Shown here: positions 1 through 64,000 of the stretch, in pieces | How positions within the stretch are numbered: the first letter of the stretch is position 1 | Layout of the letters: every line of letters begins with the position of its first letter | DNA from: Girardia tigrina | Taxonomy: Eukaryota | Reading direction: 5' to 3' | DNA: 64,000 nucleotides | Assembly (NCBI GenBank): GCA_001938485.1 | Contig: MQRK01205638.1 | Span: 23,028-87,027 of the forward strand | Notes under the pieces: model-generated | Databases searched by the model: none | The model's input: the letters and a program-made list of their open reading frames with translations, nothing else | Told to the model about the DNA's origin: nothing | Program-made: the position numbers and the translations under genes

Positions 1-1030
1 CTCATAAGAAGATATGTTTTGTATATGGTAGTGACTCCTTAAAACTTCGACAGTGTCAATACTGGTTTTCTAAATTTCGTTCTGAAAAATTTCATCTGAT
101 AGATGCACCACGCTCCGGTTGACCAGTTGAAGTTGATGGCGACAAAATAATAGCACTGATCAAATCTAATCTACATATGACGACAAGAGAAGTGGCAGAG
201 ACCCTTGAAATATCAAAATCAAGTGTTGAAAGTCATTTAAAGAAACTTGGATTCGTCAGTAAACTCGATATGTGGTTACCACATGAACTGAAAGAAATTC
301 ATTTGTTGAAACGTATAGACATTTGCGATTCCCCTTTTGAAGCGAGAACAAAGTGATCCATTTTTGAAGCGCTCGATTACGGGTGACAAAAAATGGATTG
401 TTTACAACAATGTGGAACGCCGACGATCATGAACAAAACGTGGTGAGCCTGCCAAAACGATCCCAAAAGCAGAAATACACCGAAAGAAGGTCATGCTTTC
501 CGTCTGGTGGGATTTTAAAGGAATTGTGTTTTTTGAACTCCTTCCGAGGAATGAAACCATCGATTCAGACAGATATTGTGGTCAGCTGGAGAAATTGGCT
601 CATTCAATTCAACAGGAACGTCCTGAATTGGCAAATCGAAAAGGAGTTGTAATTCAGCATGATAACGCAAGACCGCATACAAGTTTGACCACTCACCAGA
701 AACTCTTATCGCTGGGTTGGGAGGTTTATCCGCACCCACCGTATTCTCCAGACTTGGCCCCATCGGATTTTCACTTATTTAGATCACTGCAGAATTCCTT
801 AAACAGAAAAACATTCGCCAGTGATGATGACATCAAATCGTTCCTAGACGGCTTTTTTGCTAACAAAGGCAAAGGTTTTTATGAATCAGGAATAATGAAG
901 CTCCCGGAAAGGTGGAAGAGAGTGAATGAAAATAATGGACAGTATATCGTGTAAAAATATTTGTGCATCCATGTCATTTTTTGATAATAAATATTTTAGT
1001 AAAAAACGCAATGACTTTTTGGCAAACCAA
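1..1030 (+). mobile_element. mariner (DD34D) transposon, defective, cut by window start
   Basis: WLPHEL, ITGD, HDNARPH and YSPDLAPSD motifs with 34 residues between the 2nd and 3rd D. Frameshift near 335 and a TGA at 430. Right TIR ends ...GGCAAACCAA followed by TA. Closely similar to the copy at 61978-63199. Confidence 0.95.
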
Positions 1031-1856
1031 TATTTTGATTAAATTGATTGTGTTTTATAAGTTTTGATGCATTTTTATACTTTTATAATTTATTTTTTAA
1101 ATGTGACTTTTTTATTCTATATCTGTTATTTTTTAACATATTATATTTTTTACACTAATATTAATATAAACTAATTTTCATTTATATGTTATAGTTAAGG
1201 TGTCTTTTAGATCACTGTTGCTCCGTTAATGGTTAATATCACAATAACTTGTAATTTTCAGGTTTTGTCTTGAGATATAATGCATTAAAACAAATTACTT
1301 GCATAAAAGTCTTTCTTTTCATTCTTTTTATTTAACCAAACCCAAAAATCCTTCTTTTTTTGACAGAATATAGAAAGTCTATTGAACTTAAATTTGGAAC
1401 ATATTCTCATTCATTTAAATATTGAAACAAGGTTGGAAAGTTATTATTCAAAGTGAAATATTGTTCCTCGAAATTGTAATCATGGTCATCTTCGGTCACA
1501 AAAAACTATGATATATCAATTTGTGTAAAGAAAAGCAATGTTTAGATATTCATTACATAACGACTAAATAATAATCATAATTTCAATAACATTAAAGATT
1601 GTAAATGTTTTAATGATGTTTGTAGATTCAATTTAAGATCATAAAATTTTATTATGAATGTTCTTTCACATTTCTTCCCTTCATCCCATAGTTATTAAAC
1701 CGTGAACTAAAGTTTTAAAACTACTTATATCGACTATACTAATTTAACAGTTTTGTTTACATTTAGAAATTTTACTATCACGTTCTTTTAAAATTTGCTC
1801 CTAGATTCTTTCACAAAGACGATGAAAAGTCTCTCCGAAACATGCGGCATAACATA

Positions 1857-2480
1857 CAGTCGTGACTATAATTCACCAGCCAACCATAAAAATACTAAGA
1901 TTTTTGACTAACTGATATTGTAGCGAATTATTAAGGACATATTCAGTACAAACAAATTATAAGAAGAATACAGACATGGATGCACAGTTCTAACACTCTT
2001 CTACTAGTACTTTGTAAGACCACCTATTGCATTAATCACTCCTGCCAATCGGCGAGGCATTGACGTGATTAGATTGTCAGTGAGTTCGGGGCTGATTTCT
2101 TGTACCCAAACACATTTAATCACGTCAAGTACGTTATCATATGATGTGAGGGCATGCTTAGCAACCATTTCTTTCACTATTCTCCAACAATTTTCAATCG
2201 GCGATAAATCATGTGAGTTGCCAGGCCATGGACCCAGAACGTTGATCTTGTTTGCTTTCCACCAGACTTTGTTAAGTCGCAATTGATGGCATGGAGCCGC
2301 AGCGACAAGATCAGCTTGTATTATACAGGAACCAGGGAATGGATTGGTTATTCCAGGATCTCAAAATGGCTCGATCTGTCACCTTGATTGTGATACGCGG
2401 CCTTCCACTGCGTTTCGTATAAGCAAAGACACTGGTGGCTTGATTAAGACGAAGAGTGTCGGCGATTAAAATCCATTAGG
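1857..2480 (-). mobile_element. Tc1-like transposon relic, internally deleted
   Basis: ORF 2004-2282(-) contains WPGNSHDLSPIENCW...SMPRRLAGVINAIGGLTKY, a Tc1 C-terminus. TA+CAGTCGTG terminus at 1855. Right boundary approximate. Confidence 0.8.
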
Positions 2481-2797
2481 ATGATGAAAATGTACGAAAT
2501 TTACGAAAATCTAATTATTTTATTAAAATAAAAATTCATTTAGAACAGAAAATAAAAATTAATGGACGTAAGTAGATCGCAAATGCTATTTTATCTAATT
2601 TACAGTTCATTAGGGATTTATATATAAAATCCTAAAATATATAAAAATTGTTTATGTGATGCAAGGATATCCGCAGTTAACATAGATATATGTGTGAGAC
2701 AAAACTTAAGAGGCAACCCTTTATTTTAAATAAACTTGAAAAAAGATGGCAATTTTTTATTATAAACAAATAAATGCTATTTAAAAATATATTTTAG

Positions 2798-2836
2798 GAT
2801 AATATATTTCGACGGTTTAACCGTCACCATCAGATC
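2798..2836 (-). ncRNA. minimal hammerhead ribozyme in inverted Penelope pLTR (A9G variant)
   Basis: Reverse complement reads GAT CTGATGG T GACGG-TTAAA-CCGTC GAAA TATA TT ATC. Confidence 0.75.
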
Positions 2837-3906
2837 ACTGATTATTTTCTGACTTCACTGATTTCTTTCTTCCATTGAAGAAAAAATAAAATTGTTTTGG
2901 GGGAAAAAACCACTACTTTATAAGAGATATGTAGATGATATCTTTCTAGTCTTTGAATCTCGAGAACATGTGTTTCCTTTTCTAGATTACATGAATTCCA
3001 TTCATCCAAATATAATCTTTACAGTAGAACAGGAAGTAAACGGAAAATTACTATTCCTCGATTTGTTAATTGGAAGGAAAAATGATCATTATGAAACTGA
3101 AATATATCGAAAGAAAACTGATACTGGTTTGTACACCTCCATAAATAGTTTTTGTGAGTTTAAATATAAAAGGAATATGATCAAAGGTTTGTTATACCGC
3201 TCTTGGTTTTTCAAAATCTATTAAAAGTATTGATACATTGAGCAAGTTATTGAATAATAACGGTTACTTTAAGTCCATCATAGACAGACTCACTCGTGAG
3301 ACTGTAGATAAATTAATCGAAAAAGAAAAAATCAAAAATGAAAATATTAATAGTTTAAACATTGAAAACTGCTTTACACCTGGGTATACTCTAAGCTTAC
3401 CTTACTCCGAGGGTTTTAAACACCTCAAGAATTCGATCTTGAAATCAACAAATAAAATTTTAAATTTAAAAATTATTTCTCAATCATTTAAAGTTGAGAA
3501 TATGTTTAGCAATAAATCAAATACTAAATTTAGGATTGTGTTCGGACATTGTTTATCAATACACATGTAATGGGTGCAATGCCACATACATCGGAGACAC
3601 TGCCCGTCATCTCTGCAAACGAGTCCAAGAACACAGTCAAAAAGTGGAAAGAGTAATATTGCTGAGTATAAAAAAACGTGTAAATGTAATATGAGTATAA
3701 ATGATTTTAAGATTTTGTGCAAGCATTTTAAAAATTATTGGGAGAGTGTCATGTGAAGCATTGTTGATAAGATCATGTGATCCTAAAATCAATGTTCAAA
3801 CAGCACTCTCAACTAATTTGTTAAGAGTTTTCGATTAGACTTACGTAAGTGATTACATAATCATTCATTTCTTATATAAAAGCAATAAAAAAAGAACATA
3901 ATCAGT

Positions 3907-3947
3907 GATCTGATGATGACGGTTAAACCGTCGATATATATATTATC
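3907..3947 (+). ncRNA. minimal hammerhead ribozyme in Penelope pLTR (GAAA mutated to GATA)
   Basis: GAT CTGATGA T GACGG-TTAAA-CCGTC GATA...TT ATC. Confidence 0.75.
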
Positions 3948-4904
3948 CTAAAATATATTTTTAAATGGCGTTTATTCCTTTATTTTAAGACTTAGTTTGA
4001 ATTAATTTATTATTTTAAAAACTTAACTTTTCAACTATCGATTTAGAATAAGTGTTTTTTATAAAAGACCCTTCTATTTGTCAATACTTTGATTATATAT
4101 TTACATTGATAAGCACACGTATTAAGATTAAAAGAGTAAATCTTTTATTATGTTTTATTTATATTTATATTCTCAAAACTATTATGAATTGCATATGATC
4201 CATATCACTTTTTTAAAGATTTCATATTTAAAAAGATAACTTTTTCTTTTTTCTATCAAAAGATGTAAGAAAGAAAAAACATTATTGTTTTCTAGGCGTA
4301 TCTTACTTTTTTTATTTTAAATGTACTTTTAATTCTTTTTTAAAAGTCCAAGTTCAGCTTGGCATTGAATTTGTTTTCTTTCACAATTTCATTTTATTAT
4401 TTTATTTTTGTCACAGTTTTTTATTCGTTTTTAAAATACTTTGAATAAATAAATCAAAGAAAAAATGTAATTAATTTAAATCAATAAAACACGGATAAAC
4501 TAATTTTCGCACATACTTTAAAATTTAATTTTCAGTTTTTCAATATTTAATCAAAATATTTTGTCATCACAAAACTTCTTTTTACTTATAATAGAAATAA
4601 AAATAGAATATATTGTCTCAAGTATATATATATATATATATATAATCATAAATCTTAAAAAACATATTGCCTTTAATATTGAATAATAATTTAATAATAA
4701 AAATAAATCCCAAAAAGGTTAATAGGATAATTTAAAGCAAATTTGGCAAGGATTACATAGGTGTCATTTTTACTACCATGGTTACCGGAAGGTTAATAAT
4801 TTAACTGAGGCAAACTATAAGAATTCTCTTCAAATTTGCCATAAAAAGAAAAATAACCAAAATTCAATTAGTCATTTTTCGTCGAAATTTAAATTAATCG
4901 TCAT

Positions 4905-5337
4905 TGTGAGGAATATTTTAGAATGGTGTTTATTGTATGTTGTTTTGTATGTTCTTTTAAGATTATGTTTCTCTACCAAGATGGAAGATTGATATTTTAA
5001 ATGTTTTAAAATTATTTGGATAAGAGTATTTGGACAATTTACAAATGTAAATAAAAACTTTAAAATTAAATTAATTTATTATAAATAATACATTTTACAT
5101 ATTTTTAAAATAATTGAACTTATTTTGTAATTTAAATTGTAAATTATTTTGTAATCAATATTGCAAATTAAATGGTCATTTGAATTTGTTTGAATAATAA
5201 TGTGTTTAGAAAGAGAAATAAAATTTATCAATTAAGAACGATGAATAGTTACAAAAGTTTTGTAGATAATTGTTCTTGAGTCAATGCGAGTTGTAATATC
5301 AATAAATGTATTGAAAATCCAATTAGTGTTATTAATA
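4905..5337 (+). mobile_element. solo-LTR-like element, TG...TA family, copy 1
   Basis: Starts TGTGAGGAATAT, carries the shared CTCTACCAAGATGGAAGATTG box and AATAAA about 30 nt before a TTAATA end. Flanks GTCAT/TTCAT (4/5 TSD match). Confidence 0.75.
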
Positions 5338-5920
5338 TTCATAACTTGCGATTGTTTAATAAATTATTATTTGTCAAAAAATTAAAACAGAAATCAAAAA
5401 ATAGGTTCTCATGTCGCTGACATGTGAAAAAGTTGGGTTTTTGTTGATGAAGAATATCTGTAAAGTTAATACTTTGTACACCTGGAATGTAGAGATGGAC
5501 TTTATAACAATGAAAAATACAAACATCTGCTCGAAGTTAATATAACTTAAAGAGTGTAGAAAACTACAATATATTACGGAATTTTCCCTGTAATTTTCTT
5601 AATTGTTACATGGAATATGCTGACCAGAAGGAACTAAAATCACACATTAAAATCTTGAATTTTTACACTGCACCTCAGCAATAAAGAAAGGAGGAATCTT
5701 ATTATTGTAGCAAAGAAAACATCTACAAAAAGTAAAAAACAAATAAAAGATTACTATAACTTATGTTGGTCAAATAAATATAGCAAACATTTGCTTAAAA
5801 CAGAAGGATAGATGCTTTGAATACCTCCATATATAATGTACCGATCAGTAACAACGATGTGAGAGACTATTGACTGATCCATAGAGAAATATTATTATTC
5901 AAAAGAGAAAACACAACATG

Positions 5921-7264
5921 CAGGGCTTTTTAAGAAATATTCACTTGGGGGGGTCAAAAGCAATTCAGAATGTGCACGTTCCGAAAAACAGTAACATTTT
6001 TGTTGCGTATTAAAATAGTTATTTTTCTTTGTTTTTTATAATGGCGAATGGACAAGTTTATTTATGAAACGATATTTGGTTCCAAGAATTCATTCTGATA
6101 AATATAACATTATTTGGGATTGATTCCAGTTGGAGTAGCTGTAATTATAAAAAAATTGATAGATTTAATTGGAGTATGACTACAAGAATTTAATATTAAT
6201 TTTGATACAAATATTTCAGCTTCAACGCCTGATGATGCAGCAGTAGTTGTAAAGTATGGCAAAACAATAAAAACACTCAGTCAATAATGTTTCAATCATG
6301 AAATCTGTTTGATAATTTGTGTGGCTTTTTATAAAGAAAACCAAAGGAAAAAAATATAATTCAATATATGCGGGTTAACACAGCTTGAACTTGATTTACA
6401 ATCTTAGTCATGTCCTAAGAACGTTTTTGATTTTGAATGAGCGCCAATAAACGAATTGGTTCACTTAAACAAATATATTATATACAGTTTATATACTTAA
6501 ATAAATACAGAGTGTCCCAAAAATATGTATACACATTAAAAATTTAATTTTATTGAATTTTATTTATGTTTAACTTTCATTATATTTAATATAAATAGTT
6601 TTTTTTAACATAAATAGGTTTTTTGTAGATTCAGTCCCTATCATAGGAATGGCATGCAGGCTTAACTTCGAAGAAATTTTTAATGTGTATACATATTTTT
6701 GGGACACCCTTTATATAAACTGAACAAAATGGTTTTTTGTTAAATCTTCCTCAAAACTATTTAAACAGAAATGATACAATATAAATGATTAAAATAATGT
6801 AATTTCGATAAAATAAAAATATTTATTTACTTACGAACTAAATACATAGAAAACAAGCTAATATAAAGCATGGAAAAATCAAAACATTTCTAATTAATAC
6901 AGTTTAAAAAGTTTTGAATAAGCGTAAAACATTTTTGCAAAAATTTTTTTGTTTTATCAGTTTGATCAAATTTTCACATAATCATTTATTGTCATCGAAA
7001 ATGAGTATTTATGCAAAGCTTGTAGAAAATTGATTGAGTAAAAAGCTTTCAAAAATAAGTTGCTAAATTCCATGGATACATACATAGAAAGCAAGCTAAT
7101 ATAAAGCATGGATAAATAGAAAGATAGTTTTAAAGATGGGTTCGGATTATTGATTATGTCAAAATTTACCCTCCCCAGTATATCACTTTTGCCTTGGACT
7201 GGCAGGGCATGTTTGCTGACTAGGGGCAAATACCCCCCAGTCAATATGTTAAAAAAAGGCCCTG
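5921..7264 (+). mobile_element. hAT transposon, non-autonomous, internally deleted
   Basis: TIRs CAGGGCTTTTTAA...ACTTGGGGGG / CCCCCCAGTCAATATGTTAAAAAAAGGCCCTG. 8-bp TSD ACAACATG/ATCACATG. Residual SASTPDDAAVVVKYG...CFNHEICL (hAT TDGA and CxxH motifs). Confidence 0.8.
6508..6711. mobile_element. Tc1/mariner-type MITE nested in the hAT
   Basis: ~38-bp TIR CAG(A/G)GTGTCCCAAAAATATGTATACACATTAAAAATTT, flanked by TA. Confidence 0.88.
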
Positions 7265-8267
7265 ATCACATGAATAGATCAAATGTCTTTTTCCTCATTG
7301 TCTTCAAATGTTTCTATTGCTAGCGCTTTACTAGGGATCATGATTGATCAATTTTATGTTATCCGAAGCAAGCAAATGTGCTGAAATTTCACTCTCAAAT
7401 CTCTTGCATATTTTATGGATTCTACTTCGATACAAGGTATATTATTCAAAACTCAGTATACCAATGCAGTTATGAAGAGACAGTCTGTGGAGGTCGATTA
7501 TTTGCATTAAAAATGAATATTACTCAATGATGATATACCGAGACCATTAGGTTGATTTAACAATTAATATAACATTTTTTGTAACTATTATATTCTAATT
7601 GTTTTTATTATAATAATTACAGAAAAATAAGTGTTACTAAGATAATAGTTTACAATTATAATTTATTATTCGAAATATCGGATAAGTGACTTTGACTTAA
7701 TATAATTTTGTCTGTGAACAGCATGGTACTTTTGTAATTTTAATGTAGAATATTTTCGTTTTTGTAACTTATAAAATTAAAATAAAAGTTTTATCGGTCT
7801 TATCCCGACTAATTATATTTTCCCCACTATTTAATAATTGTTTTTTTGTCAAAATTGAAAATAGTACATGGAAAAAAACTATAATATTTAGTATACTTTA
7901 TAATTGTTTTTTAATAATAATATTATCGATCCATTTTTACAGTAAACATGGACTCAAACAAGATGTAAATTAACAATTAAATATAATTATAGTTAAGACA
8001 ACATATTTCCTAGTTTAATCGATACTAACAAAAAATATTTGGCAATTTTTTCCCTCTTTTATTTTAAAGAAAAATAAAAAAATTAGTAATAATTATGATA
8101 AAATTACTTTTATAAAAATCCACAACATTGGAATGCTAAATCAAATAAAATAAGTGTAATTTTATTTTGAATGAAAAAAAATAATAAAATTTCTGATTTA
8201 TTTTTAATAGATAATTTTTGTATTTTGTTTCTGAAAAAAATTCAATCAAAATATATTTTAAATGACA

Positions 8268-10675
8268 TTAGGTAATTGAATTAATTCGTTGCGTTTTACG
8301 ATAAATTGCGGGGGTATTACATTTTTATGCTTTTGCTTTCAGAAACAAATTCCTCTTAGATCAGATGTTGTTAAGTATTGTTTTAACGACTCATATATTA
8401 GGTGTATAACTTAGTTTTTTGGATTTTTTTGCAGAACAGACAAGTTTATTTATAGGACATAATAAGTTTTATTCTAATCAAAATATTTTCCATCGTTAAT
8501 TATGACTTTCGACCATCTTTCAGGCAAATTATGAATTCCATCGAAAAAAAGAGTTTTGGTCTTTTGATGCGATCCATTGTTCCAGCCATTTTTTTATATG
8601 TTCCTGGTTTCTGAAGTGCTGGTCCCGAAGAGCGCTTTGAATTGATCGGAACAGATAATAATCTGATGGGGCACAATCTGGCAAATAGGCAGCATGCGGT
8701 AGAATTTCCCATTTAAGTGCTTCCAACGTGTTTTTTACTTGTTTTGCGACATGTGGCCGAGCATTGTCATGGAGCAAAATCACTGTGCGCTGTTTATTGG
8801 CTNNNNNNNNNNNNNNNNNNNNNNNNNNNNNNNNNNNNNNNNNNNNNNNNNNNNNNNNNNNNNNNNNNNNNNNNNNNNNNNNNNNNNNNNNNNNNNNNNN
8901 NNNNNNNNNNNNNNNNNNNNNNNNNNNNNNNNNNNNNNNNNNNNNNNNNNNNNNNNNNNNNNNNNNNNNNNNNNNNNNNNNNNNNNNNNNNNNNNNNNNN
9001 NNNNNNNNNNNNNNNNNNNNNNNNNNNNNNNNNNNNNNNNNNNNNNNNNNNNNNNNNNNNNNNNNNNNNNNNNNNNNNNNNNNNNNNNNNNNNNNNNNNN
9101 NNNNNNNNNNNNNNNNNNNNNNNNNNNNNNNNNNNNNNNNNNNNNNNNNNNNNNNNNNNNNNNNNNNNTTTGAATCATTTTCATAGCATGTAGACGTTTA
9201 CTTATGGCTGCTTGAGTAACATTTAACTGTTTTGCAAGCTCTTTCTCTGTTTGTGTAGAATCTTCCTTCAGTAATGATTCCAAATCTGCATTTTCGAATA
9301 TTTTTGGTTGACCGGAACGCTCCTTGTCAATTACGTCGAAATCTCCACTTTTGAAACGTTTATACCAGTTCTCGCAAGTCTGTTGAGTTGGGCATGTTGC
9401 CCATAAGTTTTTTCAAGAAGCCGAAAACTGTTTGCAGCTTTTTTCTTTTGATTAAAACAAAACAGTAGTGCTTCCCGCAAATGCAGTTTTGTTGGTATGA
9501 AAGTTGTCATGCTAAAACGTGATTAAAAATATGTTTATGACGCATTTAAGGTCAATGACCTACTTAATTTTAATGCCTCGATTTCAGCACTTTAAAAATT
9601 TGTACGTACGACTGTAAAATAATGCTTATTACATAGGTTACACCATCTCTTAGAAAATCCAAAAACTAAGTTATACACCTAATACTATCAAGTGTTAGTT
9701 ACATCAGCTTACAATTATTTATACAATTTCTAAATTTATACTAAATAATTTATTTTTGTTGGAAATTCTATAAGATTACTTTTATATAAATAAAACTACT
9801 GCGGAAAGCCATCAGATTTTAAACGGTAAACAAATATCAGAAGGGAATTGCGATATTCAGGAGGTAAGATTTTGACTTGGAAGACAAAGATTGATCTGTA
9901 TAGCGCAAAAGTTTGAAAACAAAGAATTAAAGGCCTTACTGGAAGAAAACTCATCTCAAAAACTTGAAGAGTTGTTCTCATAGTTGGGAGTTGACTTTTC
10001 CACGGTAGGAAAATGACTTAAAGAGATAAGAATGATGAAAAAGAATGGAAATGGGGGGGCATACGAATTATAACCTAGGGATGTTGAAGAGTCTTTTGAG
10101 ATTCAAATTTCTGCTTCAATGGTATAGAAGAAGTCTTACATCGGATTTGTACTGGTGATAAAAGTGATTTATTATGGTAGAATCAAGCGTAGGAAGTCAT
10201 GCTTTAGGCCTGGAAATTAGTACCAAAACGTAATATTCATCGATCTAAGCTTTTTTTACATTTTGTGGGATTAACTGGGTATGATTAATTATAAAGTGCT
10301 GATAAGGCTAGACAGCACTTTTTAAAACCATTGAAGATGCACCTGCAAACACTGACATGCGAAGTCAAAACGCAACCATCGTATTCTCGATATATTGTTA
10401 CTTTATATTATTGATTAACCTGGTTGATGGCTTACGGTTTTTTGACGGAGAAATCAACTACTTTCAAAGAATGTAAAAATTGAATCGATTTACAGATTGA
10501 CTCTAAAGAACGGAACGTTTTTTCCCGACCGATTATCCATCTCCTACCAAAAGATTGAAAAACATAGTTGCAAGGATAAACAATATTTTTAGTAATGTAT
10601 TTCTATATTTAAATTTAAAATAAATAAATCTTTTTTGACTCTCAAAAAAGTCTACAAATTGATTCCATCACCAAA
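8268..10675 (+). mobile_element. old decayed mariner (outer element of a nested pair)
   Basis: Degenerate TIRs at 8268 and 10645-10675. Broken transposase remnants at 9800-10590 (WGAYEL, RICTGD, QPSYSRY). Split by the inner mariner. Confidence 0.75.
8398..9682 (-). mobile_element. mariner (DD34D) transposon inserted at TA, partly in an N gap
   Basis: TIR TTAGGTGTATAACTTAGTTTTT at both ends with TA TSD. HDNARPH...YLPDCAPSDY (8529-8783). N-terminal HTH starting from ATG near 9510. Confidence 0.93.
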
Positions 10676-11404
10676 TAATTTTTTAATTTCTAAAGGAAAT
10701 TTTTAACTTGACCATATATATTTTTCAATAAATTTTATTGAATAAAATAATAAAAGTTAATATAAGTGTTTCTTAACAGAGGATGACTAAAGCAGTGTCG
10801 TACTTGTGATATTTTAACTTCCAAGTAGTTGCAAATTATTTTGGAGCGTTTTTAGTTAAACACGGAAAACTGTTCAAAAGAAGCAATTGACTATACGGAC
10901 ACAGATTAAATATATGAGGATTATTTAGGACAAGGAAGAAGCTAATTGTCAAGAGAATAAACGAAAATCTGTTCTTAAATTTCATTTCTGAAAAAAAAAT
11001 CTAAAAATGTTTTACTAAAACTATTAAAATATATTTTTACAATAGCAAAATCATATATATTTAAATAGACTTAGTGTCACTATATATAATTCTGAAAATA
11101 GTATATATAATTGTGCACACTATATATATATATTATTGAACACAGTATATTTATTAGGGCACAACCTTTTTAAATTTAATTAAAATTCTTTTTTTCCTTA
11201 AGTTTTTAATTACGGGAATGTTTTATGTTGAAGATAAACAATTTCAAATTTCCGTTTCTAAATAATTTTAGTCATTCTTTACTAAAAAAATCCAATCTAT
11301 TAAAGAGAGGAACCATAGATTTTCCAACTACATCAAAATATCTTCGCAAGCAACATCTAAATTATATCCAATATTAAATCCCTTTATCCAGTACAAGCAA
11401 GTTT

Positions 11405-11408
<4 letters not shown>

Positions 11409-11436
<28 letters not shown>

Positions 11437-12340
11437 NNNNNNNNNNNNNNNNNNNNNNNNNNNNNNNNNNNNNNNNNNNNNNNNNNNNNNNNNNNNNNNN
11501 NNNNNNNNNNNNNNNNNNNNNNNNNNNNNNNNNNNNNNNNNNNNNNNNNNNNNNNNNNNNNNNNNNNNNNNNNNNNNNNNNNNNNNNNNNNNNNNNNNNN
11601 NNNNNNNNNNNNNNNNNNNNNNNNNNNNNNNNNNNNNNNNNNNNNNNNNNNNNNNNNNNNNNNNNNNNNNNNNNNNNNNNNNNNNNNNNNNNNNNNNNNN
11701 NNNNNNNNNNNNNNNNNNNNNNNNNNNNNNNNNNNNNNNNNNNNNNNNNNNNNNNNNNNNNNNNNNNNNNNNNNNNNNNNNNNNNNNNNNNNNNNNNNNN
11801 NNNNNNNNNNNNNNNNNNNNNNNNNNNNNNNNNNNNNNNNNNNNNNNNNNNNNNNNNNNNNNNNNNNNNNNNNNNNNNNNNNNNNNNNNNNNNNNNNNNN
11901 NNNNNNNNNNNNNNNNNNNNNNNNNNNNNNNNNNNNNNNNNNNNNNNNNNNNNNNNNNNNNNNNNNNNNNNNNNNNNNNNNNNNNNNNNNNNNNNNNNNN
12001 NNNNNNNNNNNNNNNNNNNNNNNNNNNNNNNNNNNNNNNNNNNNNNNNNNNNNNNNNNNNNNNNNNNNNNNNNNNNNNNNNNNNNNNNNNNNNNNNNNNN
12101 NNNNNNNNNNNNNNNNNNNNNNNNNNNNNNNNNNNNNNNNNNNNNNNNNNNNNNNNNNNNNNNNNNNNNNNNNNNNNNNNNNNNNNNNNNNNNNNNNNNN
12201 NNNNNNNNNNNNNNNNNNNNNNNNNNNNNNNNNNNNNNNNNNNNNNNNNNNNNNNNNNNNNNNNNNNNNNNNNNNNNNNNNNNNNNNNNNNNNNNNNNNN
12301 NNNNNNNNNNNNNNNNNNNNNNNNNNNNNNNNNNNNNNNN

Positions 12341-12368
<28 letters not shown>
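11409..12368. repeat. (TA)n microsatellite spanning an assembly gap; similar gapped tracts at 36234-36371 and 38463-38584, ungapped one at 20585-20626
   Basis: Direct inspection. Confidence 0.95.
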
Positions 12369-12372
<4 letters not shown>

Positions 12373-14340
12373 TATTCGTTAATTTAATTATTAAAAAGTA
12401 TTATCAATTCCGTTTAAATTAAAAGTCAAATTATAAGACGAAAAAAAATTTGTCATTGCTTTTTTTTATTTTTAGATTAACTTCTGTGAAATCAAATAAA
12501 TTAAATATATTATTTTGATGGAATAATTAACTAATTTTATTTCCTTTCTAAAAAATTCGATTTTGATTTGATTTTCCACTTATAATTTTCTCCATACCGA
12601 TTTACACTTTGTAATATATGTCTCACTTTTAATTAAAACTTACTTAAAATATTTGAAAGAAAATGTCAAAAATATATTTATCAAAAATCGCTTATAATTG
12701 AAAAATGAATATAAAATCATTTAATTTAATTTTATGGTTTCAGTAAATAAAAAACAACAGGCCCACGGCTAAAGTTGAAACATTTTAATTATTCTTTATC
12801 TTCGCCGCAAGTATAATTAAAATAAATTTGAAAATTCTTCATTTTACTTTTATTTAAAAAGTATAATCAATTCGGTTTATTTTCTACAAAAAATATTTTT
12901 TTTAATTTTTGAATATTTTTATGCTTTTTTTGAAATTATCTATTTTTTTTTTTAAATTTTATTTTTTAAAAATAATAAATAAAATTATAAAAAATATATA
13001 TGTAATGCAACAATATTAATTTTTTAAAACTTAAACAGAAAAACAACACATGAAAATTTAAATCATAAATCATTTTTTAAAAAGATTTTAAAACAAAATA
13101 TATTTTCATTTTTTTATTTTTTACTTTAATTTATTACATATAAATTTAAATAGTTTTATAGTTAAATTTAGATTAATGTGCGTTTAAAATTAAATAAAAA
13201 ATATATTAATTAAAATAACTTAATAAATTTAAATAAAAAAATATTTTTATTTCTTTTTTTGTATTCTAAAATTTTAGTAAAATATATTATTAATTGACAA
13301 TATAGTTTTTTAATTTAAAAATTATAAAAAATAATTTTAAATGATTAGTTAAAAAATCTACAAAGAAACTTCACTTTATTCTTTTCTCGTTTTGTTTTTT
13401 TATAGAATTAAAAGAGAAAAAAACTTTCAAAAATTTTTTAATTAAAATATCTGACTGCTCAGTTTTAATGTAGAGCCATTTATCATATGACATTTATTAA
13501 TTTAAATAAAAAATTTTATTTTAAACCTCAAATTAAAATAAAAAGAACAATAGAAAATTCACTTTTTGCATGGATGATTTCTTTCAAATAACTTTTTTTA
13601 ATAATTTTTTTTCGGTAAATTTAATTGTAGTTTTAATTCAGAATAAATAAAAAAAATTCGAAATTAACTTGTTGACAATTAATAAATTAAAATAATTTAT
13701 AATTCTAAATTTATTTATTTTATGGTATAAATATTTTTGGAATATTTTTGCAATTTTGTGGAAACAATAGAAAAGATAAGCAATTGTAAACTACTTGAAG
13801 AAGATACCTTTGCTACGGGAATTATTCAATTAGAAACAAATTTTGTTTAATATTATTTAAAAGTTTTGTTTTATATTACGAAAATATTATAAAAACATTT
13901 ATATTTCATTTTATAATGATTAATATATTAAACGAAATAAAATCTAAGGATAACTTTGCATTACTCTATTTAAAATAATAAGTTATCTTCACTTATAATT
14001 ATTCATAATTTGTTAAAACTACGAAAAAAATTGATTATTAATAAAAAAATATTTTAATAAAGGAAGGTCTATTTAGATGTTTTACACTTTTGGTGATCAA
14101 ATGTTTCAGGAAAAATATTAATTTTCTCCTTCAAAATTAAAAAAGATAATTATTCAATGTGAAGGGATCAAGAAGTTACTACCACTCAGCATCAGGTCCA
14201 TTCATTATGAAGATTTTAACGGGGAACTTCTCGGGATCGGAAATAAAATAAAATGATTTTTTTATAAATATTTTATTAATTAGTTTAAAAAACTTAATTG
14301 ATTTTAGATTTTGATCTGAAGTAAAAAATATGATTATTTA

Positions 14341-14820
14341 GATCAGTACATCATTTAAAAACTCTCAACAAAGTTGTAGAGAGTGCAGTTTGAACGTTAA
14401 TTTTAGGATCCAAAGATCTTTTATACAACGTTTCACTTGTCACTCACTCCCAATAATTTTTAAATTGAGTGCACAGAATTTTAAAGTGTTATGAAATTGT
14501 AAAGGAGATATAACTTCACAACACTTTAAAATTCTGTGCACTCAATTTAAAAATTATTGAGAGAGTGACATGTGAAGCGTTATATAAAAGATCTTTGGAT
14601 CCTAAAATTAACGTTCAAACTGCACTCTCTACAACTTTATTGAGAGTTTTTAAATGATTTACTGATTACGTATTGATTACATAATCATTAACTGCATTAT
14701 ATCAGTAAATTTCGTTTGAAAAATCATTTGATCTGACGATGACGGTTAAACCGTCGAAATTAATAAATATTTTCAATTGGCTTTCGAATTTTGATTATTA
14801 TTTTCATTTGATTAAAAAAA
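14341..14820 (+). mobile_element. Penelope 3' fragment forming a near-perfect fold-back
   Basis: ~14343-14495 is inverted relative to ~14516-14668. The arm encodes the GIY-YIG C-terminus (FKILCTQFKNY.ERVTCEAL). A pLTR with a hammerhead follows. Confidence 0.88.
14730..14768 (+). ncRNA. minimal hammerhead ribozyme, intact core
   Basis: GAT CTGACGA T GACGG-TTAAA-CCGTC GAAA TTAA TA. Stem III is the palindrome ATTAAT. Confidence 0.8.
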
Positions 14821-17124
14821 CCTTACTCGATTGATTTGGGAAACTTTGTTTAAAGATAACCACAGGCGCTCCTCGTGCCTATGAAGACTGTTGACACAAA
14901 GTCCAGTGATCATGAACTTTGTGTGAATATATTTTTTAAACGAATTACTTTAAATTCGTTAGAATTTGTTGTTTGTTCTATATGTATTTGTTTAGTTTTT
15001 AATTTAAAATCAATAAATTTTTAGTCGTCAGTTTTAGTGAGTTTTAGTTTGTTTTGCCGTAGATAAAGTGCAGATATAAATTTGACATATGTGAAAATAT
15101 ATTGCTGAAAACCGATTAATGGCTCATAGTGCATGCCGAGACTATTTATGAACTCCAAGTCAAAGAGGAGATTGTTCTTTAAATAACACTAAAAACGTCG
15201 CTTTATAAAATTTAATTAAGCAATAAATTTTTAATGTTGAAAAATTGTATTAATAATTAATACCTTTTTAATTATATTTATTAAATACAATTCATTCTAA
15301 TCTGAATTAATTACATTATACATTATTAAAATTTGTTCTTGTTTATCGGAATTAACTAGATGTGTTTCCTCTACTTCCCATCAGATAAAACTTTATAAAA
15401 CTAAAGAAAACATTCCTAAAAAAACATTAAACAAAGTTAATTTAATTAATTTCTCATGAGCTTAAACAGACCCAGGCAATTTCCACACATGAAGTATAAA
15501 TTCACAAAAAATGTTAAGTCTCTTATTATCTAAAGAGGAAGCTGTAATTATAATTCTTGCAGCAGATCAATTATAGATCTAATTTCATATATTCCTATCC
15601 ATTTTATGACTAATTTGCCGGTGTATCTGGTGGTTATCAGAAATAATAATAATAAATTTTTTATTGAAGAATTACTTCTTTTCAATTGATGGTTTAAGGC
15701 CTCTTAATAGATTATAGCTTTTAAGAGAGTATTTGTTTAATATACACATTTGTAATTAATCTTTCTTATAATTATAATTATTAAAGAATTGTTCAATACA
15801 TTTACCGCGTTGTTATTCTTTGATTATTTATCAGAAATAATAAAATGTGTATATTTTTCAATGTATAAAACAGATTGATAGTTACCTTTATTTCCATGGC
15901 CATAGTTCAAAGATAGTAATTATAAGTTTGAGCAATTAGTTAATTTGCATTTCAGTGATCGAGATTTAAATAATTGAAAATTTTAAATAGATATACAAAA
16001 TATTAAATCTAGGTAAAAATGGAATATTTAGGATTAAAGCGGAATTAAATATTATTTCAAATTTTTGAATAATTTAGACATAAATAAAAGAATTATAATT
16101 TAAGTTTGCTTAAATATTATTTTGAAATTCGATAGCTTTAAAATTAAAATATGATGATTGTAATCCGCGACCATGATTGTTAAATTTGAAAAAGTAGAAA
16201 ATTTGTTCAAATTTTGTTTTCGCAACGAAAAACGTTAATGAAACTGACGTTAAGAATTGTAAAAGTAAATTGATTTATCTTAATTAAATTTAAATGAGTA
16301 TTTTATTACTTTAATTTTAAACTTTATTTAATATTCATTACTATTAACTAAATTTACTGCGTTTAAAAATATTGACAGAATTTAAATAAATTTTATTGAT
16401 TTTTTAAAGAATTATAATTTTTTTGAACTAATTATACTTGTTAGGGATTAAATTTGAAGCTAAAATTTTTGATGTAGTAAATTAATTTAAATGAATATTA
16501 ATAATGTAAATTTCTTTAAGAAAATTTTATCATAATAATTAAGTTAAATAATTAAACTATTTTTATGTATATAAATATTTGTACTATATATGGTTGGTAA
16601 TTTAAATAAATTGGTTCCTCCAAAAATAACTGAATCATATTAAAATAAAGAAATTGTTTTAATATTCAGAGTTTTGAAAAAAATTCAAAAAAGTGGAAAA
16701 TTGTTTATTAAAATAAATTTTTACTAAAAAGTTATCTCTTACTTTTATTATGGAGTATTCGACCGTTCCGAAAGAAGATAACAATACTAATTATAATTTT
16801 AATTAATTTTTCATTTGTATTTTCATAAACTTTAAAATATATCGGACGGACCAGTGGGATACCTGGGTTCAGAAAATCAATATTTTTTGGAAATTCCTCA
16901 TGAAAAGATAGTAAAAAACAAACGATAATTAATACAAAATATGGAAATGTTGTTTTATGAAAAAAATATCTAAAATTCGTAATGTGATCACAAATAAACA
17001 AAATATACGTTTAAATTTATTTTGTTTTCAATTCATAAATAGGGGATAATTTTATATGCAATCACATTTTTGGTTACTGCAAAAATGACTAATTATTCAC
17101 TTAGAATCTAAATTTTAGATTGTA

Positions 17125-17329
17125 CCCTAATTTCCGAACAATAAGGCGTATTTCCGTATTATAAGCCGCACATTGCATGTTTTTTCCCAAAAAAAACATT
17201 ATAAGCTATAACATTATATAAAAACACATTATAAAACAAATAAAAACATTATAAAAACGTATAAGCCGCAACAATTAAATTATGACTCATTTCAGGTTTT
17301 TATTGCGGATTATAGTCCGGAATTTATGG
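17125..17329 (-). mobile_element. pogo/Tigger-derived MITE
   Basis: TA-flanked TIR of CCGTAAATTCCGGACTATAAGCCGCA type. The right ~75 bp are the reverse complement of the left end of the pogo element at 46295. Confidence 0.85.
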
Positions 17330-20300
17330 TAAATGTTTAAGTGATTCATATTTTGTCTTTGAGATATCACATTTTGCAAAAATTTCAGTTCGATCAGACT
17401 TCGGAAAGTTTCTAAAAAACATTTAATAAATTTGTGACACATATATATATATATATAAATATAAATTTTGCTAATATAAGCATTTTAAAAGTACCTTTTG
17501 AAACTTTCATATAAATAATGTGATCCGGTCAATTAAAATAAAAAAAAATATTAAACATAAATATACATATTTACACTAATCTGACATTTCTTTTCTTACT
17601 AAAAATTCAATTTATTTCTAAATAATTACAAGAACAAAAAAATCCAAAAATATAATAATTAATAAGCAAAACTCATAGTAAAACACTATTAAATTTTGTA
17701 TCAGAAACCGAAATAAATAATAATCTAATATATCTATCATTTATTACAATTTTGCCAGAAATATAAAGTGGAAATGTGTATAGTTTGGGTCCCCATAGGA
17801 AATTTCTAGATTGACTGATAAATTTATCATTATAGTAAGGCCTGAGGGTCAAAATCGGAGATTGATATTAATGAAAATACGTCCTATAACGTACATCATA
17901 ACACTTTAGTGGACTCTCACGATAATTCATTATTCATATCATTCTATTTGTTTTTCAAGTATTTTGTCACAGAAAATAAAACATAAATTGAAAATTTTTT
18001 AAGTGAATGTATTATAAATTCCAAAGCAATTATCGATTTTATTTCTATACGGACAAAATAATTATTTTTTTCTCTAAATATAACTAAATAACGTATTATA
18101 TATATATATATATATATATATATTGCTATTATTGTTATATAATTTTAAAATGTTCTCTTGTTATGAATATAATTATTTTTATATAATTTTAAAATATTTT
18201 TACAGTAAAAAATCATTATTTTCTTTTAAATAAAACGTTAAATATATTTGTAAGTAGCGTTTATGCCACTTTCTTTATTATCACATTCTAAAGACATAAT
18301 TTAGCACCACCAAAAATTTATTAATATAACAATTCACATTTCTAAAACAAATTTTCCTGTTAATTTAATTTAATTATCTCGACCCAAATTAATCCATTAA
18401 ATTTTTTCGATTTAATTTTTAAANNNNNNNNNNNNNNNNNNNNNNNNNNNNNNNNNNNNNNNNNNNNNNNNNNNNNNNNNNNNNNNNNNNNNNNNNNNNN
18501 NNNNNNNNNNNNNNNNNNNNNNNNNNNNNNNNNNNNNNNTTTTTAATTTTTTTAAAATATTTAATAGCAAATTAACATAAAAATATTTAACCCTTTAAAT
18601 TAAAAAAATAATAAACTATTCAGGCGAGATAAAAATTTAAAATTAACCCCTCATAATATTAAAACTAGAAATTTTAAGAAGATAAATCATAAATAAATTA
18701 TTGTTTTTATTAATGATAACAATACTTTTAAGTTCTATAAAATTTTTCTTTTGGTTCATTTTTTCACTCTAAACAATTGAATTATGTGTTTATAAGTGAT
18801 TATATTGATAACAGGAATCGAGTAAAGTACGGTAGGATAAGTACGTTGTTCTGGGTATATTTCAGCTGTCTAAAAGTTTTAAAAATAAGTATTTTCAAAG
18901 GCATAATATTATTATTGGTTTTCATAATGTAATCACAATAATTGTAACATCGAAGACGACTTTGTCCAATGTGTCTGAAAAAATCAGTCAAATTAATATT
19001 TTTGCTTATTTTATTCAATAGAATATGTGGAAATTTTTTTTATTAAGTATTTTTAAATGACAACTATTTTTTTACTCAGTATTTTAAATTAAATTTTCAG
19101 TATTTTAGAAAATACTGTAAAAAAATTTTAACTCTGGAAAAGCATCAATCAAAAATACACGTTCCTCGGTTTCTCGATACATATTTGCAAAAACGTATGC
19201 ATACGTTCTTAGTAACGGAAGAATTAAACAACACTCTATATGCATTATTCTTTCCTCAACATAATATTTTTGTAATTATCATAGACGGCGAAGTTCCAAT
19301 CAATATACCAATCTTACTTTAACATTCAGCACATGGTAGTATATACAGTGAAATAGCGGTCTGCATTTATTTACTATAATAAATTGTTTTTCTATTACTG
19401 AAAATTCAATTTTAAAGACTGAAAAATCAATTTAAAAATGTTGAGAGTTTTATTATTTTCAATGAAAGTAAAAATACGGTCCTTTTCAATTGACTCAGTC
19501 TTGTCAAGGACTTTCATTCAGGAAAAATTTTGAAGTGATTGCGTTAGAGTGTGATAACATAATTTCTTATAACTGAAAAAAATCACACTTTATAGTGTCA
19601 GTGTAAACTTATGTTAATGAAATATTCTAATAACTCCTAATGTTTCGGTTTCTTTATCAAGAATGAAAAAATGGTCTTTAGAAATCATTTAATTTTTACC
19701 ACACAATCCGGACACTTATTTAGTTGTACTGTAAAACATTGTTTTTTTAAAGTCATGCTTCCTTAAAAAAATTAAGTGATTGTGACATCAATTATTCGAT
19801 GCAGTTCCAGGTTTCTCTAGACACTGAACGATGGTAACAGAGACGCAGTTAAGTCTTTGCATGAGAATTTCGTGGAGGCCTATTAAAAATTATTATTTAG
19901 ACTGATCATATTTTTTTAATAATCAAATTCAAAATGAGTAAGAAAATATTTCATTAAAAATCACAAAAATAATTTGCATTAACATAAATTTGTTCAATTT
20001 GCAAATAGTCAAATACAACACAATTAAATAATTGTTCAAACACTAGGAAATAAATTTTGTTTTCATCAAGAAAATATTGTCAAAATCGTTGGAATTGTGT
20101 AACAGTAAAAAGATTCGTTTTATATTATTTCACAATCTTTAAATTCGTTTGACAATAAAATATCATTTTAATCAAGCAATGTAAATTAGTAAAATCATTT
20201 GTGAAAAAAATTTGTAAAACTTGTTTGTCGAGAAATTTCGCAATCAATTCTTTAATGAAGACTAGCCTCGATCGATTCGAGTTTCGTAAAAAAATCACTG

Positions 20301-20578
20301 TCTCTCTCGATACTTGCTCTGATTAGTAAACTAATCACGTCGAGCCATTTCGACTCTCAGATCAGTCTAAAACGTGACCACACACCGACTCAACCAATCA
20401 ATGACAATAATCGAAATTGAATCTTGATGAGTCATCATTAATAATTGAAAATAATAATAACTCCAATAACTCTAGGTAAAAAATACTCTTAAAATTAAAA
20501 TTATTATTATTTATTTAAATTTGTTTTTTTATTATTTATTTTCTTTAATTATTATTAAACATATTAATTATTTCATAT

Positions 20579-20628
<50 letters not shown>

Positions 20629-21129
20629 TAAAAAATATCGTTTTGAATAAAGTATAATGGTAATTTAGAAGATACCAAGAGCGCCTTTTTCAATAATTTT
20701 ATTTAAAACTAGTTTCACCTTTACAGGCATCGTCTGTTAAAATGAATATTTAAACAAATTACAAGTCATTTAAATGATTTTCTGACTGTTACACCATAAA
20801 TATTTTCCATATTTTTAAAAACTTTGAAATGTAAAGATAAATCATTTTATATATTTAAGCATGGTTTTAATTGCTTAATAAATAATGCTTCGGTGATTAT
20901 CCGCTCGAAATTTGTGTCAAAATGTTCACTTAACACTGAATTCTTTTTCATAATTTAATTTTCCACGATCACGAGAACTATTTATATGATCGAGAATGGA
21001 GCTGTTTCCACTCATTTGAGTGTGTTCTACTATTTGTATATAATATAATATCTTTATATATAATCAATGAAAGCGTGAAGGTTCGGCAATATAAAAATTT
21101 ACAGAAATTCAAAAAATACTAATAATAAT

Positions 21130-21600
21130 AAATATATAATAAGAATTTCTTTTAAATCTCCGAAATAGTAGTCAAGATGCATTGACAGATTCCAATTGCC
21201 CTGGTATTTTTCTCTATTCTAGCAATGGCCTAGGGAAACCACTCACAGCATTTTCTACTAATAACACTGAGATTCACAGGGAAGAAGTCCAAGTGCAAGT
21301 GAAAAAATGAATTCTTTAGTGACATGTTGAACTTTATTTTCTGGTATGCACGAACAGGTTTTTCAATCTCTTCAACGTAGTTTTGCGTTCTTTTATAGCC
21401 CAGAAAATTATTAACAACGTTAGGCCTTGAAGGCCTTCTAGCCAATATTTCCTGGTCAACCAACAGATCTTCAAACCACTCGTCACTCAGAAAACATAAA
21501 CGAAAATTTCTTTCTTTGATCTTAGCGTAATTTTTTTTCGAAGTGGGTCTTAAATAGCAAACAACTTAACCTTCCTTGTTCAGTACTTTTATCATTTAAT
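21130..21600 (-). mobile_element. Chapaev3-like (CMC superfamily) transposase C-terminal relic
   Basis: NNFLGYKRTQNY...NMSLKNSFFHLHLDFFPVNLSVIS and KYQGNW match the MSLKIHFLHSHLDFFPENLGAVSDEHGERFHQD...RYQG motif. Superfamily assignment is from memory. Confidence 0.65.
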
Positions 21601-21829
21601 TCTTCATACAAAGAATGTTGTTCTTTTCATGATTTTGAAAGCAATAAAAATATACCTGGTTAATGGACGATGTAAACAGATGGTGATTGAAACGTAACTT
21701 CCTGTTATAAATAACTCTAATTTATAAATTAAATATAATTTATACATTTAATAAATATGAGGAGAGTATATAACAAGTACACAAAAAATACACTTTTCAA
21801 TCACGCTGAATAAATATAATATCTATATA

Positions 21830-22150
21830 GATGGGTTAAATTGTAGTCTAGTTGTCTGTAAGGACCAAATACTTCTAATTCCATGTTATTTCATGATCTA
21901 GTCCTCTGAATGATGAATTTCTCAAAACTTGAATTCTCGGAAAGTTTTTTCCAACCCAAATTTTCATAGATGTACTATATTAAGAATGGACATCATTTCA
22001 AATTGCCTTTTATAAGGATTATTCTTTTGAGTTGGTAGTGTATAATGTTTTAAAACAATATTTTTCTTATTTATACTGAATGGTATATCCATGTTTCATT
22101 TATATACTTTAGTGTACATATCAACCTTTTCAGTCCATGCCGAGAAGCCT
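21830..22150 (-). mobile_element. possible very decayed Penelope fragment
   Basis: Minus-strand MYTKVYK*NMD resembles the Penelope thumb motif TKVYRKPTDT. Other motifs are barely visible. Confidence 0.25.
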
Positions 22151-22921
22151 TGTTTTAAGCTACCGTCTTCGCCATGATGAAAAGATTAGCGACGAGGATA
22201 TTATTTCTATTTATAATAATAAACATATTTATAGTATAATAATCATAAAACAAATATTCATTATGACAACTTAATTGACTATATAATTATTGATATCGCC
22301 AATAGCGATATCGATAAGTCAAACTCAAATTAAATTTTTTTTAATTATTAAACATTTTATTGGTATTATCAACCATATTTATTTCGGGTTTTGGTTTTGT
22401 AACTAAATCTTTTTTCATCATACGGGGTATTATAAATAAAAATCTTCTCCTTATTATATAATAAAGAAAGGTTACAATTATATAATGTCTCTGCAAAACC
22501 TATAACAATTATATCTTCCAATACGACAATTCAAAATTGTTACCCAGCCGGGGAAACAATCTCCTGTAGACGAGAAAACACATCAATCCGGAGTAATCTT
22601 TCATAAACCAGTTGGTTCTAAATATTATCATTTTATTTTTTATTTCCTCAAAACAGTTCTGTAGGATTTATAGACTATTAATCTGTACGTGATCAAATTC
22701 TCAATAATCTTCAATCTTTCTATTTTGTTAAATATAATTCATAATATAGATATTCGTAAAAAAATATTTTTATTTTTTTTATTAGATACTGTTTTAACGG
22801 GTTTATGGATTGCTGTATTTCATGTCAGTCCGTCATCTCTCTTCTACATGTAGCTTTTTCGTAAGAGATCAAATTTAATTTTTTTTTTCAAAAATATTCC
22901 ATTAAAAAATAATTTTGAAAT

Positions 22922-23330
22922 TGTGAGGAATGTTTTGAATTGTGTGTTGATATTGTGCATGTTTTATGTTAATTCGGATTGTCCCTCTCCTACACAGATG
23001 GATGATTGGTATTTTCTTTGATTCCTACTAATTAAAAATAATTTAATTTTAATGTAAAAAGATTTAAAATAATTTTTGAATATATTATTTATATTTTAAT
23101 GTAATTTAAAATTTTAATATATTAATTTAATATGTACTTTTTTGAAAAATGTTTATATTTAATTTTAACCAATTAGATTATTTATAATTAATAATTTTTA
23201 TTAACATATTTTCATTAATTGAAAATAATTAGTATGAACTCAGAAATATATCGATCAAGAAAAATGTCAAATAGTGAATGCGCTTGTGATATTAATAAAT
23301 GTTGTAAAACTCATATTGATATTGTTAATA
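22922..23330 (+). mobile_element. solo-LTR-like element, TG...TA family, copy 2
   Basis: TGTGAGGAATG start, CTCTCCTACACAGATGGATGATTGGTATTT box, AATAAA, GTTAATA end. Flanks GAAAT/TAAAT. Confidence 0.75.
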
Positions 23331-24550
23331 TAAATTATACGAAGATAATTTTAATAAATGATAATCCAAAATTTTGTGATTAATTTTTTGAGAGAAGTCG
23401 GGTTTCAAAGAATGTTGCTTAAGTATCATTTCGGTTTACCAAAAGGGATAAGTAACCATTTAAAATTTTGAATTAACTTTATTCTATATTTGTTTTATTA
23501 GAAATATGTAATCAGATTCTATAAATTAAGAAAATAATATTATCAATAATATCAGATAATTAGAACTTAATGAATTAATAATATACTAGGTCATTTAACA
23601 AATTGTTAATTATTCTTCCTAAAACAACAAAAAAGATTTAAACACGAACGAACAGAATTTTTATTATTTATCAAATGAAATTAAAAAATAAAATTATTTA
23701 ATTAACTTAACCAAACTCAATTATTTTTTAAAATAAAAAGATAAATTTACTAAAGTGAAATAAAGTATATTTTTTGATAATTTTTTTTGATATTTTTATG
23801 TAAATAATAAATTTATAAAATTTATAAAATTAATTGATTGCATAATTTCATAAAATAAAATTATATTTTTAAAAGTTAATTGAATAAAAGAAATTCTTTG
23901 TGATTTTATATTTTGTAAAATTTTTCAATTAAACTTGAAAAAGTTATCTGAATTTTTATTTGATTTTTCTTTTAAAAAAATAAAACAATTTTTAAAAAAA
24001 ATTTTAAAAGATTGCTAAAATAAATAATAATTTATTGCTAATTTCTGACAATTTGTTTTGTTTTTTTTCGGTTTTGATTAATGCGTTATCATTGTTTGAA
24101 GTTTTACTGATTTATGAATGAATGATTATATATCGTTCAACGATCAAATTGTCACTATAAATTTATGAAACTGTTTTTTGTACTAATTCAAGTGCAGTTG
24201 TAAAATATTTTTTATTAATGATGGATGAATATATTGTAGGGTCTCACATTATTGTATTAATTAAAAATGAAAGAAATCACACTCATAAATCCTAAATTAA
24301 ATCATATAAATAAAGCGTTAAGTGAAAATACCTTCAAATATCATTTAAGAAATGTAAATATAATTTGAATAAATTTATTTTTACTAAGTGATAATGTATA
24401 ACCAAAATCAATAACTATAATTTCATGGAAATATCCCCATGATTATAATATAACAATCAAACGAGACTGTGGTTGCTCACAATGATTTAATTACCTAATT
24501 TTATATAAGAATTTTATCAATACATTAATTTTAAATATCCGATGACGTAT

Positions 24551-25560
24551 TATGTCTTCAAGTATAAAATTTGCAAAACTAAAGTCAAAGTTTATTGATA
24601 ATTTACCAATACTAATATTTTTGTCATTCATCAAACTATGCACCCATATTATCGACACGCTTTTGCCGTTTCAGAGGAAGCTTGTAGAGGTCATTTGAAT
24701 AAAAATTTGATTGGCGATTTTATGTAAATTCCAGGAAAGTCATTTTTACGGCATTTTCAGAATTCAATTTTTTTTCCGAGCATACAGTTATTCAAATTCA
24801 GGGAGAAATGGTAATCAGTCGAGGTAAGGTCTGGTAAGTATGGAAGATGGATTCATAAATCCAAAGTAGTTTTGTAACAGTCTTCAGTGCAGTATGTGTT
24901 TTTGCATTGCCTTGGAGCAAGATGTAAGTCGACATGATAACCAAAAGCGGTTGATTTTCTTTCAGTTTCCGCATATTTTCCAAGTGGTTGCAGTAGACAT
25001 TTACTGTGATCAACGAACCAGGTTTTATGAAGTCATGATGGATTACATCTGCAGCAGACCACCAAACACTCACTACAAGTTTCTTTTGATGAATGTAGTA
25101 CTTTGAACTGTGGTTTTGTTTTTCATTTTTGTTCATTCAGCTTGTTTAAAGTTTGTGATTATCATATTAAATCTACTTTTTAACACATTCTTTTCAACAC
25201 CATGCAGCAATTTCCCAAACGCTTTTGATTCTGATTTTCATTCAACTCATGTTCAATCCACTTTTATAACTTTTTCTCTTTTCCAATTTGAGCCAAGTGA
25301 TTCAATATTGTTTTCTTTGTGAAAGTTGTTAAAATAAAATGTTAGCAATAAATCATGAGTGTTTTGTGATTGGTCCAATTCCACAGTTCCATGTAATTGG
25401 TCATTATCTAACCGGGTTTTTGGGCGACCCAGAGACTCATTATTGATGTTAAAAATACATTTCACAAAGTTCCTGAACCAATTTTAGACTGTCTGCTGCG
25501 TAGTGGCATGGTACTGAATACATTTCGGATATTTTTAAATTTAAGAAAAGAGAAAAACGT
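24551..25560 (-). mobile_element. decayed mariner
   Basis: HQKKLVVSVWW, LLQGNAKTH and GRPKTRLDNDQL remnants in several frames. Boundaries approximate. Confidence 0.85.
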
Positions 25561-25659
25561 CTGACGTTAAGTATGCGTTATTTCTTTTAATAAATAATTT
25601 ATTGAATATATTAATACTTTTAGTTTTCTTAAAAAATATTTTTTATGTTTGATTTTGTC

Positions 25660-25960
25660 TTTGATTCCACATAGTGTTTTAAAATTATGATTTAGTGAAT
25701 GTAATTGTCCCAAGTGTAACATCTTGTACATTCGTGAATCAAATCGTTCTCTCAAAACCAAGTTCACTGAGAATTCACAATTGAGTCGATTGATTAAGGT
25801 TTTTGATGATTTGATGCATTGTAAGAATAAAACATCTTAGTCTTCAAAGTTGAGTTCTCTGTTTTTCAAAAAGGTTTTAATTGTTATATTAAGTTGCAGT
25901 TCGGTGAATCATTATAAGACATTACACACCACTAATTTAACACTTAAAGTTGGCAAAGTA
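25660..25960 (-). mobile_element. CR1/L2-like LINE reverse transcriptase fragment
   Basis: ISGV and FED*D (FADD-like) remnants, then FDSRMYKMLHLG, matching the CR1-type FNxxKCKVLHLG motif. Confidence 0.5.
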
Positions 25961-27309
25961 AGACCTTTTCCATTCTTTAAATCCTTATTTAAATAAATAA
26001 AAATTTGCTATTGATATTAAAAAAATATTTAAATGAGGTATAATTTATTATTTTTTAATCATTTTTAGTATTTCTTTTAATTTTTTAAAAACAAATATTT
26101 AATGATGGTGATGAATAAAACATCGACAAACGTACAATATTTGTATTTTAAAACTAATTTTCAGCAAATGATATTGCAACATTTTAAGTAATTATATTAT
26201 AAAAATATTTAAATATATGGAATTTTCAAAATTTAGTAACATAATAATATCGAATTGAATAAATTATATATCAATATATCAATAAAACGTGATAAAAAGT
26301 TCAAACATCATTTTAATTTCATGAAGTTTCAATTAATGATTTCTTAACGATTTGAAGTACACATTTATTTATTTATATTTATATTCATGTTGTAATTCGA
26401 AAATTTGTTTTTATAATTGTTCATATTTATACGATAGTTTTAAAAGTAATTGTTAGGTACGTCACTTGCAGCACAAATATTTTCTTCAAACATTAAAAAT
26501 TAATTAAAATCAAAAATTTCACAAAATATATTAACTAACAATATAAAGGTTTTGTAAACAGATTTAAGATATTTTTGTGATTTTTTAATTTAACCATATT
26601 TCAAAAATAAATATATGATATAATACTAAAATATTAATTATAAAAATAAAAACCTACAATCGTATTTTAAGACTATTTCTAGATCTTATTTTCCATAAAT
26701 AAATATATACGATGTAATAATAAAATATCGATAATAAGAAATTATTATAGCTAACATCAAAATATTATTTTAAAATATTACAGTAATTATACTAAAAAAT
26801 CAAATAGCGATAATTTGTTATACTTAATTTGAAATGTACTTTGTGAAATATAATTTTAATAAGCAAAATATAAAAATATTCCCTTCTGATTCTGATTGCT
26901 TTCGAAATGATTTTTAACAAACCAAAATTGAAAGTGGAATTATATGAAAGTTCTTGAATACATGATGATCCAAAGAAAAGTAAGTTCCAGAAAATTTTAT
27001 ATAAAAAATTTTATCATTTACCACTTTTTTTATAATTTACCTCATTTTATTTTGAATTCAGTAGTTTCATTCTACCGACTGAGATCGTCTTTATTTGCAT
27101 ACTTTTCTAGTTAAAAAGAGCATAAAATTTGGCTAATAACTTGATCCTGTCGTGACCGGGAGTTAATTATATTATTCTAAATTCCGAACACAGCATTATT
27201 AAAATTTGGAAAAAGAAATCGGAAACTGGGAACAAATTGTTTTAAATTTTATCGCAGTTACAAAATCTTTGAACGAATTCATAAATAAATTTCTTCTATT
27301 TAAAAAAAT

Positions 27310-28140
27310 TAAACTTTTAAGTCAATACAGAGGTTTTCTTTTATGATCAATCGAATTTTCTTTATAAAAGGAGTTTCATTAGTAATTGAGTCACTAGTTT
27401 TGTAAATCTCGAAAAAATTGAAATTAAAATTAAATAAAGTATTTTTTGTGAAAAGTATCATGTTGTATAATTTTCGTATTTCTATTATATCATTAATAAG
27501 AAATTTAAAAAATAATGGCAAAATTTTATAATCCAGAACGCTATTAAACTCAAATTTTATTGTCGCAATATATTTCGGTGGATTTTCCACCATCTTCAGG
27601 CTGAATTATCAACAATTTCGCTGTCTTATATATAGTAAATTGATGATTATGCAAACATCTTGTGTAATAACTAATTAAATATTTTCAACAAATTGGAAGA
27701 GAGACTTGTTTGGACATTTATGGACGGATTAAGTGATTTAATCAATAATGCTTCACAAGTAACTCTTTCCCAATAATTTTTAAAATCACTGCAAAATATT
27801 TTAAAATTAGTTACTTTCACCTCCGATTTACAACTCTTCATATGTCCAGCAATATTACTCGCATTACCCAATCGTCCATGCTCCTGAATCCGTTTACAGA
27901 GATGACGAGACGTCTCTCCAATGTATGTAGCGTTGCACCAATTACACGAAAATTGATAAACAGACTGGAACATAAACTCAAAGGAGTACGAGATTTATTG
28001 CTGAACATACTTTGATTAAATCACTTAATCCGTCCATTAATGTCCAAACAAGTCTCTCTTCATATTTGTTGAAAATATTTATTAGTTATTACACAAGATG
28101 TTTACATAATCATCAATTTGCTATATATAAGACAGCGAAA
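27310..28140 (-). mobile_element. Penelope 3' fragment (GIY-YIG plus pLTR) with inverted 5' arm
   Basis: ORF 27671-27973(-) VYQFSCNWCNATYIGETSRHLCKRIQEH...ERVTCEALLI. 28013-28140 is inverted relative to 27616-27743. Confidence 0.9.
27565..27601 (-). ncRNA. minimal hammerhead ribozyme, intact core
   Basis: Reverse complement reads GC CTGAAGA T GGTGG-AAAAT-CCACC GAAA TATA TT GC. Confidence 0.8.
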
Positions 28141-29459
28141 AAATATTTTTTAATGTATGTCCAATAATTATATAAAAAAACTTTTCATTATGCTCTTAAC
28201 TGGGAGGTTGTGATTGCAGAAATAGATGGAAGAAATATAATTGTTCTATTTTTTGTTTATTTCACATTTCACCGGAAAAAAGTGTCGCATTTAAACTCAA
28301 AAATCCTGCAAGGTAAAATAAATTTGGTTAATCAAAGTAAGCATCAAATTAGTGAATTTTGTTATACCAAAAGACACTAAACGACAAAAAACCAAATATA
28401 TCTTATTTTTTGGGTAATTCTTTTAATTTTAAATATTTAAATATAGGTTCTCTTATTAAATAAGTTATTTTTAATTTTCATTAACACGAAATCGAAATAT
28501 TTTTTGTGTCGAATGACATTTTGTTTGATTTTTTTTGATTCAGGAAACTTTTCCGTTTCAAAAAGTTCTTGAGATAACTTTTTGAGAATAAAATGAAAAG
28601 GGAAATTCGGATTTTTGGATTAAAAGCTTAAAAGAAAACTACAAATATATGATTTTATATGTTGGGTTCTTGATCAAAATTATAATTCATTAACATCAAA
28701 TTTTATTTCTATAACAATAACAATAATTTAAACAATTTTTCTTGAGGAACTTTTCTTTTGGTTTCTTTTTTTTGACCAGATTAATTATACATAAAAATAC
28801 TGGATTATAATACTGACAACTTATTAAAACGTTAATTAAAATTGAATTTATTTTTTGATTACGTTAATTTATACATTAAGATTTTATTATTTTGTAAAAA
28901 TCTTCAAAATACATTATAAAAATCTAAATATTAACTGTTCTATTTTAAATCATTTTTAAACGTATTTTGCAACAATTTCTAGTAATCTAAAATTATTTAA
29001 ATGTTGTTATTTCAATATTATTTATCTAAAACCAGTTAACATAAATACAATTTTAGATCTTTTATAATATTTGAATGGTGCATCTACTGTTAAAATTAAA
29101 TTTCTTAATATTTTATTCTTCGTTAATTGGTTAAACATTCAATTATAATTATTCTTTTAATACAAATTGACACTATTTCAATTTTAAATAAACGTTATGA
29201 TTTTTTTATTTTACCACATAATTAAAAAAAAAACATTTAATTATAATTATATTTTTTATACAAATTTGATACCATTTTAATTGTAACTAAAACATTATGA
29301 TTCTTATTTTAAAACTCAATTTTTTAAAAAAAAACATTTGATTATTATTTTTTTTATTACAAATTTTGAGTTACAATTACTTGTTATAAATATTGAAATT
29401 TTTATTTACAATGTTTGTTACTCCGAATTATTTATTTCCCAAAATGTCAAATTCTAATA

Positions 29460-29826
29460 ACGGATAACATGAAATAGTAGGACACCTACTATTTTAATAG
29501 CAGGTGGAAAAAAAATTGAAAAGGCGCCCAATATTGGTTTACACCTACTATTTGGTGCTTTTGTTTTGAACTTGTCNNNNNNNNNNNNNNNNNNNNNNNN
29601 NNNNNNNNNNNNNNNNNNNNNNNNNNNNNNNNNNNNNNNNNNNNNNNNNNNNNNNNNNNNNNNNNNNNNNNNNNNNNNNNNNNNNNNNNNNNNNNNNNNN
29701 NNNNNNNNNNNNNNNNNNNNACCTACTATTTGATTCCACCTACTATTTTAATAGTAGGTGGAAAATTTTTTGAAAACTTCATTACACCTACTATTTCATG
29801 TCCACCTACTATTTGATGTTATCCGT
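29460..29826. mobile_element. TA-flanked MITE (ACGGATAAC... TIR; pogo/Fot1-like), copy 1
   Basis: TIR ACGGATAACAT(G/C)AAATAGTAGG and subterminal CACCTACTATT repeats. Near-identical to 49747-50150. Confidence 0.88.
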
Positions 29827-29999
29827 TAAATTAAATTTTAATTACAATTTTTATTATTAATCCAAAATATTTGTTTTTTTACAATTTATATAAATAAATC
29901 ATTTGACATTATTTAATTATAAATATTATATTACAAATTTTTATTCAAAAATTTAAGTCACAAAAACCCCTTACATTATAAATTTAAATTTTATTGATA

Positions 30000-30330
30000 G
30001 TTGAGAAGACGTGAATGACCATAAACTGGTAAACCTTAAGACTAAACCATTTTTTGAACAAAAATGTGTAAACTATTTAATATTAGTATCCGTCGTTACG
30101 ATAAAACTTTTACAAATGAAACTGACACCTAAATTGATATTCGAAAATAGAGTTAGCATAACAGAGTTTGGTAGACTTATAATAAAAAAATTAATAAAAA
30201 TTTTGCGCGGCAAATATTATGTGACACGTTGCAGAGGAAAGAAATTGACCCTTGCGACTAATTGCCAAAGGATTATGGGGAGACAAACAATTTACTGACG
30301 TATAATCGCGTATGACAGTTCGCATTTATA
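30000..30330 (+). mobile_element. possible piggyBac C-terminal relic
   Basis: ILVSVVTIKLL...RVSITEFGRLIIKKL resembles the piggyBac C-terminal region. Confidence 0.3.
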
Positions 30331-31029
30331 AGAAATCAGGTTGTCATTCTTCGCTTGGGAGGAAGATTAGAAATTCTAATTATCTTACGCATAATCTAAA
30401 TTGAATACATTTATCCTCGAATATGTGATTATTTCTGATAAACTGTCATAATCCTTTTTGGGAAGGTTGATGTTACTGGACCCGATTCTAAACATGAATC
30501 ATTCATGAGAAGAAAACGATTTATTGAAAATGATATTTCTAATTTTTTTTATAACTTAAATAATATTGTTAATAATTAATTGACAAAGATTCAATTCCCC
30601 AAATGACCCATTTGGAAATAATCGAGACTTTTTTGAAGTGCAAGAAAGGTTTTTGAAGAGTTTTCGTGAAATACAATAATTTCTGAAACAAGTGGGATGA
30701 ATGATTGAACGATTTTGCTTCAAATGGTGAAAAATGCTGATATTGTTATTTATTAGTTTTTAATAATAATAATAATTCTTTAATTTATAAGCTTCAAGTC
30801 GTATGAATTTTTTTTATTAAAAAAGAAAACTCATCCATTTTCAGATATGTATATAAAGACAATTTATTTGGACAGATCAAACGTAATCTTCAGGTAACTG
30901 ATTAATATGTTTCCCAGAGTATAAATGCGGATTGTTAGAGTGGAAATTGTCTGTAAAGATCAATTCTAAGACGATGAGCTCCTTATGAAGTCTTCGAAAG
31001 GTCCACATGTTGACTATCTTTTTATATTA

Positions 31030-31723
31030 CAGTATGATTCATAAGTCTGTTCACGCCCTCATATTTTGATTACTTATTTTCTAACTAAAAATTTGACGTC
31101 TTATTATTTTTGAATATTTGTTTATATATAGTTTTTTATGCTACACATTTGAATTTATATGTTAAATATTTAAATTTTCATTAATTACTTATTTTCTTAA
31201 ATTTTAGATAAATTAAATGTCAAGAGTATTTAGTGAATTTGAGCATGGAATGATTGTTGCGCTTAAAAATGCAGGAAGTACATGGAATCAAATGAAGGTC
31301 GAACTATTTACAAGATATAATATAAATATTTCAAAACGTGGGATGCAAAAAATATGGGCGAAGTATTTAAAAACAGTAGAAGTGAAAGATCAGCCACGTG
31401 GAGGCAAAAGAAGTAAGTCGACCTTTTACCATGGCCCAGGCAATTCACCAGTCGCAAATCCTATCGAAAATGTATGGGGACTTTTGAAAAGGAAATTACA
31501 GACGATAAGATGCACATCGTCAGAACAGCTGTGGGTGGCTGTTCAAAAATATGGTACGAACTATCAAAAGACTATTGTAAAAGTCTTAAGGAGATTAAAA
31601 ATGATAAAGGACATGAAACGACATTCAACTAAATATTGAAAGTTCCACGTAATAAATATTTTGTTAAAAATTTGATCTTTTTCTCAAAAAATAAGGGGTT
31701 GAACAATATTATGAATCATACTG
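31030..31723 (+). mobile_element. Tc1 element with in-frame internal deletion
   Basis: TIR CAGTATGATTCATAA with TA TSD. The 140-aa ORF 31217-31639 joins the paired-like HTH (QPRGGKR) directly to PGNSPVANPIENVW; the first two catalytic D are absent. Confidence 0.9.
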
Positions 31724-32239
31724 TATAATAGCTGTAGTGTCTAGTCACTAATATATTTGTACACACACACACATATATATATATATAAATATGTGTGTGT
31801 ATTAAAATTATATTTATAAATGTAAATAATAAAATAGATTTAAAAAAAATCAATAAATAAATTATTACTATTCAGTAATTTCTCTTTACGCTGATAGTTT
31901 TGATTTAACTTATAAAAATAATAAAACCACTTTCGTCTGGAATTTATTAACCTCCGACTCACGAAAACTGGTTCCAGAAAACCACCCGAAAAAATTCAAT
32001 CAACCAACAAAACAATCTCTACAATTACGTCGTTGTTATCGATCCTCGTCTTCCTTCATCAACAATCAGAATCTCAACATATCATTTGTTATATTCAAGT
32101 TAACTTTATTCGTTTTGTGATGACGTTTATCATTTTCCAGTTAGTTTTTAGATTTTAACTTTTAAATATAGTTAAATTAAATTAAAATTTCTTTTTCTAT
32201 ATTTATTTATATTTCGTTAAAAGAGCTAATCGAAATAGA

Positions 32240-32733
32240 CGTTTCAGTTAGCTCTTGTACAATAGCCTTATCCTTTCTGATTTGGCTGAAATGGTGTTGG
32301 AATAAGTAACTTTTCAACTTCTATCTCGGACAAAAAACGAGAAAGCTGAGTAAAAAAGTACAGTATGTAAACTTTTTTATTTACACGAAAACGCCCATAT
32401 TCACACAAGTGGAATTTCATTGAGCCTCAAATGTGGATTAAAACTACTTCCAAATTCTGTACACAGTCCGGATATAGCCCTTTCAAAATGTGGCTTGTTT
32501 AATAATCTTAAAAGAACCCTTCAAGGTTAGAAAGTTTTCAAAGAAAGATTTGAAAGATACAATAACGCCAATTTTCACCGAAAATTCTCAAAACTTCTTC
32601 AAATTAATTTTCAAAAACACGCTGCAAAAAGTATGTTTATAAAATGGAAATTATTTTGAGAAATAAATCCTTCCTGACGTCCTTGTTGGGAACAAAAAAT
32701 ACATTTGACTTTACTTATTTCGGTACACTACGT
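32240..32733 (+). mobile_element. decayed mariner 3' fragment
   Basis: LHENAHIH and VHSPDIALS remnants, ending in a ...TACACTACG+TA terminus. Confidence 0.6.
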
Positions 32734-33886
32734 AAATCTTCTATTGATTACTCTAATAAAATCTAAATAAAACGTGAAAAAGTGGTAACTTGAATTTTAT
32801 ATTAAAGTCAAAGTAAATATTTACGCTAAATAATTTATATTAATTGTAAAGTGAATTATAAGTTATTTTAGTGAGTACCCAAAAAAAAGAAAAAGATATC
32901 AATTTTTTATGGAAATAATATCTGTCATTCTAAAATTATTAAATTTCGTTTATTTTAATTAAACTTGACTTTGAAACGAGTGAAACTGAAATTTTTATTC
33001 TTTATTATTCAATATATAATTATATAAAAAAAGTAATAATTTGAAATTAAATATAAATGTGTTTAATTTTTCATAATCAGTTTATTACATCCCTTAAAAG
33101 TTATTTATTTAAAAGTAGTTATTTATTTTTTATAATTTTATTTATTTATATTTTATCATTTTGAAATCCATTTCCGGTACGTATGTTTTATAATCCTCTA
33201 TGAAAATATTTCAAAGCAAGTCTAAGAATATTTATTATTATTTTCAATTTAATAAATAAATTTTTTAAAGCAAAAAATTATTTATTACACCAGCTGAGAT
33301 TGCCAAAAACATAACATGAAAGAAAGTAGGAATGCTTTTTTATTATAAAATTATCTTAGATTATGTTAATTTTGATTCTATTTTTTTGCTTTTATTCAAG
33401 TTGAGTTTTTTAGAGACTCAAATTCGAAAAATTATTTAAATTTCTATATATATTTAAGAAATTTGAATTTGACAATTAAGTGACTATCTTGAATCTGTAA
33501 TAATTAATGTAAGTAATAATACTATAGAGTTCTTAAGAAGGTTTAAAAAATACGGAGACAATTTATCGATAAAAATAAGAATAAAGCTGTACATACATAA
33601 ATCTTTTTATACTAAAAAAATATTTTTATTGAAGAAACTCTTTTAAATTATTCTGATCAGTACTGATTTTCAAGTGTACGGTTTTGGTGTGAGAGGTGAT
33701 AACATTCGGACTCAAAGGAATGCAGCCCCCAGTTTATCGACAACCGACAGACAACAGATCCCGATTAGCCTCTGCGTTTGCATCAATTGGATCCCAATCA
33801 TTAATTGCTGCCTTATGCTTTCTGTAATGACTGCAACCCGCAAAAGTTTCACCTGGCACAAAAGAAATCAATAGAAAATTATATAT

Positions 33887-33919
<33 letters not shown>

Positions 33920-34058
33920 ATATCAAAACGGTGGTCTGAAAGCTCCGATTTTTGCAAAGTAACTTGTTCAATAAGCCTTGACTGCCAGTCGTCACTCAGC
34001 CTTTATATCTCTGCAACTTGATCATCTACTGTTTTATAGGATAATATCACAAAATCTA

Positions 34059-35850
34059 CAGGGTGATCATAAATCAACTACCGGGTTTTAAACTGCAATA
34101 ACGTTTTTTGCCAAAACATTATGAAAAAATGGTTTTAAATAACAAAAAAGCATTTATTAAAATTTAATAATATTCAAGAGAATAACCATCGACTTCAATA
34201 CAATGTTTAAGGCGTCCATGAAAAGACTTTGTGAGGAATATTTTAAATTGTTTGAATGTGTTAATGTAGTGATGCTGTATGTTGATTTAAGTATGTGGAA
34301 TTTAGAATGGTGATTCTCCCACCCAGATGGAAATCGGTATTTTTTTATTAAATATAAAGGATTGACTATTCGAACATAATTAAAATAATCATTTTATAAG
34401 TTCATATCTTTAATTTTAGAATTAAAATTAAGTTTAATAATTTTTAGTAAAATTTAAATTAAATGCATTTTTAATAATTTGATGTCATTTTTATTATTTT
34501 GGGATTTATTGAAAAGTGGTAAAAATTAATATTTTTAATTAATATTTTTTAGAGGTTAAAAATTTTTAAAAATAATTTGGAAAAATTGTTCAAATAATCA
34601 TGATTAAAAACAAAAATAAGAAAACCAATTAGAACGATGGCAAATGATGAAAGACCTTCTGAGAGTCTTAATGACTCTAAGTGTAATTGCAATAAAGATT
34701 TAAACGAGACTTGTTTAAATGTTCTTAATAGACTTCATTGCTTTTAGGCACATTTCACCATCTATTTTCGCCGCTTCTTGACAAATAAAGTCTTTAAGTT
34801 GCTGAATTGTTTCTGGTTTTCTCTAATACACTTCATTCTTCAAATGCCTCCACACAAAAAATCGAGTATTATCAAATCAGGTGACCTGGCCAGCCATACA
34901 TATGGACCACATCGTCTCAGCTAAAGTTGTGGAAATGTTTCATCCAGAAATTGTCGCACAATCAGTGAATAATGGGCAGGTGCTCCATCTTGCTGGAGCA
35001 CAACTTTCCTTTTGCATGTTCTTGATAACGATGGCATAAAGCAACGTTTTAACGTATCCAGGTAATGTTATGTTTCCTTCAATAAAAAAGGGCCCATAAA
35101 CACGAAATAAAGACAACCCCATCCAAACAATAACTTTTTCACTAGCCTGTAACCTCTGATATGTTTCGGTTGGTGTTTCAGTGCCCCAAATGCGACAATT
35201 ATGTATGTTTACAATTCCGTTAAGATGGAAAGTTGAGTCATCAGAGAATATCAGGTTACTAAGAAAATTTTCATCTAAATCTATCGATTGAATTAACGTT
35301 TCACATATAACACGTCTAAGAGCACAATCTTCTTCATACAATATTTGCCTGGATTGAATTCTGTAGGGGAACATTTTTAAGTCGTTTCGTATTACTTTTT
35401 GAACAGTTCCTTAAGAGTAATTCAGAGTTGACAACGATTTCCTGATAGAAGACTGGGGTTCTTGCTTAAAATGTTCTGCTATCTCATTTTTATTTTCATC
35501 ATCAATTGGTGGTCTTCCAGAATTTGGGGCATTTAGAACGCTTCCTGTTTCTTCAAACCTTTTGAAGATGCTTCTAATACTTTTTCGGTTGTAATACTTT
35601 TCCATTTAAGTCGTTGAAGTTCTCTTCTTACTAAAGTCACTGACCCATGCTTCTCAAATAAAATAACAAATTTTACACACTGATTTACATCCATTTTGAA
35701 TCTTATGCTTAAAACAATAACAAAATTAATATGTTTAAACAAAATGTACTTTTAATGAAATTCTAAAAAATAAGCTTCAAGATGCCTTTATAATTAAAAA
35801 GAAATACAATATAATTCAAAAGTTATTGCAGTTACTTTATGATCACCCTG
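34059..35850 (-). mobile_element. DD41D (rosa/Visitor-type) Tc1/mariner element, defective
   Basis: TIR CAGGGTGATCATAAA with TA TSD. FSDDSTFHL, QQDGAPAHY and SPDLIILD motifs, with 41 residues between the 2nd and 3rd D (counted). C-terminus interrupted by the LTR-like insertion. Confidence 0.92.
34230..34730 (+). mobile_element. solo-LTR-like element, TG...TA family, copy 3
   Basis: Perfect GACTT TSD (34225-29 / 34731-35). Removing the insert restores the transposase frame CLKAMKS|FHGRLKHC. Ends TGTGAGGAATAT...ATGTTCTTAATA. Confidence 0.88.
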
Positions 35851-35852
35851 TA

Positions 35853-36160
35853 CATCTTACTGATGAACACCTGAAATGAGAACTGCGCGATGAGTTAACT
35901 GTAGAATCATTACATTGACGTCATCAAGTAAATCTTGAAAGATTTCAGTTGAATTTGAGTTGCAGGTTGTTTTTTTTGAAACCACAAGCGATAAAACATT
36001 TTAGAACAGTCAAAGTTTTAACATCTTTGATTGAAGCTGCTATCCTATAAATTGCATCCAACAGACTCATTGATTTACGTGTAACTTGCTGTCCGCTGAT
36101 GGAGGTCAATGTGTCTGTAGAGTAATAAACTTTGAAAACTTTTTTGTCTGTTGTCCGGAG
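35853..36160 (-). mobile_element. Tigger/pogo DDE C-terminal relic (target of the DD41D insertion)
   Basis: KVFKVYY...MSLLDAIYRIAASIKDVKTLTVLKCFIACGF matches the Tigger DDE_1 tail LLDAIxxIxxAWxxVxxxTIxNCFxKAGF. Confidence 0.65.
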
Positions 36161-36231
36161 TGAAGAGTGTCCGTATCAAAGAGCTGATTCAATACTCATT
36201 AAATCAGAGACATAAATGAAACCTGTAACTT

Positions 36232-36272
<41 letters not shown>

Positions 36273-36322
36273 NNNNNNNNNNNNNNNNNNNNNNNNNNNN
36301 NNNNNNNNNNNNNNNNNNNNNN

Positions 36323-36374
<52 letters not shown>

Positions 36375-38459
36375 TATTATGGAGATAAGGTTTTTATTTT
36401 TTTCTAAAAAATTATTTTGTATAGCATGAATGTATGATTCTTTGTTTAAACCTTTGACTCTACTGACATTTAACATAATAAGTCTTTGAAAATGTCTCAC
36501 ACAAATCACTTCCAAATGTTTTTTATAATTTATTTTTTTATGATGATGTTATAGTAAATTAATTGATAAATAAATAATATTTTGTTATTTTTGAGTTATA
36601 TTAATACTATGAAAACAAATTTTAAAACGTTTACTAATGCCACAACTTTGAATAGTATATTTTCACAGTTATTTATATTATCCGTTAAAAATATATAATT
36701 TTTATTTTTATATATGAGTTTATTAAAAGCGGCAGTTGTAAATTATAATTACTAAAAAATATTTTCTACTACTAAAAAAGAAACAAAATTAAAAAAAATC
36801 AAAAATTAAAAGAGGTTTAAAAAATAATTTAAAATAAAATAAAATCTTTAAACATTTTCAATTTAATAATCTTTATTGAATTATTTACTTAAAATTTTAT
36901 TTATATTTTTCTGAATGTGTTAATTTATTAAAATGATAATGATTTAATGAGTATTTACACATAAATGATAATCTGACAAACATTTCAGTTGAAAGAAACA
37001 AATATTAAAAAAAATAGATAAAGGAAAAAAGTAAACGCAAAGCGATGTTGATTAAAAAATATCGGCTGTGATTTAATCTCTGAGTTGAGAATCGATGCTC
37101 TTTAAGATTAATATTCCATTATTCCATCAAAGGGAAATAATATAAATCAAAGGCTCATTAAAAAAATATATTTAAACCAGTGCTGCTTAATATCTTTTAT
37201 ATATTTTGTAAGACAAATAAATCCAGCAATTTATTTCAAAAGGTTCTTTTCAATAAATCATTTAATTTTGAAATATTTTTTCTTTTACATTATGAAAATA
37301 TATATTTTTCATTAAATATAATTTATATTTTCTATTAAATTCTTCAATTCAAATTTTTAAATTTTATTTATTTATTTTTTATTAAGATAAATATTTGAAT
37401 TATTTTATTTTATTATTTTAAATTAATTTAATTATTTTTTTGATATTATAATAAGGATTAAATAAAAATTCAGTGAAAAACATTTTTTATTACAGTATTT
37501 TTAAAATTAGTTATATTATTTATATTAAAAAGTTTTATAAAAATAGACAATTTCAATAAAAAATATATAATTTGAAAAAATTTAATTTTACAGAAACCAG
37601 ATATTTCTTACTAATAATCAAAAAAATCTAAAGAATTGATTGTGAGATACATAAATTTATTAATTGTAAATCAAAGAAATTTTTTTAAAAAACCATTTAA
37701 TTTTTCATTTGATACTATTTTATTCGAAAATATGGATAAATTACAAAACATATTATTCAAAGATAGTATTATTGAATTATAATTATCAAATAAATTAAAA
37801 ATATATTCTTAATTATGATTTTTTATAAATAATAACTTAAAAATTGTAAGAAATTAGATTATTTAATTTGAGTATAATTTCAAAAGTTTTTGTAACGTTT
37901 TTTTAGTCTATTTATTTCATTCACAAATGGTTCGGACTACTAATGATAGAAAAATAGCAAAGTAATTAAAGTAAGTGCATTTAAAAATCAATAAATAGTA
38001 GCTAAAAACATGTTCAACAGTTTTGCATGTATCCACCCGTCACCGCTATTAAATGTTACTATATGAGTACTTTTTCGTTAAATGCTTTCATAAAAATGTG
38101 ATCATACTTTTGCAAACTAGTCACCAAAAAACTTTTAAACGTCAATAATATCTGGTAGTGATATTTAATTGATCAAATCTTGTCATACTGGGTTAATAAA
38201 TTAATAAAACACTTTAGTTTAGTAAAATATTATTTTACCTTTAAGTTATTTAAAATCTAAATTTAAAGGGTTGAAAACGTATTTTTAGTTCTGAAAGGGG
38301 CATTCTGAAAAGTTCATTGCTGTTGTTTCAGAATGAGTTAAAATGTTTTATTAAAATTGTAAAATAAACAAAAAATTTTATATAAGTAAAAAAAATGTTT
38401 AATAAAAAATTATATATAGATATGTATATATGTGTTACATGTAGAATTAGAATTATATA

Positions 38460-38512
<53 letters not shown>

Positions 38513-38782
38513 NNNNNNNNNNNNNNNNNNNNNNNNNNNNNNNNNNNNNNNNNNNNNNNNNNATATATATATATATATATATATGGAAGTTAAATTCGTT
38601 GTTTAAACGAATCAATTTTTTGTATTTTGTGAGAACGAATAAAGATATATATATATAGCAATATCGATTTTTCTTTATTTTGGAGATTGAATGTGTAATT
38701 TAAACGGACAGATAATTTTGCCTTTTGGCTATGTTTTTAACGTAAAATATTTTATCAAGACATGTGTAGCCATTTATGAACC

Positions 38783-39225
38783 ATGGAAAGAATTGATGAG
38801 AATATTTCAAAGTTGTGGAAACAATATTGGAACGATGTTTTGGAAAATAATCACTAATGAACACGGAATCAAACCGACCACTGGTGTTTACGAAGGCGAC
38901 ATTGATTTGCAATTACCGAGAATTTATGTTTACTTTAATTCTGGAATTCATGGAAAATGTGTCCCAATCAGCGTCATGGTTGAATTGAATAGTACCACTC
39001 TCGATTATGTACTGAATTCGAACCTTGGGAAATTCTTTCAACCCGATAATTTTATCGGACGTTCCTCAAGTGCTTCTAAGAATTGCGACGGATTGGACAA
39101 AGCAGTTGTTATTAGGAAAAGATTAATTGTTCCTTCATTTTCAATTTGTAATTGTGTTTTAGTGTCACGGAAACTTCGTACGCTGAATTGAAGAATTGAC
39201 GTCTAAAATGTTGGTTGTAAAAATG
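38783..39225 (+). pseudogene. TUBB: beta-tubulin pseudogene, divergent and internally deleted
   Basis: CGNNIGTMFWKIITNEHGIKPTTGVYEGDIDLQLPRIYVYFN...FFQPDNF aligns with beta-tubulin aa ~1-100. SRKLRTL/IEELTSKM (frameshifted, ~39165-39225) resembles QQYRALTVPELTQQM at aa ~280. Confidence 0.88.
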
Positions 39226-39529
39226 AAAGGAACAAAAAATAAAGAAAATATCGAATCATTTTTTGTTATCATATATGTAGAGTGAAAATGGAGATCGAAT
39301 TTAATTCTAACCGTAGAAAAAGAATAGAACTGATTCCAAAATAATTATTGGAAAACGGTCACTGGTTCTCATTTCCGTTCACCGAGTTTCAACGACGAAC
39401 AGATTTAGAATCCGGATCAGCCAACAGAAAATCAGTTCTCTTAAAGGCCAGAATCAGTGATTGTAATAAAGGAATGGTAAAATGGGTTGATCAGGAACTT
39501 TCACAATAATATCCTTTAAATACGTCTCA

Positions 39530-40230
39530 CACATGTCATTTTGTAGCTTGTTAAAAATATAACTAAAAGTCAAAAAGCACAAAATCAGGGTTATTATGTG
39601 GGCTATCAAGAGTTGTAAAATCAGAATCTATAATTGTAGAAAATGTCAAAGTTAAGCTAAATTAGGGAGTTTTTTTATAATTTGTTTTGTCTAAACATTA
39701 ATGCATAAATGAATCGGTAATTTAAGTTCTTTGAGGCGTGTAATCAATACGAATAATGTATCTTCCATTCCAAAACATAGACAACATTAAACAATTGAAT
39801 TGGGAAACAATTTGAACTGCATAGGAAATTTTTACTTAAGCTTTCACCATTCACTTGAATTACGTTTGCTCTTTAGTAAATAAAGGACTAGAGAAGACTT
39901 ATTTTGAGAATTAATGTTCCAAATGAACTAATCACTATTAAAGACTCATTTGAAGTGATTCCGAACATTCTGAAACTTTAATATGCAATATAATCGAAAC
40001 AAGGATTTAAGTTAATTTAAATGTTGTATTAACTATCATTTTAAAAGTCCTAATATAAAGATTATCTCCCCTTCTTAAATTCTGATATCCATTCGTATGT
40101 TGTTGATCTCAAAGGACAGTTACCTTTATCAGAGTATCTCATATCACGAAATATCTCTTTATTTTTTTTATTCAACAACAAAAGAAATTTCATTACACTT
40201 CAATATTTTAAAGATTAATCTTCCTGAAAT
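39530..40230 (-). mobile_element. highly decayed mariner
   Basis: EIFRDM...RSTTYEWISEFKKG (N-terminal HTH) and SPHNNPDFVLFD (YSPDLAPSD-like). Confidence 0.55.
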
Positions 40231-40409
40231 TCATGTATAAAATAAAAAAATAATACTTATTATGTAGTAATAAATAAAAATAATCCTACTTAGTAAATTT
40301 TTATATTTTTTTAGTTTTAATAATGATCAAATGGAAAAAAGAAGTCTTACAGTGATATGAATTGAAATTTTTAATTGTAGGAAGCTTCTGTAATTTATTT
40401 GATAATGAC

Positions 40410-40863
40410 TGTGAGGGATAATTTGGAATGTTGTAAGTTTGTTGTTTGTATGCTGTTTAGATTTGTGACTCTCCTACCCAGATGGGATTGGATATGTTTA
40501 TTGATTGAATATTTGAATCCAATGAAATTAATTTAATGATATTAATTTTAAGTACTAAATAATTAAAGTTTGATAATTATGAATTTTAATAATATTTTCA
40601 GTAAATGATTTTAACTTATTAAATGTAATATATTTTAAAAATTAATGTTTATTTAAAACAATTATGTAATGACTTTTATCCAATAAAAATTATGAGAAAT
40701 TAAAATTTATTATTAATCTTTCCCATTCGTTGTTTTTTTAGATTTGAATATATTAAGAAAAAAACTGTATCAATCAAAGGAAAGATGCTCTCTGAAAATT
40801 GTTGTGAAGAATCTGTTTGTGTTGTCAATAAATGTTTGCATTCAAATTGTGATGTTGTTAATA
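40410..40863 (+). mobile_element. solo-LTR-like element, TG...TA family, copy 4
   Basis: Perfect ATGAC TSD. TGTGAGGG start, CTCTCCTACCCAGATGGGATTGG box, AATAAA, GTTAATA end. Confidence 0.85.
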
Positions 40864-42189
40864 ATGACAATGGTTTTTTCTGTAGACCTTGAAAGTCTTC
40901 GAATAAATTGATTAGCTTCCTTGATTAGATCTAATGATCATTGGCGTTAATGATTGTTACAGTTTATTTCGAAGGAAATTGAATTGTTGGTATTTGGAAA
41001 GTTGAATTGAATGGTTTGTATACGGAAATTTGTAAGATATACAATAAAATGAAAATCTACAATCTAGAGATAATATTTCTGAAATCGTTATAACAATTAA
41101 TTTTTTTATTATTTAATTTTTATGATTAATGAAGGTATAGGGGAGAAATAATTAATTTGCGTTTCCTTTTTTCTTTTCTTTCGTAATCTGATCTTAAACT
41201 TCTTATTCCTTTCCTTTTTTGCATTTTTATCGTCATTGATTGTTGATTTGATTTTGGGTTCCTCTTTACCGCATTTTGTGTTGTTTAAGGATAAAAGAAG
41301 AAAAAATAAATAAATAAAACATAAATAAATATGCACATATATACAAGTTAATATAAATATATGATATAGGAAATTTGTTGTGATGTGATGTGACTTGTAT
41401 TTATTTTGAGTTGACTTGCGAGTTTACAATACGAACTAGTATTTCTCCTTCCTTTCCATCCCAATGCATTTATGCAATTATAATAACAAATATTAAACCT
41501 TAAAAGTACATATAATAAACGTATGTTATAAAATATTTTTATTTGAAATTAAATTTTGTCTTTAAAGAATCAGAACAAATTTCCTTTGTTGTTTTTACAT
41601 ACTTTCTTTTATTATTTCAAGAAATTATAATTTTCAAGAACTTTTTAAATGAAAATAACTAAAATAACTTTAGTAAATTAGTAATTTTCAATAATTCAAT
41701 TTAAACATCTTCAAATTATTATCATTTAAATAAAACAAGTGCATTTTTTTCTTTTGTTTTAGTTTTCCTAACGTCTTTAGGAATATAAAAAAAGTTTTAT
41801 CGTGACTCAAGCAAAATAATTTTTATAATAAAATGCAGAAATTTCTACCAATGAAATAGAAAAGAATATCGATAGTAATAATAATATGAAAATTATTTTG
41901 TTATCAATCGAAAAATTTAATATTTTGTAATAATTTCATATGGTTATTGTAAGTAAAGTTAATGTCACTCTCATTATTATCAAATTCAGAAATCTTAATT
42001 TAACAACACAAAATTTATTAATATCACGACTCACAATTTTCAAACCAATTTTCGTTAATTAAAATTTTCGTCTGACCTCATAAATTTGATTTTACTTTCA
42101 ATTTGTAAAAAAAACATTTTAAACTTTAAAAATAATTTATTATATTCTATAACTTATTTTTGACTTTTTACTACTTCAAATTTTTTTTA

Positions 42190-42560
42190 TTTTTAAAATG
42201 CATTTATAAAATTATATGACAAATAAAAGTAATTTATTCCATTAAATAAGATCCAATAAATGTTTAAAACTTCGATAACATATTTTTGAACTTTTCTTTT
42301 TGATTAAAACTTTTTTATTATTTTTAGAATGCTTTTATAAAATTTTATTACCTATAAAATTAATTTATTTCATTTAAATAAGATGCCATCAACTTATAAA
42401 ATTTTAAAAATATTTTTTATTAAACATATACTATTTTTTGAAAATTTTATTTAAACTAAGTCTTTATTATGTCTTTTTAAAAAATATTCTAAACACAATA
42501 AAACTAATTTTTCCATTTATATAAACATCTAATTTTAAAATTAATTTGTAAAAAAAACTA
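42190..42560. repeat. degenerate ~130-150 bp tandem repeat (2-3 units)
   Basis: TTTTTA(A/G)AATGC(A/T)TTTATAAAATT...TAATTTATT(C/T)CATT(T)AAATAAGAT recurs near 42190 and 42321, more weakly near 42475. Confidence 0.5.
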
Positions 42561-42840
42561 TTTAATTTCGTAAAAAAACGTTTGTAGCAGCTTGATATAT
42601 AAATTTTTGTTGTGTTTTTATTGTGTTTATTTATTTATTTTTTTATTTTATTAACTTTTATTTATTGTGTTATTTATTTTCAAATTTTTAAAACTTTTAA
42701 CTGAAATATATCAGTTTTTAAATTTTAAGTAACTCCTTATAGTTATATTAAAAAAATATTTAACTTATTATATTTACTTAAGAAATTTATTCATTACTAT
42801 CACTGTTTGTAATTAAAAATTTATATATATATATATATAT

Positions 42841-43781
42841 TTTGGTTAGCCAAAATTCTTTTCGTATTTTCTACGTATTTTTGTTCAATTGTTTCTTATT
42901 ACCAAATAAAGATATTTTATATACATGTATTATATGTTTTTAAAGCTCTTGAACTACTCTATCACAATATATATTAAAACTTCTAATTAGTCTTTAATAT
43001 AATTTTTATGGTCTTTTAGAAAAATCATGGAAAATTTTGAAATTCGTGTTCTTTGACGCCATTACTGGAAACAGGGCTTAAACGCAACTGCAGCAACAAA
43101 GAAGATATGCGAAGTTAAAGGCGATAATGTGGTCTCAAATTGTACTGCTATCACCGTAGATTCCGGAGCAATTCATGAAGCCGTCGAGATAAATCCGTCA
43201 ATAAGTACTCGCAGATTGTCGGCCGAACTCGATATTCCTCAAACATTTATTGAACGACACCTTCACGCTCTTGGCAAGGTCAATAGTCGAGAAGTACCTC
43301 ATGAATTGACACAAATTCAAGCCAAAAAGAGTTTAGAAACTTGTCAAAATTGCTTGAAATCCACGCGATGACCGTTTCATTCGTCGAATTGTAACTTGCG
43401 ATGAAAAGTGGGTTTACTTCAGTAATCCAGACCAACAAAATCAATGGTTGGACCCCGGACAAATGGTGAAACCCATAGCGAAACGAGATCGTTTCACTTT
43501 TGTGTGTTTGGTGGAATTTCGAAGGCGTGATTCACTTTGAGCTGGTTCCAAATGGTCGTACCATCGACGCTGACCTTTACGGTGCCCAATTTGATCGCAA
43601 GTATGCGGAACTTGGCGAGAAATACCCCGCTTTGATCAATCGAAAGCGAGTTCTTCTGCAACAGGACAATGCAAAACCGCACACCGCCAAACAAACAAAG
43701 GAAAAAATCAAAAATATCGACGCCTTTGAACTTCTTCTACACCCAGCGTAAAGTCCGGATCTTGCGCCTTCCGACTATCAC
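42841..43781 (+). mobile_element. mariner, 3'-truncated
   Basis: Left TIR follows a (TA)n tract. VPHEL, IVTCDEKW, QQDNAKPH and HPA*SPDLAPSDY motifs, then an abrupt junction. Confidence 0.9.
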
Positions 43782-43819
43782 CACTATTAATATTAATATT
43801 AAAATCACTATTAATAACT

Positions 43820-43962
43820 ATCACTATTAATATTAAAACAATGTAATTAAATGATTTTAAAAATTAATGAATTTTTATCAAGTGATTTTTAAAAACTTAA
43901 AAAGTGATACTAATAGGGTCGTGATACTATATGGGTTGGTGATATTAATTGGCGATATCCGT
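43820..43962. mobile_element. isolated end of the Fot1/pogo-like family seen at 47346-48428
   Basis: Matches 48250-48428, including the GTGATACTA subterminal repeats and TTGGCGATATCCGT+TA. Confidence 0.8.
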
Positions 43963-44418
43963 TATATATGTCTTTATATTTTGAAGAAAATTGAGAATTC
44001 TTTTTATTTTGTATTATGAAAATTGTATTCCGGAGAATTCCACGTTTTGTTTTGTTTTACAAAATTTTTATGTGTCAACAGTTGTAATTTTAAATTTGAG
44101 GATTCTCATTAAAATATTTCTTAATTGAATTTTAATTTTGAATTATATGAAATAAATATCATATTTGAGTGTTAAATCCGATTTATGGATAACGTTTCTC
44201 TGCTGAAAACACTACCTTTGCTCATAGAGGAACTTAAATTTCCGAAATTAAAGTTCAGCCAATTGTAAATGAGTTTGTGAATTATTCTACATATTGTGAT
44301 TACATTTTAATACCGGAAAAGTGGTAAAATAGTGTCAGTATATGGGATGACAATATGGCATTTGTACGAATATGTTTGATGAAAGGTTTTCGACACTCTC
44401 TTCGGTCGTTAATTTTTT

Positions 44419-44613
44419 GATAAACAAAACATTATCTGCAACATGAGTGTCATTGCCCGCGTCGATCACGGCCAAATCTCCCTCATTGATTTTATCGTCA
44501 GTAAAGTCAATATTATGGCCAGCACAAAAGCCAGCTCAGCTCAATTAAAAGACTACCGAAAAGGCAAACAAGAACGTTGTATCATCATCAAATCGATAGC
44601 GATATCGATGTAC
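44419..44613 (+). pseudogene. EEF2: eukaryotic elongation factor 2 pseudogene fragment (G-domain N-terminus)
   Basis: DKQNIICNMSVIARVDHGQISLIDFIVSKVNIMASTKASSAQLKDYRKGKQERCIIIKSIAISMY versus eEF2 [23 protein letters not shown]..AGII....AG..[23 protein letters not shown]. P-loop GKS is destroyed. Confidence 0.9.
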
Positions 44614-46294
44614 AACGATAAGAGCAAAAACAATTCGGTAAGAGGCTGTTAAGGAGGATGCATTCCTATGGGCCCGATGCGCCCGAGCTGAGTCTCCGGA
44701 AATCAGATTCAACAATCACAGATAATATAACTTCCAATAGTAACATTACCTTATGAAAGTATTCATTCTTTGAAAACAAGTGTTTGTAATTACAATTTAA
44801 GTATTATTATTTATATTTAGTATCTGTATGTATACTTTTCAATATGTTCCTGTACAAAGACAATTCAAAAACATATTAAAAAATTTATCGTTATCGTTTT
44901 ATAGAATGCATATTTACTGATCTTTTTATTTGTTATCTTTGCTTGTACGTCGCTTCTATAAACAATTATGATATATAATTAAATAATAAAAAAATGAATA
45001 TTCTAAAATTTAAAATGATAATAATAAGTTAAAATTTTGATTTACGACTAAACAGTGTTCCTGTTTTTTGAATGAACATATATCGGTAACTCATTTAGTC
45101 ATTTTTATTTAGCATCGATTTATTGTGTCAAGTAATCGTGCACTAGAATGGTCAGAGAAATTTTATAGTACTTTCACAGGGATCAACCGTGCAAGCCAGG
45201 TATACATACTTCCTCAGAAAACTAGATTAGGTAGACTTTCTGGAAAACCAGAAAATAGTCCGCTTAAATGCTAAACGAGCTAATATCTGCACCGACAGAC
45301 TATTGTAGTACCAATGGTCCAGCAATGTATTTCCAAGGCATTAGCATAACAACCTGGGTGTGAAAGCTGTGGGGAGTAGTGACCGTGCAGTCGATGGTGA
45401 AGTAACATTGCAATGAATCTTGATGCGCAGTATTACGATAAAGCTGGTTATCATGTTGAGAAGTGAAATGTCAATCTGTGCGAATGATAAAGTGTATGAA
45501 GGCATCATCAGCGTCCCAGGTCTCCTAGTAAACCTCAGGCGTAAAATCATGAAAGATGAGAGGTTCATCGAACTTTCTAGAAATTTTTAATAAAATCTTT
45601 TAATGAAACTTCTTTAGAAATTCAATAATATTTTTAAATTTATACGGGAAATCTAAAATAATAGGATTATTTAAATCTCAAATTATCTGAGTGAAAATGA
45701 CAAACAAATTATGATGTAAATCAAACTTTATTTTTATAATGTTTGATTTATTGATTAAAATAAAAATGGATTATATTTATTACATTTTATTCGAAAGAAA
45801 TTAGATGATTTACACTGAATATTAATAAATAAATTCTAATTTACTGAAAAATTTTTTCATGAATTTCTAAACTTTGTTTCTCTATCAGAGATACGAATAA
45901 TCAGAATTATAGACAGAATAAATATTTTTGTTGTTTTAATAAACAGAGAATCATAAATTATAAAAATAAAATAAAATCGCTTTAATTTTTGATGTTAAAT
46001 TAAAAATAATTAAAAATTTGTTGTTGCTATTTAACTTTTTTTATTATTTTCCTAAAACCTTTTAAACGTAAATTTCTTTACATATTTTGGCATTGAACTC
46101 GACAATTTCTTAAGTATTTTTTAATCAAATATTAATTATTCTAATTTACATTAATTTTCTTTGTATTTATTAATTGTTTTCCAATTTATTTATGAATAAT
46201 ATGCTTAATAGTTTAATATTGTTGAAAAAACAAATGAAAATAAAATTTCTATTTGCTTATAAATTAAAATTGGTGAGAAATAATTTTTAATATA

Positions 46295-47236
46295 CCGTAA
46301 ATTCCGGACTATAAGCCGCACTTAAAAACCTGAAATGAGTCATAATTTAAGAGTTGCGGCTTATACGTTAATGTTTTAAGTGCTCAAAAAATATTTTAAA
46401 TTAATTTAAATATTTGTTTAAATATTCTTTAAACAAGACATAATTCAAAATTTTTGACGGTATATTTTTATTTTACGGTTAGTTTACGTTATAATAAATT
46501 ATTTAAATTTTAGCCATCAACCGATCTTCATATACCTCAGAGTGGAAATTAAAAGCAATTAAATTAGCTCAATCAAATTGAAATCGTAAAGCTGCATTAG
46601 AACTCAATATCAATGAGTCAATAATCAGAAGATGGAGAAAGCAAGAAGATGAGTTGAGACAAGTTAAAAAATCTCGTTAGAGCTTTCGTGGAAACACTCC
46701 AAGATGGGCACATCTTGAAGATGATCTTAAGAATTGGGTCTATGAAATGACATCAGTTTGAGAAACATTTCAACGGTCTCTATACGGCTCAAAGCCAAGA
46801 CAAGAGCTAAAGAATTGGGAATTATGAATTTCTCAGGAGGACAATCTTGGTGCACTAGATTCATGAAACGAAATAATCTTTCGATTCGGTGCAAAACGAC
46901 ATTAGCCCAACGCCTTCCTGTAGATTTTGAAGAATAGGCCAGCATATTCCGTGAGTTTTGTCAAAAAAAATTACAGACAAGAATATACATCATGATAACA
47001 TTTTCAATATGGATGAAGTATCTATCCCTTTTGATATTCCAGCTAATCACACATTTGAACAGGTTGGTGCTAAATCAGTTCCAATTATGACAACGGGAAA
47101 CGAAAAAACATCCTGTACTGTTGTTTTAGCTTGTTCTTCGAGTGGATTAAAGTTACCATCAATGGTAATTTTTAAAAAGAAAATGTTGCCTAAAGGTAAA
47201 TTTCCTGCTGGAGTTGTAGTAAAGGCAAATGAAAAA
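46295..47236 (+). mobile_element. pogo/Tigger (POGK-like) transposon, 3'-truncated
   Basis: TA+CCGTAAATTCCGG TIR. Brinker-type HTH RSSYTSEWKLKAI, CENP-B HTH FSGGQSWCTRFMKR, and NMDEV...TVVLAC. Contains stop codons. Confidence 0.9.
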
Positions 47237-47345
47237 GTTAAATTTAAAAAAAAAGTTAATTAAGTTTTACAATAAGTTAAATTTTAAATAAGTTAATTAA
47301 TTTTTACAATTTTTCATAAATAAATCAAATTTTTTTAAATAATTA

Positions 47346-48428
47346 ACGGATATCGCCAAATAGTATCACTGATACTATTTAAATAGTATCACTAAAATAT
47401 TTTTAAGTTGGTGATACTATCTGGGTTTTGATACTATTTGGTGCTTTCAATTCCCATTAACAGAAATATCAGAATATGAATAAAAAAGCAAATATCAATA
47501 ATACTTTATTCATTAACGACATCCAAACATTCTACATCATCATTATCGTTTAAACAGTCTGCATTCTGATCATCTGCATCTTCCCCAGAAATAGACTCGT
47601 AGATAAATTGTTTAATCTGATTTAAAATAGCCCAAGCCTCGCAAAGCTTTCTTCCATACACATCATGCTTTGCTATATGCCAATCGTCAGGGTTCGAACT
47701 AAAGCATGATGATATTATTGAGTTTTGAATGGTTTCGGTTTTCAATTTATTCAAAGATTCTCCGACCCATGAATTAACCAATTCCTTCGATTATGTCAGA
47801 GTCTGATAATGTTGTTAAATTGGTAGTTCGCCTAAGTGTAAATCCATTTCTCTTCATAAACCCTGTCATCCAATTTCCAGTAGCCTTTAATTTAATATTA
47901 AGCTCTGCTCAATGCTACTGCCATATCAGAAATATACTTCCGACTGACTTTCATTTTTCGTATTCTAAGATATATTATCTCATCGCAAATAATTTGTTCT
48001 ATAGTTCCCAAACTGGTTTTCTTTACTGCTCCCAACGCTCTTTTCACTGATGGTTTTTCTTTAGCAAGTTTGTCGTTGTTTTTAAACCCCTGTTGAACCT
48101 AGAATGGTCATATATTTCCCCGTTTTTAACTTTGAAATGCTGTTTTGCAGCATAACACGTCTTCCCTTGCCACATAAACTCGATTACTTCTTTTTTCAAA
48201 TTGATTGTAAACGATCGTTTGGCCATAAGAATTTTTATATTGGAATATTTATTAATATTAAAATAATTTAATTAAATGATTTTAAAAAATAATGATTTTT
48301 TTCAAGGGATTTTTAAAAACTTAAATAGTGATACTATTTAAATATTATCACTAATTTTTTTTTAAATTTGTGATATTATTTGGGTGGTGATACTATATCG
48401 GTAGGGGATACTAATTGGCGATATCCGT
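47346..48428 (-). mobile_element. Fot1/pogo-like transposon, internally deleted
   Basis: TIR ACGGATATCGCCAA with TA TSD and GTGATACTA subterminal repeats. MAKRSFTINLKKEVIEF and KATGNWMTGFMKRNGFTLRRTTN HTH are joined to the C-terminal tail; DDE core missing. Confidence 0.88.
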
Positions 48429-48659
48429 TAATAATCATTTTAATTTTTATCCGATAATTTTTCAGTAAATATTTTAATAAATTATTTAATAAATTATTTT
48501 ATTGTCTTAAGAACAATCCAAATTGTTTTGTAAATAAAAATATGAAAAGTCAAATCGGTGTTCTTAATAACTGTAATCTCTAATGTTTTATTATAGGACC
48601 TCAAAAATAATAAATGAACTTTTGAATAAGTAAATATAAATAATTACTATTATCGAAAA

Positions 48660-49670
48660 TTTCATTATCTTCAGGGGGCGAAATGACTTCAGATTTTGGA
48701 GAGTGTCATTTTGTAAATTAAATTATCAGAGTATACATATTAATGAGTCTTATTAATTGTAGTTGTTTAATCAACTTTTACTTTTCAAAATAAAAATTCA
48801 AGCAAGAGTGGAAATGATGAGATTGCATTGTAAAAATGGGCAATCTGTCGTTACTGAAGCAAGAAAAATGTGAGGAAGTATAGGAAAACTAGCGTCCCAT
48901 CAGTTAAGCAAACCATAACAATGTTTTTTAAACTGAAAATGCTAGCTCAGAACAAGTGAATACATTGAAAAAGTGCATGAACACGGTCTAGTAAAACCAT
49001 CAAAATCGACGAGAAGATTAACTCAAGAGTCCAGAATTTAGGAAACATATTAAAAAAAACTATAGAAGATGGTATAAAGTTGATGTTGTCATAAATTTCT
49101 AAATTTGCAACCCTTCAAGGTGCAGCTGTTCGACGCTCAGAATTAGCAAATTAACATCAAAATCGTTTTTTTTTGTAGGGAAAACATTTTTTATTCGATC
49201 TGCAATATGGCCATGTAAATTTAAAAACTGTTGGTTTCAGCATAATAGTGAGATACTATTTGATACAAACAATGTATTCGATATCACATCAGATTATTTT
49301 CGAACAACGATCTTTACAACTGGTGCGAAAATTCTGGCAGATTGCGAAATAAAAGAGCCTTTCTGTTCACCAAATTTCAACCCCTGTCACGTTTTTCTGT
49401 TTAAAAAAGATAATGAGTTGAAATATGCTTTTTTTTTACTTTTAAGCAGTTTAGAAAGATTTAACAATGGATACGAGACGTTTTGGCATCTGAGACGGGG
49501 TATTTAGAAAATCTGCTATCGTAACCAGCAAAGCGAGTTCTTTTAAAGAAAGTATTTTTTATGATAATCTTTTCAAAAAATTCAACCATATTTTACTATT
49601 TAATAATTAAAATTTATTATGTTTTTAAAATCTTTCACGGTATGTAACGGTTGATTGTGAACAATCCCTA
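48660..49670 (+). mobile_element. very decayed DD41D-like Tc1/mariner relic
   Basis: ARVEMMRLHCKNGQSV N-terminus and SPNFNPCHVF remnant. The 3' end GGTTGATTGTGAACAATCCCTA resembles the TIR at 34059. Confidence 0.5.
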
Positions 49671-49746
49671 GGGTTTATTTCTAACTATTTTGTTATAGAT
49701 TAAGTACTAAAATTATGATTATGTTATAAACTTTTGAAAACAATTA

Positions 49747-50150
49747 GCGGATAACATGAAATAGTAGGACACCTACTATTTTAATAGTAGGTGGAAAAAA
49801 AATTGAAAAGGCGCCCAATATTGGTTTACACCTACTATTTGGTGCTTTTGTTTTGAACTTGTCTTAAACTTGAAAAATAAATAAGAATTAAACTGGAAAA
49901 ATAAGAATTTATTCATCATAGATAATAAAAGCATCATCATTAATAAAACAAATTAAAATTTATATGACACATTTTTTAATTTTTATAAAGTTCTTTTTTC
50001 ATTTTTAAAAATATTTTTTTTATAAATTGCTTTAAAAACGATACACCTACTATTTGATTCCACCTACTATTAAAATAGTAGGTGGAAAATTTTTTGAAAA
50101 CTTCATTACACCTACTATTTCATGTCCACCTACTATTTGATGTTATCCGT
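49747..50150. mobile_element. TA-flanked MITE (pogo/Fot1-like), copy 2, complete
   Basis: Same TIR and CACCTACTATT repeats as 29460-29826. Confidence 0.88.
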
Positions 50151-50360
50151 TACTTAGAAGGCCATGTTATGAAGGGTTTAAAGCACGTAGAATGAGTATT
50201 TCTAAGAATGTTGGTCATGTGAAAGTGGTTTAAAGAACGTCCAAAGTTCAAAGCTTACTCTCAAATAAATAAATCACTCTCAAACGATTTGTGGATTGCA
50301 AGCTAATCTGGTTTATAAATGTAATTGTCATTTGTGTAAAAAAATTATATGCACTGTTAC

Positions 50361-50449
50361 ATAGGTAATTTATTGTTAAGCTAGTTGGACATACCTCAAC
50401 GCGGTGTCCCTATGAAACCAGAGTCCTCGTTTCTAGGCTAAAGTGTCTG
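50361..50449 (+). ncRNA. candidate degenerate HDV-like ribozyme
   Basis: P2 GGACAT/GTGTCT, P3 ACC/GGT with 7-nt loop TCAACGC, imperfect P1 ATAGGTA/TCCCTAT, P4 CCAGAG/TTCTAGG, J4/2 CTAA. P1.1 and G1 are non-canonical. Confidence 0.35.
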
Positions 50450-52521
50450 TAAGCTTGCCTGGTTGGAATTCTGACCAACTTAGTATAGTGGGCGAGAGCT
50501 TGCAATTCACCACTGTAAAAGGCAATGTTTTCTGAGTAGGACTAGGAAAACGGGTAAGGGGGAGGCCCATAATCTGTTGAGGACTTGCAAGTAAGTACTT
50601 GGACAATGATACACCGACTCAGCTCCTGGAAAGCTCTATGAACAATTAGTTCCGTAAATTACTCGATTGAGACGACATAGATCTTCACCTCAAAACCTGG
50701 ATTAGTGAGCATTTACAAAAATGTTAATTGAGTAAGATTCTCGATTATTGCTTACATTGTAAAAATATAATCTCTTATCTTGTAAAGATTTACTGTTTTC
50801 TCATACAGAATGGCTTTCATTCACATTATTACCGGAGGTTCAATGAATCATTATTAATAAGACACTACAAACCATTAACTATTTTTGGAAATTAACAAAA
50901 TAAGGCCGTCTCAATTCTTTATATCTTGAGTTAAATTAAAAAAAATATGTTTTATTAATATCCAATTATATTTTTATAAATGATAATCTTTTTGTTAAAT
51001 TGTTTTATTTTTTCAATTAACATATAATTTAAAATTCAACAAGACGTTTTTCAACCCATAAAACATAAAAAAATTATTATTTTTTTAACAGTCTATAACT
51101 AAATTGTTTTTATAATATATAGATTGTTAGAAATATTTGTATTATTTAATTTTTTTACTTTTATAATGTATCATAAGTCAAAGCTTGACTAATTAATCAT
51201 TTTGTATACACCTATAGATCTATTGACTAAAGGGGGGCACTTATTAATTTAATTATGTTAGGGTAATGAATCCAGTCCTCAATTTAATAATTAGATGGTG
51301 ATATTAGCAATAAATACCTTTCTAACTTAAGTTTGAACTTTTTCCTCATCAAAGACATTATAAATGGATATTCTTCTCACTAGTGGCCTTTTTTGTGTGA
51401 AGTATTTGATTTTACGTATTTATTCCCATTAAAAATTATAATAAAATATTTGGCAAATATTTTAAATTTAAAAAAATATAATTTAAAAATAATTATTTAC
51501 AAAGATATTTGTTTACTAATTTCCAAAATCAATTCCTAAACTTTATTTTTAATAGGAGTTATTTATTTTTTTTCAAATATAATAATTTTATTTATTCTTT
51601 TGTTTAGTTTTCCATTTTCTTATTTAGATAATTAATGTTGCACGAAGTCGAAATTGTGGGTCAGGAAAGTCGTGACCGAATAGTAACGGGAGATAAAAAT
51701 CCTCAACCGGAATTAGGCTTAAAAAATCTTTTTTACAATTAAAAAAAAACTAAATTATTATTAATATTAAAATTATTAGAATTTTTTCCAAAATTTACAT
51801 TTTAAATATTCAAAAGAATTTCCCAATATTTTATCAATTTATAAAAATTAATAAATAATTTAAAAATGAATTTAAACAAAGTAATTTTTATCAATCAGGA
51901 TTTTTCTATTTGATACACATTTCCTTTTTTATCAGTTTGATGATAATAAACATACAAATAATGTTTGGATAAATAATTTTACTAGTAAAATATTTTTTGT
52001 TATTTTTAATTTAATTTGTTGTTCTATCATACCCTAAAAAATCACATTTAAGAATCAAATTAATGTTCTTTTTATAATTATTTATAAACTATTTATGGAT
52101 TTTGAGGCTTTTATGGCCAATGAGGAATGTTTGATGTTTATATTATCCATATTTGGACTCTAATTTCCTCTTTAAATTATGTGTGAGGAATATTTAGAAT
52201 TGTATCAATGCGTGAATATATTGATGCTGTATGTTGATTCGAGTATGTCGAAATTAGAATTGCAATTATCTAACCAAGATGGAAATTGGTATTTTTTGTA
52301 TTTAAAGTGATTGACGATTCAAACATAAATAATGATAATACTTTGATAAGTTTATATTTTTGAAATTAATTATTAAAATCGATTTTCATATTTTTTAAAA
52401 ACGAAAAACATTCAATTAGATATAAATAAAACTAATAAAATTTAAATTAAATTCATTTTTCATAATTTGAACACATTTTTATTATTTTGAGTTTTTATAA
52501 AGATATAGTTATAATTATTAA

Positions 52522-53121
52522 AAAGTGAACTCCATTTTTCACAATTTATTTTCGTAATTAATTTCGGCGGATTACCCGCCATCTTGAGCGCCTCATGCGG
52601 CTTTGTATGATGTAAGTGATGATTTTTGCATTGATATATGTTCTAAGGTTTCTATTGATATGTCTAATAATCTTTTAAAAAATAAAATCGATTCACAGAA
52701 TAAAAAACTTATAAATTTACGCAAATTATTTGGTGTTTTTCGATTTGATGTCCAAAATACAGTTTTACACTTGAGTGATTGTAAAAAGAAAATCGGAGAA
52801 AATGATTTTAAAATTCTGTGTAATCGATTTCAAAATTACTGGGAGAGAGTAACGTGTGAGGCCTTATTAATAAGATCCATGGATTCAAAAATTAATATCC
52901 AAGCTTCACACTCAACTTCTCTGTTAAACATTTTCAAATAGAGCCTTTATTACATGATTGATTGCATAATCACCTTTCTCATATATAAGCTGCAAAAAGC
53001 CAGTGTTAATTTAGTCTGAAGATGGCGGGTAATCCGCCGAAATTAATTACGAAAATAAATTGTGAAAAATGGCGTTCACTTTTTAATAATGAATATAAAT
53101 TGCCATTATTTTTTAAATTCC
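52522..53121 (+). mobile_element. RT-less Penelope derivative with inverted 5' arm and 17-bp TSD
   Basis: TSD ATAGTTATAATTATTAA (52505-21 / 53122-38). 52514-52585 is inverted relative to 53019-53090. ORF 52603-52941 fuses the N-terminal region to the GIY-YIG tail. Confidence 0.9.
53014..53050 (+). ncRNA. minimal hammerhead ribozyme, intact core
   Basis: GT CTGAAGA T GGCGG-GTAAT-CCGCC GAAA TTAA TT AC. Confidence 0.82.
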
Positions 53122-54220
53122 ATAGTTATAATTATTAATTTTAATTAATATATTTAGAAATTAAATATCTTAATAATATCGAGATATATTGTTTGAATAA
53201 TCATGATTAAAATAAAAAAAACAATTAGAACGATGTCAAACGGTGAACGATCTTCCTAGAGTTGCGATGACTCTAAATGTGATAATAATAAAGATTCAAA
53301 TGAAAATTGTCTCAAGGTTCTTAATATTATTATTCTTTGTTTTCAATTTTGCATATCATTCTAAAATTTCAGCTTTTCTTTTTCCGAGCTTTCTCTCGAC
53401 TTAATAGAAAATATGTAATATTTCTTTGCCGAAAACTCATGTAATCGAAATTGGAATGATTTGGTTTTTTATTATGATACTAATTGTCATATAAATCAGT
53501 AAAAAAATCAATTCATCTGATTCAAAACCGGACACTCCAATATCTTTATTGTACAAAATATTTTCTCCAAATTTCTATGAGTCATACTTTTTCAATCACT
53601 AATCGACAAACTTTTTTTTTACTTTTTATTTACAAATTTGATTTTTTTACATTTTAAATTGTAATAAATTAAGTCACGTATAAATAATTAAAATTGATCA
53701 ATTTAAACAAAATTCAATCAACATTATTTTTAAAGCATATAAGAACAAGAATAATAATAACAATGATAATAGAATAAATTTAATAACATTAGGACACATA
53801 TGTATAATCACATCACACTGAATACATAAACATAAACACTTTACATATTAACATCCTCACGTTTCATTAACATCGAATCGATTAATCGAAATCGTAATTG
53901 ACGACAGCAAACTCGAACATATAACAATAATAACTCTTTTTTAATTTTATTTAATTAATTATTTTGCTTAATTATTTATTTATTAATATTCATTGATTTA
54001 TTATTTTGTTAGGGCAGTAAAATAATTTTCCGATCTATAAATTAAAATATTTTAACAACTTAATGCTCCCATTTTAAAATAATTCTCAAAAAAAATCTGA
54101 AAATTTGTTTCTAGCTCGTTTGTATATTTTGATACCAAGAAAGAAATATTGACATTAAAAAATTTTAATTTGTCTTTCAATAAATAAATATTTGCATAAT
54201 CGTCAATTTGCTATGTTTAA

Positions 54221-54462
54221 CACATTAATGCTGAGAATTATTGATGATTATGATGCCATGTTATATACACTCCTTTCTTGGTCAAGGTCAGCCGGCTACT
54301 GCGCATGCATGCCTAGTGACAGAGAAACAAAACATGTTCCGTATGTGTTCTGAACCTTCAGAGTACACACCTTATCAACTAAACATAGCTAAATACAATG
54401 TCTTTACTTTTACAGCCATTTTTATTAGCTGGGCACGAATGTTCCCGTTCGGCGTTAATGGG
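54221..54462. mobile_element. piggyBac-type MITE
   Basis: TTAA on both sides. TIR C(A/C)CATTAA(T/C)GC(T/C)GA. Confidence 0.75.
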
Positions 54463-54489
54463 TTAAGACAACGAAATTATTATTAATTA

Positions 54490-54528
54490 GGCCTGAAAAT
54501 GGTGGAAAATCTACCGAAATATATTGCC
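54490..54528 (+). ncRNA. hammerhead relic in a solo Penelope pLTR (G8A, likely inactive)
   Basis: GGC CTGAAAA T GGTGG-AAAAT-CTACC GAAA TATA TT GCC. Flanks match the pLTR at 27530-27610. Confidence 0.7.
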
Positions 54529-54938
54529 ACAATAAAATTTAGTTTTTTGAATGGCATTATTGATTTTTATATAAATTATGTTATATTTATTGTCTTAGCA
54601 GAACACGAAGTGTTTTGTGCAATACTTTATGATAATTTAAATTAACGTTTTTCCTATAATTTGTAAATTTAATGATTTTAAGGGAGGTCTGTGGGAGTCA
54701 AAAATTGTTTATCCATAATAAAGAAAATTAACTTATGGTAAAAAAATATTATTCTAAATAACGTTGATTTGGGTTTTAAAAAAATATAATTTTTGCTTTA
54801 ATTTCTAATTCTTTTATATGAAAAATATCTTAAATAATTTCAAATTTCGCTTTCTATTTTTTTAACATATTTACCTTGAAATATTTCTAATTGTTTCATG
54901 TATTGATAAATCCAATTAAATAAATTAATTTCATTTAG

Positions 54939-55409
54939 GCTTGCGATAATGGTGTTCCTAAACTTTGTTCGGAAAGTCTGACTTTAGAAATAAATATTAT
55001 CGAGACCATGGTAACTTCAAAAAGTTTCCGTATCGAAAGCATATCAAAGCATCAACTGAACATCATTTTGATTATAGTAACCGCCGTTGTCAGTTGCTTT
55101 TTGTGCATTGCGCTCATTGCTGTGTCGCTTTGCATTCGAAAAAGAACTAACTTCTCAGACAACTCCACGAATAACTTCAATCACATTTCCGATTCGGCAT
55201 TTAAAACAGATCAAAAACCCACGATCACAGATAATAATGAGTTTCTAACCGAAAGCCGATTATTCTTTCCCGTTACCGGGCCAGATGTCTGCGAATTGTG
55301 TATTACGGAACCTTTACTCCAACAAGCCAGTCCGGTTAGTTCGTTATCTTTTGTGGAAATTACAATTTTCAGAATGATTTCCGCTATATTTACGGGTTTT
55401 TTTATGTGA
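54939..55409 (+). CDS. cadherin/protocadherin-like exon: end of last EC repeat, transmembrane helix, cytoplasmic start
   Basis: TTTAG acceptor at 54937-38. Phase-0 ACDNGVPKLCSESLTLEINII matches AxDxGxPxLS. Hydrophobic IILIIVTAVVSCFLCIALIAVSLCI followed by RKR. Possible donor GTTAGT at 55335, otherwise stop at 55409. Confidence 0.55.
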   Translation, partial: ACDNGVPKLCSESLTLEINIIETMVTSKSFRIESISKHQLNIILIIVTAVVSCFLCIALIAVSLCIRKRTNFSDNSTNNFNHISDSAFKTDQKPTITDNNEFLTESRLFFPVTGPDVCELCITEPLLQQASPVSSLSFVEITIFRMISAIFTGFFM

Positions 55410-56220
55410 GAAAAAAGCGATGAAAAATTTGAAAACAAATATTTTTTAATTAAAATCAAATGTACTTAAAATAGAATAGTTTGAGTTAAAAATAATAATC
55501 TTAATAAAATGTATAATTTGCGTTATTTATATTTTATTTATTATATGATATTTTTTCTGAAATAAATAATTTTTACAAAATATTTTTTCTTAAAATAACT
55601 CTTTTTTCCAATGAAAATTAATCCTTTACATTCACAATTTAATAGGAAAATAAAGAACAAAAATAAAAAAAGTAAAGTTTTTTTATGAAAATTTTTAATG
55701 ATTCTTTTGAAAACTACTGAAGAATGGGTTGCATCTCGAAGAATCAATTCCCAATTGGCAATTTAAATAGAAAAAAACAACTCGTATTATAAAATGCATT
55801 AATTTAATATTTTTCAAATGTTGTCTTTGGCTTTTAAAATACCTTATATAACATCTTATCATTTACAATCTAAAAGGAATTGACGCTGAATAAAGATGGG
55901 AAGATCACATCAATTAAATAAAGTATGTCCTTCCTTATTTTTTGTTATAATTACTTCATTTAATAAATTTTTGGTTAGAAATAATAAAACAACCTTCTTT
56001 CAAAGAAAGTCTCTTTTTCAAAATACATCTTAACTGAAAAATTTCACTGAATTAATTTTTACTTCGTTAAAAATACTCATGTTCCGGATTGATTAGTATA
56101 TTCATATATATGTATATATTTAAAATTTTAATGAAAAAATATATATATTTATAAAATAAATTGTGTGGTTTGTGTAAAAAATTTTGTAAAAATAAATATA
56201 AATTTGAAATTGATAATAAA

Positions 56221-56976
56221 TATGAAAAAAGTGATAATGAGAATTCTCTAAACGATAATGTGACAACTGGAACGATATTTCTAATCGATTGCGCTAAATG
56301 TTTGTTCGATAAACGAGTACTGGTAACCGATACGAACTCATCGAATTCCTGGTTCACGGCGATCATTGAGACTTGTTTATTGGCCATTAAGAACAAAGCG
56401 ATAATCTCCGATAAATATCCTTTTGTTATCGCTTTCTTTCGAGTAAAAACTCCAAAAAAAGAAATCATTACGTTTACTTATGACGACAATCCTTACTCAG
56501 TCGATTCGATTACTGATGCATGCTACAAAATTTTTGTGTAAATTCACTATTTGCTGCAGAGTGGCATTCTTCTCGAGATTATTCCCATAGGCGATCAATC
56601 GTCCTTTAATCCAGATAAGTTCTATCGGATGGTTGTATGTGACTGTCATTCCGTCATTACACTCTCTACTGCGGGCGATCATCGAAGTTATTCACAGCAC
56701 TACGATGTTAATTCTACGGCACTGGTCCATCTTAGTGATCTAACCTTTCGTCTAAATGATCTAATGACTAGAACTAGGCAGCATCACCGGAAGAGAGCAA
56801 TCGCACACATTCTTCTGGTGCTTGGTGATGGATTATTTATCGATGTAACGGTGTTTAATCCGGTTCGAAAAACGTCAAATTTATCTTATGTTCCATTAAC
56901 TGTCAAACGAATGTCAAGCCATGCTTCAATGCGAATTCCTACTGTCAGAATGCACAATCGATCAGATTTTAAGTGA
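56221..56976 (+). pseudogene. XRCC6: Ku70 pseudogene (vWA domain and start of beta-barrel)
   Basis: TIFLIDCAKCLF, KAIISDK, IITFTYDDNP, GILLEII, FNPDKFY and RKRAIAHILLVLGDGLFIDVTVFNPV align in order with Ku70. In-frame TAA at 56539. About 70 aa of the vWA domain are missing. Confidence 0.8.
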
Positions 56977-58129
56977 ATCAATAATTACACCTTTTACTTT
57001 TCACTTTGCTTCAATTATAAGACGTTTTTTTTCTAAAAACAAAAAAAAGCAGAATAGTAAGTTATTGAACAGAGGAACAATCTGTTGATAACATATGCGG
57101 GGAGAGATATGTAGTATGATAGCAGCATTATCATAGCTTGATCGACATATTGCAAAAGACTGAATGCGCTGAATAAATCCCATGGTAGATGCATTTGATA
57201 AGTTCAGTCTTGTCTTAAAATCTTTTAGGACTAAAATGTATCTGTAGGCCTGAAACGAATAATGAATGTTTTCAGTTTGAAAAGTGGTTGTATTTAAAAA
57301 AACCTTTAGACAAAAAGTCTAACCAAAATTTGTAATGATTATAAAAAATTAACCTTTAGGAAAAACAATAATTGTATGAAATTATTTTTATTAAATGAAA
57401 CAATTCTTAGGTTTTCTTTAACAAAAATATATTTCTCCCTTAAGGAAAAGAAAGGATATTATACATAGCTTATCATAAAATGTAAAATTGTTGCATGAAA
57501 AACAAAAGATATTTGAAGTAGAAAAATATGTAATATGCCGTAAGGAATGAATCAAAATGGGCTTTAGTGGCTTCGTGAGATTTCTTCTTCCTCAGAGAAA
57601 ATTCTCGGCTTTATATTAAAACATTAAATTTGATAAAATATATCATTTTTCTAATATAATTTCCTCTAGTTTCGTTATAATTTCATGCGAATTCCAATTA
57701 TTAATTCAACACACTTATGCAAATGATCTAAACGTTTTCACAGTAATTGTTCTGTCTACGACTCTCTATCGTCCATAAATAACTGATTAAAATCTTTTCA
57801 AAATTAGAAAATAAATAAAAATCACTTAGAGCCACATCTGTACTATTTGGAAGATGTTTCGGTTCGTGAATAGTAAATAGTAATCATAATATTGTGATCA
57901 TAACAATGGGTACACTCTTTTACAATACTCTTTTAAATCAATGAGCAGTAGCTTGAAAGATAAATTCTCGATCCAGCAAGCTTACACAGTTTGAAAAGCG
58001 TTCAAACTCAGTTTTTTATTTGTTGCATCTGCGTAAGGCCTACAATATCTAACAGTTTCTAAGGTTTGAAAATGTTTCAGGTGATGAAAGTGAAGAATCT
58101 CAAGGTCATTAGATTTTCAGCTAAAGAAG

Positions 58130-58870
58130 GTCATAAACATAATCTTATGGGGCAAAAATAAGATGCTTTTGATATTTCACTATGAATTATTGCATAGTGT
58201 TTCAATTTCTGTAAAGAATCTCTTGAAATTCATTATCGTCCGGTCAGTCAATTTATTAGATAATGCTTCAAAGGATTTTAATTATTAAAAACTTATTTTT
58301 AGAAGGTCGTCGATTAAAAGGGAAAGAAGTAGTATCTTAAATTTCTTAAGTAAATAATTGTCAAAATCTTCATGGATTCCTTTTGTTCTCAAGGTGGATA
58401 TAGATGTTTCTTTGAAGACAACCAAAAAAACGAATTGACAGCCCACTATCACAGAAGAAGACACAATGGTTTTATTTTATGATTATCTACCCAAAAGAAA
58501 ATCAATAAAATGACCGCAACATGATGAACCTGATCACATTGTTCAGCTAACAAAAAAAGTTTGGTTAAAATATTTTTGGCTGTATGAAGATTGTTTACTC
58601 ATTTATTTTAATACGCAAATGTAACATCACAAATGATTTGAGAGAAATGTTCATGAAATTGACATAGAAGTATTCAATTATTCCATGAAGATGCTCCCGT
58701 TCATAATGCTACTTTGTTACAAGATGCCTTTCAATAATGAGGCTTTATAAAATTGAAACGTCTATCATATTGTCTGGAAAAGGATTCTTTGAATTATCAT
58801 TTATTTTCGAATACGACCTTGAAGATAAATATTCAAAAAGAAAATAATAGGTAAAAAAATCTTAGATCAA
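58130..58870 (+). mobile_element. highly decayed mariner
   Basis: PLSQKKT, QLFHEDAPVH and SYCLEKDSLNYHLF remnants. Confidence 0.55.
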
Positions 58871-59694
58871 AATATTTGCATAAAATCGAAAATATATATT
58901 AATAAAACTTAATTAAAAATATAAATGCAGTTTTTAAAATGATTAAATTATTAGAATAAGAGGAGGCAAATGAACAATTGTAACCTTACATATGACCCAT
59001 GAATCAAGGCTTTCCTGAGGATTTTAAAATGACTTTTAATATAAAATAATAACATGTAATAATTTAGTGTAATTGCGATTATTAATAATTCAGTGGAATA
59101 TTAATAATTGTCTGTAATATTTATTAAAAATAACAAAAAATATAAATACACTTATTAACAAAATAAATAATTAAGAAATAAAACATACAAAAAAAATATA
59201 CAAAACTGAAAAGAATCATCGATATGTCGAACGATTAAAGTTAATTTTAATGAACTAAAATAAAAAAAATTAATAATATTTTTAAGTAAAAAACATAATA
59301 ATACCCTTTTACTTATATATTGCCAGACAAATCTTTTTATGAAGAAAAGAAAAATCATTCCGGAAACAAGGTTGTAACCGTCACAAACAGTAATACAAAG
59401 TAGAGAAAATTTTAAAAGCATTCTCAAAAAATCATCAAACGATATTTAAAGTCGTTAAAATATCGCAAAAAACATTTTAATGTTTCACAAGAAGAAAAAA
59501 AAGCAGATTCTAGGAGATCTTGAAAGAAGTATATGATTTATTTTTCAAAAGTTCCAGAAAGAAGAATATCAAATGAAATAAATATTACTAAAAAAGTATT
59601 ATAAAAGAAGAGAAAGAACGGAGGATAAGGCATCACACTTCGTTTTTTATGAACACTTAATGAACAATATGAATATTATAATTTGTATTTTAAT

Positions 59695-60830
59695 TAGGGC
59701 TGCTGAATCTAAAGGTTTATTCATTGATTAATCGTTAATTTATTTTAACGATTACATTTTTGTATAAATATTAATCGGATATAAATGTAATTTTTAGCCT
59801 ATCTTTATAAATTTATCAAAATCAAGAAAACAAAAGTGATAACAGGAAAATGTCGACAGAGAAGAAGCGATTTATTAAGCATAAACAAATATTTGGTAGA
59901 TTACAGGAACATTTTAGGTTTAAATTGTTAGCTGACGTTAATATCGAATATGCTGACAACATTTATTGCATTCATACTGACAAATTGTTGGCACATCGTG
60001 GCTCTAACATGTCGCTTACTTACAACCTTGAAAAATAGCACTCTAAAAACACTAACTGACAATGGACGAAATTTGGTTTCAGGTGTTAATCAAACCGATT
60101 TCACTCTTATTCTATGTTTTGCTCATTGCATGCAGTTGAGAATATTTCATTCATTTAAAGCTGCATATACAAAAATAATTTTGTAAAATGTCGAAAAATC
60201 ATAATACATTTTAAACATAACCCCATCAACATAACTGGATTGCAAAATTGTAGGGATTCAAAAAAATGTAAACTATAGCAAGATGTTTCAACTAGATGGA
60301 ATAGCGTTTTTGAGATGCTGCAGAGTCTTTTCATGATAGGGAAGTATTAACTCTCTACATATCCACTGAAGAAAAAAGACTATTGAGGTCCAAAACTTCG
60401 ATTCTGATTGTGAAAATATTTAAAAATACGCACCAGTTTTATATATATATTCATTCAGGTTACGGTCCTGCTAGGTGGTGACAAATATGTGTCATGTACT
60501 TTTATCATCTCTAACAAAACAAATGACTGTAAAGGATGATAATCCTGGTTATATAACTATGTTCATGAAAGCTTATGGTATTACATTCAAAGAAATTGTA
60601 ACTAATATGGCAAATTTTTAAAATTGCAACACTACTTGATCTACGATATTAAAACTTCGAATGTTTATCAGAACAAACTTGGTCACTAATTGAAAGGTAA
60701 TGACTGGTTGAAGAATAATGTACACGTTGATACTAACTTTGTCCATATTAATATATAAAAACCTCATGATAAGCGTTTTAAGCTGACTCTGACTTAGATG
60801 GGACAAGGTCTTCTACTGAAACTTATCTGT
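59695..60830 (+). mobile_element. hAT (Ac/ZBED1-like) relic
   Basis: TAGGGCTG left end. TDNGRNLV...CFAHCMQL, KCRKIIIHFKH and QDVSTRWNSVFEML motifs. Right TIR not found. Confidence 0.82.
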
Positions 60831-61977
60831 AATAGTCTAAGTAAAGAATCTTTATTAACAATAACTCATATAGTTATATTCTTGAGCTGGAAGGTTTAAT
60901 CGAAGATTTAGGAAAAGGTTACTCAATTTTGTCATACAAAGACCAAGATGATTTTAAAAAATTATAATTTGATTCAATTTGACATTGTTTTATATACAAT
61001 TAAACAAGTGTTATTAGATATAAATACTTTTGAAATATATATTTTTGCAAAGAAAATCATTTCATATAAATATTCCGGAATTAAAACACTGACTTACTTA
61101 ATATCCGAGACGAGAGAGTGCAGAAGATTTATGGGGAAATATCACTCGAATAAAATTACGTTGAATAAATGTCTGGGAATATATTTTTATTTATATATTG
61201 AGATAAAATTTAAATTTGTAAAATCATGTGAAAAATAATAAAAATTGCTTTTATGTTTTTATAATTGTTGTATGATAAATTGTGAACATTTCACAATGTT
61301 ATTGCACTAAAGAGAGAATGTGTTAGAGTTAGGTTTGTCATTGTATAAAAGGTGATGGTTATTTATTTTATATATTTATATAAATTTTGTATTAAGGAAA
61401 TCAATTTAATAAAATGTAAACATATGTTTTTAAAAATGTATTTAGAGATTGATAATAAAATGTTTTATAAATATCAGACATTTTATACTCCGAGTTCAGA
61501 CTTCTCTTAATTTACGTCTTTGAAAAGTAGATAACGGTGGACAGTTAACCGGAGTTCATTCAACAATTGTCGCTTACTTCTGTAAGGGAAACTAATAAGT
61601 ACATGTAACATCTTATACCTTTCAAACCACGTTATTTTGAGGATTGACACAGTTTAAATGCAATAATTATAAACGTGGCTTCCTGATTGTTTCTCCTAAT
61701 GGCGTAAACAAAAGACATCTCTGGAAGTCTAATTGATCATGTCTAATTTCACTGTTTCAACTGGCAAGGAGGTTTAACATAATTTTCTAAATGTAGTGAG
61801 ATAAGATCACTGAAAGTTCAGTTAGGCGAATATTATAAAAAAAACATTCAAAATTTTATGAACAAGATGCCTGAAAAGTTGCTTATTTTATCAAATTGCA
61901 ATAAATTGATAGTACCTCATCATATTTATGTAAATGATCCATCTTATTTAGGATAGTAGAATATATTTCATTTCATA

Positions 61978-63199
61978 TTGGGTTGGGCAAAAAGTCATTG
62001 CGTTTTTGAGTACGTCCTACTAAAAGGCTTGAAAATATAAAACGATGTCATAAAATTTAAATTCAATTATATATTCTGAAACCTTGATTTTCAGACTATG
62101 TTTATACAAAATATTAATTGATTTTGTTTTAATTTATTACTTTATCGTCAATTCGAAATGGAAAATCAAAATGAGCATATTCGTCATGTTTTGTTACATT
62201 ATTTTCGCAAAAGGAAAACCGCTGTGCAAGCTCATAAGAAGATATGTTTTGTATATGGTAGTGACTCCTAAAAAGTTCGACAGTTTCAATACTGGTTTTC
62301 TAAATTTCCTTCTGAAAAATTTCATCTGAAAGATGCACCACGCTCCGGTCGACCAGTTGAAGTTGATGATGACAAAATAACAGCACTGATCAAATCTAAT
62401 CCACATATGACGACAAGAGAAGTGGCAGAGACTCTGGAAATATCAAAATCAAGTGTTGGAAGTCATTTAAAGAAACTTGTATTCGTCAGTAAACTCGATA
62501 TGTGGTTACCACATGAACTGAAAGAAATTCATTTGGTGAAACGTATAGACATTTGCGATTCCCTTTTGAAGAGAGAACAAAGTGATCCATTTTTGAAGCT
62601 CTTGATTACGGGTGACGAAAAATGGATTGTTTACAACAATGTGGAACGCCTACGATCATGGACAAAACATGGTCAGCCTGCCAAAACGATCCCAAAAGCA
62701 GAAATTCACCAAAAAAAGTTTATGCTTTCCGTCTGGTGGGATTTTAAAGGAATTGTGTTTTTTGAACTCCTTCCGAGGAATGAAAACATCAATGCAGACA
62801 GATATTGTGGTCAGCTGGAGAAATTGGCTATTCAATTCAACAGGAACGTCCTGAATTGGCAAATCGAAAAGGAGTTGTTACTCGCCAAAAACTCTTATCA
62901 CTGGGTTGGAAGGTTTTGCCACACCCACCGTATTCTCCAGACTTGACCCCATCGGATTTTCACTTATTTAGATCACTGCAGAATTCCTTAAACAGAAAAA
63001 AACATTCGCCAGTGATGATGACATCAAATCGTGCCTAGACGGCTTTTTTGGAATCAGGAATAATGAAGCTACCGGAAAGGTGGAAGAAAGAGATTGAAAA
63101 TAATGGACAGTATATCGTGTGAAAATATTTGTGCATCCATATCATTTTTTGATAATAAATATTTTAGTAAAAAACGCAATGACGTTTTGGTCAACCCAA
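61978..63199 (+). mobile_element. mariner (DD34D) with both TIRs, defective
   Basis: TIR TTGGGTTG(G/A)(G/C)CAAAA(A/C)GTCATTGCGTTTTT with TA TSD. Frameshifts and a ~40-bp deletion removing HDNARPH. Confidence 0.95.
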
Positions 63200-64000
63200 T
63201 AGTCAAAATAAAGGGAAAAATTAATTTAAAAATTTGTAGTATCAAAAAGCATTGGAATAACATCTAATGGAGCTGAGATAACAAAATGAATGTAATACAT
63301 AATGTTCACAAATGCTTTGGAGACATAAAATGTTCGATGTATGGACCCCTTTGGCAAACAACTAAACAGATCTTTTAATAATGTTTTCTAAATCTTTTAT
63401 TTGTATAATTAACTAAAATGACATTTTCGATAAACATTTTTAAAGTTATTTACCTTTTTCTAATCATAAATAATCATAAATAAACACTGATTTTATTGAT
63501 ATTTGATATATTGCTATAAATTTATTTCCGTTGTTCAATTTACCAATATTAATCTTTAATGCATACATTTTTGTAAAAGAAAACGAATATATCTTCCTTT
63601 AGGTGACATTGACTTGAGCAGTTTCATAAAGCAAGCGTTTTAAAATCTTAAAGTCCATATTCTTGATTTTCATAGAGGATACTTTGTTTATGATGGTACG
63701 TCATAGAACCAATATTCTATGAGCTTCTGAAACAGAATGAAAGGTGAATTCAAAGTTTTTTTAACAAACGAATTATAAGAACGAAGGACTAAAAAAGGGA
63801 AGGACTTTTTATATCAACTAGAGAACGTTAGATCCGATGCTACTTTGACGAGTCATCAAAATATTTTAGATGTGAATGGGAAATATTCTTGTTCTTACCA
63901 CACTCTTCAGATTATTATTTATTGTTCTACTGAAAAATATTTTGAAGGGAAATAAATCAAAAATGAATTACTACTCCATTTTTTCCTTTCCAAAAGTGAG

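Follow-up and report, generated by a model that had tools for sequence, protein, structure and literature searches.

TA and CA ends in related Ty3/Gypsy LTR families of the planarian Girardia tigrina

Five dispersed repeats in a 64,000-nt stretch of the Girardia tigrina genome (contig MQRK01205638.1, positions 23,028 to 87,027; hereafter the window) begin with TGTGAGG and end with TTAATA. Long terminal repeats (LTRs) usually have the termini TG...CA, with known exceptions. The locus raises the question of what these repeats are and how an end in TA, which the preliminary description of this DNA had ascribed to every subfamily of an LTR retrotransposon lineage, is maintained.

All five repeats proved to be solo LTRs from Ty3/Gypsy families of high copy number. 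They were found where they had been described, all on the plus strand and with the common start and end, at 4905..5337 (copy 1), 22922..23330 (copy 2), 34230..34730 (copy 3, 501 bp), 40410..40863 (copy 4) and 52182..53326 (copy 5). The target site duplications (TSDs) were likewise as described, perfect for copy 3 (GACTT/GACTT) and copy 4 (ATGAC/ATGAC) and matching at 4/5 positions for copies 1, 2, and 5. The inner motifs proved more variable than had been stated: the CTCTCCTACCCAG box is exact in copy 4 only and the AAGAA(C/A)GATG motif in copy 1 only, with variants of both visible in the remaining copies, and the AATAAA near the LTR end is present but starts 37 or 40 nt from that end instead of ~30-35 nt. 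The copies represent different subfamilies, copy 1 an older one; copies 3 and 5, which are kin, are 71-76% identical, and the others ~66-75% over short stretches. Solo LTRs would come from recombination between the two LTRs of an element, and a search for a pol remnant within the 64-kb window found none.

The extra length of copy 5 is a nested insertion of ~620 bp (52505-53138) with 17-bp duplication flanks and 75-bp inverted arms. The inserted remnant resembles window positions 27550-27815, whose open reading frame matches Pfam GIY-YIG, and is likely Penelope-derived. The plus orientation of all five LTRs has a chance of about 1 in 16. An account of this orientation by antisense position in an intron was dropped because a nearby cadherin-like exon is also on the plus strand (54939-55409, an exon-like reading frame that has a transmembrane stretch, an end resembling cadherins and a weak match to Cadherin_C_2, E 0.017). 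The window also holds a decayed tubulin fragment (38691-39191, plus strand; Pfam Tubulin E 6e-9).

Copy 3 lies in a host DNA transposon (34059..35850, minus strand) with 15-bp inverted ends, TA flanks and a decayed transposase. We take this host to be Tc1/mariner-like; a Pfam search with a 156-aa piece of its transposase gave no match. The interruption of the transposase by copy 3, claimed from the sequence, was borne out by nine of nine other host-transposon copies, each an empty site with a single GACTT in place of the two that flank copy 3 (34225..34229 and 34731..34735), and the limits of copy 3 are thereby fixed. Between these limits, all on the plus strand, are the U3 end TGTGAGG (34230..34236), in which TGA at 34232-34234 is the pol stop when the repeat is a 3' LTR, as judged from the junction test given below; the conserved inner box CTCCCACCCAGATGG...GGTATTT (34316..34343), which by sequence comparison is also present in a CA-ended sister family; an LTR tail (34637..34730) whose gag frame stays open from the ATG at 34637, which would start translation, to a terminal AAT, an Asn codon; an AATAAA (34691..34696), likely the poly(A) signal, that reads as Asn-Lys in that frame; and the U5 end TAATA (34726..34730), the canonical YAACA with C replaced by T. 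Mariner-like transposase remnants occur elsewhere in the window, at 1-1028, 62231-63196, ~8500-9400, 24800-25480 and 43057-43751, the first two being 93-95% identical to each other.

DNA searches of the species' own genome were run with copies 1-4 against an AT-rich assembly of 1.43 Gb in 255,254 contigs, and each copy has many near-full-length relatives, so that the shared features are not due to chance. At least 40 near-full-length matches were scored for each, among 3,988 candidates for copy 1, 2,328 for copy 2, 4,566 for copy 3 and 2,571 for copy 4; the relatives of copies 2-4 are 93-96% identical and those of copy 1 81-83%. Thirty loci per search were analysed, and removal of 11 duplicate loci from the 120 left 109 copies, which are decayed. 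A primer binding site (PBS) follows 10 of the 109, and a polypurine tract (PPT) precedes 5. Among the 102 copies without a PBS behind them, a 5-bp TSD is perfect in 62 and matches at 4/5 or more positions in 81; a 4-bp TSD after TA is perfect in one. The flanks of these 81 show the preference AT-N-[TSD]-N-AT, with A and T at -8 and -7 and A and T at +7 and +8 (49, 60, 57 and 51 of 81; p <= 8e-6).

Paired LTRs enclosing a PBS, gag-pol and a PPT were found elsewhere in the genome, and the LTR retrotransposon identity proposed for these repeats stands. The element is 5.2 kb long and has the structure LTR-PBS-gag-PR-RT-RH-IN-PPT-LTR. Locus L031 is a full but broken example whose LTRs, matching copy 3, are 94% identical to each other and surround a 4.2-kb interior; it reads 5' LTR, gag with CCHC knuckles, protease, reverse transcriptase (RT), RNase H, integrase, PPT and 3' LTR, with Pfam support for the CCHC, the RNase H and the integrase Zn finger, and gag and pol are seemingly in different frames. 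The superfamily is Ty3/Gypsy by the PR-RT-RH-IN order, the Gypsy-type RNase H and a best PDB match to Ty3 (E 3.6e-77 and 1.1e-100). In Ty1/Copia elements integrase would precede RT, opposite to the order here. BEL/Pao was set aside since no Pao family is among the 14 Pfam matches of P0125, a close database relative, and an Errantivirus (Zam/gypsy) since the LTR starts with TG, not AGTTA, and pol reaches the 3' LTR, leaving no room for env in L031. Database matches did not supply a clade name within Gypsy, the close ones being unnamed metagenome proteins and the named ones 30-47% identical. An AAATTTC heptamer ~965-975 nt after the PBS in L031, L034 and L035, near the gag/pol overlap, is a candidate -1 frameshift site; it was not seen in all families.

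The LTR-PBS junction pattern TAATA-TGGCGAC gave 3,885 matches, vs 31 for a control, and the PPT-TGTGAG pattern 3,349, vs 0; these are matches and not copy numbers, as the assembly holds duplicates. The primer is tRNA-Arg: a tRNA 3' pattern was used to fetch six loci, and in five, one of which belongs to the copy-3 family, the LTR end runs directly into a reverse copy of tRNA-Arg with CCA; the remaining locus is an array of tandem genes, which lack CCA. Since the PBS abuts the LTR end without a spacer, minus-strand DNA begins at the terminal A. At L074-L078 and L065 the LTR end is followed by 18 nt up to the whole of a reverse copy of mature tRNA-Arg and then by unrelated DNA, the arrangement expected of integrated plus-strand intermediates that would have kept the primer copy. 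The stop at 18 nt in L065 is presumably the expected modified-base stop. In the copy-3 family PBS (L013, L024) 7 nt of tRNA pairing are followed by a one-base offset, and further copying of the tRNA would shift the gag frame.

The TA end is a property of families. Relatives of copies 1-4 end in TA in 103 of 109 cases and in CA in none, and the first 100 of 2,753 window-type LTR-PBS junctions have T in 97 and C in 3; TA thus descends from active elements and, as had been proposed, is not decay. The claim that TA marks every subfamily did not hold. One very abundant sister family shares the TGTGAGGAATATTT start and the inner box, yet of the first 100 among its 7,097 matches 93 end in CA (T in 6, G in 1; the six T show how much decay is ordinary). 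Families further removed likewise end in CA; TAACA-TGGCGAC gave 2,133 matches, most from these more distant families.

Both LTR ends probably overlap coding sequence, a point absent from the preliminary description. The AGAACGATG-like motif contains an ATG that is in the gag frame. Translated in this frame, the last 80-100 nt of all five window copies give a peptide rich in Cys and Asn whose last residue is Asn, interrupted by one stop each in copies 1 and 5. In full elements the terminal A of the LTR and the TG of the PBS form a second in-frame ATG. When 103 copies from four families were compared, the frame was open with an upstream ATG in 90/103 in the gag phase vs 22/103 in the control phase, one control phase being closed by construction; counted by tail group the excess is weak, 27 vs 17 in 49 groups. 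The spacing from AATAAA to the end is 37, 40 or 43 across the clade, and AATAAA and the upstream TGT could be kept as poly(A) signals alone. The change from CA to TA is predicted to be AAC to AAT, at the third base of Asn, and hence silent in Gag. At the other end, the pol stop is the TGA of TGTGAGG inside the 3' LTR at 22 of 30 PPT junctions by a strict in-frame test, and the closest intact database proteins end likewise. Four sequence runs (contigs) have the same two boundaries, in rows that stop short of the terminal base.

The reading we favor, with a probability of about two in three, is that families are fixed for TA or CA because a shared integrase tolerates either pyrimidine and the change is silent in Gag. 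The enzyme would accept C or T before the terminal A, and at each integration it would join a CA end on one side and a TA end on the other. In retroelements a mutation in U5 is copied into both LTRs within a single round of replication, and a C/T change there would then drift to fixation within a family. Gag would start at the ATG inside the LTR, putting the C/T position at the third base of an Asn codon (AAC/AAT), so that only C or T would be allowed. The permissive change would be a His-Asn pair at the place where retroviral integrases have Pro-Gln, which in their intasomes packs against the end of the DNA. A bolder version, in which flatworm-type Gypsy elements lost the integrase Pro-Gln loop, freeing CA, and the Gag codon alone holds the C/T toggle, is offered tentatively and we hold it to be rather doubtful.

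The U3 end keeps a canonical CA-3' on the bottom strand; with TA at U5, a single integrase would act on one end of each kind at the normal 5-bp spacing. Alignment gives YHH(N/S/Q)xNG..ERQF for the loop that precedes the catalytic Glu, compared with YHPQSSG..ERKN in prototype foamy virus (PFV) and HPQ in Ty3. His-Asn stands lineage-wide, in TA and CA families alike, at foamy-virus integrase Pro214-Gln215 next to the DNA end, and the HHx..ERxF loop is shared by 68/76 of the database proteins that bear the motif and by loci of either end type. The available portions of two structural reports describe PFV Pro214-Gly218 as intruding between the DNA strands (PMC6784120) and an RSV Gln as stacking on the G opposite the penultimate C, RSV having Ser for Pro (PMC7955051). 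The altered loop may permit TA; being alike in CA and TA families, it does not account for which of them have TA. Selection for TA, through integrases of TA families co-adapted at residues outside this loop, would suit the near fixation of T in several divergent families and, from the accessible part of the report, the separate grouping of integrases of plant TG...TT elements (PMC5659011). Against this, the U3 end obliges the same enzyme to accept CA as well, a comparison of the alpha-4 region between TA and CA loci found it identical, with no integrase switch, and TA and CA families interleave in trees. We regard this explanation as unlikely.

Those trees bear on the history of the end. The gag of the CA sister family is nearer to that of the copy-3 family than the gags of the copy 2 and 4 families are. 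A gag tree of 44 rows chosen by hand and 92 columns, from which 37 of 106 junctions without alignable gag were dropped, places the window-type families in one supported branch of 21 TA and 6 CA rows, with five changes in all. An RT-RH tree made by a quick method, which includes the RT of L230, whose junction may not belong to that RT, agrees in nesting the CA sister family among TA families. In an AU test run without six odd or short rows, a TA-only clade is rejected (p 8.7e-5); its groups were defined once the first tree was known, and the junctions had been sampled through their pattern. Because the CA family nests among TA families, the end switched more than once on the tree, through several gains or through a single gain followed by reversals. 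A distant family of the lineage has TA at two loci (L063, L077) and near relatives that end in CA, possibly a separate switch.

LTR swaps between families could mimic repeated switches, L246 looking like a mosaic. On that account TA arose once and was then spread or lost by LTR swapping during reverse transcription, so that trees of gag and RT would not reflect how the end evolved; L246 combines an LTR tail of copy-3/5 type, a CA end and a CA-family gag, and the three C among TA-type junctions are in keeping with this. Against it, the CA family has its own LTR, distinct throughout, the distant family carries TA at L063 and L077, and swapping would still need integrase tolerance. We give it slightly less weight than co-adaptation. 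Decay of CA to TA by C-to-T change after insertion is real, as the six TA among CA-family ends indicate, but it yields ~6%, not the ~95% seen with no CA in families of 94-96% identity, and is very improbable as the source of TA. A true end at TAAT with a 6-bp TSD, which copies 3 and 4 alone would fit equally well, or an identity other than LTRs, can be dismissed with equal confidence, since the 6-bp model is perfect in just 17/102 copies vs 62/102 for 5 bp, base -6 is A in just 20/81, and a PBS, a PPT and gag-pol are attached to the elements.

The preliminary description had called the family unrecognised. This stands insofar as a literature search found no description of the lineage, a weak result since one search missed Spoink and repeat libraries lay outside its scope; for the ends it has to be toned down, as TG...TA is in print for Spoink and for plants. 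Ty1 of yeast resembles the present lineage in a Gag start inside the LTR and a PBS in the Gag frame abutting the LTR, and differs in its Copia-type order, TG...CA ends and initiator-tRNA primer. Spoink, a Drosophila element of the Ty3/gypsy mdg3 group, has LTR ends TG...TA and is also alike, in the portion of its description available, in a PBS directly behind the LTR, a length of ~5.2 kb, lack of env, RT-RH-IN order and an AT-rich target motif; it differs in a 4-bp TSD and 349-bp LTRs, compared with 5 bp and ~410-500 bp here (PMC10965091). That portion describes neither CA/TA sister pairs nor a coding LTR tail. Typical mdg3-type RT/RH motifs seem unlike those of the present lineage, and an origin separate from Spoink is thus likely.

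Among plant LTR elements with non-TGCA ends, TGTA is one of seven types listed in the accessible text on LTR_retriever (10.1101/137141), and TGTT/AACA elements have been described (PMC5659011). From these partial sources, the plant elements share fixed non-palindromic ends and 5-bp TSDs with the present ones; they are mostly Copia (89%) and rare (870 vs 83,368 canonical), whereas those here are Gypsy, animal and present in thousands of copies. The available part of a further report gives a general LTR att consensus of TGTTRNR...YNYAACA, with Zam (AGTTA...TAATT) as an exception (PMC3601003). CTTAATA matches YNYAACA except at the C, and AATAAA near the end is likewise shared; in Zam both ends are changed and env is present, compared with a single U5 base here. 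Burro of planarians, as far as the source extends, is similarly an abundant Gypsy element of AT-rich flatworm genomes (PMC6431247), >30 kb long with extra domains and env homology, compared with the minimal 5.2-kb elements here. The TA end is a known kind of exception, to which switching between CA and TA among sister families at a probably silent position is added.

For the integrases of retroviruses and LTR elements the terminal CA counts as invariant, and integration of non-CA ends is poorly understood. Sister families that are one base apart, and that have in common an unusual integrase loop and normal 5-bp TSDs, open this question to a comparative test. Programs that search for LTRs by a TG...CA motif would overlook some of the commonest families in the genome studied here. 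If the loss of Pro-Gln and the Gag codon reading are both true, the lineage would amount to a natural experiment in the recognition of DNA ends by integrases, in an element without untranslated sequence between its LTRs.
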